Source: Rhizodiscina lignyota (lineage: Eukaryota). Taken from it: a DNA stretch of 64,000 nt. The position numbers were made by a program, and so were the translations under genes. Positions 1-64,000 of this stretch are shown here, piece after piece (positions within the stretch are counted from its first letter, which is position 1; each line of letters opens with the position of its first letter). The stretch lies in the NCBI GenBank assembly GCA_010015805.1, contig ML978121.1, positions 3,658,001-3,722,000 on the forward strand. The letters run 5' to 3'. Below the pieces are notes generated by a model. It saw nothing but the letters and a program-made list of their open reading frames with translations, did not search any database and had not been told where the DNA came from.

Positions 1-630
1 GTGCGAACGTGTCCACGCGGGCACTCCCCAAGCTCTGACGACGCGATTACAGCGGGAGTGGAAATAATCAGACGCGGCTAGCACTCCGGGCGGGTGCTAG
101 CAATGAAACGGTGCCCGCCGATCGTCCATATCAGGTTGCCGCTTACCCTCGTGGAAAATGGCGAAGATGAGGCTGTTGGGTAGTTGGATGGGCGTGCAGG
201 CAGAGGGCAGAGGAAAGTGCAGCTGCGTTCCGAGTTCGTGGTTCCCCAGATTTAATTGAGGCGCGCCTACGTCATGCGACAGGCTGCATGTGGCATGTGC
301 TCAGGGTCCGCACCTGCGCTTCCACACCGTCCATTGTGGCCCTCCATAAGACGAAGCCCGACACCGCCTATCTCATCCCACCACCCAGCTGATATATGTC
401 CTCATGATTTCCCTACCTTCTTTCACTCCACCGCAGTCGTCCATCGAGAGTCGGCCTCCTATTGCCATTTACGGCTCTCCCCTGTTCCCCTAGACGCCGC
501 GAACCGACGCCAGCCGCATTCCACGCAAATCTCTGCTGTTAATATCTGGCCCCACGGCCGCCCTTCTACCTTGTCCTTATTACAGCATTACCTCTATCTG
601 GAGTCCTATTGAACCCTAGACCTTAATATA

Positions 631-3360
631 ATGTCGAGATGGAAAGGGCTTCGGGGATCACGCTCTACCCCAGCAGACGAGGAGAAATCGAGGCAAACGT
701 CAACGGACGACCTGGAGGCCAAGAAGCAGAGGCCACCGAAATGGAGTTTAGGGATTCTGAATGATAAGGAGACAGATGAGGTGCCGGGTAAGTCGGCTTT
801 TGAAACTATTCTACACTCCTGTTGGAATGCCTTTGTGCGACATTGGGTTGGAGAAAACCCCTTCTCTCCCAACTGGAGGGATTAAGGAGATACTGCAGAT
901 CGTCGTCTTTTAGGACGTACGTCTTTTGGGACGCACTGCTAATATGGATGAACATTTAGGCTCCATCTTGTTGATGTCAAAGGTTGCAGAGCGTAATGAA
1001 CCTCTTGGTCTCCAACATGTTCAAGCTCGCACCTCCTCCTCGTCCTTGCCTTCGCCATTCCCTCAACTCTCTCGCAGATCTTCGCAGACGTCGACCTACC
1101 GAGTAAAACAAGAGAAGAAAAAGACTCCAGATGGAAAGATAATTCTCGAACCACAGCCAGACGAGTCGCCCAACGACCCGCTCAATTGGCCAGCTTTCCG
1201 GAGAGATTTGGCCCTGCTCTCCCTGGGTCTATACTGCATGGTGGGAGGAGGCATGACGCCAATTCTCGCTGCTGGATTTTCAAATGTTGCAAGCACGTAT
1301 CACATCTCAACAGCCCGCGTATCTCTCACGACCGGTCTGTATATGATGGGATTGGGTATTGGATCTGTCGTTGCGTCACCAACGGCCATTCTCTTCGGAA
1401 AACGACCGGTGTATCTTGTTGGGTCAATTCTGTTCATCCTGAGTGCCGTCTGGTGTGCTTTATCGCCTAATTTCCCCTCACTGATTGTTGCACGCATCTT
1501 CCAAGGCATTGCAGTATCTCCGGTTGAGTGTCTTCCATCCGCAACGGTGGCAGAAATCTTCTTCTTGCACGAGCGAGCATATCGTCTGGGTATTTATACT
1601 CTCCTTTTGCTCGGCGGGAAGAACTTGGTACCACTCGTGAGCGCGGCCATCATCAACTCTCTTGGATGGCGATGGGTCTTCTGGATGGTCGCGATAGTCG
1701 TCGGTCTCTGCGGCGCGCTTCTGTTCCTCTTTGTTCCGGAGACTTTCTGGGATCGAACACCGCGACCCAGAAGGTTCCTGCGTCGACACGATCATGCAAA
1801 TGACAGCCGACACAGCCTCTCCAGAATTTTCTCTATCAGGACGGGACGAGAGAAGAAACGAGTTCCGACAGAAGGAGAGAAGACCCCGGGACCGACACCT
1901 GGGCTGGAGCATGAACATGTGACGCGACATGTCGGATTCGCGGATGGAAGCGCAGACTCGAACAACGCAGATCGCTGGCAGAGGCGAGAGACTTACCCCC
2001 TTCCAGTGCACGATGGCAAAGAATCGGCGCCGATGTCTCCCTCGTCATTGATGCACCATGATGAAGCATGGAAGGTTGCGCCTACAGGTCAAGGCCCACC
2101 TACGCCGCTACTTCACAACTTGAATTCACCATTCTACGCTGAGAAAGCGCAATCATCGGAACAGCAGGACTACTTCAACCTGGCTCTGCGGCCTCCTGAA
2201 GAGAATCCCCTTCCCACGCAAGAAGTCGCAAACAACATCGCCGCAGCACACAAAGCTGCTAAACAGGCACCGGATGAACAGAACACCGCGCCGAGTGGCT
2301 CCTCTAAAGGCATGAAACTTACTTTACCACCTAGGGTTGTTGTCAGAGATCCCAATGACGCGAATGTCCCGGAAAGCGATGTGCCCATTCATTCGCCAAT
2401 AATCCCTTCGCCAATGTCTGAGCCTGTGACTGAGCAGGTCGCAAGTCCACCAGAGCCCCGATCTGGATTCCATTCTCCAGTTCCTCAGCATATCCCGCCA
2501 AGCCCAATGGATTACACTACATACCATCGCGATGCGCCGCCCAAGACCTGGACTCAGACATTGAGGCCGTATGCTGGCCGCCTCTCGAAGGATAATTGGT
2601 TCAAGGTTGCTTTGCGCCCTTTTATCCTATTCGCGTATCCTTCTATCCTTTGGTCCGCCATGGTCTACTCCTTCTCCGTTGGTTGGCTCATCGTCCTCTC
2701 TGAATCGGTAACCGTCATATACCGTTCACGCGACACGTATAATTTCACTGCACTGCAGGCTGGCTTAGTATACATCTCGCCGTTCATCGGCGGTGTGCTC
2801 GGCACCGCTGTCGCTGGCAAGGTGTCGGATATCATCGTACGTGCCATGTCGCGGCGGAACGAGGGCGTCTATGAGCCGGAGTTCCGGCTTGTCATGGCGA
2901 TACCTATCACTCTGGCTTGCACTGGAGGCCTCTGGATGTTCGGATGGTCTGCGCAGAATAAGGACAGCTGGATAGTGCCGACTCTCGGATTCGGCCTGAC
3001 GTCCTTTGGTTGTAGCTTAGGAAGCACAACTGCCATCACGTTTGCTGTAGATTGCTATAGAGGGTATGCCGGCGAGGCGCTTGTCACCCTCAACTTTTCG
3101 AAAAGTGAGTCTGCCTTTGCCTCCCTCGGCAAAGCGATGTAGTATTGGAAAGAGACGGCTAACGATCAGCAGATATATTCCATGGCCTCGTTTTCTCGCT
3201 CTTCTTCACCAACTGGCTCGAGTCTGACGGCTCGAAGGAGGTCTTCCTCATTGTCGGCGGTATACAATTAGCCTGCATGCTCTTCACGATTCCGATGTAC
3301 ATTTACGGCAAGAGGTGTCGCATGTGGACTGTGCGGAAGAATCTTATGGAGAAGTTCTGA
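631..3360 (+). CDS. MFS transporter, HOL1-like, with long Pro/Ser-rich central loop
   Basis: Exons 631-787, 960-3104, 3173-3360 join in frame (GTAAGT..CTAAT..TAG; GTGAGT..CTAAC..CAG). Motifs PQPDESPNDPLNW, GKRPVYL, YEPEFRL; multiple TM segments; ends MEKF*. Confidence 0.9.
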
Positions 3361-4273
3361 GCATCTGAAGCGAATTTCGAGTATAGTTGGCATTTGATTG
3401 ACACTATATAGGTGCTTGTTGCTAGAGCGGACGCCGCGGCGCAGGAACTCTATGGGTTATTCGTTTGATTAGCGGCATTGAAGGCGCTTTGGGGTTGTTG
3501 GACATCCTTGGGATTAATTTGTTCGACATCAAGATTGCGCGTGGCTCTCGGCAGGGAAGATTGGATATCCCATGACATCAACACTAATGAATTAATGGGT
3601 ACAATTATGTTTATCTATCGCATCCTAACGTGATTAAGTGCTTCGACGTCAACAACCAACTGACCAGTGGCCCAAGCTATTGGCATATGCGTTCTAACGT
3701 GACGAGCAGCCTTACGCCATTTTGCAAGCAATGAAGTCTAGTATATGGACTGACGCCTTGGGGTTTGCCGGCTGCCTATCATCAGCACCATTTCTTCAGC
3801 GAAAGAACGCAGAAACAGCATATCGTCGATTCAATTGCACGACTCCCAGATCATAACGAAGATCACCGATGACAACGTTAAGAGACATACAGATAAGGAA
3901 GAGCAACTATTGCCACATTGAGTTGAACCTTAAAATACTCACTACAGGCTTGATTTCTCCAAGCTGAGAATGTCCCTCGTCTGAGCTGTTTTCCGGATCG
4001 CTTTTCCGGATGGAATATTCAGCGCAGGGCCACGACTCCATATCAATGTTCTACACCTGTGCGAGATCTAAATCCCAGACACTGTGCTCTACTTCCTTTG
4101 AGATCGCAACTTCTTCGTAGCTCTCCTCGCTGATCCTGTATGGTGATTGTATGGCAGAGTCCGCCAAAGTTGGTGTCAAGGTAGACGCTATCGTCTACCA
4201 AATATTGTTGAGTCCATGCTCTTATTGATTCGCGTAGACCAGTCCTTGAAGGCCGGCCCACCTTTCCGTTGTA

Positions 4274-4897
4274 TTACCATAACACTCCCTTTCCAAGCTG
4301 AAGGAGAAGATATGCGAGCAGAGTCCCAGGTATAACAGCCCTCACCAAGAGACGGCGAAACATCCACAAAGTCATCTCAATGTTGGTAGGCCTCGGTATA
4401 CCATCCTGCTCAAGTTTCTGCCTTATCGTCTCAATCTTCTTCAGCATGGCCTCGCGATCGTGAGGCGAGAATTGGAAGCGACCATTGAATTCCTGGAGTG
4501 ACTGGCTTCCTGCCTCCCTGGCACTTTGTGCTTGATACTCGTCCAGCTCAACCGCCTTTTCAATGCTCTCGAGAACGCACCAAAAGGTGGTTCCGCGTTG
4601 GTGTCGGGTCCAGCCTTCGCTCGGAGCAACGCACTCTTTATCGATCATTCGGTCCAGACGGTCCAGACGTCCCTGAAAGGTCTGTGCCATGCGCTCGGTA
4701 AGTTTGCTTTTTCCATGCTCTTGAAGACGCCGTGATGAGGTTGATAGCCATGCGATTGGTGGGTGTGTATTTTGTATGTTCGCAGCATACGACGAGCGAG
4801 GAAGTAGAGGGGGTCGTGAGGGTAGACATTGGGGTCGGATAATTCCTCTACCCAATGGGCAGCGCACAAATGTGGGTCGTAGGAGGTGGACAGACAT
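4274..4897 (-). CDS. Hypothetical protein, possible mitochondrial presequence and C-terminal TM helix
   Basis: 207-aa ATG ORF; Arg/Ser/Leu-rich acid-free N-terminus ending LSTSSRRLQE; hydrophobic C-terminus AVIPGTLLAYLLL. Confidence 0.5.
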   Translation of the reverse strand: MSVHLLRPTFVRCPLGRGIIRPQCLPSRPPLLPRSSYAANIQNTHPPIAWLSTSSRRLQEHGKSKLTERMAQTFQGRLDRLDRMIDKECVAPSEGWTRHQRGTTFWCVLESIEKAVELDEYQAQSAREAGSQSLQEFNGRFQFSPHDREAMLKKIETIRQKLEQDGIPRPTNIEMTLWMFRRLLVRAVIPGTLLAYLLLQLGKGVLW

Positions 4898-5578
4898 TAT
4901 GATTCGAAGTCAGGTTCAGGATTTGGTATCTAGATCAACATACGGAGCCTCTTCTGCTGCGGAGGAGTCAGTCTCATGAACGGACGCGGAGGCGATTGAT
5001 CGCGTGCGGCGGACTTACAAGTCGATCCTGCCAATTGACATTTCCGTTGCATGCAATCAGTCACATCTCAATCTAAGATTGTACTGGCACTGAAGCGAAG
5101 CAGGATTTCGGCGTCTTTCAATTGAGAATAGGTATATAACGAAGGATTGCATGCAGGTTTGAGGCATGAAATTCGTCCGGAGCCCAGCCGAGACTATTGA
5201 AGCTTGGTCATCGAGCATCCAGGGAGCCAGCGCTGGGTGGGGTGGTACCCAGCTTTAAGTGGGGCAGGTCCCTAGAATTGGTTGCTCTACGGGTGACAAG
5301 TGAGTCTGTTCCTTGACAACTGCAAATGATAGCATACTAAACATCTTTCTGAGCAATAATTGTATTTACACACGGTATTGATATATACAGGATATACAGA
5401 TGACGTCCAGCTTTCCGAGTACTCAAGGAAGGGTATTCAACCACAATGCACGAAGGACGGATAAACGCCAGAAATACAGCAACGCCGAACCGCTATGCAA
5501 AAGATGCAAAAGCTCCAGAATGGCCGTTCAATTCTGCCATGACAGAAAAACTCTCGGTTCCCAAAGTTAGAACCACTC

Positions 5579-6328
5579 TCAGCTTGTATCCTCTTGCCCT
5601 TCAACAAGCTGCCTCAGCTCCTCGGCGTCCCTCTCCATTTTCCCCTTGCGCCTGAAGAACAGAGACGCGGCGGTGCCTAGCAGTGCAAACACTGCTGCAC
5701 CAATACCGATGCTCATGCCGGCGATCGCCGCAGAACTCAAACTTGGGCTGTTGCTGGGTGGCGGGGTGGGAGTCGGGGTTGGAGTCGAAGTGGGAGATTT
5801 GGTGTGATTTGATGGAGTTTGGTTGTTGAGGATGGTGAAGCCAGGGCTGGGTAGTCCATTCGCCTTGTAGTTGTACGACGAGCCGGCTGGCTTGAATGTG
5901 ATAACGTACTCCCCGTCGGTTGCGAGAATATTGTTGGGGATGGCAACCTTCCACTTGAAGGAGCCACCGTGCTTTGTGACATCGACGTTCTCTGTGAATA
6001 CGGGGTTAGTGCTTGATCCGATAGGCTTGGTGGAGGGTCTAGACTTACCCATCAGACGGTGACTGTATCTCGCCTTTGTGGTATCCCAGTCGAAGCTTGC
6101 CACCCACAAATCGAGCTTCGTCGTATTCACAGAGAACTTGTGAGGATCGATATTGTTCCATTCTAACGTGATATTGTTTCCATTTGAGAATTGCTGGGAG
6201 AAATCATTTGCGACTGAGCCATTGGGCGTCTTCCAAAGCTGATGCTGAAGAGGCCCGGGAGTGCAACTTATTGCGGTGATGAAAAGCGAGAGAAGGAAGA
6301 GCGAGAATGAATGTGTAGATGAAATCAT
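5579..6328 (-). CDS. Type I membrane protein (signal peptide, Ser/Thr/Pro stalk, single TM; Mid2-like architecture)
   Basis: N-terminal hydrophobic signal, TPTPTP stalk, TM AAIAGMSIGIGAAVFALLGTAASLFF followed by RRKGK; in-frame intron 5992-6048 (GTAAGT..CTAAC..CAG). Confidence 0.75.
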   Translation of the reverse strand: MISSTHSFSLFLLSLFITAISCTPGPLQHQLWKTPNGSVANDFSQQFSNGNNITLEWNNIDPHKFSVNTTKLDLWVASFDWDTTKARYSHRLMGKSRPSTKPIGSSTNPVFTENVDVTKHGGSFKWKVAIPNNILATDGEYVITFKPAGSSYNYKANGLPSPGFTILNNQTPSNHTKSPTSTPTPTPTPPPSNSPSLSSAAIAGMSIGIGAAVFALLGTAASLFFRRKGKMERDAEELRQLVEGQEDTS

Positions 6329-7993
6329 TGTAGCGATTGTAATGAAAGTGAGACTGATGAGGAATTGATGATGTGTGTGGAGTATTGGATACGAAAAGAG
6401 GTACTGCTGTCATACTTAAAGTTCTAGGACATCATAATGCGGTTGCTGAAAGCGCTCAAAATAGGGCAGATAGACGAACGACTCGGGGCGAATGTTTGGC
6501 AGTGGGGGGCTTTGCAGGTCGGAAGGCTAGGAAAGCCTCAGAGTGAGGTACCTCGTGGAGTGCTTCGGCCGGAGGCTCATACCAAAGCCCATTGTAACGC
6601 TTCAAGCGGAAAAGTCATGGTGCAACTGGAATGAGATGAAAATAGCAGAGGACCTAAGGGACTACGGCTGCAGTGGGAATAACAAAGAGCCGATTGACAG
6701 AGGCGGTAGAGTTAGTTGTTGTCTTTGGGGGCCAAGATGGAAATCTCTATCGGACGAGCCAATCAGCTTTAATGGGATTTATGCCCCTGTCTTCACGTCG
6801 CCATTTGTTTGGCTGGTTCGATAAGAACTCCGCATCAAATTTGGCGCGCCGATGGCTGAGTGGCTGGGCTGTGGCTGCAAGGCTTCTGCATCGCTCCGCC
6901 GACAAAGCCTTGGATCCTGTCCCGCAGCAGACTTCTTCTCATGTTTCACAGGCAATTGTGACTTTGTCGCACATCTGCAAGATGTTTCCAACTACACGAT
7001 GGCACTACTCCGTACGACAAGAAGAAAGACAAGTAAAGAGACAACCTCACTTGTTCATTCCAAATACGGAGTATGTGATCGACACCACAAGACAGATTGA
7101 GGATGAACTAAATACATAGAGGGTAAGCTCTAGGCTCAAATTTCATGCAGAACATTTGATCCCTCTTCCTCTTCCCACCCTGCGAGTCTGACTCTGTTGT
7201 TCTCCCAGGATACTGATTTGCTGGCTTTCACGTCGCTTTCCCAGCCCCTGGGGATTAGGCAAGCCATTGCTCTGACGGCTTCGTAAATGTCTCCATTGCG
7301 ATCGCTTTCACCGCACCGGTAACACGGAATATTGGCAGGTCGCATCGTAAACGAGTCGTCCCCGGTCCCGGTCAGTATTGAATCACCATGCTCGACAGCA
7401 TACCTATGCATGATTTTCCAGTCTCGCAGTGGCCTTCAATTCTTCCAACGCATGCTTCCGATGTGCCGTCTCGCTTCTCATGTGAAGTTTTTCAGCTGGC
7501 CTAGCTTCAATGCGTAAAATGGTTCTGGAAAGCCATACCAGGTGCCGGATGGATTTCGTTCCCACAAAAAGGCGCCACGAGGGCAAGACCTGTTGGCTCC
7601 CAAGCTTCTCCCCGTCTCTTTTACATCTACTCTATTTTAGTGTCTAATTTGCAACCGTTCCGGATCATAAATTCAGGAGCGGCCGGCTCCCCATCCCCAT
7701 TGAGTGTCGGTTGCTGGTTGCGTAGACGGACGAGGAGTTGAAACGGCGCATTTGAACCTCTCCTAATTCGGGAACGAGTGCGATCGAGGTCGGGGAACAA
7801 GGTCCTCGAAATTTTAGAGATGGTGAGCAATAAAGGTATCGCTATAGCAATTGCCAAGCTCGAAGAATGCAAGCGCGGGGGTTCGTTAAGTATAGTCGCG
7901 TATCCGGGCAATGACGTTCACCATAAGACTCCGAAGAAATCCCCCCCGGTAATATTCGACGATATACTCTCTCAAGCTCATGAAGAGATAGTC

Positions 7994-8416
7994 TCAGAGA
8001 GTATGGCAATCCTCTCGCTCCGCGACTCGAAGGAGAACAGCTCGAAGTTGAATGACTCGAATGCCAACAACAACAATGACTATAATGCCGGCAATGGAAG
8101 CGAGGGAGGAAACAGGTGCTCCGATGAAACCAACAGTCATACTGACTCCAGCCGCAACGAGAGCTGGTGAGAGCCTGCGATCCGAACGGATAATCGTGGC
8201 CCCCGAGGTGGCATTGAAGTCGAATTTCTGGTCCGGGCCACTATTGACGAGGTCGAATTTGTTGATGGCCACAGGAGTAGTCTCGAGCTTGGTAGTTGAA
8301 TCGGTGTTGCTAGTTTGCGCGATGGTGCCAGTGGATGCGGTAGCGTTTCTATCAAGCGGCGCTGCCATAGCAGCGCCCGAGAGATAGAGGAGAGTAACGA
8401 TAATGGAGAAACGCAT
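7994..8416 (-). pseudogene. Truncated/chimeric paralog of the spherulin-like cupin at 11493-12239
   Basis: Aligns to the N-terminal part of the intact copy (AAPL..KLE..KFDFNA..RSDR.L.PAL...GVSMTVGF.G). Homology stops just before the PHTHPRSSE metal motif; the ORF continues into an unrelated hydrophobic tail. Confidence 0.75.
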
Positions 8417-9880
8417 CTTGTCTTTTCAGTGTTGTTGATGAAGAATTAGGAATTCCTATGCTCTTTGCGAAGACTAAACGTTTTATATGAAACTGAGAGG
8501 AATTTGATGCTGGATAGTGATTGATTGCAGGATGAATAACGACCATACTTATACGTATTTCCTCTCGACTTGAAGCTTGACCAATATCTCTTGCGGGAAG
8601 CTCTGGGGCCTTTTCCGGATACGGTTACGGCATATAGCAGCCCCGCGGGATCAACTATCGCTTGTATGATCCGGAGGCCCTGTAAGAACCAGGCTTCAGT
8701 CGTGCAGGAGTTCATAAAAAAGGATCTTCATCTTCGTCTTGGGGGTGTGGCGAAGTTACATCGTTTCGTGTTCGGAGTTGGCCCCCTTGCAACTAAAATA
8801 TTTCTCCCCTAGTTTGCTCGAGCAAATCTAGAGCCAATCTTACGAATCATATGTAGAGCACACGCTATCGGGAGAGTTAGAGAGAATTATACAGATAAAC
8901 GGTCATGTGAGAACGAAGCTAGTCCGATTTGATATGGCTTACACGCAAGCCATCCTCTTTCTGATCGACATGACAGCTATTGGTCAGATCAGCTTGAGCA
9001 AACCAGCAAAATTGATTTGGATTGTAGAGGGACCGACCCCGAAACTCGAAAAGCGCTGCGCATGCGGAGTCGGTGCGCAGGCTCGTGTGTATGACGCCGG
9101 TGGGATGTTGATGCCATGCGACACTTGCAACAGCCTCCAATGTCCAAGGAAGTACACTGCTCAGTATATGTGTTGAAGATGCAATTAGCATAACTAATGA
9201 GAGCTACTTTGGGATGGTGAAAGACCACGAGCCTGTGAACGGAGCGGAGTTGCACAACCGGAGTTGAGAGTCTGGAGATTTCACTGCGGCCGCTTCCAGG
9301 TTCCGATGTCTCGCAGGTAGTAAAGATTCCAGTCTTTAGTCCCGAATGATTCATTTGCTCGCACAGTAGTTCAGAAATGTAGAAACGTCCGTTTCAGGCT
9401 ACTGGTGATAAGGCTGTGGCTAGGGGTCCTGCGCAACGTTGAGACCGTGTCTCTTTGCTTCGTATTTGGAATTCCCATCCATGCGTGAAAGTAAACGTTG
9501 TGGCATAAGAATTACTTGCTACCTCAGCAACCTTTTAGGCCAAACGCAGACAGCATTGCTGGAACAAGGCAAGTACGAATGAGGCTGTTGAAGATCAAGA
9601 TAAAGTTTTGCTAGCGGAAAACAATGTTACTATTTTAGTGCCACGCGGCCCGCGCCACTCCTTGGCTGCATGCAGGGCCTAAAGGGCTAGCCAATCATCG
9701 TCGCCGGCAGCCTCCGTTTGCCGATGATCCGATCTATTCCTAAAAACTATCGCAAACGTGATGTTCACATGTGATTTTGAGGCGTGACAAACGCTTGGGG
9801 GCAAGATACAAGGCGCGGCTCTGAGATCTTAGATTTATCGAAGACCACTTACCGCAAATGGACGTCGTTCACAAGTCACG
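8115..9880. repeat. Copy A of a diverged direct duplication (partner ~11907-13520) covering spherulin 5' CDS and upstream region
   Basis: Colinear matches, e.g. ttcatcttcgtcttgggggtgtggcgaagt vs ttcattttcgtcttggcggcgtggcgaagt; agtcggtgcgcaggctcgtg vs agtcggtgcgcagactcgtg; agggctagccaatcatcgtcgc vs agggccagccaatcaccgtcgc. Confidence 0.85.
8759..9058. mobile_element. ~300-bp MITE-like non-autonomous element with degenerate ~70-bp terminal inverted repeats
   Basis: Absent from the homologous position of copy B (~12610). Left end tttcgtgttcggagttggccccc...ctagtttgctcgagcaaatct matches the reverse complement of the right end tttcgagtttcggggtcggtccct...ctggtttgctcaagctgatct. TA flanks the left end only. 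Confidence 0.7.
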
Positions 9881-9911
9881 TAATCCAGCACTATCCTGCT
9901 TCCATCCGCAT

Positions 9912-9954
9912 CCTGGAAGCTACTCCGCAACCTGGAAGCTACTCCGCAACCTGG
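9912..9954. repeat. 19-bp tandem repeat (cctggaagctactccgcaa x2 plus partial)
   Basis: Exact copies at 9912-9930 and 9931-9949. Confidence 0.9.
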
Positions 9955-10039
9955 GGCCTGTTTCGTACCCTTGGATCATAGATCAAAGTTCACACAAGAT
10001 TCTTCATCTAGCGCTTTCTGTTTTTGTTCTTAATAAATG

Positions 10040-10880
10040 GACTGTATAATTGCTTTCGCAACCCTAGTAGATCAAAAAAAATTACGTACATGTATGTTCA
10101 GATGCAGACTTAAGGTGCTCGGCTTAACCTTACACACACAACTAGTACTGAGATTAAATACACAAAGCCCTGAAAGGCTAAATCTCAGAGGTATATTAAG
10201 GCTATTTGACGCGCCCCTTTGACGCTATTGTGTTCGTGGAATACGTATCTTACGCCGTAGTTGGGCTTGGTGAGGACATGGCTTCTCAAGAATACAGTTA
10301 TACGAAAGTACGTTTTCGGTCAAGTCGCGTTAAGACCAGACCAAAATTGTGTGATTGCTAGACCCTTTTAGGTATAGATTAATTCCTCATGCTTATCGGA
10401 GAGTATTAATCTCTATAAATATCTAGATCTCTGTCCGATCGGGCGTTCCGTGAGCACAATATCAAACTATCGACACAGCCCAAGGGTGCGAAACATGCCC
10501 TTGAAATGTTTTCACTTTCTCAAATATGGAACATTTGAAATAGGATTTTGCGTGGGTGCCAAACCATTTCAAGTGATCTGCAAGATGCTAGGGAAGAAAG
10601 ATAGAGGTGGACTTAACACATAGTAGGGTTGTCAAACCCTAAGTGGCACACTAACACCAACAATTAATACATGGTAGGGTTGTTAAACCCTAAGATCACA
10701 ACAACACTCAACAATTAATACATAATAGGGTTAGGGTTATAACAACGCCTAGTATTCTTAGAGTAATACCCTAAAAATCCCTCCAAAGCCACGTTATATG
10801 AGATAAATTCTCAAATATATTTAAAGTACCTTACGCCGAAATTATATATTTGTTTATTATTTCTATCTAATTAAGAGCAT
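10040..10880. mobile_element. AT-rich, TpA-rich degenerate relic, probably a RIP-mutated repeat or transposon remnant
   Basis: Visible drop in GC, abundant TA dinucleotides, no long ORF, internal 51-bp repeats; no element family recognisable. Confidence 0.45.
10614..10740. repeat. 51-bp tandem repeat (2 full plus 1 partial) containing TAGGGTT-N4-AACCCTA hairpins
   Basis: TAGGGTT at 10624, 10675, 10726 (period 51); AACCCTA at 10635 and 10686; third unit reads TAGGGTTAGGGTT. Confidence 0.85.
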
Positions 10881-11492
10881 CTCGAGCTGAGGACAAGTCG
10901 TCGTTGTACTGCGGGGCGCATATCTCCGCTGGTGCAACTTACCATCACCCACATCTTACGATTGAGTAGAGTCTCGAAACATGTGCATTTCTAAATGACG
11001 TGCACTCTGTTCTGAATCCCCGAGCCGAGTCCTCAATCCCACCCCCATCACGATTCTCATCGACCACAATAAACCCGCCGTAGTACCATTGGATGCAAAT
11101 GTAACGAGCCGTGAGGTCCTGCCAAATCTGCTGAGCTCCGATAGTAGCCATTTTGACCTTTTACGATCGGGTAAGAGAAACAATTTTCAAATTGGAGAAT
11201 TTGCATTTTGGAGTTCGGCACTGTCCACCGTCGTGCCTTCCGTAACAGCTCGCCCGGCTTCAGCACAACGGCGGTCTCCATGAAGGCTAATGGGCGAAAA
11301 GAACTTAGCTTGGAGATTGAGATGTTAAATGCATAGAGGATCAAAAATGTAAGGAGTGTGTAGATTATCGGGCTAATCTAATGATATAAACAATGTACAC
11401 GTCCATTAGGGTATTGGCCGTGAAGAGATGCAATACAAAAACGCCAGTGCCATGCAATACTGAAATGAAATATGCTGCTCGTCTCTTCCTCC

Positions 11493-12239
11493 TTAGTTCT
11501 TCTTGATGTGGCACTTGGCAAGGCAGCTCTCAACGCCCAGAGCGACGTTAGCAGGCAGCTTGTCCTTGAAGGCCTCGATGTCCTGGCCGTTAATGCTGTC
11601 CGTGCCCTGAAGGCCGAGGTCTGCGCTAAGAACAGACTCCTGAACGCTAAAGAGAGTCTGTGCCACCTGCTGGACACCGGGGTCCTCGCTGGCAAAGCCG
11701 GCAACGAAGATAGCTGAATCGCAGTCGGGGTTGAATTCGGTGTGGAGAGCGCCTTGCGGAAACACGGTCATCTGGAGCTTATCGAGCGTGTTGGTGATGA
11801 GCGGACCACCGTTCTCACCGATGAAGTTCGTGCCCAGGCGACCCTCAATGACAATGTTGATCTCAGACGAGCGAGGGTGGGTGTGCGGGGTGTTGAAGCC
11901 GCAGGGTCCCAGAAAGCCGACCGTCATACTGACGCCAGTGCCGATAAGAGCTGGGAAGAGCTTGCGATCGGAGCGGACTGTCATGCCGCCTTTGCCCTTG
12001 GTGATGCCACCCGGAGGGGCATTGAAGTCGAACTTCCAGTCCGAACCATCGTTCAGCAGAGCGAACCTGTCGACGGCAGTGGCAGCATTCTCGAGTTTGG
12101 TGATCAAATCGAGGTTGTTGGCGGTGGAGTTGCTTTCCGCTGGCCCTTCAGGAGCATCCACGGTTTGGTTTGTATTAAGCGGAGCTGCAAGAACAGCGCC
12201 GGAGAGGGAGAGAAGTGCAGCGATAGTGGAGAAATGCAT
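11493..12239 (-). CDS. Spherulin-1/germin-like secreted cupin
   Basis: 248-aa intronless ORF with signal peptide and germin box motifs GFNTPHTHPRSSE and VFPQGALHTEFN. Confidence 0.9.
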   Translation of the reverse strand: MHFSTIAALLSLSGAVLAAPLNTNQTVDAPEGPAESNSTANNLDLITKLENAATAVDRFALLNDGSDWKFDFNAPPGGITKGKGGMTVRSDRKLFPALIGTGVSMTVGFLGPCGFNTPHTHPRSSEINIVIEGRLGTNFIGENGGPLITNTLDKLQMTVFPQGALHTEFNPDCDSAIFVAGFASEDPGVQQVAQTLFSVQESVLSADLGLQGTDSINGQDIEAFKDKLPANVALGVESCLAKCHIKKN

Positions 12240-13520
12240 CTTGTTTGCTAGTGATGGTAGAGTTGCGAAAGTGAACGAGATTGATGAAAACGGGGATATG
12301 AGAGAATAGTCTGTTAGGAAATAATATTCTGTATGAAACTGTGAAGAAAGTTGTTGTTGGATGATGATCGATTTCTAGAGGAAGAATCGATCATACTTAT
12401 ACATATTTCTTCCTGGCTTGAGAATTGTCCGATATGTCTTCCAGAATGCTCCGCCCTTCACCGTATACGGTTACGGCGTACAGGCGGCGTCGCGGGTTCA
12501 ACGGTCGCTCGTGGCCACGATGACAATTTCGGTAAAGATCTAGATGATCCGGAGCCATGCGAGAACTATCTGGATGATTTTCATTTTCGTCTTGGCGGCG
12601 TGGCGAAGTGGCATGCATGCACAGTCGGTGCGCAGACTCGTGCCGATGACGACTGCGGAATCTATCTGCCATGCGACCGTTGTGGCAGCCTACTCCGCCC
12701 AAAGAGCATATTGATCAGTGTTTTTGCTGAAAATGGTAACTACCATGACTGCTCTAAGATGATCTAAGGACAGCCTCGGAAGGCCACGAGCCGATGTACA
12801 TACTGACTAGGGAGGCGCAGACAGGTTCGATAATCTCGAGACTTCACTGTGGCCCGTGGGTGGCACAGATTGTATCCTAATCTTCAGTTCCAAGTGATTC
12901 ATCCGCTCGTCGAGCACAGCAGGTCGAGAAGTTGGAAAGTCGGCGAGCGCAGTGAGATGCGGTGGAATGTTCCTCTTGCAAGCCTTCCGATAAAGTTGGT
13001 AACGGCGGTCGGGCGGTGTGCGGGCGGCCGGATCACCCCGCCTCACATTTGGAATTCTCATTGGCGCATCAAAGTTGATGTGCGCCCTAATTGTGTCTCG
13101 CTGGCAATCTGTGCGACGCAAAGCGCATGCTCAAGGCGCAAGAGAAGGTAGGCAATGTTGATGGAGATGGAAATAAAGTTTAGGCAGTCGATAAAGTTTG
13201 CCAGTCCAGCCCGAGAAAGTCGTGTGCTATTTTAGTGCTGACAGCGCCCCGTCGGGCGGTATGCAGGGTCCATAGGGCCAGCCAATCACCGTCGCTGGAG
13301 CCTCCCGGAGCCTCCCGCTGCCGATCTGTTCCTGAATTAGCTCGCGCACTCAGCATTTGACATCGCGAATGTGACGCCCGCACCTGATTTTGAGATCTGA
13401 CAAATGCTGCGGGGCGAGAAACAAGATGCGGCTCCGGAAGCTTAAGCATGACTAGTACTATTGCCCGTAAACGGATACTACAGTATTGCCCGTAAATGGA
13501 CTGCTCTCACACGAGTCTGT
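11907..13520. repeat. Copy B (intact) of the spherulin locus duplication
   Basis: Colinear similarity with ~8115-9880 as described for copy A. Confidence 0.85.
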
Positions 13521-13644
13521 TCCGTTAAGCCACCACGTGGGGACCCGAGAATATCATAAGGTCCATATCCATATATATGTATTATTGACCTGTTCCGTCT
13601 ACCGTCTCAGATCATCATACATATGTAGTATTGACCTGTTCCGT

Positions 13645-16600
13645 CTACCATCTCAAGTCATCATCCATGGGCAATGCTTCCAGGGCCGTGATCACATCGC
13701 CGACATTATCATCCGTGCTTCGAAGATGGGCACGCTCTCTGACTCGCGTGTAGAACACCGGACAGTCTCTACTGTCACACCTTACTTCCTCGCCGAACGC
13801 AAGACCAGCGCAGCTCTGGCACACCGCGTCGACGCGCTGAACTCTCATTTCAGCTTTCTGCAGGCGCCGGTTAAGGCTTAGCAGGGCTAATGGCTTGTCC
13901 TTCAAGCACTTCTTGCAAAGCGGTAGAAGAGCTACGTTCTTCGCAGTCGCTTTTACGGGTGGTAGCCGGTCTCTGCACAGAATACAAGCTGAACTTTTCA
14001 TGTAGTTCTCCAGCGTCCTTCTCATATTCCCACCGACCTGACCGAACGCGTTGGCTTGCGGGGCCGCAGAAACGGTTCGGATGCGCTGAACCTTCGGCAT
14101 CTCATCATACCAGCCGCGCACATTCGCCCCGACGAGATTGAATATTCTCTCCAGCGGAGGAATCAAGTTCTTGCTGATGTAGTACTCTGCATCCAACTCA
14201 AGATTGTCGTCGGTGAGCAGTGCCTCGGGCGCAATGCATCGGTCAATCAGCCTTGCACCCGGCGCACCAGTGACCACGACATACGGTATACGCTCGCCAT
14301 ACTGGGGTTCTGTACGGTGGTCATTCAGCATCCGTCGCGTCGCAATGAGCGCGCCAGGTGGAGGTGGCCCTTTGTCGGAGTATGATCCCAATTTGACTTC
14401 CCTGGCGAAGAGGAAATCCTGAATCGAGACGCGGCCGTTCATAATCTTCGTACATTGACGCTGGAAGTAACTCTTCACTTCGCTCAAGTCCTGACTGCGG
14501 AAGAGGATCTTGAGTGCCTTCTCTTCGATTTTCTGCTCAGCAGGAGTGCCGTCTCGTCGTACAGTCTCAATCCCTTTCGCATCGAACTCTGGCTCTTTCT
14601 GCGTCGGAGATTCGTACTTGAATCCGACATATCGCTTCTTGGCTAACAGCACGCAAGGGTGGTATACCTTTTCAAACTTGAGCTTCACCGGCTTCGGGTT
14701 AGCTTTCGTGACGGTATCCGCAATCTCGTTTCCAATCTGGAAAGCCTCTTCTCTGGTTCTTCCCTTGAGATAGACAAACAAAGAATCTGTATCGCCATAC
14801 ACGACTTCCGCGCCCCACCTGTTCACGGAGTGAATGAGCGCAATGGCTTTCTCCAGTGTCTCGCGTCCCGTCTGGACAATACTATCCGCAATCTCCGAAC
14901 ACGGCATGCGCCCCGAGAAACTCGCAGAAGTATATCCGTAGGTGACGTTCGCGATGAGCTTGAGCGCTAACTGTCTATTATTCAACAGCTGCTGGAGCGT
15001 CTTATCGTCCTTGTCGACCTTCATGCCACTCTTGACCATCACCCTGGTCTCCAAGATCTCGCCCAGCATCTTCGCGAGCAGCGACTTGCGCATCTCAGGC
15101 TTCACATACATGAGCCCATTCGGTGCGATGTTGATATAATCCTTGACTAGCTCAAGTAACCCCGGATCGCGCTTGAAGTCCGTAAATCCGAGCTTATTCT
15201 GGCCGCGCCACGAGACAATGCGGCCCAGACAGGTGGAATAGCAGTAGTTATATGCAATCATGACACTCGGATACAAGCTTTGAAAGTCCAGCACCAATAG
15301 CGGAGACGGGTAGAACGCGCTCTGCGGCTCCATGACGAGCGGTAGGCACTCTAGCGCATTCTGCTGCCCGATTTGTTTTCTCGAAGGCGACACAAGAATA
15401 TAGTTTTCCGGTTTCGCGATCCGAAACATCAAGCTCTCGACCTTGAACTGCGAGCCTCTGCTGAAGACAGAGAAGAAGTCAACTCCTAGTAGACGGGCTT
15501 GTTCGCTTGTACGCGCAATGAGCTCGTTTGTCTCGAGGATCTGCAGATTAAGCTGCACTCTCGATAAGAAGTACGACACCATCTTCGCCAAGTCGCGTGG
15601 CCGACCGTTCTGATACCAGCGTGTGAGATCTGCGAAGCTATAATGCGGGATGCGCTTATGCAGCACATGGAACACGACATTTTCCATTGTGTACTGCAGC
15701 AGATTCAGCTCTCCTCGCATCGCCCGCCAAATATTGATCATATGGCGTCCAGTGACACGAATCGTGCTCGTGTGCGTGAATCCCCAGCGATCTGCCTCCT
15801 TGCCGAAGCGACCGTGTGATTGGGACTTCATGCGTGAAAACTCATCGGGAAGGTTATACTCGTATTTCAAGCGAGCGCGCTCGATCAAGTAGCCCCATGA
15901 GCTGTTGTGCACTTCGTACCCAGTGAGGATATCTGGGTCATAGCCACGAACGATGTCCACCATTCGGTTGATGAGGTTGAGTTCGTCTTCCTCATACTCG
16001 ACAGCGACAGAGACTTGTCTGGATATCTTTGAAGCGATCCCATCTTCAGAGGAGAGTGCAAGAATTCCAAGTTTCAGACCATCGGGGTCGGTGTCCTCAT
16101 CATCATCGGATTGGATACACCAGAAGATCGCTGCTATCGGATCTTCGGCTGGATCCGGAACAAAAGTATCACGAGTATTGACGTGCACTTCAAGACTCAT
16201 GATACTCATGTATTGCGTCTCATGATGCACGCTGGTTGACTTGAGCTTCTGTGAATACTTGAAGCCGTGCTTATTCTTTTGCGTTGGGCCATCGATTTGC
16301 GAGAGTAGCACCTTCTGTCCGCCCGTTCTACTCTGCTGTCCCGGTGGTGCATTTGGTACATCTGCATCTGGATCAGCGTCGCCTCGTTGCTGTAATCTCT
16401 CTTGCTCCAGCCATTCTTGCACCTCTTCTGCTGTCGGCGGAGCATCGGCAATCTGCCAATTCCGCAATGTGCACTGTCTTCTTCGGCGACGAGCTTGCAA
16501 TTCCTCCTTGACTTTGTCAACAACCACCCCCGACCTCTCACCGTACGTAGCCAGTGAGGAACCAGTTGGATCGAAATCTGGCAGGTACGGTATCGTTGTG

Positions 16601-18667
16601 CTTTGTAGTTTGAATTCTCGCCCGGCGTACTCCCTAGGGCGCTCGGGGACGTCTCTCTCGTCGCTGTAGTAGGCATCCTGATAAAGGACAGGTGGCAGTC
16701 CCCAGTCCAACATTGTGTTTTGGACGGTCTCGGCTGAAGGAGGCAACTCTCCAAACAGCAGCATTGAATTTGAGCTCAGAAAAGAGCCATCCAACTTGGA
16801 CGCAAGCTTAAGAGCTTGTGATGAAACTTCAGGGCCAAGTGAGTTTTCACCAGTGCTAGTCGAAGATGCTGACTTTGAGACCGTCCAGGGCGTCGCAGGA
16901 GATTCCTCTGATGCAGCGTCTGTTTTGGTCGTTTTTGGTGTACGCTCTGCTTTCTGCGAGTTAGACCATTCGCTCCGCTGGCTAAGACGTAGCGCTGTAT
17001 CAGGATCCTGCGGATTTTTGACAACAGGAAATGATACAGTCGTTGGTCGGGAACGCCCATGAGCTTTGATACTACTTTGCGAGAGCTGTCCTAGGTCTGA
17101 CTTCAGGGGGCTGCTACTTTGAGAGGCCGTAAGATCGCTGTCACCCTTCAACAATTCACTGCTGGAATCTTGGAACGCTACTCGTTTGAGTGGCGAGGAA
17201 TCTATCCTTCTCTTCTTCAAGGGCCTGTCGCTCTCAATATAGTTGTCAACCTCGTCGGAGGATTTCAAAATGCCACTCTCGTTGCGTCGACTCCTGGAAC
17301 TGTTACTTTTCGGTCCACGCGCAATCTCTCTTAGTCGCTGTGACAGCGCAAGCTCCTCAGCGACCTCTTCGTCTGATATAATATCGTAATCCAAGAAAGC
17401 TATCTTCTTCTCATCAATCAACGCCTCAGAATTGGCATCCTCATCCCTCAGTTGTGTTTCCACGTCACTAGCCTGTTCGTGGCCAGCACGAAGCCTTTCG
17501 GAGAAGAGGTCTTCAACGCTCTCTAGTGCGGTTTTGACTTGATCCCCCAGTGTCGCAGGTTTGACGAAATCGTCGAAGCCAATAGTTGTGCCATCATTTC
17601 CGGTTTTCTCGCCTTTCACAAGATCATCCACTAACTCTCTATACTCGTCTTCGTGGATCCACCCCCATTTCTGGCTGCCTCGAGCATCTGCGGACATGCT
17701 GACAAGGACTTCCTTTGGAAATGGGCTGCTTGATGGATCTGTGATACCCATTCTCTTCTTGCGCCTCTTGGTCTCATCCTTCCAGAGCCCAGCCATCGAA
17801 TGTACAAATTTGTCCTCGGGGCCAAGGAGCTGGAAACGTTCGATGAAGTCGTGGTGGAGCGGTCGTTCGTGAACCTCATGTCGATTCAATATGTCCTCAA
17901 CACGGATATCAATTTCAATGGCGCAATGGCTCTGTCGCGGAAGATTATCAGGATTTGAAATCCATTCAGGCAGGATCGTCCTGTCATGCCAGCGATGCGC
18001 CAAGTTACTGAGCTCCATGTACTCCGGCACAGGGTCCCGGAATTTGACTATCGCGCAGTCAATGTAAGCGCACCCGTAAAGATTATAGTCGCACATCCAT
18101 TGCAGCAAGTATTGTAGGTGGCTTTCGTGGGGTTGGATGATCTGCTGCATGATGGCACCTTGGTACAGTAGATCCGCGAATCGCGTCGTATGCAGCGGGT
18201 TGAGGAGATATATCTTCAGGTAGAACTTGTAGCCGACATGGTAGCCGAAGAAAGGCACGCCCTTGACGAGGCAGATGTGGCCGACGAAGATAGCCTTGCC
18301 GTCGTAGGGATTGCGACGGTAGCTAATTGCCAGCGCATGGTCGATGCTCATGCGAAGGTCGCGAATGTATGCATTCACTACAGAGCATTAGCAAGCGATC
18401 CCAAGCTGCTATCCGAGAGATTCCACCATCTTCAGCTGCAAGACTGCCATTGTATTCTATGTACAGATATGGGAGCGCTCCATGGATATGCGCGCACACT
18501 TTCTGGCCAGTCTCGGTCGCGCCAAAGGCACGGATGACTGGCACTGCGGGCGCTTTTTTGCCTTGCGACAAACTTTGGCCGAAGAGATGAGGGTCGAATT
18601 GGGTAGGCGCCGCTTGGTAATGGTCGACGCAGTTCAGACGGAATCGGAATGGAAATGGCCCATCCAT
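13645..18667 (-). CDS. REV3: DNA polymerase zeta catalytic subunit
   Basis: B-family motifs LDFQSLYPS, KLIANVTYGY, YGDTDS; Rev3-typical HIHGALPYLY and SRGSQFKVES; C-terminal CysA/CysB motifs. Intron 18378-18426 joins the two ORFs in frame. Confidence 0.97.
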
Positions 18668-19237
18668 TTAGAAAAGGAGTAATATGAAAAGTTGCACGGT
18701 GAGAAGCAGCGCGTCATGTTGTAGTGTTCGAAGGCGAAAGTGGAGCGAGAGAATGCAGAAACGCGTGTAGATCGTGGCGTCGCTAAAGGCGTCAAGGTAA
18801 ACATGACTTGCATAAGAGAAACGTTCGTGCATGAAGGGTGGGTCTCTGGCTCCACGAACCCTAACCCTAGTCCAACGTTCATTTCTCTTTCCGAGCAAAG
18901 GTTTTGACATCATCCAAAACTCACGCAAGAACTCGCTACTCATAATTTCTGAACGAGATCGAGTACGGATGTGAGGGAACATCATTACGGTGTCAAATTT
19001 CGATTTAGTACTCGATCTAATCGGTTTCCTGACACTTAAAAATAACAATTCGTTCGTTCGTCCAGTGCCTGGCGTTAAGACTCAAAGGGAGACCTTTCAT
19101 CATTACCAAATCAAGTCACATACAGAGAGTCTCACGAGCGCTACACGCCGATTCTATTCATATCGGATGATTTTCTGGTTGAAGTTTATCCCTACTTCTT
19201 CCTCATTTCGTCGAGTAGTTCAAGATCGGATTGGAAA

Positions 19238-20154
19238 ATGGCGTTTGAGTGGCTACGCACGAAGGATGAACATTCAGTACGCTTCTCGCAACCGACAGAA
19301 GATACAATATTTCTACGCAATCTCACGCTATCGGCCATTGTCGGACTGGATGCTTGGCACCGCGAGGGTCGGGAACAGCCCGTGGTCATTGATCTCAGAG
19401 TCAGCTACGATCTCCGTGCCGCAGGGGCTTCGGACGCAGTCTCAGATACCGTTAGCTATTCTACCATAGCCAAACAACTACGAGCTACTGCGGCTGAAAA
19501 CAGCGAAAATGGTGGCAATATCTACGACCTCTCAATGAAGATATTGGAGGACATCCTTGACGTAGTTGACCCAAAATCGGAGACAACAGAAGATCAGACA
19601 CAGCATGATGTATATATTGGTATCAGGTTGCCCAGGGCGTCACTACTAGCAGAAGGAGGAATCGGATATAGTTATGCGGTTACGAAAGCGACCCGTTACA
19701 ATCTAAGGGACTACTCAGACAAGTTCTTCGTGGACGGCATCAAGATACCATGTATAATTGGTGTGAATCCACACGAACGGCTACAAAAGCAAAATGTCAT
19801 TGTAGACCTCACTTTCTGGGTTGTCTCTACGCACGAGAATGGACTCTTTCGCGATTACGGCGCAATAATCCAGAAAATCACGGACGTAAGTTTCCAGTGA
19901 TAATATATCCAACCCAGCTCAGTCCAACGCTAATAATGCAACAGGGTATCGGGAACTCATCGTATCAAACGCTCGAAGCGCTCGCGGCATTCATCGTCAA
20001 CGTCGCTTTCTTAACCTCAGGCTTCCAAGCCCTGACGGTCTCTGTACAGAAGCCCAGCGCTATCATAGATGTTGCTGGTTCTGGCGTCGAGATTACGCGA
20101 GATCGTTCATCATTCGAAGGTTCCTCGGGAAGCAGGCGGAATGAATCAATCTGA
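19238..20154 (+). CDS. Dihydroneopterin aldolase, tandem FolB domains, stand-alone
   Basis: DTIFLRNL..AIVG..REQPV, DTVSYS, CIIGVNPHERLQKQNV, YQTLEALA, KPSA..GVEITR; intron 19886-19944, phase 0. Confidence 0.88.
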
Positions 20155-20674
20155 GGCAATCGCCCACAGGACAGAGTACCGCTGATTTTGAACTGGCTCA
20201 GGAATGGAATGAAGGCAGCGACATTGAAGAACTGGGCTGACGGGGTGGAGCACCATCCTTCCTACCCTATCCATAGTATGTTGACTGTGCACTTCAACAT
20301 TTCCAGAAAGGCTGCTTGCGACACGCATGGCTCGAGAGATGAGGTAGACAAGCCGGTGTTAGTGTCATCAAAGTGAATTGAATGCTTGTAGAGAGGGCTT
20401 GATTGCGGCTTCATTTGAGCTCATTCGCCTAGCTATCATACACTTTCAGATTCTGCTCCCAATCATTCCAAGATGGGAGCGTTTGCCTATCCGTAGACAC
20501 CAAAGACCTTTAAACGCCTAAAATCAACCCAATTTGGCCTAAGCTCGGTATTGTCGCCGTATGCCAGAAAACCCTCAAGACGAGCTCTTGTAGACGCCGG
20601 TAAACAGCCACCACATGCCTATATAGCCATCGGCTGGCGGGTCTCGGTCAGCAAAATGATCCTCCAGACCATGC

Positions 20675-22065
20675 TCATTCCTGTCGTTGGCGCTTGTTCG
20701 GGTGGTTTCCCCAGTCACCGGCGCCCATGCCTCCCTGTCCGTTGAAGAACGCGGGATTGAAGTGTGGTTGCTGTTGCTGCGGGCCGCCGAAGCCACCTGT
20801 ATGAAGCCTTGTATTAGTATAACACTGTAATCCGATTTTAACAGTAAATGAGGGGAAGAGAAACTGACCACCCATCATTCCGCCCATCGGGCCTCCCATT
20901 CCCATGCCGCCCATACCCATTCCCATGTTGTTCATACCACCCATAGTGCCCATGCCCATGCCCATGTTGTTCATACCCCCCATACCACCGCGGCCGCCAC
21001 GCATCATTCCTCCGCCGCCACGGTTCATACCGCCCATGCCCATTCCGCCGCGGAAGTTGTTGTTGAATCCGCCCATACCCATGCCGCTGTTGAAGCCTCC
21101 GCCGCCCATGTTACCTCCCGGACCGCCGAAGCCGCCACCTTGGCCTCCCATACCCGGGCTCGAGAAGTTGCGGCCCTGGTTGAAGTTGTTCTGCATGCCG
21201 CCTCCACCACCGCGATTGAACGAACCACCTCTGTTGCCTCCGCGGAAGCCAGTGCCTTGGCTGAAGTTTCCGCGTCCAGTGGAGGAGCTCTGGTCGCGGC
21301 GGTTGGGGTTCTCCTTTGGAAGCGTCTTGTAAGGGTTATGCGCGGGGTGGAAGGTCGCGACGTGCTTGCGGCCGGCTGGGGCAGGCGTGCCGGTGCCAGA
21401 GGGGTTGGAATAAGAGTCGAGTTTGTGCTTGAGGGCTGTTGAGGCTTGAGGGCCGGCGAGGAGGACGAATACTTGTCTGTGATACAATGTCAGAGATAGT
21501 ACAGGAGAGAGTATAGACAGCGAAGTCGTGAGAAGACAAACCCTTTGCTCTTGCCATTGACCTTGTGCTCATTGAACGTCAACTCCTTCACCTCATCTTC
21601 TACGCCGGCTTGGTTCGCCCAGCCGCGCACGTCATCCTCATCCTGGTACCAGTGCAACTCGCTGATCAGCAACGCGTTCGTCGCGCCAGGCGCGATGTCT
21701 CGTCCATCTGTCTCGCCTTCCTTACGCTTTACGCCCTGCTGCACCGGCGCTCGCTTTGGCGGGCCTGAATGAGATGTGTCACCGGTTGTGCTCGAGATGG
21801 CTTGTGTCGACGCGTTGTTGCTCTGCAAGGCTTGGTTATCAACAGTTTGGCCTGAGTCGTAATTCTGCGACGTGTCGTTTGCAGGGGTGGCACTGTTGTT
21901 TGCCTCTTCGTAGGAGTTGTCGAGGGTCGTGGAGCGCGTGTCGGGTTCATTCTTCACCTCGGTCATTGCTGCTCCAGCAGACGCGTCTGCCTCGACCGGT
22001 TCAGGATAGTCTTGCACGTTGTCATCGCCGTAGATGTCAATGTCGAAGTTGTCGTCGTCAGCCAT
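20675..22065 (-). CDS. RRM protein, cleavage factor Im 68/CPSF6-like, with RGG/Gly-Met-rich tail
   Basis: N-terminal DIDIYGD; RRM LLISELHW..ELTFNEHKVNGKSKGQVFV; introns 21477-21541 and 20797-20868. Confidence 0.8.
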
Positions 22066-23138
22066 CTTGATGGTCGCGGGAAACTGCGAGAAGGAAAAAG
22101 AAGAAAGTGTGTTGTTAAAGCTCCGTAAAGCGAGTCTTTTTACTCCTTAGATACTGCACGGAGCCACGATCTGGCTCAATGTATGGTTTCTTTCGAGATA
22201 CAAGAGTCCTCTGTAGCAGCTGGGAAACATTCAATCAGTAAACTGGAGAGTACATGTGTTGGAGGTGAAAGCAAGGCAACAATGTTGTGCTTAGCCAGTT
22301 TCAGCAAGATGCTAGCTCCCAGAAGGTCTCCAGAAAGCAATGATACGCATCATCCCCATGATTTGCCTCCCCGATTGCTCTTGTACATGATAAAGTGCAA
22401 CGGACATACGTACTGTACAGTGTCTTGTCTCAGATCTCAACCCCGATATGCAAAAGGACAAGCTCCCACTGTCTCTGTGACAGGTGAAAGAGCAGGTTTA
22501 TGATGAGTCGTGAATTGAATACAAAGATGTACTTTGCGACCGCCAGATGATTGCTTCCTCAGAATGTGGTACAGGTATTGAAGGTGTCTGCAAGGCTGAG
22601 ACTAAGCCAACGCTGCAGCAGCTTTAAGCGCTTGACAGAAGAGCGAAGATGAGAGAGGGACGTGTTGACGTCTCCTGAGAGTTAGCTTCTATGTGTTTCG
22701 GTGCTTTCCTCGGAGCGTGAGCTGCCCGTAGTTTGCTCGGTTACTTTCGCGATCTGCAAGTTAGTGCGTCATCGGGAGATGTGGGAGGAGCGAAGACGTT
22801 GGTATTTGGTCGATTCGCGTCGTGTGAAGTGACTCGGATTGGCAAATGAATTGTCGCGAAGTCAAGAGAGTGAAAACGCGTCGCGGTGGTGTGGAGCGAA
22901 GTGGTGAGGGAGTGGAAAGGAGGTGAGGTCGAGTGGCGCATGGAGCTAAGCTGGGCGGCGTGCCAAGCCTTTGCGGCTCTGCGCGAAGAAGGAAATCTGG
23001 CCAAACCTCCGCCTTTCGCTGGACAGATTGTCCCTTTTCCACAGCCACCATCAAAGTCATACGCAATCTTCAGCGCACTCCGATCAACCGCCTCGCTCTC
23101 CTCTGCAATCCCCAACAGCATCTTCGAATACCGTCACC

Positions 23139-23497
23139 ATGTCAAGCTCACAGCTAAAGGAACTCGCCGATATCCCCAAGGACTTCATCAAGGACGGCAC
23201 ACAGTTCTTGAATCGGTGCACGAAGCGTACGCTAACATCCTGATTAATCTTCCAGTTGGTATGATACTGACATACTCTCCAGCGGACAAGCGCGAGTTCC
23301 TGAAGATTTCACAAGCTGTGGGCGTCGGTTTCGTCATTATGGGTATGCGCCGCACCAATTCATCTGCATTACAATCGTCTCGTTGCATGTCGCAGCAGAA
23401 CAAGTTTGCTAATGCCCTCTGTCGAACAGGCACGATCGGCTACTTCGTCAAATTAATACACATACCCGTTAACAACATCCTGGTGGGAGGCTCGTAG
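23139..23497 (+). CDS. SSS1: Protein translocon Sec61 gamma subunit
   Basis: Spliced MSSSQLKELADIPKDFIKDGTQFLNRCTKPDKREFLKISQAVGVGFVIMGTIGYFVKLIHIPVNNILVGGS*; introns 23227-23282 and 23343-23429. Confidence 0.97.
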
Positions 23498-24308
23498 ACA
23501 AATTGGGGTGGATGCTGGAGTCTGCGGGCGAGAGGTGTGCATTGGGAATCCCAGTGTCGACCTCTAGGATGGAAGCATGACAATGGATACTTTCGATGAC
23601 TTGACATTATCAATGAGCGAATTCGTCAAACTTTTCCTTGTATTATATCTCGATGGCGGGCGTCGTCTGATATACGGCTAAGAATTCACCGGGAAGTTGT
23701 CAATGCGAGCTCATCATGATTCCAAAGTGTCCCTCAACTCCCGTTATGTGGCCCTTACAACCCATTGGCACCGAGTCCGATGGCTACGTATATAACATAA
23801 CGACCCTTTTGGACTGTTCTCCACGACCGCACTGCACGATATTTAAGAATGGCTCGCATGGAGTTGAGAGAATAGTCACAGACGCTTTCTGATGCAAATT
23901 CCTTTTCATTTGAATGAGGGTATCATGGCCCCATCGCCATCTATCCAGGTATGAGTCGCTACCCAAAAGCCAGCGCCAGCCCTGCTCCATATGTACATGT
24001 ACACTATGTACAATGAAAGCCTGCTGTGCATGAAAACGACTCTATTTCATCGCCATCGTAGTCGTTGTGATCGCAAATTCCATCAGACCCCTTAGTCATC
24101 GTTGAGTCAGTGCATCCGAGCAAACGGTTTGTCAGCTCTTGCAGTGAGTCTTCAGCCCCTCCAAGTCAACAGGGCTTCGTAGTCCGGTCCACGCACATTC
24201 TAAGCCACTCGAAGCAAACCACCAAAGCAATTCAAGCAATCGTCGTCGAGTCTTCTCACCACCTCCACACTCAAATCTCCCCACTCATCTCACCTCCTCT
24301 ACGCCTCC

Positions 24309-26904
24309 TCAAACCCACTCATCCTCATCACTATCAAGCATAACCGCACGCCTGCCTGTTCGCGTACGATTCGCCACCCCCGCCGTCCTCGCGCCTCTGT
24401 TTCCGCCCTCATGCATGTAGTACACTGGATTGTGCCTAAGCTGCGCGTCGACCCTCTTCGCGGAGCGGTTTCTGCCCGGCGGGCACGTAGCAGAGCTCCC
24501 CTTCAAGCCGCTGTCGGAGTCGTACTCGTCGTCCCACGTGTGCACGGTGCATGTTCCCCAGGAGGTGCCGTAGCCGTTCCACGAGGTTGCTGCATGCATC
24601 AATCAGCCTTTATCCAACTAGGAGATTGGAAAGTGAAGAAGAGGGATCATACCAGCAATCATACCCACATCCGGATGCCAACTCGCATCCCTCACCACCG
24701 TCCTCCAACCCCCCGTATTCCTTCCCCAATAGTAATCCGTCTCCGTCGTCTCGCTATCGCGCGGCCGCGTATCCTTCGTCTCATCAAGCACATTGATCTT
24801 GCTCTTCACCGTGCCGTCGAGATTCCAGATCCAGACATGTCCGTCTTGAGAACCACTGTACACGTACCTGCCATCAGAACTACCCGGAGGACTGAAATGG
24901 CAGCGGATGAGAGTTCGGAGAACGCGGTGACCCCGGAACGTAACGAGACTGCAGTCCTTCGGATGAGGTCGCCACCAGGAGAAGTCGTAGTCATCTTGGC
25001 GATAGTCGAAGTTCGAGTTGTAGCTCCGAGTGCGCTCTGCCTCCTCGGTTGAGATGATCTTCCGCAAATCCCACAGCTTGGTCGTTTGGTCCTTGCCGTT
25101 GCTGAGTACATATCGTCCATCGCCTTTGCTGTCGACATATGTCAGGCCTTCGGTGTGTCCGAGGAATACGCCTGCTGCTCTACCATCGCCCAGTGAGCGC
25201 CGGTCCCACACTTTAAGCGTGCTGTCATCGGAGCCAGAATACAGGATGTGCGGGCTATTCTCGTCGCCATAGCACACGGCGTTGACGTCGTCGTCATGTC
25301 CAGGAATGCGAAGGATACTCTGCCTCCTCTCCAAATCATAAACATAGACCGAATGGTCGCCTGTACCAGCAATAATCTCACGCCCATCGCCGCTGAAGCG
25401 CAAGCTCCAGATGCCGAAGTGGCCGTAGCCGCTCCAGCCACGAGTCCTTCGCGGTCCATTGGTGGCAGCGGTAGGGCCCATCTGCGCAAAGTCGAGCATC
25501 TGGAAGTCGGAGCCGGAGTCGGGGTCGGAGTTGGGGTCTGTGGAGGCGAGGGTGACGATGTTGCGGATGGACGAGCAGGCGAGGAAGCGGTTGTCAGGAG
25601 AGAGGGTGGCATCCGTGATAGTCCAGGAGCCCATTGGGACATCGACGGTCTGCGGACATATTAGCAAGCTGAATTACCGACAGAAAGGAGAGAGAGGGTA
25701 GGAGTCTCACCTTGTAGTACTTCCAATCATACGGATTCGCCGTATCGTACATCCGCACCTTAAAGTCCTGCGCGCAACTGAAGAAGAAATTGCCGTCCTT
25801 GCTGAACTGGCCCGAGTAGCATCTCGCGTTGTAGTTGATGATCATGTCCGCCTTGCTGCGCGGCACCAGGTCCTGCCTCAACAGCCTGCTCTCCGCCGCT
25901 TGCCTACCATAAGTGCCCAGGCCAAGCTCGCGCCGCAAAAGCCGCATCGCCGTCTTCTTCTTCCGCCGCACGCTGTCCTCGCCGCGCTCGTTCGTGCCGA
26001 ATGTTCCACTCTCCATGAGCTTGAGCCCCTCCTCGCTTGGCACCTTCTCGAACTCTGGAGGTCCGCGTCTCTTCGGTCGTCTTCTTGTTCGCAGGCCGAA
26101 GCGTCCCCACGACTGGTCCTCAGTACTTGTGTCTGATGCCTCCTCATCATCATCGCCATTCGCGCGAGCGAGGCCATAGCCGCCCAGGAGGTCGGAAGCG
26201 TAGTGCTGTGTGAACATCTGGCGCAGGCCATTGTGACCAAGGAGCTCGATGAGCTGTGCGCGGGTTACTTGGGGGGCGAACGTTAGCGCTGCCACACCTG
26301 CGTTTCGTATACTGCTATGCAGGTCGCCTCTTCGGCGCCGCTCTCCTTCGATAAAGCGGTGCCAAGGGGTGACATCATAGGCTAATTATATTGCGATCGT
26401 GAGAGTATAATGTGTGCTCCACTGCCACGACTGGGTACAGATATATGGGAAGGACTTGGACTTACTCCTCATCTGCGTGGGGCCTCTTCTCGGCTGCTCT
26501 TCCCGCTCTTCTGACGCCGACGCTGTCGATTCTGCCTGACTATTGTCCTCCGTAGTGACCTCCCCATCATCAGGAATCTCAAACTCGATCTCGACGCTGC
26601 TCAGGTTCTCTGCGGCGTCTGTCATGTCTACTATATCAGCTTTTATTCAACTTCGATCTCAATCTCCCCAGATATCGAGAGACAAAGACACGGAAGATAT
26701 CCCCTCACCTTCAAACTCCGCATCATCCATATCATCCAGCTCATCTCCCCCTTCGCCTAATGACTCCTCCGCGGGTTGATAATCCATGTCGTCATCCTCG
26801 TCTTCTTCATCAACACTATCAGGGTCGTAAACGAAAACGCGGTTCTCAATGGTCCTGACGGACGGATCGTACGACGATTCGCGCTCGGTGTCCTGATCGC
26901 TCAT
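24309..26904 (-). CDS. WD40 protein, DCAF11/WDR23 (LEC14B)-like CUL4-DDB1 substrate receptor
   Basis: Five exons (approx. 26904-26710, 26630-26466, 26276-25711, 25649-24652, 24600-24309). Motifs YSGQFSKDG, GHDDDVNAVC, SGSDDSTLKVWDRR, KDQTTKLWDLR, FRGHRVLRTLIRC. Confidence 0.88.
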
Positions 26905-28327
26905 GGTGTTGATGATGTGAGGTCAGGTAGGAAGAAAGTTGTGGATGTGGTGGGGAGGTGCGAATAAGGTAGAGGGAGCTTCTGTAATCGGAGGGCAGCT
27001 TATCGGCTAAGGCGTGCCCGAGGCTGGGTTTAGCGCCGTGTTAAATCCGGCGCAGCACCTCATTTGCTCTTGCCTTTTTGCGGCATACGGTACGCACTTT
27101 TTGCATAGAAGCATACTCAAATTCAATTGCTTGTCCTCAGGCAGTTAGGGAATCTTGGAAGAATTGATATATTCAGATTCAGTAGGCAGGTTACATGTAA
27201 TCACGGCAGAATCACATAATCGTCGCGACTCTGAGCTCCATTTGTGTCCGGATTGATTCGCAAGCAAGCAGTCAACAACTATGACGGAAACCTTTCGGAA
27301 TGGGGGAGTCAGGAAAGAGGGTTGAGAGGGTTTAAGTTTGGCAAATTCGTGGAATCGGTCTGGCGAGGGGGAGGGGGTTTATACTTTTCGAGAGGAGTGC
27401 TCTTTCCCGACTGAGGTAAATTGCGCTTTCTGTATACAGCAGTACCAAGAGCAGGTGATGCAGCTCTTAGCGAGCGTAATTAAATCACTGGCGACTTCCT
27501 TCGCTACATGTATCCATTCTCTGCATGAAGAAAGAATAACCTCAGTGCTCCCTCGCGCAAGTAGTAGGTAAGGTAGGATCACCGGGCCATGGGCGAAAGG
27601 GTTCACATACGCATCTCACGCGTCCACTTGACGATTGTAAAGTTCTGATTGAGCTGATCCAAGGCTTTCGCTATACACCGCGGGCGGAGCGAGAATGTCG
27701 TGCGCTTGTCTATCTTCAATTCCAGGTCCATTAGGTCGCCACCTATTGAAGAAAACTGTAGATCGCACATTCCCATCCGCCCCAAGAAAAAGGTTCCCCC
27801 GCCCGCCCCCATCATTCGGAAAAGAAATCTTCAGAAAGGGAAAAGAAAACACAAAATCAGATCGCTTTGGGTATACATGCTTGCTTTTGCTCCTAGCCAG
27901 CTACTAGCAGCTCTGCTCCAAGGGGCACCTCCGGCTCGTGTATTAAGCAAAGAAGGGGCAGGGGTGTAGCGAGGGAGGTGGGCGGCCGAAGAAAAAGAAA
28001 AGGAGAAGAAGCTTGTGCTCATGAAGTTTAGCTGGAAAGGGGGGCATATAAAGGGGAGGAGACAGTGGTTTGACAAAAGAAAGTCTGAAGCAGTTTGACA
28101 GAGGGAAGACTCAAAAAGACCACCAAAGATGATCCAGGAAAAACAAAACCAGCGTGATAGCTCTGTGCCAGCAGAAGATGCAAATTCGTCATCGCCGTAT
28201 CAACTCCGCCTTTCAGTTTCACCCCCAAGCATTCATGTTCCGCGCTGCGTAACGTCCGCATACTCAGCTGCGAGGAGAACAAAGCGCGCTTGTTGAACTG
28301 CGTGCGGTCTAGCCGTCCGTCGCTTTT

Positions 28328-30508
28328 TCACTGGTACTGTCCAGCACCCCGATAAACGCCTCCCTTTGCCATATCCGCAGCACTCATGCTCTGTGTCTTG
28401 CCATTTGGTGGTGCACCTTGTCCGGTCGAAACGGCCGTACCAGGCCCCGGCGCTCCATAAATCCCCGACGGCCGTCCATTGGGACTTCTCATGCCGCCGC
28501 CGCCAACAGCTCCTGCCGTGCCAACAGTCATTGGCCGTCCTGCAGTGCCAGTCCTCGCGCTTCCAGGGGCTCCGTTATGGCGCTTCAGCCTGCTCGTTCG
28601 CCAGCCCTCGTACCAACGCTCGCGGCTCGCTTCTCGCAGCTCTGCGCGCCACTCGCTGAACACAGAGTCCTTGAGGCGCACAAAGTCGCAGTGCTCGGCA
28701 TTGTACGGGTCCGCAAAGCCCCATGGAAAGCGGCGGCCCGGTGGGGAGTCGTCACTAGACATTTCGAGGTCGTACATGTCGGGCGAGATGATCGACATGG
28801 GAAGGTATGGAAGCTCGCTATCGCCGAGGTTGTTCGACACTGCGGAAGCGGAGCGGCGGTGCTGGCCGCGAGTCTCGGGGCTTGTTGCGGGACTTGACTG
28901 TGTGGCCTTGCGGGCCGGAGAAGATGAAGCCGCAACGTCCTTGGTCTCATCGTAGTCCGAGTCGGAGCGGTCGACGAGGTTATCGATCACGTCGGCTGTG
29001 GCTGATGTGTCTCTGTTCTTGTTGTGTGTGATCTCGTTCACCCCCTCTTCCTCATCGCCCGAGTTGTTGTAACGATCCTCGTCTCGCTCATCGAATTCCT
29101 CACCCTCGCCTTCTTCCTCGCTGTCTTCTTCAGACAGATTCAGCACCTCGAGTGGATCCATCTTGGCTTGCTTTAGGGAGGCCCAGACTGTGCGCTTCAA
29201 GTGCGTCATGTGTGCTGTTGTGATGGTATCAGCTTTGCTGATAACTGGAATGACCGTTGTTTTGCCCTGCAACGAGCGTAAGATTTGCAAGTCTAAATCT
29301 TCATCCAAGCCTCCAACAAGACGTAGTGTTCCACTGGTGCTGTATTTGTTGGGGCCTTGTTGACGACTAGTGTTGATGTTGGCGTCCAGCCTGACCGGAT
29401 CGAGAATGAGAAATACGATGTGGATGTGCGTGTCACGAACTCCTGGTGCGCGAATCACCTTCTGCTCCTCAGTAAAGGTCTCCTCGAACTTGGACTCCAG
29501 GAAGGAGCTCATTTCACGAAGCTGCAAGTCCACAATGTTCTTCTCCAGGCCCTGAGAGTCCCATAATGTGACGCCAATGCGCTCAGTGTCCACTTCTGTC
29601 TCAAGATACTGGCTTGTGAACGCAGAGTCTGGCTGGAGCACAGTTCCTGTGCGCGGCGGTGAAGGTGACTGCTTGTCTTGTCGGGACTTTTTGGAAGGGC
29701 CGCTTGTGAGTGAAGTGCGGAGGAAGTTGATGAACGACGTTTTGCCGGAATTTTTCGCGCCAATCACGAGGATACTATGTAATTAATAACGTCAGAGGAT
29801 GGTGTCTGTGTTTTGCGGTGAAAGTTGACAATGTTCATAAACGTACTTGAATGGCGTTGGGTCTCGTCTCCTCCTGACCCTCCTGGGACTGTTGATCGTA
29901 CCCATGCTGACGGCGCTGCTCGCGTAACTGTACCGTCCTCGGTGCGTCATGCTCTCTGTCCGTGGATACGGGTCATAGTCTCCATTCCTCGAGCCCGGGC
30001 TGCTGCCGTGTGGGATGGGCGGGATGGGCACGTGGCTGGACATCGCGTGGTATTCTCCGCCTCCTTGCGTCTGCTGTTGCGGATATCCACCCGGCTGACT
30101 GTAACCTCCCGCTCTGTTCGTCGCGATGGCAACGCTGTCTGGTCTCATGTCCTGAGCGCCTTGTGCTCCAAACGCGTTGATGGTCGGGAGAGGAGAGTGG
30201 GAAGGGAGGCGCGGTGGAGATCTGGCGAGCGCGGCAGCCTCGCGCTGTTGACGCGCGAGCTCCTCCTGCGCGACGGCGCGCTGCTTCTTGCTCATCTTGC
30301 CGGCACCAGAGGGAGTTCTCGTGGCGGAGGGACGCGATTCGGCCGACTTTTGGCGGCGGAGGAAGTTGAAGCTGGTGCGCCTCGGCCCCTGTTGCTGTGA
30401 TGCGGCCTCGGAAGAGCCGCTGGTCCTGCTTGCTGCCAACACCTGCTCGGAGTGGTGGACGGTGGGGGACAGGCTCTCTGGTCGTGAGTTGGAGATGGTC
30501 GAGGCCAT
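28328..30508 (-). CDS. aspE: Atypical group-5 (AspE-like) septin GTPase
   Basis: PFNILVIGAKNSGKTSF (P-loop), TLWDSQG, PVISKAD, GRRFPWG, HCDFVRL; no C-terminal coiled coil; intron 29775-29846. Confidence 0.82.
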
Positions 30509-32710
30509 TGTAGAGAAGGAGGAGAGATTGGCAGCGGCGGAGGGATGATGTTCGGTGGTCGGGCTTGGTGTTAGTGCAGGGGGCCACCTCGTGTACTGTA
30601 CGCTATATGCAGGCGGTGGGAAGCCACCGGCGGGAGCTGGCCTGGGGAAGATTAGCTCAGCCAACGCTGCAGCAACTCTCCCATGGCAGGAAAGCAGACG
30701 AAGGGATTGCTTGAACGCGGCCCGCAGCTCTGCGTTGAGGAGGGAGAGTTGCGAGACGCTGGCGGGAAAGGAGGCGCGCGTTCTGCTGTGACACGCGAGA
30801 GAGCTGCGCTGCTGTCTGCACCTGTCGGGGGCGTGCAGCGGTGCGCGCAATTGGCCAATCTCACTAACCACTCTAACCACCCAATTTCGCCGTTGTGCCT
30901 GTCCTGTGCCTGAAGAGCGCTAGCGTGGTCGGAGCGCTATCAGACGCCACACGTTGAAGGTGAATGCCACGCTCCGCAGTCTGTGCCGAGTTGAGACACT
31001 TGCACCTGCGCAGCGCGACCATTGTCCTTATATTCCGAGGGGCCACGGCGGCGTTTCAGGACTCGACGACTTCGATGTCCGCCGATGGGTCATCCATGCC
31101 ATGCCCACCTCAGCCAATGCCATGTGGCCAGTGTGGGGGTGCGAGTGCGCTGCGCTGCTGCAGGGACACTCGCTAGCAGAGCCTTGAAATAATCACCGGC
31201 CTTGTCGACGTCTTGGCTGGAGACAGGGCGCGGCGAATACACTATTGATCGTCCATCTTCGCCCTAGTTGGGCCACTTCTATATATTGACGCGCATTTCT
31301 GCACCCAGCGACGACGAGCCCACGAGCACTGCGCTGTGCACCACTTGCGGAATTTTCCCGGCAAATAAGCAGCAATTGGATGCAGCTTGCCGCCCTAGAA
31401 TCCTTTCACGCTGCGCGCATGGGCGTGAAACGAAAGCATGGAAGGCCCCATGCTACGCTTCGGCCTACAGAAGATCTGCGGGCGCTTCTTCCAGAAAACT
31501 AGATAGAAGCGAACGGGTGCTTGATGACTCGGGATATTCCTAAATTTTACTTCTATAGGCGTCCGCCGTACTTCGGTATGTATATCGAGGCTGACTGGGC
31601 GAGATTACTACTTCAAGTCCGAACATTCTCGTAACTGTTCATCGACCTTCTCATTTGATTTCTCGCGCTCACAACGTACTGAAACGTGCTTACTATCGGC
31701 GCAGAGAGGATATGATCAATGGCCAGCGAATGTATCCCGAAGCATCATGTGACGTCTACAATAATGTATCCTCGACCAAGTTCGCCATAAAGTTGTGTGC
31801 TATCCGAGTGAGTATCGGCTTTGCCTGCTGCAAACTGCGTCAAAAGCATGAATGTGCATCTTCCCAATACCCACGCGTCCGATAATCCCCCCTTCGACTG
31901 GATCATCAATACATTAAAGAGGCTCCAACAGATGCTCTGGTCGAATTTCGTTGAGTCGAACCACCAGCGACGCTGCTAACTCCTCGAACGATCCACCTCG
32001 GTGTGATGCATTATGAAGGCACTCTCTACCATGAGAGTAGACTCAGTCACGTTACATAAGGTTACACTGCCACTTGCTTCAAGTTGACGACATCTCATCT
32101 CCAGTTTACCTTTACTCAAAAACTCTGTAGGCATGGGGCGGCCTCACATAATTAGCCCAACTTATTCCAGGCAACATTGCCATCTTGACGCGATCTCTAG
32201 GCTTGCACCTGCATTATGAGGCATGGACGAGCTCAGCAAACAGCCTCACGGCGCAGCAGATACCACAACAGTGCGGAGAAATATTCGCTTGTCAGAGTTA
32301 GCAATAGATGAGCGCGATTGATTCATTCAACACGCTTTGAATAGTGAGCCTCTTCCTTTCGTCCTCTCCACTCGTGGCTTTGACATTCTACTCTGTTGGT
32401 TCACCTTTTGGAATAGATCCAATTTCTCATCCAGCCTCTGGATGAGGGTAGCCGCTCCACGTGCGGACAACATATCAGAGTGAAATCCGGTGGCTTACTT
32501 CGTACTGACGGAAATCCCATATACGATAAAACCCCGCTTGTTGCGTACAGAATGAGATCTAATGAGGTGCTAACGGAATCCCATAGAGCTCCGCACGTTT
32601 GGTCACGGAGAAATCTTGATGGAACGAGGGCGATATTTAAGAATTCCCAATGTCCCTCCGTCAGCTGCTTGAGGACGCTTGTACCTGAATTCACCACAAG
32701 GTATCCCATC

Positions 32711-33170
32711 ATGCTCTATCCCGGCGCGAGATTTGCTGGCCTCTTTTTACTTGCTGCCGCATCTTTGGTAAACTCTATTCGTACATCATGCCCTAACGAA
32801 AGGTCTTTGACGAGTTCATCGAAACGCTCTACCTAAAAAAAGACGTCGACACCGCTTTCAGCAAATACGTCTCGCCCTCATTCGTCACACACGACCCGAA
32901 CATTCCAGCCGGCGTAACTGAGGAGGCTGCTCTAAAGGCAGTACTGCCAATCATCGAGATCCACCTGCTCAAAACCGTCTTCCAAAATGTCACTACGGCC
33001 TCGTCTTCGTAACTATGGATGGCCTCCCAGCCGCTAACGACACGAGCGAAGTCATGGATCTGTGGCGCGTTGAAGACGGTCGGATACAGGAATTGTGGGG
33101 AGTTTCGCAGCAGCTGCCTGCCAATTTCACCATTTGAAAGCCAAAGGGAATGTTCCTGGGATGTTGCTAG
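32711..33170 (+). pseudogene. Degenerate secreted SnoaL/NTF2-like protein
   Basis: Signal peptide MLYPGARFAGLFLLAAASL..SCP; frameshift to VFDEFIETLYLKKDVDTAFSKYVSPSFVTHDP; second frameshift near 32990 to HYGLVFV..VMDLWRVEDGRIQELWGVSQQLPAN; TGA at 33135. Confidence 0.65.
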
Positions 33171-33663
33171 TTCCTTGGGCCGACGGTGCTTGCACGGAAG
33201 GGGATCAAAGAGTTCGGTTACTCCCCCAGAAGTGTATTACTAGATGCCCTTTCAAGCATGTGGGAGAGGGGGTTCAATCTCATTCTACGCTATAGTGACG
33301 CTCTTCGTCCGCACACTCTTATATATGATGCTCAATAGCAGCAATGAGTAGCGTATACGATTTGGGTAGGCGCCTGAATCCATTGGACCTGCCGTCCCCA
33401 GCCAGGGAGATTTACAAAGAAGGTGAACACTGTAACATAGAAGAGCACAACCGATATTAAAACTCCAACACTAATTCACCTTTGCAAAGTTTTGCCTTCA
33501 TAAGGATCAACTTTCACACTTCTTTCAACTTTCACTCAAAGTTCTACTGCTCCTTGAGTTTAATCACATAATCACAGACACTTCACCAACCCCCAAGACT
33601 CGAGGCGCATTTACGATCATAAAAGTTATTAACAACAGTCAAAAGTGTCTCGGGTGTGTAGCC

Positions 33664-34379
33664 ATGTGTCAGGTCTGTACATTGAAGACGATCGCCAAAC
33701 GAGATCGCTGGGTAAGTTCCCTTGCTTCAACATTCTCCATACTCTCCAAGCTACCCCTTCTTCTCGTTAATATGGTCTGACAATGAAACTAACACATGTT
33801 TAGCCCAAGCCTCTTGAGCCGCATCTCGAGGACGTCGAGGCTCTCGTCAACACGGCGCATTCCGAATTCACGCAACTCAAAAATGCGGAGACGAACGAGA
33901 GAAGGCCTGGTTCTAAGAATACGAACAGCAGAGCGGAAGCAGTCGTAAACAGCGGCTAAGAGACTGGCAAGAAGCCGAATCAAGCGTTCGGGGCCAAGTC
34001 GTATCAAGAGTCGGCCGGAATCGACGGCGTCGATGCGAACCTCGACAGGCTCGTAATAAGTGACGCATCTACTGCGCAAATCCGAAATTCCCTTATCGAC
34101 ACAACGCGCGGTCTGCTGTATGTTGTCTCGGTCCTCGAGCAAGAACGCGTCAGTTGGTGGAATTCTCCCGCCAAACAGAACCAGCGTAGGAGCTTGATGG
34201 ATACGTTCAACGCTGAGAAACAAAAGCAACTGCAAGTCGTGAACCAAAAGACCGCGAACATGGTTATCGATATGAGGGCGAAGATTGGTGTATTTGCAAA
34301 GTATGTGCTGATTGTCGAGCTTCACGAGTTGGAGGGCGAAGAGAGGAAGAAGCAGCAGACGAGTGAGAAGACGGTGTGA
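33664..34379 (+). pseudogene. Hypothetical fungal gene (MCQVCTL..RWPKPLE..WW) with one in-frame TAA
   Basis: Exon 1 33664-33711; canonical intron 33712-33803 (GTAAGT..CTAAC..TAG); exon 2 open to TGA 34379 except for TAA at 33957-33959. Confidence 0.65.
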
Positions 34380-35058
34380 TTCCGACTTTGACAGTGAGAG
34401 CATTCCGAGAGCCCGGAATGGCAGGAGGACATCTTCCGGAGGCGGAGAATGGTCTTTACATCTTTCAGTTCCTTTTTTGATACTCAATGTCGCACAGCTG
34501 TTGTTCCGATACCCGGCTCCATAGCACAGCTAAGTAGAAGCTGATTTTTCGCTCAGTCCTTGGCTGGCTGGGTTCAACTGCAGCAGCTTGCAAATAGGCG
34601 TTGAATTCACTGATTTATGTCGAATGTGCTCTGAGGAGCTTCCTTATTCAGCATGGATGATCATGTTGCAGTTCTAGGTATATCTTCGCAACATCCATCG
34701 CAAAGTATCGGAATCTAACCTGACTAGGAAGTAGGCCGTTCAGGGGATCCAAGCATGCTCTGGGAGTGCTTTCAAATCCAAACCACAGAGGCATAGTTGG
34801 TATTTTGCTGATTGAGCTCTACATCGTTCTTTCGGTCGCCTGAGTGGCTGCGTTTAAGAATGTGGAATCGCCCAAGCGATAGCGGACACGACTTCATCGC
34901 TAATTTCACCATATGAAGGAGTTAGTTTCTCGTGAGCGTGTGAGGCCAGCTTCATAGCATACCCAGCAACATGCGGAAGCTTCTTAGAAGTGCTGAAAGG
35001 AGACTTCATAGAGTGGCTCTGCGGACTGTTCGCTCACCGGAAACTAGCTCGTAGCACC

Positions 35059-37121
35059 TCAAAACTCAAACAACCCACCCTGATCAATATTGCTCCACAC
35101 CCCCACACTCTGTGCAGATGTCTCAACGCCGTCTGCCGCCGTCAGCATATCCGGTGACAAGTCCGAAAAGCTAGCATCGAACGACACACCGTTCAGCACG
35201 TCCTGAGTCCACATGTGCTGCCACAGGGTGCTCAGGTACACGCGCATGTGCCGCTTCTTCGTCGCGCTGCTCTCCAGTGGCGAGATCATCGTATTGCGCA
35301 TCTTGTCGTAGAGCCGCTGGCATACGCGATGAGGGTCGAGGTACCCACTACCGTCACGGGTGACGGATTGGTCGGCCCCGCTCTCTGTGGGCGATTTGCT
35401 GTGCGCAGGGTTAGGCGACGTAGAGGTGGAGGTGTCGCCATCGTTATCGTTGTCGGCCAGCGCTTGTGAGAGCTGAGAATTGGTACCGTAGGCGAATTGG
35501 TAGAGCTTGAAGAGCATCTCGAGAGATTCGGTCCAGGCGTGTGCGCACTTCCAGCTGTGGCGCCAGGATTTGATGATGTTGAGAGAGAGACGGGCGGATT
35601 CGATGCTGTAGTTCGCCATCGGGTCGTTCGGATCTGGATTCGTGTATTGTTTCCATAGATGCACGCTTGCAGCGGTCATGAGAGCGCTGCCGGTGTATGC
35701 GGACCGCAGCATCGCGCGGTCGCACTCAGATCCTGATTCTAGGTATGCGGCAATGCTGCTGATGGCTTCAGCGTTATGGAGACATACGGATATAATGTGC
35801 TCGTCGCGGTGGTCTAGAGACAGGCCTGCGTAGTCGTACTGAGTGTCGCTGGTCCCCAGATCGCCCATTAAGGCGGGAGCGTCGAGTTGTGGCAGGTATT
35901 CTTGGTGAGCGACACATAGTGTGTGGTGGATGACCATGTGCATCGTGACGAAGAGCTTGCCCTGACCCAGACTCTGATGCCGTCTGTAATTCTGATGCGA
36001 CCACTGCATTCGCTCTGGAAGTGCCCTTTGCCACTTCTGCATTTGAGTTGACCGCTGAAAGAACCAGCCTTCCGGATCTGTTGGGGCATGTTTTGCTCGT
36101 CTGCGGCCTCCGTTGACAAATAATTCGGTCATGCTGCCCCAGATTTTGACACTCTGAGCGAAGCATGCGAGGAGCTCCAGCTGCGTTGGTTCTGACACGT
36201 CGATGTCGTGAGTCGTAGGGCCTCGGAAGTCTTCCTCGAAAATAAAAGCATTCTCGGGACAAGGCAACTGGATGTTGACAGAGACTATTCTCATCGTCAT
36301 CGGTCGAGCGGTACAGAAAGATACGAGTCTGTCCATCAAGAGACATGCCCAGTGAGTTCGCCGTCGGATCTCTTTCTCTCTTGGTAAATGACGCTGGTTG
36401 TATTCTTTACCCAGTCGCATTGCCTGGGACATGCGGATGCCGATTCCAGCATACATCCATGCCCTTGGTCCGGTGGAGGCCAGTAACTCCCGCAAAGCAA
36501 GGATGAGGTTAGCCTGGACATTGTCCACGGTTGGAATGTCAAAGGCCGCTTGTGAGTAACATCTTGCTTTTTGGAAATAGTGATCGGACAACTGCAGGCC
36601 GGCATCGAAGCCGTATTTCGAGGATGCCTCAGCATCTGACATGGAAAGAGCGCTCAAGGAGATGATTGCATGAAGTAAAAATGGGGGTATCTTGTACGTC
36701 TGTGCCTCGAATGAAGGCCTGTGGATGAAAGAACAAAACTCGACGTCATGATGCGCACGAAAGAAAATATCACACATATGGCGAATCAGTTCCGCTGATG
36801 GCTCGTCCACCTTCACCGGGAACGTTCCCTGGCTGGGAGCTGCACCTGGTGATGAAGTTGGAGTGGGTTTTTCGTCGAGGAGGGCAAAGTACCCCCCAGC
36901 AATTGGCGTTATTGGCCATTTGCACTGCTCTCTTCGCCTCGCACATGTTCTGCAGGTCGGACGCTCTCCTGGACATTTCGTCTTTCGTCGCCGACTGGCC
37001 AATGTTAGTGGCTATCTCGAAAACACCAAAAATGTCGGTGGCTGGCAGGGGGTCTTTACCAATTTTGACATGCCTGCAATGTCCTCGCACCACCTTTCTC
37101 GAGCTTGATTATTGAGTTCAT
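35059..37121 (-). CDS. Zn(II)2Cys6 transcription factor with fungal-specific TF domain
   Basis: After removing intron 36995-37059: ACQNCRRRKTKCPGERPTCRTCARRREQC; middle homology region AWMYAGIGIRMSQAMRL..EIRRRTHWACLLMDR. Confidence 0.93.
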
Positions 37122-37749
37122 TTCCCGACAATAGGTAATGCGCATTCACCTCCCGTCCTCCATCTGCTCTCGTGGCTTCGGCTGGGCCGATATAAATCTC
37201 GGCCTGGCGACGGCAGCTAACGACAGGGGGCAATCTCACAGTCAGCTTTCCAAGAGCTGCTAAAACCGCGTTTGGTCTTGGGTCTTTCTTGGCCGTTCCT
37301 ATTTCCTGTATAAATTAGTCTGTGCTGCTTGCTCGGGCAACCACCTTCTTCCCGGTCATCGGCTTCGCTGAACACCGCTCTCCGCCGTGCGCTGGCCCCG
37401 ATCATCACCCTGCAACATAGAGGATCGCAGGAAGTCTCCATTTTCTTTATCCCGACACTCTCGGTTCGGCCTCCGGAAGCGGCAGGTGCGGCTGCATCGC
37501 GGCCGCCAACGAAGGGTGCTAATAGGAGCTGTACGTAAGCATTCTTGGGCGTTCCAGCCAATGGTTGGCCTGTCGCATGTCCCTGGCTTGATACAGGCCG
37601 TCTACCCGCGGCAATGCCAAATCGCCGATATTCGCGAGAGGCTCGAAATCTTACAATGATATGAATATCAAATTCATCAGTTTGTTTTTCGTCGAGGATC
37701 TGATATACCCTGGACTTTACTCTCTTCGTTTTAACACTCTGTTTTTAGC

Positions 37750-38897
37750 ATGTCAGCTCCAGCGACGGGCGAGACGCTCGCTAGTCCTTTGCACCCTGAT
37801 ATCCAGAAGCGCTTGGACCCAGATTTCGTTGTCTACTACAACGAGAAAATTGCCCATAAAACACCGACGCACAGGATCCCACTGTCAGAGATTCGCGCCA
37901 ATCCAGCAAAGTATGCCGGCCCATGGTGTGTAGATCTGAGCGGTGCTCCTGGAGTGAAGAACTTCACTGTTACGTCGAAAGATGGCCATCAGGTCAAGAT
38001 ACGAAGCTATTCGCCCGTGGATGAGAAATTTGGCAAAGGACCATGGCCAATTCATATTAACTTTCACGGTACTCCAATCTCGCATCTCATGGCTTTGAGA
38101 TAGAGCTTACGAAGGACAGGTGGTGGTTTCGTCTTCGGTGATCTAACTGCCGACGCTGCATTCTGCGAGAGACTACAACAACGCCTGCCCATTATTACCT
38201 TGGACGTTGAATACCGACTCTGTCCGGGTAAGAATATTGATTCCATGGTCGAGACAAGAATTGTTGATTGTTGAATGTCACAGAAAATCGCTTCGACCAT
38301 GCCATCGAAGATGGCTGGGCAGCACTTGAATGGGTTCATAAAAATGCTTCAGAGATCAATGGAGATGGATCTTCGATTTCACTCAGCGGCATTTCTGCAG
38401 GGGGTCATCTCGCGGCAGTAACTCAACAGCTTGCTCGTGATGCTGGCATTCCATTAAAGCTGGCCATTCTAACAGTGCCGTGCACCGACTACACGACTTA
38501 CTGGCCAACTCCCGAAGGATATAACCTCTTCCCATCCGTTGAGGCAATGAAGAATACCGCAATGCTCGATCATACGCGTTTGACATTCTTCCATGAACAA
38601 GTCAATAACGAGAGGGACCGTGACCATCTTGAGAAGAATGTTCCTCAATGGTGGAAGACGCCACTGCACAATACAAACTTTAAGGACCTCTGTACTACGT
38701 TCATTGCAACTGCAGAATGCGATCCGCTTTGCGATGAAGGGGAGGCATACGGAGTCAAGGTTGTCCAAGCGGGTGGCATGGCTATTTTCCGAAGATACCT
38801 TGGAATGCCTCATCCTTTTACACATATGCCGCTCAAAGGAGCGCATCAGTACGACGAGGACGTTATTGGTACATTGAGACTGGCTCACGGTATTTAG
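37750..38897 (+). CDS. Alpha/beta hydrolase fold-3 (HSL-family) esterase/lipase
   Basis: HGGGF, VEYRLCPE, GISAGG nucleophile elbow, CDPLCDEG, GMPH; introns 38069-38119 and 38228-38283. Confidence 0.92.
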
Positions 38898-39371
38898 ACA
38901 ATGAGACGGAGCAGTCATAAGAGTCAGATTAGAATAATACAGAATTCCAATTCACAATTACCGAATACCATGCACCATGCATTATGACATGTGCCTGCAG
39001 CTCCAGCAATATCTGCCTACTTTGCGGAGAGCATGCTCCCAAAACGGACTAGCAAAACCTGGGGTAACAAGGATTGCCCGCAAGCGTCGCGTCTGGCCAA
39101 CTCTCCTCCTGGACGACCCTGATTATGCTTCTGCGCCTCGCATATGGTCTCGTGAGAGGCCCGCTCGTTATGTCAGACTGCATCACCTGCCAATAGCCAC
39201 TTATATATCTCCTCTCTGCTGTCCCCCATTCGATCCTTTCATTAACGCCCGTCGGACGCCCCGACCACCGAACACGTTTCATCATCCGCTTCCAAGATGA
39301 TGGGCGCACTGTCGTAGTTGAATATTCACTCGACAGCGCCAGAAATGCTTTGCGGCAGCAATATGCCGTAG

Positions 39372-40316
39372 CAATCATCGAAGCTGTCAAATCCACTTCA
39401 CGTTCTCAATGCGTCTGATGATGCGCCGCCGTTCCCCCCGCCATCGTACAGCGACTGCGCCGGCGACGGCCCGAATATCGATGTCGAATCAAGTATTGGC
39501 GACCTCCAAAGAATCCGAACCGACTCTACGGCACCGCCTGATGCCACATCTGCGCTAGAACCTCGCGTTGCAGTCCTCTTAGGTGTCGACAGGACCTGGT
39601 ATGTTCCGTTGCTGTTTGCTCGCGCCGTGTCGACAGCTCCTGCTGTGTACTGGGCTGCGAGATGTGCGTGGACGCTACTTTGGGTATTCATCGATGACCT
39701 CTATGATGTTGGATCATCGAGCAATTGGGATTTTGATCATACTAAAATGGTCACTGAGGTTTTCCTTGCCTTCCTTTGGGTACGTGGCATTATCAAAGAG
39801 TTGCACGGCGTCTCTACTGACAGCAACGAACAGAGCGCATCAGCTGCGTACTTGTCTTATTTTTTCGCCGATTGTTTGATGTCCCGATGGTATGTATCTC
39901 ACCCTCACTTTCTGAATGATTTAAATACTCATTCGGTCTTTTAGGCTTCTCAATTATACCCCCTCCGCAACTCTCGTCCGCTTGCTCGCCATTAATGCTA
40001 TTAATGCATACGCGGTTTCCTGGGTCATTTACTTATGTGGTGCAACGATGAACTCTTGCCTGCTTCTACCTGCCTGGATCTTGATTGCAAGTGTAAGTTT
40101 TGGCCATATTGACTACGTTTACATTGCAATCAGCTTGCACACGCGCAGATCGGACTAAGCTGACATATCAAGCAGACTTTAACGATTCTATACCATCTCA
40201 CTAACCGCAGCACGAACATCAAACGAGAAACGTCTGCTGCAATCGTGGTCTTTTGGTTTTCCAGTTTCGTGAGCATGTGCGCGCTCATTATTTTAATCCA
40301 CATAGGCCATGAATGA
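39372..40316 (+). CDS. EOS1: EOS1-family membrane protein; 5' end unresolved
   Basis: TEVFLAFLW/SASAAYLSYFFADCLMSRW/LLNYTPSATLVRLL..LLLPAWILIA/TLTILYHLT..NIKRETS; introns ~39780-39833, 39890-39944, 40094-40174; no in-frame ATG seen upstream of the conserved part. Confidence 0.65.
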
Positions 40317-40392
40317 GCCGGAATGAGATAAAGGGACACTGGATAATATTTTAGGATCTTTACACCTGATTTAATTCTCTACCTTCTAGTGG

Positions 40393-40851
40393 TTACGCCT
40401 TCAAACCTGGCATCGTTCCCTCAATGAGCTCATATTTACTGTTTAACTGTGCCACACCTTCTACTTTCGGCATCCAAACCGGCCGCCTCTCAACATACAC
40501 CTCGAGCATTGGCCTCCCCTCCTCGCTCGAAATCACAGTTCCGTCCGGATCGTCCAGCACAACTGCCCTGATCCCAACCATCCCATTCATTTGAGGTGCT
40601 CCCCCACTGCGGTACAGCGACGTTCCGCAGTTGCCGCAGAAGAACGTTGTGATTTCCCGGTCATGGTCGGACTGCATCGCGTAGCTCTTTGGCGTTCCAG
40701 AATCGATATGGAAATTTTGCTCCTGGACGCCGTAGACGAGTCCGATTCCAGCGTGCTTCCTGCAGTCGAGGCAGTGGCAGATGGATTTGAAGACGGTCTC
40801 GCCGGTGTATGAGATGCGAGTTTCTTTGCAGAGGCAGGATCCTGTTGGCAT
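40393..40851 (-). CDS. GFA/CENP-V (Mss4-like) zinc-binding protein
   Basis: GSCLC, CHCLDCRK and FCGNCGTSL cysteine pattern; 152 aa. Confidence 0.9.
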   Translation of the reverse strand: MPTGSCLCKETRISYTGETVFKSICHCLDCRKHAGIGLVYGVQEQNFHIDSGTPKSYAMQSDHDREITTFFCGNCGTSLYRSGGAPQMNGMVGIRAVVLDDPDGTVISSEEGRPMLEVYVERRPVWMPKVEGVAQLNSKYELIEGTMPGLKA

Positions 40852-41452
40852 TTTGGGTGTTTATCGTAACTCGCAGCTTGAGGATTTCGGATCGATTCAG
40901 AGAAGCTGAGACGTAGTACTTGAATCTCGAACGGACAGGAGTTGCGCTTCTGTCTTAATCTAAAAGTTTTCCGCGACGAGAATATCTTACGAATCAAGTC
41001 GCTGGTTGCAAAATCCTGTCACAAAGAGACGCCCTAGAAAGCTGGAGATTTATATTTCTTAACCCTTTTTCTTGGAAGTCGAATGTCGCCGACTCGGGCT
41101 AACCCGATGGCCTGTCTTACATGCTGCATCTGAAACACGAGCGCTTCGTTCAACTGTTTCTGGGTAAATACGAACTGATAATTAGGCGGATGCGGTGTCC
41201 AAGCGTCCCGAATTAGAAGCTAGACGAACCTAAACGAACCCATATACGAAGTACTATTACGGGCGTACAGCAGCTTGTATCTTACGTATATCGTCCGCTG
41301 GTGTCCGTTACACAATGCCCCACTTGGGGGGAGCACCTCTATCTATAGTCAATGCAAATGGGTTAATCCAATACATAAAATTGAAGTTTCTTCCTACCAC
41401 CATGTATCAATCACTGTGGCACAGAACGTAGTTCGCAGTGAGAGGATTGGTC

Positions 41453-42712
41453 TCATCCCACTCCTCCAGCACCCCTTTCAAAGACCTTCACACTCCCATC
41501 AGCCTTGACACAATACAGCATCTCCTTCTCTTGTCCCTCCACTCCTTCATTACTTGCCACCTCCTCGTCACCAGAATCCCATGCTCCTCCTGGACTGACT
41601 CTCAGGACCCCGCTGACGTCGCTTGCCCATCCGCTTTCTAATCGTCGCAATTGGAAAACAACGCGTGCACGATGCGCAAGCGACATCAAGAAGGCTGAAT
41701 GATGCGACTCTAAAGGTGAGAATGCCCGTATTGCAGCTTCTTCGCGGTCAAGCTCAGCGGTTGCTGCGGCTGTGAGATGTGGATCTGCGCCGACGCCGAC
41801 CACAGTTGCTTGAACGTATTGCAGTTGTGATAGAGCAGTTATCGTTGACAAAAGAGCAGGAAAACATTTTGATGGGTCCTGTGTCGTTGAGAGGAGTAAA
41901 TCGGGCTGATCGAGGATGAGAAGAACACGTGGTTCCTTAGAGTCTTCAGAAGAGGCTTGCGTAGCAGTGACAAATTCTTTAGCTCTCAGAGTCGTATTCT
42001 CCAGTGATATGAGAGAATCTGAAGACAGAACGTAACGGCCGTTCTCTGCGGGTAGTTTGACAGGACGACGTATGCTAGCACTGCGGCTATCCTGCTTCAG
42101 TTCTGGAGGGCCCGGAGAGAGATTTCCTTGCTTCCGGGGGGCTGGGTCGATCGGACTCATGTTCAGCACTGTAGGTGTTGTACCTGGTGACCGTATGCTT
42201 TGAGGACTTTGCTTAATCGGGATTTCTCCAGAACTGTACTCTTCTTTGGTGGGCACTCTGTGATTGGAAGAGTCGAGCAAACCAGTCAGCCCGTCTACAA
42301 AAGCAAACCGGTGTTGCTGAGCCAGCTTTGCAATATCAAGACCCTAGAGCATAATGAGAAACCGTACTCTGAAGTAAAAGAGAAACTTGAATTTGCAATA
42401 TACCGAATCCGACATAAAACGGCGGTCCCATCCCTCCGACTTTGGGGAACTTACTGAAGTCCTTCGTATTTCCGTTCTCCAACTATCCCAGTTGCTCATC
42501 CAACTGACGAGAACGACTCGTGTGTCCTCGCCTGCTCCGGCTTCCGTCTCTTCTCCATGGCGCGACGGTCCAGCAAGGGCAGCGATGAGATATCGCTCTA
42601 GCACCCAATTCGCAGATGCGCCAAGGACACTCGTAACTAAGGAGAGAGAGACTTCCGGAGGCAGCCGTAGGTACTGCGTAAGGAGTGGCGGAAGAGCCTT
42701 TTCTGCACTCAT
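41453..42712 (-). CDS. ELP6: Elongator complex subunit 6
   Basis: LPPEVSLSLVTSVLGASANWVL, VVLVSW, FAFVDGLT, LILDQPDLLL, LESGWASDVSGVLRV, VKVFERG; intron 42344-42454, phase 0. Confidence 0.8.
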
Positions 42713-42927
42713 TCGTGGAGATTTCACATTCAAGTTCTGACTGCCGGACATGGGATGACCTCCAAGATAATCTTTAAGCCCCATAACTGAATCTGTACTA
42801 GCACCGGGTAGATCCTTATGCATTATCTTATCATAGATCCAACTCGAATTTTTTGGTGGAGGAGAATATCGCTTTCTCTGTTCCCAAAGCTCTAAATTAT
42901 CATCTTTAGAAACTCTAGCGCGTCACA

Positions 42928-44151
42928 ATGGAACCGCAAGAAGCAACCGAAGAAGATATTCTCCTTGCGCAGCGCATAATCTCGGCTGCCTCGCGACACG
43001 ATCTCGCCGCCCTCCAAATCCTCCTCAAAGATGGCTCTGCCAACGTTCAAGACCCCACGACCGGAACAACGCCCCTTCACGCAGCAATAGCAGCTTGCAC
43101 TCCCAATGACGCAGCCGAGACAAATGTCGATGAGGGCAAAGGAAAGGCCAAAGGCTCAGCGCGGACGGAGGAGGGCGCGGTGAAGATTGTGGAAGAGCTG
43201 CTTCAGAATGGCGCTATATGGAACGATTTGAACAAGGACAACGAGACGCCAGGATGCGTTGCTCACCGATTGGGGCTTATGAAGCTATACCAGATAATGG
43301 TTGAGGCGGGCGTGCGCGCTGAGCTTCTCTTCAGCAAAATGGATGAGCTCGACTTGGACGAGACCGACAACGAGCCTGCTATCATACCAAAGAAGAACCC
43401 ACCAATACAGGGCCTGCAGGAGTCGGAGCAGATAATGAGAGATGGTGAAGATGATGATGTGTCACTAGACAATCATGCTTATCTCAAGTCCAAGCTCCGA
43501 TTTCAGCCAGGCATACTGTTGGACGAGTCTCATAATGCTGTCATGATGGACTGGGAGACTGCCATAATGACTCGACATGCAGAGACGCTGCTGCCATCCC
43601 CTGGTTTAAGAGCTATGAATGTGGGACACGGAATGGGTATTGTGGACCGAGCGATTCAAGAGCGAAAGCCTAAAGAGCACCATATTGTCGAGGCGCACCC
43701 GCAGGTGCTGGAGAAGATGAGGAAAGAAGGCTGGATGGACAAGCCAGGCGTTAGAGTATGGGAGGGCAGGTGGCAGGATGTCTTGCCGCGAATGGTAGAA
43801 CAAGGAGTTTTGCTTGATGGAATCTACTATGATACTTTCGCAGAGGACTACAAAGCACTGAGGGAATTCTTCTCGGAGTGGGTCGTGCAGCTGTTGGACC
43901 CATCCGGAGGCGTAGACGAGGAAGGAGGGCTTTTTGGGTGGTACAATGGTTTGGGCGCAGATAGGCAGATTTGCTACGACGTGTACACCAAGGTGGCCGA
44001 GATGGATCTGTATGAGGCGGGTTTCGACACCAAGTGGGAAGACATCGCGGTCCCAGAAAGCTTGCATGGGAGCGAGGCATGGAAAGGAACACGAAGACCG
44101 TATTGGGCTCTGGATGTTTATCGGCTCCCGGTCAATACTTTCATTAAATGA
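42928..44151 (+). CDS. RMT2: Protein arginine N-methyltransferase 2
   Basis: Ankyrin-like N-terminus (TPLHAAI, GAIWNDL..ETPGC), VMMDWE, NVGHGMGIVD, IVEAHP, GIYYDTFAEDY, NGLGADR. Confidence 0.93.
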   Translation: MEPQEATEEDILLAQRIISAASRHDLAALQILLKDGSANVQDPTTGTTPLHAAIAACTPNDAAETNVDEGKGKAKGSARTEEGAVKIVEELLQNGAIWNDLNKDNETPGCVAHRLGLMKLYQIMVEAGVRAELLFSKMDELDLDETDNEPAIIPKKNPPIQGLQESEQIMRDGEDDDVSLDNHAYLKSKLRFQPGILLDESHNAVMMDWETAIMTRHAETLLPSPGLRAMNVGHGMGIVDRAIQERKPKEHHIVEAHPQVLEKMRKEGWMDKPGVRVWEGRWQDVLPRMVEQGVLLDGIYYDTFAEDYKALREFFSEWVVQLLDPSGGVDEEGGLFGWYNGLGADRQICYDVYTKVAEMDLYEAGFDTKWEDIAVPESLHGSEAWKGTRRPYWALDVYRLPVNTFIK

Positions 44152-44812
44152 GGTCCACTCTGCCCTGCGTCATGTCGAAAGCTATCTGGCCCTGCTGCGA
44201 TCCTTTATCTCCAACAAACCACAACACAACCCAGTGCTTTGGATTCTGCCACGGAGCAGTTTAGATCGCTGATCAGCAATCACCGCCGGATGTCTTGTAG
44301 GAGTTCCAGAGGAGATCTGATAAGGTCGCCGACCTCAAGACAGATGAAGACAATATCTGCTGTGAGCAATTCCTGGCATTCTTGCTGTTACAACCTCGGG
44401 GCGCATTGTGGAGTGGCAGTTTCAGCGAGTGAGAGGAGTCCAGCGCATCATTTCTTAGCTATATTGTCAGGGAGATTAATTAACCATCCGGCTTCCGGTG
44501 TGTCATTGAGATCAGTGGTGGGGAGATTTCACCACTCGATGTAGTCTGCATGGTTTACGTCAAACCAATGCAGCTCTTATTAAAAGTTTTCAAATTCTCT
44601 ACTCATCAGTGTCACGAGCTCTTCTTGATAGATGAGTGTGGAGCTTATCACCAGATAGGTCCAGATAGGTCCAGCTCTTTCGGCAAGAGGATCCGCTCGG
44701 CGTCATAACCTCCGCCCCACTTGGCATATGATATCAGAAGACTAATAGGACGTCAAGCTTTCACATTACAACCTCACTATTATTCAATTATAATCTCATA
44801 GGAAGTCCCAAA

Positions 44813-46009
44813 ATGACTGTTACGCCATCTTACGTCCCACCCAAGTCGACTCAGCCAAAGCCAGAGGTACCAAAATGGGTGCCTCCAGAACCGACAAAAG
44901 AGGACATTGATTGGGCGAAGCTGCGGACGATTGAGTTGTCACTACTCGATTCTCCTGATCCTGCCGTTGTCCAAAAGCTGGTCGAAACGACCAAAGCAGC
45001 CATCAAAGAAGATGGCTTCCTCTACTTGACGAACTATGGCGTCTCTCTGGAGGACTTGCATCGCCAATTCGACCTCGCCCAGTACATGCATGCAAACATA
45101 TCTCCAGAGGACAAGGAAAAGCTTCTCTGGGATCCGTCAAAGGGTACATTTGCAGGATGGAAGCCACGTCACGGTTGGAAGAGGGAGGCCGGGAAATACG
45201 ACGGAATTGAGCAGTTCAATTTCTATGAACCGCAGTTCAAAGACTACGATCTCCTTCCGAAGTGCATCTTGCCGTTCATGGATGAGGTTACTTCGTTCTG
45301 CAACTATCTCACCACCGTTGTGAATCGGAGGCTGCTGACGCTTCTGTCGAGAGTACTGGAAATGCCAGATGATACATTATGGGATACAGTACAGAGCCGG
45401 AACGGTCCGGTCGGAGATGGGTACTTTAGGCATGCTTTGTTCTATCCATTGGATTCGGATCAGAGAGTCCAGAGGAAAGATGTTAGGATGTACGGCCATT
45501 GCGACTATGGCACGACGACCATGTTGTTCTCTGTCCCCGTCACGGCGTTGCAGATTTGGTCGTCGAAGGACAACAAGTGGAGATATGTCAAGTACAATCC
45601 TGGCTCCCTGGTGATTAACCTAGGCGAGACCCTGGAGGTCATTTCAGGTGGCCATTTCAGGGCGACGCTCCACAAGGTGGCTCAACCACCGGAGGACCAG
45701 GCCGGTTGCGAAAGACTGTCCATCGTGTTGTTCAACGCGTCCAAGGCCGATATGAGACTGCAACCATTTACGCACAGTCCTTTGATCCAGCGCGAGGGAT
45801 TTATGATGTCGTCAGGAGTCTTCAGAGAGTACAAGAGATTACTGGATGCTGGGGCGCCTGTGCCGACGAACAAGGAATGGAGAGAGGCCCAGGTCAGTAC
45901 GAGAGTTCAGGTCGCGCCAGAAGAAAAGAGCGGTGGGGTGAAGTACATCAATGGGGTAAAATATGGAGAAGATACTTTCCATGGTGTGAAGGTCTTGATG
46001 CCAGTTTAA
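44813..46009 (+). CDS. 2-oxoglutarate/Fe(II) dioxygenase (DIOX_N + 2OG-FeII_Oxy, IPNS-like fold)
   Basis: GFLYLTNYGV; HCD...H facial triad (GHCDYG, ATLHKV); RLS motif; intronless 398 aa. Confidence 0.92.
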   Translation: MTVTPSYVPPKSTQPKPEVPKWVPPEPTKEDIDWAKLRTIELSLLDSPDPAVVQKLVETTKAAIKEDGFLYLTNYGVSLEDLHRQFDLAQYMHANISPEDKEKLLWDPSKGTFAGWKPRHGWKREAGKYDGIEQFNFYEPQFKDYDLLPKCILPFMDEVTSFCNYLTTVVNRRLLTLLSRVLEMPDDTLWDTVQSRNGPVGDGYFRHALFYPLDSDQRVQRKDVRMYGHCDYGTTTMLFSVPVTALQIWSSKDNKWRYVKYNPGSLVINLGETLEVISGGHFRATLHKVAQPPEDQAGCERLSIVLFNASKADMRLQPFTHSPLIQREGFMMSSGVFREYKRLLDAGAPVPTNKEWREAQVSTRVQVAPEEKSGGVKYINGVKYGEDTFHGVKVLMPV

Positions 46010-46550
46010 GGATTAGTCCGTACAAGGATGTCGGACGCTTCAGAAGCGTTCGGTGGTCAGTAGTGTGAGAGTTATACGTGTGAGGACAAAAATTGATATC
46101 GTATGCGTTCGAGCTAAAAGATTGGAGTTGTGATTTATGTAAGCGAAATCCTCAAAATGCATCTGCCGTGTTCCTATGACCTTTTCAGGATGCAGAGTCT
46201 CACTTGAGGCTGCTTGGAGGCTTGGCCTGGATGAGCCTTTTCGCTTCGGCAGCAGACCTCTCTCTGCCACCAATTCACCAATAAAGAAAATACCCTGACT
46301 TCCGCGCGGTTCCGCCTGCCAGGCGTTCGGAAGAGATGCAGCGAACGCTGTGAAGTTTATTCTTGGTTCGTTTGGAGGGAGGGTGTGCGAGGAATTCAAC
46401 ACACCAGAAGGCAGGTTTCGAATTTGAATTTGTGCGTTTCCTCTTCAGACATGCTGCATTCTCTTCTTACCTACGTGTCAAATGCTTTTCCAGTCCCACA
46501 CAGTGCTTGTCTTGAGTTTCTTGGTACGATATTCTGACAAAACAATCATG

Positions 46551-46926
46551 CACGTGGTGGAGAGCAAATGATTCATGTCCCAAATTGAAGCCTTGGTGCA
46601 GATCCGGAAGCAAGTAAGCCGTCACGGAACCAGCGCATTTCTCCCCGCGAAGGCCCACTGTACACGAGTCTGACATGTGGAGGACCGTGGAGGTACCCGT
46701 GGATTCCTGGAGATTGCGGGGACAGGCTTATGAAGGGCCAATTGCCTTTTTGTACTGATATGTCAACTGGAGCTACCCGGCAAATGTCTCAGGGGGAGAA
46801 GGTCTCAGGAGGACGCCAAAGAGCGGCAGTTGCGCGTCCCAAATTGCCGGCATTGGATCTCCTAACGCCCGTCAGCACGGTGAGCACCTGCAGGTCAAAG
46901 CTATCAATACCCTCGGACTTCCCCAC
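46551..46926. promoter_or_regulatory. Cluster of CreA/Cre1-type SYGGRG sites upstream of the MFS gene
   Basis: SYGGRG (either strand) at 46557, 46643, 46677, 46687, 46707, 46716, 46767, 46921; CACGTG at 46551. Confidence 0.45.
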
Positions 46927-46986
46927 AAACAGAAGCTGTTCGCAGCAAATTTTCTGTAAACGCGTGCTGTTTGCCCTCCTCCAATA

Positions 46987-49042
46987 ATGGCCGATCCAAA
47001 CCAAATCCAGGCGGACGCGTCAAAGGATCAGGAAAATCACACCACGACAATAGAGCACGTCAAGGACATCAACAATGCTCTCACCCAGGTCAACACATAC
47101 GAAGATGATGTTCATGTACACCTGGGATGGCGGTCGTGGCTAGTTGTACTGGTGACATTGTTCAGGTAAGAAACTTCATCGCCTCACGGAAGTGATTTTG
47201 TTGAATCGAGCTAACATATCGTAGCAATATCACACAGGTCTACGTCGTCGTCGCTGTTGGAACTGTTATTGCCTTCATCATTCGAGACCTCGGACAGCCC
47301 GGACTCGCAGGATGGGCTATTCAAGGTCCTCTTCTCATGCAGAGTGTCCTGGCACCGTCAGTTGGACGATTGTCGGATGTCATCGGCCGCAAAAATCTGG
47401 TGGTCGGCCTTCCGCTCATCGCTTTTGCTGGTGCCTGTATATGTGCAAAATCGACCGGCATTAACATGCTCATCGGAGGAAGTATCCTGACTGGTTTCTC
47501 GCTGTCAACACTCGCAATTGTCCAGGCTATTCCTTCGGAGGTTCTTCCCCTGAAGTATCGAACGATAGCCAATGGATCTGCGTTCCTTGGAGGAGCGATT
47601 GGAGGACTGTATGAAGCCAATTCCTTGAATGATTTGGAGTCTTCTTGCTGAATGAATACTAACTCTCACTTCAGTGTCGGTGGTCTGGCGGCTGGTGCTC
47701 TGACAAACCAGAATGTACATGGCTGGCGTAACACGTTTTGGCTCCAAGCGGCGCTGCAACTCACGACTTCGCTACTGTTCATCGTCTCCTACTTCCCGAA
47801 GCGACGCTCCGACTACGAAAGGCTCAAAATCTCCGAGTATCTGTGGCTCATGGACCCCATTGGTACATTCCTCTTCATCGGTGGCACGACTCTTGTACTG
47901 TTGGCATTCGATTGGGCTCCGGATACCTATCCATATAGCAACGTACATGTGGCGGCACCCATGGGCATTGGATTTGCTCTATTGGTCCTCTTCGGTCTCT
48001 ATGGTGAGTAACTCCGACGAACCCGGTTGAACAGAGATCTAATATATAGTATTCTGTAGAATGGAAAGGACGCTCCGATGGTCTGATTGCGCACGCTTAC
48101 TTCAAGAATGGATATAACTTTGGCTTGGCTACATTCGCATTTGGCGTAGAAGGGTATGCAGTAGAATCTGAAAGCTTGTTTTCCACAGCTAACTATTGGA
48201 AGGTGGATCTTCTTCAGTGCCGTAAACAGCATCACTCCTCAAATTGCGCTCAATCTCGGCTGGGAGGATGACTCTTGGAGGATTTCGATCAGGCAGCTTG
48301 CGTACCAAGTTCCAACCATTTTCGCATCCATCCCCATCGTGTAAGAAAGCCCCAGGAAACAACTTTGAAGGGAAATTAATTAATCACAAATAGATGGTAC
48401 TCAACCAAATACAAGGACCTGAAATCACCATTGATTGTTACCTACGTACTCTTCCTCGTCATCACAATCTGTTTTGCGACGGTTAAGCCAAGCGAAAACA
48501 ACTCCGAATATGCCTTCCTTCTCCTCTCAGGTCTCGGCCAGGCAGGGCCGTTGACTCTTCTCGTCGCATTGGTCCAGTTCACGGCTCCACACGCGTTTCT
48601 TTCTACCGCCACAGGTCTGGCGTTCTCCGCTCGTGCAATTGGCGGAGCTTTCGGATCTGCGGTGCTGGACGCCATTATCAACGGCCACATTGCCTCTCAC
48701 CTCGTCCCGGAAGTCGGTGGTGCAGCAATCAATGCGGGCTTGCCATCATCTTCCGTGCCAACACTGCTGAAGGCGTTTGACGCTGGCACGGGTTTCGACG
48801 CAGTCGAAGGCTTGAATGCAACCATTCTCGCAGCGGCTTCGAGTCAGAGGCACTGGACGTATGCGCATGCCTATCGTCTTGGGTGGAGCAGTATCATCCC
48901 ATTCGTTGTGCTTGCGCTTGTAGCTGTTGCTGTCACGAAGAGCGTGAAGGAGCAAATGACTGAGCATGTCGAGGCACCTGTAGAGAAGATGCCACTCGAG
49001 TCGGCAAAGGGTGTGGAAGGGCAGGAGATGAATAGCGTGTAG
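46987..49042 (+). CDS. MFS transporter, TRI12 (fungal trichothecene efflux pump)-like 14-TM family
   Basis: GRLSDVIGRK, IPSEVLPLKYR, GWRNTFW, DPIG, RAIGGAFG; five canonical introns (~47166-47224, 47609-47674, 48005-48058, 48154-48203, 48341-48393). Confidence 0.88.
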
Positions 49043-49454
49043 GGGCATAGCATACAAGTTCGTTGAGCACGGACTGCGTTCAACACGGGAATGGCGTGGC
49101 AATCCGCACAGCCGACCTTAGTTAGCAATACAATTGTTTGACTTCATTTCCTTTAGGCTTTAGCCTATCTACATAAGCCATTCAACAGGTGCAAAGATCG
49201 CCAGTGTGTAATTTTTCTCTCATTCCACGGAGGTCATGGCAGTCTTGACCTCGGAGCGAGTGTGACCTGATATTCGAGAATGGAATAGTAGTCGTCCTGA
49301 GCGTCGAAGGAGCGGTCATTCCGACTCATCCTCCACCGTGTTCGCAGAGATATTATTTGTCGGTGAAGTCAGTGTCGATTCCTGTCGATTCCTGTCGATT
49401 AGTCTTGGCCTTGTTCTGGGCACACGTCTCTCAAATGGTAGGCATGTGATTAGA

Positions 49455-49810
49455 ACACCCAGGCGGAGCTGGAACAGGCCTCCCAGGATGAGGAGGCGGA
49501 ACAGGAGGAAGCGATATGGGAGTCCCAGGCAGACCTAAAATACCATGCTCAGGCGAACCCAGAACGAAAGGAGGCCCGGAAGTAATAGGCGGCCTAGATG
49601 CACTACTACAAGACTTCAGATCTGAAAAAGGAGTGCAGAAAGAACAAGAGACTCATATGTAGTAACAGGCGGGGAAATTGTAGTAAGAGAAGACTCCATG
49701 ATTCCAAGGAAAGGTCCAGAAAGGCCATCAACAGGAGGCTCAAATGTAGTAACAGGCAGCTGGAATGTGATAACAGAAGACTCAGGACCACCGAGAATAT
49801 CAATACCTCT
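49455..49810 (+). pseudogene. Decayed Gln/Glu-rich repetitive coding relic with paired TAG TAA stops (RIP-like)
   Basis: QAELEQASQDEEAEQEE... followed by repeated atg tag taa cag gc (49657 and 49744, period 87) among CAG/CAA/GAG codons. Confidence 0.5.
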
Positions 49811-49825
49811 CTACATCATCGAATC

Positions 49826-50691
49826 TCAACATGTCGCCGAGGAGACTGAAAGGAGCTGATGGCTATTTCGCGATCTTCGTCTACTCCGTCGTCTCGAATT
49901 CCACCAAAATCCAACAGAGCCTCCAACAATAGCAACTGCGATAGGCACGACGACTCCAACGATGATATTTATTTTATCCGACTCATTCAAGCCTGAGCCA
50001 TCTTCATTCTTCTGGGGAGATGATGTAGAAGCAGTTGTGGATTTCGAGGATGATGGAAGCGGCTGAGGCGCCGTTGTCGACGGTGAGACTTGTGATAGAG
50101 ACGTGCTCGTTGTCGGGCCACTCGAAGAAGTGAAGATGGAGCTGGCTGAGTGGTCTGCCGTCAGCACCAGAATGCAGCGAGGGCGATCGTGGATACGACA
50201 ATCCCCACGAGCAGGGTGAATGTCAACTCACCGCTGCTCGTCGGTTGCGTGGATGAGAAGCTCGATGAGGTGACTGTAACTGTTGGCCCGCTCGTCGTCG
50301 TTTGTGTGATCGTCACGACGCCATGAACTGAAGGATCACTGTCCGTTGCCGTCGCTTCGGCGGTGACTGTCGCTGGCGCGGTGAATGAGCATTAATCATC
50401 ATAGATGCTTGCGGCATAGTTGTAATCGTTAGAATCACTACAAGTTGTCCAGCCAGTGAAGATACAGCTCGAAAGGAATTGCGAAGCATCCGGTCGCAAG
50501 TCTGTGCGGCAGAAGCAGGTGTTGTCGCCACAACCTAGCTGATTAGGAAGTCCGCCTTCATTATAGCCGTTAATGCAATCCTGGACGCAATGACGGGCAT
50601 TTTGAAAGTCAGATTGGCTTGCGATGGAGATGGTGGCAGCAGAAGTAGTGGTGCATAGGTATAAAAGTAAGAGTGAGCAAAGAAGAAACAT
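49826..50691 (-). pseudogene. CFEM-like Cys-rich type I membrane protein with one in-frame TAA
   Basis: Signal peptide; CVQDC..LGC..CFCRTDL..SSC..TC..IYDD*C; Thr/Ser stalk; intron 50155-50231; TM IIVGVVVPIAVAIVGGSVGFWW plus basic tail; TAA at 50394-50392. Confidence 0.7.
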
Positions 50692-53448
50692 GGTTCCGCC
50701 GAACAGAGTGAAACGAGAGTGATGCCGCGAGTGAATGGGGAATCGACAGAAGGGATAAACTCCATGAGTTTGAGATTATGAGGCTGAGGCGGTGCCTCGT
50801 TATATACCTCCTGCTATCGTCTGCGCGAGGCCAGGCCCTAAGCCGAGTGACCAGCCACCCAACAAGTTCTGTTTTGCAAGGCGCACTCAGTCTTGCGACT
50901 CTCGCATAATGAACTTTGAGGGCGTATCTCAGAACCCCGACAGCACCGATGTGCTAAACTTCGAAGCGTCTACCGAAGGCCCTGATAGGTAAAGTGTCTA
51001 GACTTAGCCGCGAGTACAGAATGCGAGCAGTGAAGCAGTAAAGTGCTAACACGGAGTGCCCAAAGCCTATTACATTAACCTTTCAGAGATGCTCTCGCTA
51101 AGTTTGAAGAGCAACACTTATTTATTTCATCTTTTTGACTGTTGGGCAATACATCCGACGCGATCAGTTCAATATCCAGCGTCCGTCTGAACCGTCAAGA
51201 TCCATTCCTCGCCGTGACCTGCGCCGTTGCCTTGCCAAACGCGTCGGAGTCCAATGAGCCGCTAAATTCCAGAAGCGTACGCCTTGGAGCAGCCAATCGC
51301 TCTCGCTTCGAGAGATGCCAAGTATTGAGGAGGCCGCCACAGCGCAACGGAAAGGAGATCCAACCCTCTGGATTAATTCGGATTGCATTGAAAACAATGA
51401 GTGTTCAAATCGAAGCGCAGCGTCAGTTGAAATATATCTGAGAAGAACAGAGGGAAAAAAAGTATTACAATGAACTAGGCTCACTGAATAATCCGCCATC
51501 AAGCCATCTTCAATGGATGACTGACTCGTCCACAGCTGCGTCCGATACCCGAATGCTGTCTTGTTCACAGTCATTGTGTCCCAATAACCCGCGGTGTAGA
51601 TAGCTTAGAAGTCTCCCTTTCAGCTGCCTCATTGTTCCCACAACGCGTGGATTCGACCCATGGAGCCCGAACGGTTTGTCAACCCCTATTCTTCCTGCGT
51701 TGCGGGATCTCTCGACGACCTTGGCGTGCATATTGGCAAATCATATCGCTTTTCGTACTCACTATGTGTGGTTCACTCCATATGTTTGGTTGCATGTCAT
51801 TCATGGACATTAAAGTGAAGGTTCTGTCGCTTTTAAGAAGACGAGGAGTGATGGTCTTGGAACGCGGGCGGATTGCTTCGTGGCACGTTGTCTTACCAAA
51901 AGAGGTTAGGGGAATTTCCAGAAAGCGTCAACATTCTGATTGGCCAATTCTTTACTTTTGCGATTTGAGCCACTACTTGTTACGGAGTATTCGAGGTGAA
52001 AATATCTTCGATGTTAATTGAAACATATGGTCCTCCTTCATATTCTTTAATCTATTCCTCATCCATGCTCAAATGTCGCTAATGACCATGAAACATGTCG
52101 CGAGGAATTGTAGAGGAAGCAATGGATTCTTTCGAACCACATTTTCTATAAATTCTAGAATGGATATCATTTGTTGAGAGAAAGCTGAAGATTGGGTTGG
52201 GTTGCTTCTACACAGAGTGGCGTCTGCTACATGGATTTGTACTTTTGCTTTGCCAGGAGCGGTTAGCGACTTCTCCGGTCGCTTCAATGTTCAACGTTCT
52301 ATTGGTCAATCCTCCACCTTTACATTTACGGCGAGTGAAGTGGAGGAGCAAGAGTCTTTATAGATGAGACAGTCACACTACTGTTTACTAATATCGTTGC
52401 CGAGTCTATTTCATCGGGATCAATTCACACATGTACCGAAAGCAGTGGACGTTCAAAATCAAGTCATATTGTAGCGTGAACTAAGTAGGATACATTTGAG
52501 AGAACATGAAAATAAAATACTCTGTAATGGAGCACGCTCATATGAATAGTTGGCATGGGACTCATTGAGACTTCTGCCTGTACTCAGACCCGTTTCCGAA
52601 TCTTTTCCTAGCAGAAGTGAGCCTTGGTAGAGCCATACTTCTTCATTATATTCAGGTATGGGTCCTCGTGAGGGTCTCAAGCCCAACACGAAACTGCCTG
52701 ATTCGAATCATCGCGTGTCGCAGAGTCAACACAAATAGCCCACGGTGCCAATAGCTCAGAAGTCTTGTATCCATCTTGTGTCTCCCATTTGAGTAATACT
52801 GCCGACTGGGCTGCAATCGGTAGATCCTCTTCTGTATCAACGCGTTACCCCACAGACAAGGTATCTCTTCAGGCCTACCAAGGTAGGACGACGCCCGGAC
52901 AGTATCGGCGCCAACACCCCAGACGCTCGAAGGTTTGCAAAGCTGTGAGGCAATGCTCAGGATCATACCATCTCACGCAAGAAACGTCACTACTTTCCAC
53001 TAATGTTGCATGAATCCGACGCGTCAAAGATCAGGATCCACCATTTAGAGTCCGGGTGTCACCCCTAATCCAATGGGCAACGTGAAAAGTAGCGAAGTCT
53101 CTCGGGAGTCCGTATGTCCGGAAGGAATATTGTTCCTGGGAGGTTTTTCGTCATCGCTATTCTCTGCGAACAATCCTGGAGTGGATTGCAAGTTGAAGAA
53201 GGAGAAGTTGCAGGGGTGTGCCTAAAAGAGAATTTATAACCGCTAGCGGGGGTGAACTTCGGATCGGAATGGAGAAAGTGGGCTCCGATACCACAACCAC
53301 CAAATTGGCGAGCGGCCGCGCGACATTTCGACATCGCATCGACGACAACCTCTCTCCTTCCTCAATCTCGAAGCAGCAAGGTATGCAAGCATTACGAATG
53401 TGAAAACTGTATAATCATGCTAACAAATTTTGCAGTTCCTAGTTCACA

Positions 53449-53925
53449 ATGAGTACGTACAGCGCAGTGATGTAACGCGACGCAACAACGAAAACTAACG
53501 CCCACAATCAGCGAAGGGAACTTCAAGCTTTGGCAAGCGCCACAACAAGACGCACACCCTCTGCAGGCGATGTGGTCAGTAACTTGCACTTCTCTGAAAG
53601 CGCTGAGCTTCGGAATTTGGCTGACATTGGCTGCGTTCATTAGGCCGTCGCTCCCTCCACATCCAAAAGCACACCTGCTCAAACTGCGGATATCCCGCCG
53701 CTAAGATCCGACAGTGTATGTGTCAATGATGGAGACAGATATATGGGAGGATACACGTAGCTGACTTGAGCATTTACAGACCAATGGGGTGAAAAGGCAC
53801 TGAGGAGGAAGACGACTGGTACTGGCCGCATGCGATACCTCAAGCACGTTGCGCGACGATCGAAGAACGGATTCAGGCAGGGCGCGCCGAAGGGAGCCAG
53901 AGGACCACAGACATCTTCGTCATAA
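53449..53925 (+). CDS. RPL37: 60S ribosomal protein L37 (eL37)
   Basis: Exons 53449-53452, 53512-53574, 53644-53715, 53780-53925 give [68 protein letters not shown]...; probable 5'UTR intron 53381-53435. Confidence 0.97.
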
Positions 53926-54242
53926 TGTAGTCGAAAGAGTGAAGTTAGGAGAAGTTGATGGGTGTGAGCGGAGTTTCGAGACGAACTCTTTCTGCATCAT
54001 TCGATCGGACGGCAGCATATGCACAATTCTCTGGTTACGGTTTCTCGAATAGCGGCATAGGTCTTTTCACCTTGCTCAGGTCAAAATAGACAATCTGTCT
54101 ATTCCCCTCTCCAGGCTCCCGCCCTCTAGTGTGCCTTGTTCTATTCCCTCTTGATCTATCCAGTCCAGGTCTAGAGAAAAATCGCACCGTCGCCTCGCTA
54201 TGCTTGAAAAGACTCTAAAAGAAACCCCGAGTTTCTCCCCAT

Positions 54243-55127
54243 CTAGAATGGAACATCCATATCCTCAGCCTTTTCCTCCTTCTGAGCACCTCCACCTTCT
54301 GCCTCAACCATGACCTCCCTGATAAACGCTACTAGAGCACCCACGTACTGTCTTTGACTGCTTGGTAGGAAGTGTCCTCCTGGATGATATACCACCCTCT
54401 CCCCGTTCTTTCCTCTTCCTCCCTCGCACGCCTCTACAAGCCTCAAACTTCTCTTCTCTTCCACCACCGTATCCACGCTCCCCAGAAAATGTAGCATCGG
54501 CGTCTTGATCTTCGGATTGTAAAAACCCTGGTATAGCGGATTAGGCGTTCCAAAACCCGAATAGCTGACCGCAAACTTCAACGGCGGGTGTATAGCATCA
54601 ATCACATATCCACTGTCCTCCTCAAAGCCCTCCGGATATCTCATCCCTCCATTCGCTTGCGCCTTCTCAAACGCCTCTCGCCTCCCTGGCTCCAATAAGC
54701 TCGCCACCATTCCCGCCAGCGCCCCGCCCTGACTGAATCCAAGCACTCCATCAAACGGCCCTTCCTGCTTCAGCACCTCTGCGACGTGCGTAAGACCCGC
54801 CTCTATGCCCTCATACACATACGGCTCCGGCAGGTTTGGGTCAGTCGAGTTCTTCCGCCGCCACCATCCGAAGACGCCCGTCTCCTCGTCCTTGCCGTTG
54901 ATTTCGGGGGGTGGTGCGTTGGGGTCGTTGACCGTGTCCCAATTGGGGATGTCCGACTTGAAGAGTCGGACGGGCGCGGTAGCATAGTGCAGGGTAATGC
55001 CGGCGGGGAAGGCTTTGATGAGGTTCTTCTCGAGAGCGCGGGTTTTGGCGCGGAAAAGTGTACCGGATTGGGTGAAGCCGTGAAGCATGAGGATCTTTAT
55101 GGGCTTGGTTGGGAGAGGTTGTGCCAT
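54243..55127 (-). CDS. FSH1/OVCA2-family serine hydrolase
   Basis: KILMLHGFTQSG, GPFDGVLGFSQGG, HFLGSVD, HPGGHFLP; likely start MAQPLP at 55127. Confidence 0.9.
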   Translation of the reverse strand: MAQPLPTKPIKILMLHGFTQSGTLFRAKTRALEKNLIKAFPAGITLHYATAPVRLFKSDIPNWDTVNDPNAPPPEINGKDEETGVFGWWRRKNSTDPNLPEPYVYEGIEAGLTHVAEVLKQEGPFDGVLGFSQGGALAGMVASLLEPGRREAFEKAQANGGMRYPEGFEEDSGYVIDAIHPPLKFAVSYSGFGTPNPLYQGFYNPKIKTPMLHFLGSVDTVVEEKRSLRLVEACEGGRGKNGERVVYHPGGHFLPSSQRQYVGALVAFIREVMVEAEGGGAQKEEKAEDMDVPF

Positions 55128-55397
55128 TTTGATAGCGCTATGTGAGAGCGTTGTGGAGGGGAGTGAGGATGAAGCTTGAGCGTAGAAGGGAGCTAGAGTA
55201 GTATAGAACGAATGAAAGCGCAAGTGGGTGGAAATATTGAGCGGAATCTAAATCGAGTTGTTAAAATTACGAAATTCGATAGAGTTGGTGATAGATGCGA
55301 TCATAGGGCTGAAGCTAGCGTGAAATGCTCCATAAAAAAAGTTGAAAGCTTCTCTGTACAGTTCCATCACCACCAAAACCTCGCAAATGTCGATTCA

Positions 55398-57310
55398 ATG
55401 CTTACCGAATCTTTCGTCGCATCTTGCGGCCTTCCATCCACTGCAAAGTCGTCGAAAAACTCTACCTCAGCCCTCCGAGATGTCTCAATCGCTATCCACA
55501 CCCTCCATCCCCTCCCCGCACCGCGCCAGACTTTCAAGAAGAGCGCGACGGCGCAGAACTGTGTTGCTGTGAGCGATGAGCATATCTTCGCAGCGCAGTC
55601 AGACAAGGCAGTCGTCAATGTCTACAGCCGAGAGCGAGGGAACCAAGAGGCCATTGTGCCGTTGCAAGAGAAGGTGACAAGCTTGGCTGTTGCGGCGGAG
55701 GGAACAGTCGTGGTGATGGGCACAGAGGGAGGAAGGGTCATGCTTTGGGAGGTGTGCGAGCATCTAGTATTCCTAGATATGGTATATTTTCATGAAATAC
55801 TAACATGTGCTGGTAGACATGCACCGGACGCTTCATCTCAACGCCACCATCGCACCTACAGCCCGTAACCTGCATTGCGGTCTCTCCGACATCATCGTAC
55901 CTTCTCACCGGCTCTGCCGACTCCACGATCCATGTGTGGTCTCTCCCTACGCTCCTCTCCTTCTCCGCCCCATCATCCTACGCCTCTCCAGACAAACGCG
56001 ATCACAAAAGCCCAGTCCACACCTTTACCTCCCACCGAGCTCCCATCATGGCGTTGACCATCAGCGCCATCTCTGGCCCCGGCGCTCTCGCTGTATCAGC
56101 TTCCGAAGATGGAACGGCTATTGCGTGGGACTACGCACGAGGGCAGCCACTGCGGACATTCCTACTTTCTGCTGTCCCGAGAGCGCTGGTCCTCGATCCC
56201 GCAGATCGAGGCTTCTTTGTCGGATACACTGACGGCACGATCCAACTCATCGACTTCTTCAACTTGCCAGACGCGCAGCGACATAGTGAAAATGCCGTGA
56301 ACCCACTGTTCGCGGAAGGCGCAAGCGCAACGCCGATACAACCTCCCGAGTCAGAGAGGTGGAGATGCCCCGAACAACAAGGCTCTCCTGCAGGGGCGGT
56401 GCTGAGTCTAGCGCTGAGCTGGGATACTGTGACGTTGTTGTCAGGGCATGAAGGAGGTCAGGTCATGGCTTGGGATGTGGGGGGCAGAAAGTGGAAGAAT
56501 ATGACTGTCGCAATGATCGGCCCTGTTACGAATTTGCAAATGCTCGAAGTTGCAGGTCTGCCAGATCAGGGCCGAAAAAGGAAGAGAAGGTTGCGCGTGG
56601 AGAAGGTGGTTAAGCCTAGGTTCGATGATGTTGGCGGCAAGGTGCAAGGCCGAAGTGGGCAGATACCGGGGAACTATACGATTCAGGCGCAGTTGGTGGG
56701 TGATTTGAGCTGTGACATGTCGTTTGACGACAAGTCGAAGCGACCCGCACTGTTCGACGATGCTTTCAACTGTCCGACGGGCTTTCCTGTGCATATCCTC
56801 GAGGGCGGCATTGCAGAGCTTAGGGCATGGAGAACGCAGGGACAAACAAATCCTGCGGCTTCTGAGAAGGAGGGACCTGAAGAAGATTTCGTAGCTCTGG
56901 ATAACGAAAGCGAGAAGGGCAAAGGAAAGAAGAAGGCCCAGGACACTCCAAATATGACGATTGAGCAACAGAATGAGGCCTTAAGAAAGAAGGTTGAGGC
57001 GCTGCAGAGAGTTCAGCGGGTCACTTTTAGACAGTTAGATGACTTGCGGGCAGAGAGGGAGAAATATCTGGCCCGGACTATTGAACAGTCTGAAAAGGGA
57101 ACACTCGAGAATACCGATCAAAGTGCAGAAGAGAGCATGGATGTCGATGGGGATGATGAAAATAGCGAAGCCCAGGGTCAGCTTGTCGCCGGAGCGGAGG
57201 ATCTAGTTGAGGAGATGGAACAGGAAGATGCAGAGGAAGAGGAAGCTAGTGACCAAGACGACGAAGTCGCCGAGGCGGAAGAGCAAGATGACTCGTCTGA
57301 CATGGGCTAG
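55398..57310 (+). CDS. IPI3: Pre-rRNA-processing WD40 protein of the Rix1 complex
   Basis: MLTESFVAS, FKKS, HIFAAQSDKAVVNVYSRERGNQEA, GRVMLWE/TCTGR..HLQPVT, WD repeats, coiled coil and acidic tail; intron 55752-55816. Confidence 0.88.
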
Positions 57311-57378
57311 ATTCTAGTGCACTATACGCTTGATACGTCCCGAGGCACGCTGAAAGTCTCACTTTCCCAGATCCAATC

Positions 57379-58241
57379 CTAGGTAAACACCTTGCCGCCG
57401 TTAGCACAGGTGGTCGAGCCGGTAATCCAACGCGCTCCCTCCTCACACAGAAACGCAACAATGGGCACAATGTCGTCAACTTCCCCAACTCGCGGAGCTG
57501 CAGGTGTGCTGTTAATATATGGATCGAATTGATCCAACAATTCCTGCGGCATCTCCCTGTGTACATTGTCAGTGGGCATGGCTATAGTGCCAAAGGAGAG
57601 AGGGTGTACTCACGTCCACATGTCCGTATTCACAGGCCCTGGATTCACATTGTTAACGGTGATCCCATATTCGTGGCCCAGCTCTACGCTCCACGTTCGG
57701 GCAAAGCTGTCCATGCACGCTTTCGTGGCGCCGTACGCAGTGTGCATCTTCCAGCCTGCAACAAGATCAGCAGGTCGAATCAAACTTTCTCGTGAGCCCT
57801 ACCTTCTCTCGACACCACACTCCCAATATTCACAATCCTTCCTCCCCTCCGCAGAAACGGCAGACTTTCCTTCACCAAGAACATCGGAAACCGAACATTC
57901 GTCGTGAAGACCTTCTCGTAATGCTCATACGTCACGTCCTTCAGATAGCACTCGTCACCGGCGGCAGCATTGTTGATGATGATGTCAATTCCGCCATCGA
58001 AAGACTCGACGGCTGTCTTAATGACCAGAGCGGGCGTGTCTTTGTCCATGCAATCTGCCTTTAGGGCGACTGCTTCTCCGCCGGCGGATTTGATGTCCTG
58101 CACCACGGAGTCCGCTGCGGCTGCGGTGGAGGCGAAAGTGAGGAGCACTTTGGCGCCGCGATGGGCTAGTTCTTTTGCTATTCCGGCGCCGATGCCGCGA
58201 GAACCGCCGGTGACGATGGCTACTTTGTTTGTGAGAGACAT
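57379..58241 (-). CDS. Short-chain dehydrogenase/reductase (classical SDR)
   Basis: TGGSRGIG, INNAA, YGATK catalytic motif, VNNVNPG, WITG..ANGG; introns 57756-57802 and 57557-57613. Confidence 0.92.
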
Positions 58242-59608
58242 TGGAGGAAGAATGCAAGAGGAACTAAATGAGGATTTGAAGCAGAGGGAATAGGCCTTGA
58301 CCGCAACGGTAATGTAATAGACCAATGGAAAACCCCACAACCATAGACCAGATAATGTATCAAGGACATCTCTCAAGTATCTTTGATGGATATATGTAAT
58401 AGTCTTAAAGGATACTCACGTTACATAATTTTTATGGTCCTGCCGTTAGCCTGCTAAGTACCTGAGGCCCCTCTCTTGATAGTCCGATAAGGGTATGTAA
58501 ACGCGATATCGTAACCCGCGTTGCCTTTTCGCGATCTCTACAGTAGCCATAGACTTGAAGGCTTTGAAGTTTATTCCTACTAACGTTTGCAGTCAAGGCA
58601 ATGTCCCCTAAAGAGGAGTTGGGGTATATGCTTGAGAATTTCCATCCTTCATCGATTGCTTTCTTAGGTTAGCGTCGTAAACCTGTGCCTCCAAGGTGGC
58701 TTGACAAAAGAAACTTCGTCTCAGCTTCGGCTCAGCCTCGGAAATTTGAACCTGAAGGACTAAGGAGACGTCACCCTTTTTATTTTCCTTCTCACTTGCG
58801 GCGCACCACTCTCTTTTCCCTTTATATCCGTCTCTTAAATCTCCTTTCCTACCTGTTGGAAATACTCCAGCCATCGCGAACTCCTCTTGTAACGAAGAGC
58901 GAAACACTTTGTCTTTTGAGCTTGGGATGGCAGACGGATACGACAAGTAGACAGCAGATCATCTACTTCCAACGAAAGGTATCTATGTACCTTCAACATG
59001 TTACTAACATGCCTTGTAATTACATCCCCCTCGGCTGATGGCGTTACCATCTCCATACCACAACCAACAACTCAGGATTCATAACATAGCAGCTCATCTA
59101 CCTCGCAGACCACACACAGGGCTAAGCTGAAGCTCGCATATACTAGAGTCCGGAGCCTTGACTGGCTTAGTAACCTTATTCCCTGCTGACTTTCGTACAT
59201 GTCATGTATATGCCTGCAGGGTTCTATGTTGACGAGGGATCGTGACGCTAAGGTAAACTAACAACAATCACCAGGTCTCTTGAAGCACTTTTTGCCACCT
59301 GGTTTCATCAATCAGGCCGATGCAACGTGTTCAGCACCTCGCCTCTCGCCCAGCCAACAATCGCTTTAAACTTTCAGCAAGTGACCTCGCTTAGAACTGC
59401 CGACCCGCCATATGCTTCGTAGCGAGTCTGATATAGAGCATCTGCGGGCTGCGTAGGGCACACTCTTTTATGATAGCATCCTCAAGGTGTACAAATGCGT
59501 GGACGAGGCAGGCAAAATTGAATGTGCCATCCGCTTGCTTTCAATCTCCTGCTTCGCTAGTAAACCTCAGTCAATTTGCGGACTTCTCAGTTCATTCAAA
59601 ATTCCAAG

Positions 59609-60567
59609 ATGCCCTTTATTACTGTCAAAGACGGTGCGGAGATCTTCTATAAGGATTGGGGCAATCCAGAAGGCCCCGTCGTCTTCTTTTCCCATGGCTG
59701 GCCCTTGAGCAGCGATAACTTCGAAGCTCAAATGTTCTTCATGGCAAACCAAGGCTGTCGTGTTGTCGCCCACGACCGCCGTGGCCATGGACGTTCGAGC
59801 CAGGTCTGGGAAGGCAACAATATCGATCAGTGGGCTGATGATTTGGCGGAGCTTTTTGAGAAGCTCGATGTGAAGGAGATGATGATGGTGGGCCACTCAA
59901 CTGGAGGCGGTGAGATTGTCAGATACTGTGCTAGGTATGACACGTCACGAGTCGTTCAGGTTCTCTCTGAGATAATACTAATAGATTTAAATTCCAGGCA
60001 TGGCACTTCGCGTGTGTCCAAGCTCGTGCTTATTGATTCAACCCCGCCATTCATGCTCAAGTCGGAGACCAACACGGCCGGAGTGCCTATCGAAGTCTTT
60101 GATGGCTTCAGAGCGGCCATGGAGAAGGATCGCTCCCAATTCTTCTTTGATGTGGCATCAGGCCCATTCTATGGCTTCAATCGCGAAGGTGCAAAGAAGA
60201 GTGATGGCATCATTTACAGCTGGTATGAGACCAACCCGCCCCATCAATTCAATGCGACTTCCATCGCTGTTATCTGACAAGTTGTAGGTGGCAACAGGGA
60301 ATGATATCGGGCTTCAAGGCAACCTACGACTGCATCTCATTCTGGCATACAGTTGATCAGACGGAAGAGATGAAGAAGATAGATGTTCCCACGCTTATCA
60401 TCCATGGAGATGATGATCAGATCGTTCCGATTGACTGCAGCGCTCGTCTTGGGATAAAGCTTCTGCCCAAGGGCAAATTGATTGAATTCCCCGGAGGTCC
60501 ACACGGCCTTCCGAATATAGAGCCGGTCTGGGTGAACGAGCGTTTGTTGGAATGGTTGAAGTCATAA
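59609..60567 (+). CDS. Non-heme (cofactor-free) chloroperoxidase/perhydrolase, alpha/beta hydrolase
   Basis: IFYKDWG, FSHGWPL, HDRRGHGRS, GHSTGGGE, IHGDDDQIVP, PHGL; introns 59935-59997 and 60223-60287. Confidence 0.92.
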
Positions 60568-63147
60568 AGGCGACCCATGGAAAGCGGAGAAGCTCCTGTG
60601 GATGTATTTCTGCGGTTGCCAATGACGAGATGCGTCTCGATGCTGAAATCTCGGAGCTTTTATATAGTTGAATTCCAAAACTGCAACAGTCGTTTCATTT
60701 AAGCTCCGACAATTACAATTCCTCGTGATGTCCATTCCAAATAACTTTGAGGTCTCTCGATCCTTGTTCGGTGCTGACTCGCATCAGATCTCGGAGATGC
60801 GGCCAAACATCGGAGATTGTTCCCAGTCCAGCGAAACGACGTCAGATCGTCAACCAACCTTGGAAACAAAGATATTCGCCACAAAACATCGCAATTCGAT
60901 AATTGAAGTTTTGTCTTATGCTTCAGAAACTCAAATCACTCTCAAGCTGCTTATTGCCACTCAGGGGCGCCGAGGCGCACCCCGTTCCCCGGAGAACGTC
61001 TCCCTTGACCTCCGAATAGGATTCCTTTACATGAGGGACGACAGACTAGAAAATGGCATTTATATCCTGCTGGAAATATCGCGGATATAATGGCAATACT
61101 GACAATTCTCCTCCATTATCATTGTAGTGAGCGTATACGGCTGAATATCTCACTTGCTATGTATCGCAGCCTGCATCTTGCTTTTCACTGACCATCAACG
61201 GGTCCGGATGCTCATGTCCACAGCTTGGCATTCTGTCCCTACCCTGCTTGATGCATATCTCCTCGGTGATCTTTAAGAGCTTGGGAATTGTTGAGGTGTT
61301 TAGTGTGTGCGCCACGTCGATTGGAGTAGCTTTCTCCGGACTGCTCCACTGCCTCACCAGTCTTGGAAGTCTTTTGATATTGCCCGGCCGAGGCGCTTGG
61401 TGCTCTTAACTCGTATTTGGAATCTGGCACCCATCTGCTGTGCATCACTGTTCGCCTTCAGAACCTTCGTGTCACTGTGCAAGTGGATCGATCCGCTACA
61501 GCATCTGCGGGAGAGAAGGCTGCTTCACTGCATGTCGCCAGGGATGCATGTTGGTATGCAACCTTTGATATGCAGCCCAGCAGCGCCTCGGCCTCCCTTT
61601 CAATGGCCTCGACACTCTCCTCCCCACGTTTATGCGGACATCCCTGGCACTGTCTTAGAAGCATGGGCACCATTGATGCGGCATTTGTCCTTCTCAATGT
61701 GGACTTATGCAACGAAGTCGGTCACACTTCCACAAGCAGTGAAAGAACCCTCGCATCGACACGCTTCGAGTGGATGGAAGGCGATTGGACTCCCCTCTAC
61801 CGCAAACTCTGAGCCAAATTGCTTGGGCCATATACTTTCTCCACATTGATCGGTTCCAGTTCCCTGATAGCCTTCAGCTTTGATCATTCGGGTAACTGAT
61901 AAAGCTATCGTCTTGGTTACATCTACAGCGTCGCTTCACCGCATCGCAGCTTAGGGCCTCGTATGGCAGCCATTCCCGAGCCGCCGCAACCACATGAAAA
62001 CCCCAGCCGCGTGGGACTAGTGGGATCATCTCTTTCACTACGCTCAACTCGCTACATGAGCGCGGTTTAGGAAGTAAATGGCTTACAAATTGCCTGGATT
62101 ATGACATGGCAATGTGGTATTCCATCTCGAACCTTCGTGCCGGACTGCATCCTGCTATGCAAGACTAGTGTACGGAACGCACCTTCACGGGGCACGAATG
62201 CGACATGTTGAGAAGAGCTCGCATAGCTTCAACATATCGGTCATGGTCACCGACTCGATGAGGTCACCCGGAACTTGTACGCGCTGAATAGCCTGAACAG
62301 CGGTTTTACTCTCGAAGACTTTACCACGTAAGGTAACAGGAGAGCTCGATCGTTTTGTACCGTATCTATCGGCTAAAAGCATACCATTGTTTTGTAACGT
62401 CTTTAACAATATGACAAAGAGGTCCACTAAATGCTACAGCCGAGATCGCGTGCGTGCTAACTCGTCCTTTCCGGATAGACTGAGCTCATCTTGATAGCGC
62501 TTCTGTCTATACTTCACGGAGTAACTCGACGCGCCCCAATAGTGTTAAGTCAGGCCGAGTTGGTAAAGCCGCCAAAAATACGTACTGTGACATGTGCAAG
62601 AAGGAATTCGGAATAACGCCCCACCATGGGAAGCATATTCGAGGCATTCACGATAAATTCCGTTATGTTTGCGAACAATCGGAAAGAGGTATCGCAGGGA
62701 CAAGTATTTGAAGAGACATGTGAAGACGAGGCATCAAATCGTGGGCTGAGGGCAGTGAAGGGGCGTGAAATTTGTTTGTCTAATTCCTTTAAACTAAAAT
62801 TTCTGTCTTGCATGGCGGCTAGGCAGGTATAACGAGGTAAGTCCCTTTACTGGGCATGAAAATAACAGCTCTTGTACCGACAAGTAACCAAAAATAGGGC
62901 AAGCGATCATGCAGTCGCAGCATACGGTCGAGTACCGGTTTAGTATTTCCAGGAAACCATTTCTGGGACTTCCGGCTCCTCCTGGTCTCCGCTCGACACA
63001 GACGTCCAACCTCATCCACTCTACATACCTAGGAATCAGCAATAGCAAGCCGTCCCTAAGAGAGATAATAAACAAGTACTCGAAAGACGTACGGGTGAGT
63101 TCGAGGGAATATCGGATCTAAGCCGAGCAGAATTGACGTTGAATACT

Positions 63148-64000
63148 TTAACCCTTCTTGGAAACGCCGTTGACCTTCTCCAGTTCCTCTCTGGCACCGT
63201 CCCAGGGTTTTCGTTTCCCTTCATCAAAGAGCCTCATAATGTGTGGACTCATCAGGCCGTCCAATACCAGGCGGCAGAGTGCTCTATCGTTCCACCAAAA
63301 CTTCCAGCCTTCGACGCCATATCCAATTCGCTTTACAAGTCCCAGTCCAGCAGCCTGATCAGCCCACTTGAACCAATCCCAATTATTTCTGAAATTGGTG
63401 TTGAAGAGATCGCCGGTGCTTGCAATCTTACAAACGACTTCATGTTGTGCGTCGACGTGCTTGTTCATTTCTTCCAGTGACGGTAAGGAAGAATTGCCTT
63501 TCCATACTTGCGCAACGGCCATGGAGCATAGGTCGTAATTCAAACATGCCTGAGGCGTAAATGGACTTGTGCCCAGTATCGCGAAGCTGTCCGGATAATC
63601 GAGACTGAAGAGACCTTGGTACAATCGCGGGAGAGGCCGTCCATTGGCGCCTTTGAGTGTTGGCCAGTCTTTCCGCGTGTCTCTGCATGGATTAACAGCT
63701 GCATCGATGATTGAGTAATTTGCGCGAAAGCCCGTGCAGAAGATGATGGCATCGATGTTTTCGACATGTGAGCCGTCGTATAGCTCGAGAGTACCGCCAT
63801 TGACGCGTTTGAGGCCTGAGAGAAGTCCAATTTTCCCTGCATGGAGGTAAGGTACAAGATCTTCATTCATGGTCGGCCCGCCCCGTGTTGGTAGAGGGAA
63901 CGGATGAAGGTTCCACTCCGGTTTGACTTCCCATGTCTTGTCTTGAATTTTCTTCAAGCCAAATAACGCAGCCCGCTGAGAGAGATTTGGGAAGTACTTG
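63148..64000 (-). CDS. Flavin-containing monooxygenase (FMO), 3' part; continues beyond window
   Basis: IDAIIFCTGF, PRLYQGLFS.DYPDSFA, AVAQVWKG..LPS, KPWDGARE; frame open to the window end. Confidence 0.85.
   Translation of the reverse strand, partial: KYFPNLSQRAALFGLKKIQDKTWEVKPEWNLHPFPLPTRGGPTMNEDLVPYLHAGKIGLLSGLKRVNGGTLELYDGSHVENIDAIIFCTGFRANYSIIDAAVNPCRDTRKDWPTLKGANGRPLPRLYQGLFSLDYPDSFAILGTSPFTPQACLNYDLCSMAVAQVWKGNSSLPSLEEMNKHVDAQHEVVCKIASTGDLFNTNFRNNWDWFKWADQAAGLGLVKRIGYGVEGWKFWWNDRALCRLVLDGLMSPHIMRLFDEGKRKPWDGAREELEKVNGVSKKG

What the first reader, a model, noticed from the sequence alone, without database searches (positions are those of the whole stretch)
59935..60050. In-frame intron that looks like a diverged copy of the exon after it (possible intron gain by tandem duplication)
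Seen: the 63-nt intron (AG|GTATGA..CTAAT..CCAG|GC) has no in-frame stop and translates YDTSRVVQVLSEIILIDLNSR, while the next exon starts HGTSRVSKLVLIDSTPP. Both share TSRV and LID, and the differences there are at third codon positions (ACG/ACT, TCA/TCG, CGA/CGT, GTC/GTG, CTA/CTT, ATA/ATT). Established: duplication of an AGGY-containing exon segment is a proposed but rarely documented route to new spliceosomal introns, and this enzyme family is bacterial-type so its introns are presumably gains. Inference: the intron came from an intragenic duplication, and the synonymous bias suggests the copy was, or still is, sometimes translated.
Basis: partly seen in the sequence, partly recalled or inferred. 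Interest (0 to 1): 0.72.

Follow-up and report, generated by a model that had tools for sequence, protein, structure and literature searches.

The report
Gained fungal intron, faint exon echo
A fungal enzyme gene of bacterial type has gained a small intron whose first 18 bases faintly echo the exon behind it; this may be the worn trace of a local duplication but is about as likely to be chance, and nothing shows that the copy was ever translated.

Summary
The 63-nt, stop-free intron is real; the spliced gene equals an annotated 276-aa fungal non-heme chloroperoxidase-like protein. It is a gain: 0 of 26 homologous loci, and not the paralog, have it.

The likeness to exon 2 is confined to the first 18 nt (13/18). 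The rest is at chance level (11/45; 6/28 against exon 1). Per-intron tail probability runs from 1e-4 to 1e-2 depending on the statistic. A duplication model wins only 4- to 15-fold, and a recent duplication is rejected. 'LI' of 'LID' is the branch site CTAAT. The third-position bias needs no translation.

New here: 14 other fungal clusters appear, from protein ORFs only, to carry an intron 2 nt further on (His110, phase 1). The tree puts this gene outside that group, though not decisively (AU p=0.050).

Verdict: about 50% chance likeness at a proto-splice site, 35% old untranslated duplication, 9% shifted or replaced intron, 6% once-translated copy. No RNA data were available. The scan noted clearer duplication introns elsewhere in this genome (unchecked).

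The parts
59609..59934 (+). Exon 1 (coding part), with nucleophile motif GHSTG; ends inside the Arg109 codon (AG|)
   Evidence: Spliced model identical to annotated protein P0001; matches solved non-heme chloroperoxidases 4dgq and 1a8s
59935..59997 (+). Intron 1: 63 nt, phase 2, GTATGA donor, CAG acceptor, no in-frame stop; GC 51% in the first 37 nt, 19% in the last 26
   Evidence: removing it restores a gap-free alignment to homologues
59978..59982 (+).
   Evidence: CTAAT in 21 of 89 control introns; homologous ORF P0152 also reads L-I near the 3' end of its own intron
59931..59952 (+). First copy of a degenerate 22-nt direct repeat spanning the donor site
   Evidence: 16 of 22 identical to 59994-60015; best partial-copy fit 18 + 4 nt
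59994..60015 (+). Second copy of the degenerate repeat, spanning the acceptor site
59998..60222 (+). Exon 2, starting G|CAT (His110)
60223..60287 (+). Intron 2: 65 nt, phase 2 in Trp184; also begins GTATGA; no likeness to its flanks
   Evidence: log10 BF about -2
60288..60567 (+). Exon 3 to the stop codon

Best explanation
An ordinary, constitutively spliced U2-type intron, gained in this lineage by a non-duplicative insertion at the AG|GCATGG proto-splice site of a once intronless, bacterial-type alpha/beta-hydrolase gene. The site already resembles a donor, so the first six intron bases match the exon start for free. About nine further matches in twelve bases are a chance run that a genome-wide read will meet now and then. 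Splicing restores the normal 276-aa enzyme. Shown: gene structure, gain, limits of the likeness. Inferred: constitutive splicing (annotation only, no RNA) and the insertion route.
For: Likeness stops at nt 18 (11/45 and 6/28 beyond). Without the donor bases, 506 of 43472 cross pairs score as high. The observed whole-intron score lies in the lowest 8-20% of simulated true duplicates at divergence 0.45-0.8 and below all 300 at 0.2. 44 of 89 control introns start GTAYG and 8 start GTATGA, as does intron 2. Among AG|GY flanks 1 of 1040 foreign introns reaches 13/18; with 5 of 209 introns at AG|GY sites and about 20,000 introns per genome (recalled, not measured) that is about 0.5 cases per genome for this fixed window, and more for a free choice. 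Stop-free 3n length is common: 18 of 63 non-3n control introns are stop-free, 2 of the 14 His110 introns read through, and so do the 54- and 57-nt introns at codon 60. The other gained introns of the family that could be scored (7 loci plus intron 2) show no flank likeness.
Against: 0 of 89 high-confidence control introns and 0 of 209 candidates reach 13/18 or the peptide score against their own flanks; 0 of 89 reach either model score. Both duplication models are favoured (log10 BF 0.62-0.93 and 1.19). AG|GY flanks only 3 of 89 control introns. Intron and exon share a TCN serine codon where most homologous loci use AGY (13 of the 14 distinct loci with serine in register, my count). The match is exactly in register with the splice sites, as duplication predicts.
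Confidence: 0.5

Rival explanations
1. Old local duplication, never translated. Either a 63-nt tandem duplication around AG|GC (Rogers model, GC donor later changed to GT), or a direct repeat of about 22 nt with AT-rich filler left by break repair. The intron copy then decayed neutrally while the exon changed mainly at third positions.
For: In-register 16/22 repeat across both splice sites. BF about 4-8 (whole) and about 15 (partial); tails 38 and 14 of 7832 cross pairs. AG|GY site. Gain shown. One constrained and one neutral copy predict the excess of third-position differences. Precedent in fungi: 1 tandem duplication among 76 gained Neurospora introns, and direct repeats at 42% of gains (PMC4317165, passages).
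Against: No likeness in the 3' two-thirds, none to exon 1 (suffix score reached by 46% of cross pairs). Longest exact repeat across the borders is 3 nt. Recent duplication rejected (log10 BF -3 to -6 at divergence up to 0.1). His is nearly invariant at this position (34 of 36 fungal-type segments), so the donor would have begun as a weak GC.
Confidence: 0.35
2. Shift or replacement of an older intron. The gene descends from the subfamily with an intron at His110 phase 1, and that intron slid 2 nt or was replaced in one event, for instance a failed cDNA-guided loss that duplicated bases around the old junction.
For: 12 of 120 short ORFs break right after Arg109 with residues that fit C|GTGAGT, C|GTAAGT or C|GTAC. 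Two read-through ORFs show both ends. One fragment is 109/109 identical to an annotated spliced protein. The AU test does not clearly reject grouping this gene with them (p=0.0503).
Against: The tree makes this gene sister to P0268, which reads through the site (98/95), near the intronless paralog and outside the His110 group (the quick 94-row tree agrees). The constrained tree is 43.5 log-likelihood units worse. A 2-nt slide needs two compensating changes. The His110 intron is inferred from protein ORFs only.
Confidence: 0.09
3. Duplicated segment first kept as a translated 21-residue loop insertion (or still retained in some transcripts), then turned into an intron.
For: 3n and stop-free. 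The family tolerates insertions of 1, 3, 4 and 12 residues in this loop. The AlphaFold model of the retained form puts the insert in a low-confidence loop (pLDDT under 50 at 109-116 and 118-128) with the following strand formed by the exon copy.
Against: Third-position pattern expected without translation. Constrained-copy model no better. The intron has Asp at a near-invariant Gly and scores negative on the family profile after TSRV. No homologue carrying a similar insertion among the best 120 hits of each of three searches. Canonical donor, branch site and acceptor; the source annotation splices it.
Confidence: 0.06

Closest known systems
[quoted passage not shown]
   Same: New intron position, AG|GY at both borders, coding sequence unchanged after splicing, in-register likeness to the adjacent exon.
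   Different: The Neurospora case is a 614-bp, 100% identical copy; here 13 of 18 nt match and the rest is at chance level, with no close relative to show the state before duplication.
Near intron pairs and proto-splice-site gains (Drosophila, PMC2891723, passages)
   Same: Two positions under 32 nt apart (here 2 nt) in homologous genes; the novel one has AG/GY. On their 15-nt test the site scores 6 against a control mean of 3.5 (6 of 89 controls reach it).
   Different: The pair here lies in different subfamilies on the best tree, so parallel gain is at least as likely; all 18 of their duplication introns had stop codons, this one has none.
Intron gain by break repair (NHEJ) with short direct repeats (PMC4317165, passages)
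   Same: Repeat spans both borders; filler of unknown source.
   Different: The repeat is about 22 nt and degenerate; the exact 5-bp criterion is not met (3 nt).
Intron colonisation of bacteria-derived fungal genes (alpha-amylase of Basidiomycetes, PMC3584928, passages)
   Same: Bacterial-type gene gaining introns in fungi, with lineage-specific positions, possible parallel gains and sliding.
   Different: This family is intron-poor: 0-2 introns in the loci read, many members intronless.
Non-heme chloroperoxidases / perhydrolase-type alpha/beta hydrolases (PDB 4dgq, 1a8s, 1a88)
   Same: E 2.5e-68 and 4.4e-66 to 4dgq and 1a8s; GHSTG motif; no gaps once spliced.
   Different: Fungal-type clade, 100/100 apart from the 7 bacterial rows used as outgroup; activity untested.

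Membership tests
Tandem-duplication (Rogers) intron | AG|GY at both borders | tested here: met
   AG|GT donor, AG|GC acceptor; 3 of 89 control introns have AG|GY flanks
Tandem-duplication (Rogers) intron | Intron equals start of downstream exon plus end of upstream exon along its length | tested here: inconclusive
   13/18 at the 5' end, then 11/45 and 6/28; log10 BF 0.62-0.93; recent copy rejected
Tandem-duplication (Rogers) intron | Position is new (absent from relatives) | tested here: met
   0 of 26 loci covering the site (27 fetched) and not in the paralog; one ORF (P0196) ends R-Y here and is ambiguous; an intron 2 nt away in another subfamily
Tandem-duplication (Rogers) intron | Protein unchanged after splicing | tested here: met
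   Spliced model equals P0001 and aligns without gaps to the paralog and most loci
Tandem-duplication (Rogers) intron | Close orthologue in the pre-duplication state, and splicing shown by RNA | not testable with these tools
   Highest full-length identity among tree rows 68%; the only run listed is one set of assembled contigs identical to the window, not on record as RNA
NHEJ-type gained intron | Exact direct repeat of 5 bp or more across both borders | tested here: not met
   Longest exact repeat 3 nt; 20 of 89 controls reach 5
Intronization of exon sequence | 3n length without a stop | tested here: met
   63 nt, no stop; weak, as such introns are common
Intronization of exon sequence | Relatives keep the same segment as coding sequence | tested here: not met
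   No similar 21-residue insertion among the best 120 hits, nor in 26 loci
Introner-like element | Several near-identical copies in the genome | tested here: not met
   Only the self match for either intron; the tool warns that a blank does not prove rarity
Slid or replaced intron (near intron pair) | Gene nested among relatives with the neighbouring position | tested here: inconclusive
   Outside on both trees; AU p=0.0503
Non-heme chloroperoxidase family | Alpha/beta-hydrolase sequence with GxSxG nucleophile motif and likeness to solved members | tested here: met
   G95-H96-S97-T98-G99 invariant in 44 rows; PDB hits. No NCBIfam cut-off was reached by the two pieces scanned
Non-heme chloroperoxidase family | Perhydrolase or halogenating activity | not testable with these tools
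   Needs an enzyme assay

The most novel reading that the evidence does not exclude
The intron is the product of a failed, cDNA-guided loss of the older His110 intron: repair copied bases from both sides of the old exon junction and made a 63-nt in-frame duplication in a loop that tolerates insertions. The extra copy was translated for a time, then became an intron through a GC-to-GT change and a new branch site. One event would then explain loss, gain and a 2-nt shift.
Probability: 0.04. Interest if true: 0.65.

Novelty: new member of a known kind. Interest (0 to 1): 0.27.

Why it matters
Source sequences are known for few gained introns, so a proven fungal case from an AG|GC site would add one more example of an accepted mechanism. 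This one is too decayed to prove without close relatives. The more useful by-product is the family itself: an intron-poor, bacterial-type fungal gene with scattered gains (codons 41, 60, 68, 109, 110, 136, 184, probably 188), two of them 2 nt apart, which suits a study of parallel gain against sliding. It also shows two traps: branch sites translate as L-I or L-T, and third-position differences between matched residues do not prove selection.

Tried and rejected
1. RNA evidence: no RNA holder listed; the one run laid is contigs identical to the window, with no variants or joints. This is no evidence either way.
2. Introner origin: own-genome DNA searches gave self matches only.
3. Intron 3' half as a copy of the end of exon 1 (shared GAGAT): suffix score reached by 20012 of 43472 cross pairs; rejected.
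4. Alternative same-length splice using CAG|GTTCTC at 59960 and AAG| at 60022: the acceptor would lie 45 nt from the branch start (controls 11-24, a range partly set by my finder) and skip CCAG; a T at donor +3 could not be scored because my finder excluded it. Judged unlikely, untested.
5. Family profile: intron peptide reached by 2 of 50000 shuffles but also by 1 of 209 real candidates; it adds nothing beyond TSRV.
6. AlphaFold model of the retained form (mean pLDDT 69.5, truncated at residue 205): uninformative on retention.
7. Control introns are my own predictions from 664 kb (2% of the genome): 209 candidates, of which 48 stop-free 3n ones were dropped and 89 kept as high confidence. With all 209 the whole-intron score was reached by 7 own pairs and 303 of 20785 cross pairs; several of those look like exon sequence.
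8. The metagenome pattern required S-D-N-[W/F]-E, so it missed most of the His110 subfamily; no DNA for that intron was obtained.
9. Literature: two searches (listings only) showed no paper on this gene or intron; subscription journals are not covered. Searches were used to find mechanism papers; supplements were not opened.
10. The scan's notes by sequence gave one unrelated bacterial window.

Full report
Gene and observation. The region lies in a three-exon gene on the + strand (59609-59934, 59998-60222, 60288-60567). The spliced product is letter for letter the 276-aa protein P0001, which its source names a non-heme chloroperoxidase of Rhizodiscina lignyota. It matches solved bacterial enzymes (4dgq E 2.5e-68, 1a8s E 4.4e-66), with a break exactly at the intron. 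Intron 1 is 63 nt, phase 2 in Arg109, AG|GTATGA..CTAAT..CCAG|GC, with no in-frame stop.

Is it a gain? Yes for this exact position. The same genome holds an intronless paralog (G000:C24, 66% identical). A metagenome scan for a fungal-type motif gave 27 loci; 26 cover the site and none has an intron there. Some have introns elsewhere (codons 41, 60, 68, 136). Fungal-type rows are separated from 7 bacterial outgroup rows with 100/100 support. This fits a bacterial-type gene that gained introns lineage by lineage, as described for a fungal alpha-amylase (PMC3584928, passages). Transfer from bacteria was not itself tested.

How strong is the likeness? In register, 13 of the first 18 intron bases match the start of exon 2, or 16 of 22 with four upstream bases. 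Beyond that it is chance: 11 of 45 against exon 2 and 6 of 28 against the end of exon 1, with a chance rate of 0.246. As controls I predicted 209 introns from 664 kb of the genome and kept 89 as high confidence. Of 43472 cross pairs, 4 reach 13/18, 11 the peptide score and 99 the anchored ungapped score; 506 do so when the six donor bases are ignored. Among flanks that are AG|GY, 1 of 1040 reaches 13/18. No own pair reaches 13/18 (0 of 209).

Model tests. A pair-HMM for a whole-intron tandem duplication gave log10 Bayes factor 0.93 or 0.62, depending on the background set. It peaks at divergence 0.45 and falls to -3 to -6 for recent copies. It was reached by 38 of 7832 high-confidence cross pairs and 0 of 89 own pairs, but by 7 of 209 own pairs in the loose set. 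Simulated true duplicates usually score far higher (median 3.7 at divergence 0.45; 8% as low as observed). A short-repeat-plus-filler model gave 1.19 (14 of 7832). Intron 2 and seven scored introns of homologous loci were all negative. The signal is therefore unusual per intron but of a size that a genome can give by chance: about 0.5 cases for the fixed window, taking about 20,000 introns (recalled). I took a prior of 2-3% (my estimate, near 1 of 76 gains in Neurospora, PMC4317165 passages), a factor of about 6 for the AG|GY site (my estimate) and about 5 for the sequence. That puts duplication of any kind near 40%.

The translation argument fails. L-I in 'LID' is the branch site CTAAT, found in 21 of 89 controls; an unrelated intron in P0152 also reads L-I near its 3' end. 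If identical residues are picked first, all six third positions differ with p about 0.16. If only the exon is constrained, 54% third-position differences are expected and 7 of 10 are seen (p=0.24). Constraining both copies does not improve the fit. Stop-free length is common: 18 of 63 non-3n controls have no stop in frame, and read-through 3n introns occur at codon 60 and at His110 in relatives. In favour of tolerance, relatives carry insertions of 1-12 residues in this loop, and the model of the retained form leaves the insert as a low-confidence loop. That shows it might be harmless, not that it is made.

A second intron position 2 nt away. Of the best 120 short ORFs, 12 leave the family sequence right after Arg109 and continue R-E, R-K, R-T or R-R, as C|GTGAGT, C|GTAAGT or C|GTAC donors would give. 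P0125 is 109/109 identical over exon 1 to P0015, an annotated spliced protein labelled Hypoxylon argillaceum, and P0240 and P0241 read through stop-free introns showing both ends. So 14 clusters appear to have an intron at His110 phase 1; this is inferred from proteins, with no DNA seen. On a 48-row tree this gene is sister to P0268 (98/95), which reads through the site, and lies outside the His110 group (the 94-row quick tree agrees, with one His110 fragment placed among intronless rows). The AU test is borderline (p=0.0503). Parallel gain is the simpler reading; a shift or replacement is not excluded. PMC2891723 (passages) treats such near pairs as sliding or duplication; PMC2740785 (title and two passages) calls sliding and intronization rare in Cryptococcus.

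Relation to known work. Tandem duplication is an accepted route, with 188 events tallied and in vivo support (PMC3443670, passages), though proven sources are few (PMC4974935, abstract, introduction and start of methods). This intron meets the border and novelty criteria, is inconclusive on homology, and cannot be filed as a member. No RNA holder was listed and no close orthologue was found. Two searches showed no paper on this gene. The scan's earlier notes list clearer duplication-type introns elsewhere in this genome; I did not check them.

Verdict. A real gained intron. Chance likeness at a proto-splice site 0.50, old untranslated duplication 0.35, shifted or replaced intron 0.09, once-translated copy 0.06. 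Interest 0.27.

Noticed in passing
P0121, P0122, P0123, P0124, P0125, P0126, P0128, P0131, P0134, P0136, P0145, P0152, P0240, P0241: ORF ends imply a widely shared intron at His110 phase 1, 2 nt from this gene's intron: a near intron pair in one gene family. No DNA seen.
   Followed up: partly
P0196 (C-terminus): A fungal-type ORF ends R-Y at this site; it may have an intron at the same Arg109 phase-2 position, or simply be cut off.
   Followed up: no
P0268, around Gly188: The nearest homologue has a 16-residue in-frame insertion that looks like a read-through intron about 11 nt downstream of this gene's intron 2: possibly a second near pair.
   Followed up: no
L077 (site around codon 110), P0095, L072, L071: Coding insertions of 12, 4, 3 and 1 residues in the same loop; L077's has a small internal repeat (SGYGSYGS).
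   Followed up: partly
L078, site codons: An intronless homologue also has AGG CAT GG here, so the AG|GC site exists without an intron (1 of 26 loci).
   Followed up: yes
G000:C24:189135-189461 (L002): Intronless paralog, 66% identical, annotated as P0254; the window's copy has the longer branch (0.44 against 0.19).
   Followed up: partly
window 59972-59997: The last 26 nt of intron 1 are very AT-rich (19% GC; only 1 of 89 control introns is as low).
   Followed up: partly
window about 57380-58241, - strand: Divergent neighbour gene with a TGGSRGIG motif, like a short-chain dehydrogenase (family name recalled), apparently with an intron near 57600-57800.
   Followed up: no
G000:C2 near 1051390 (+), candidate 82-nt intron: One control candidate scored as high against its own downstream flank on the gapped prefix score (35 against 33).
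   Followed up: no
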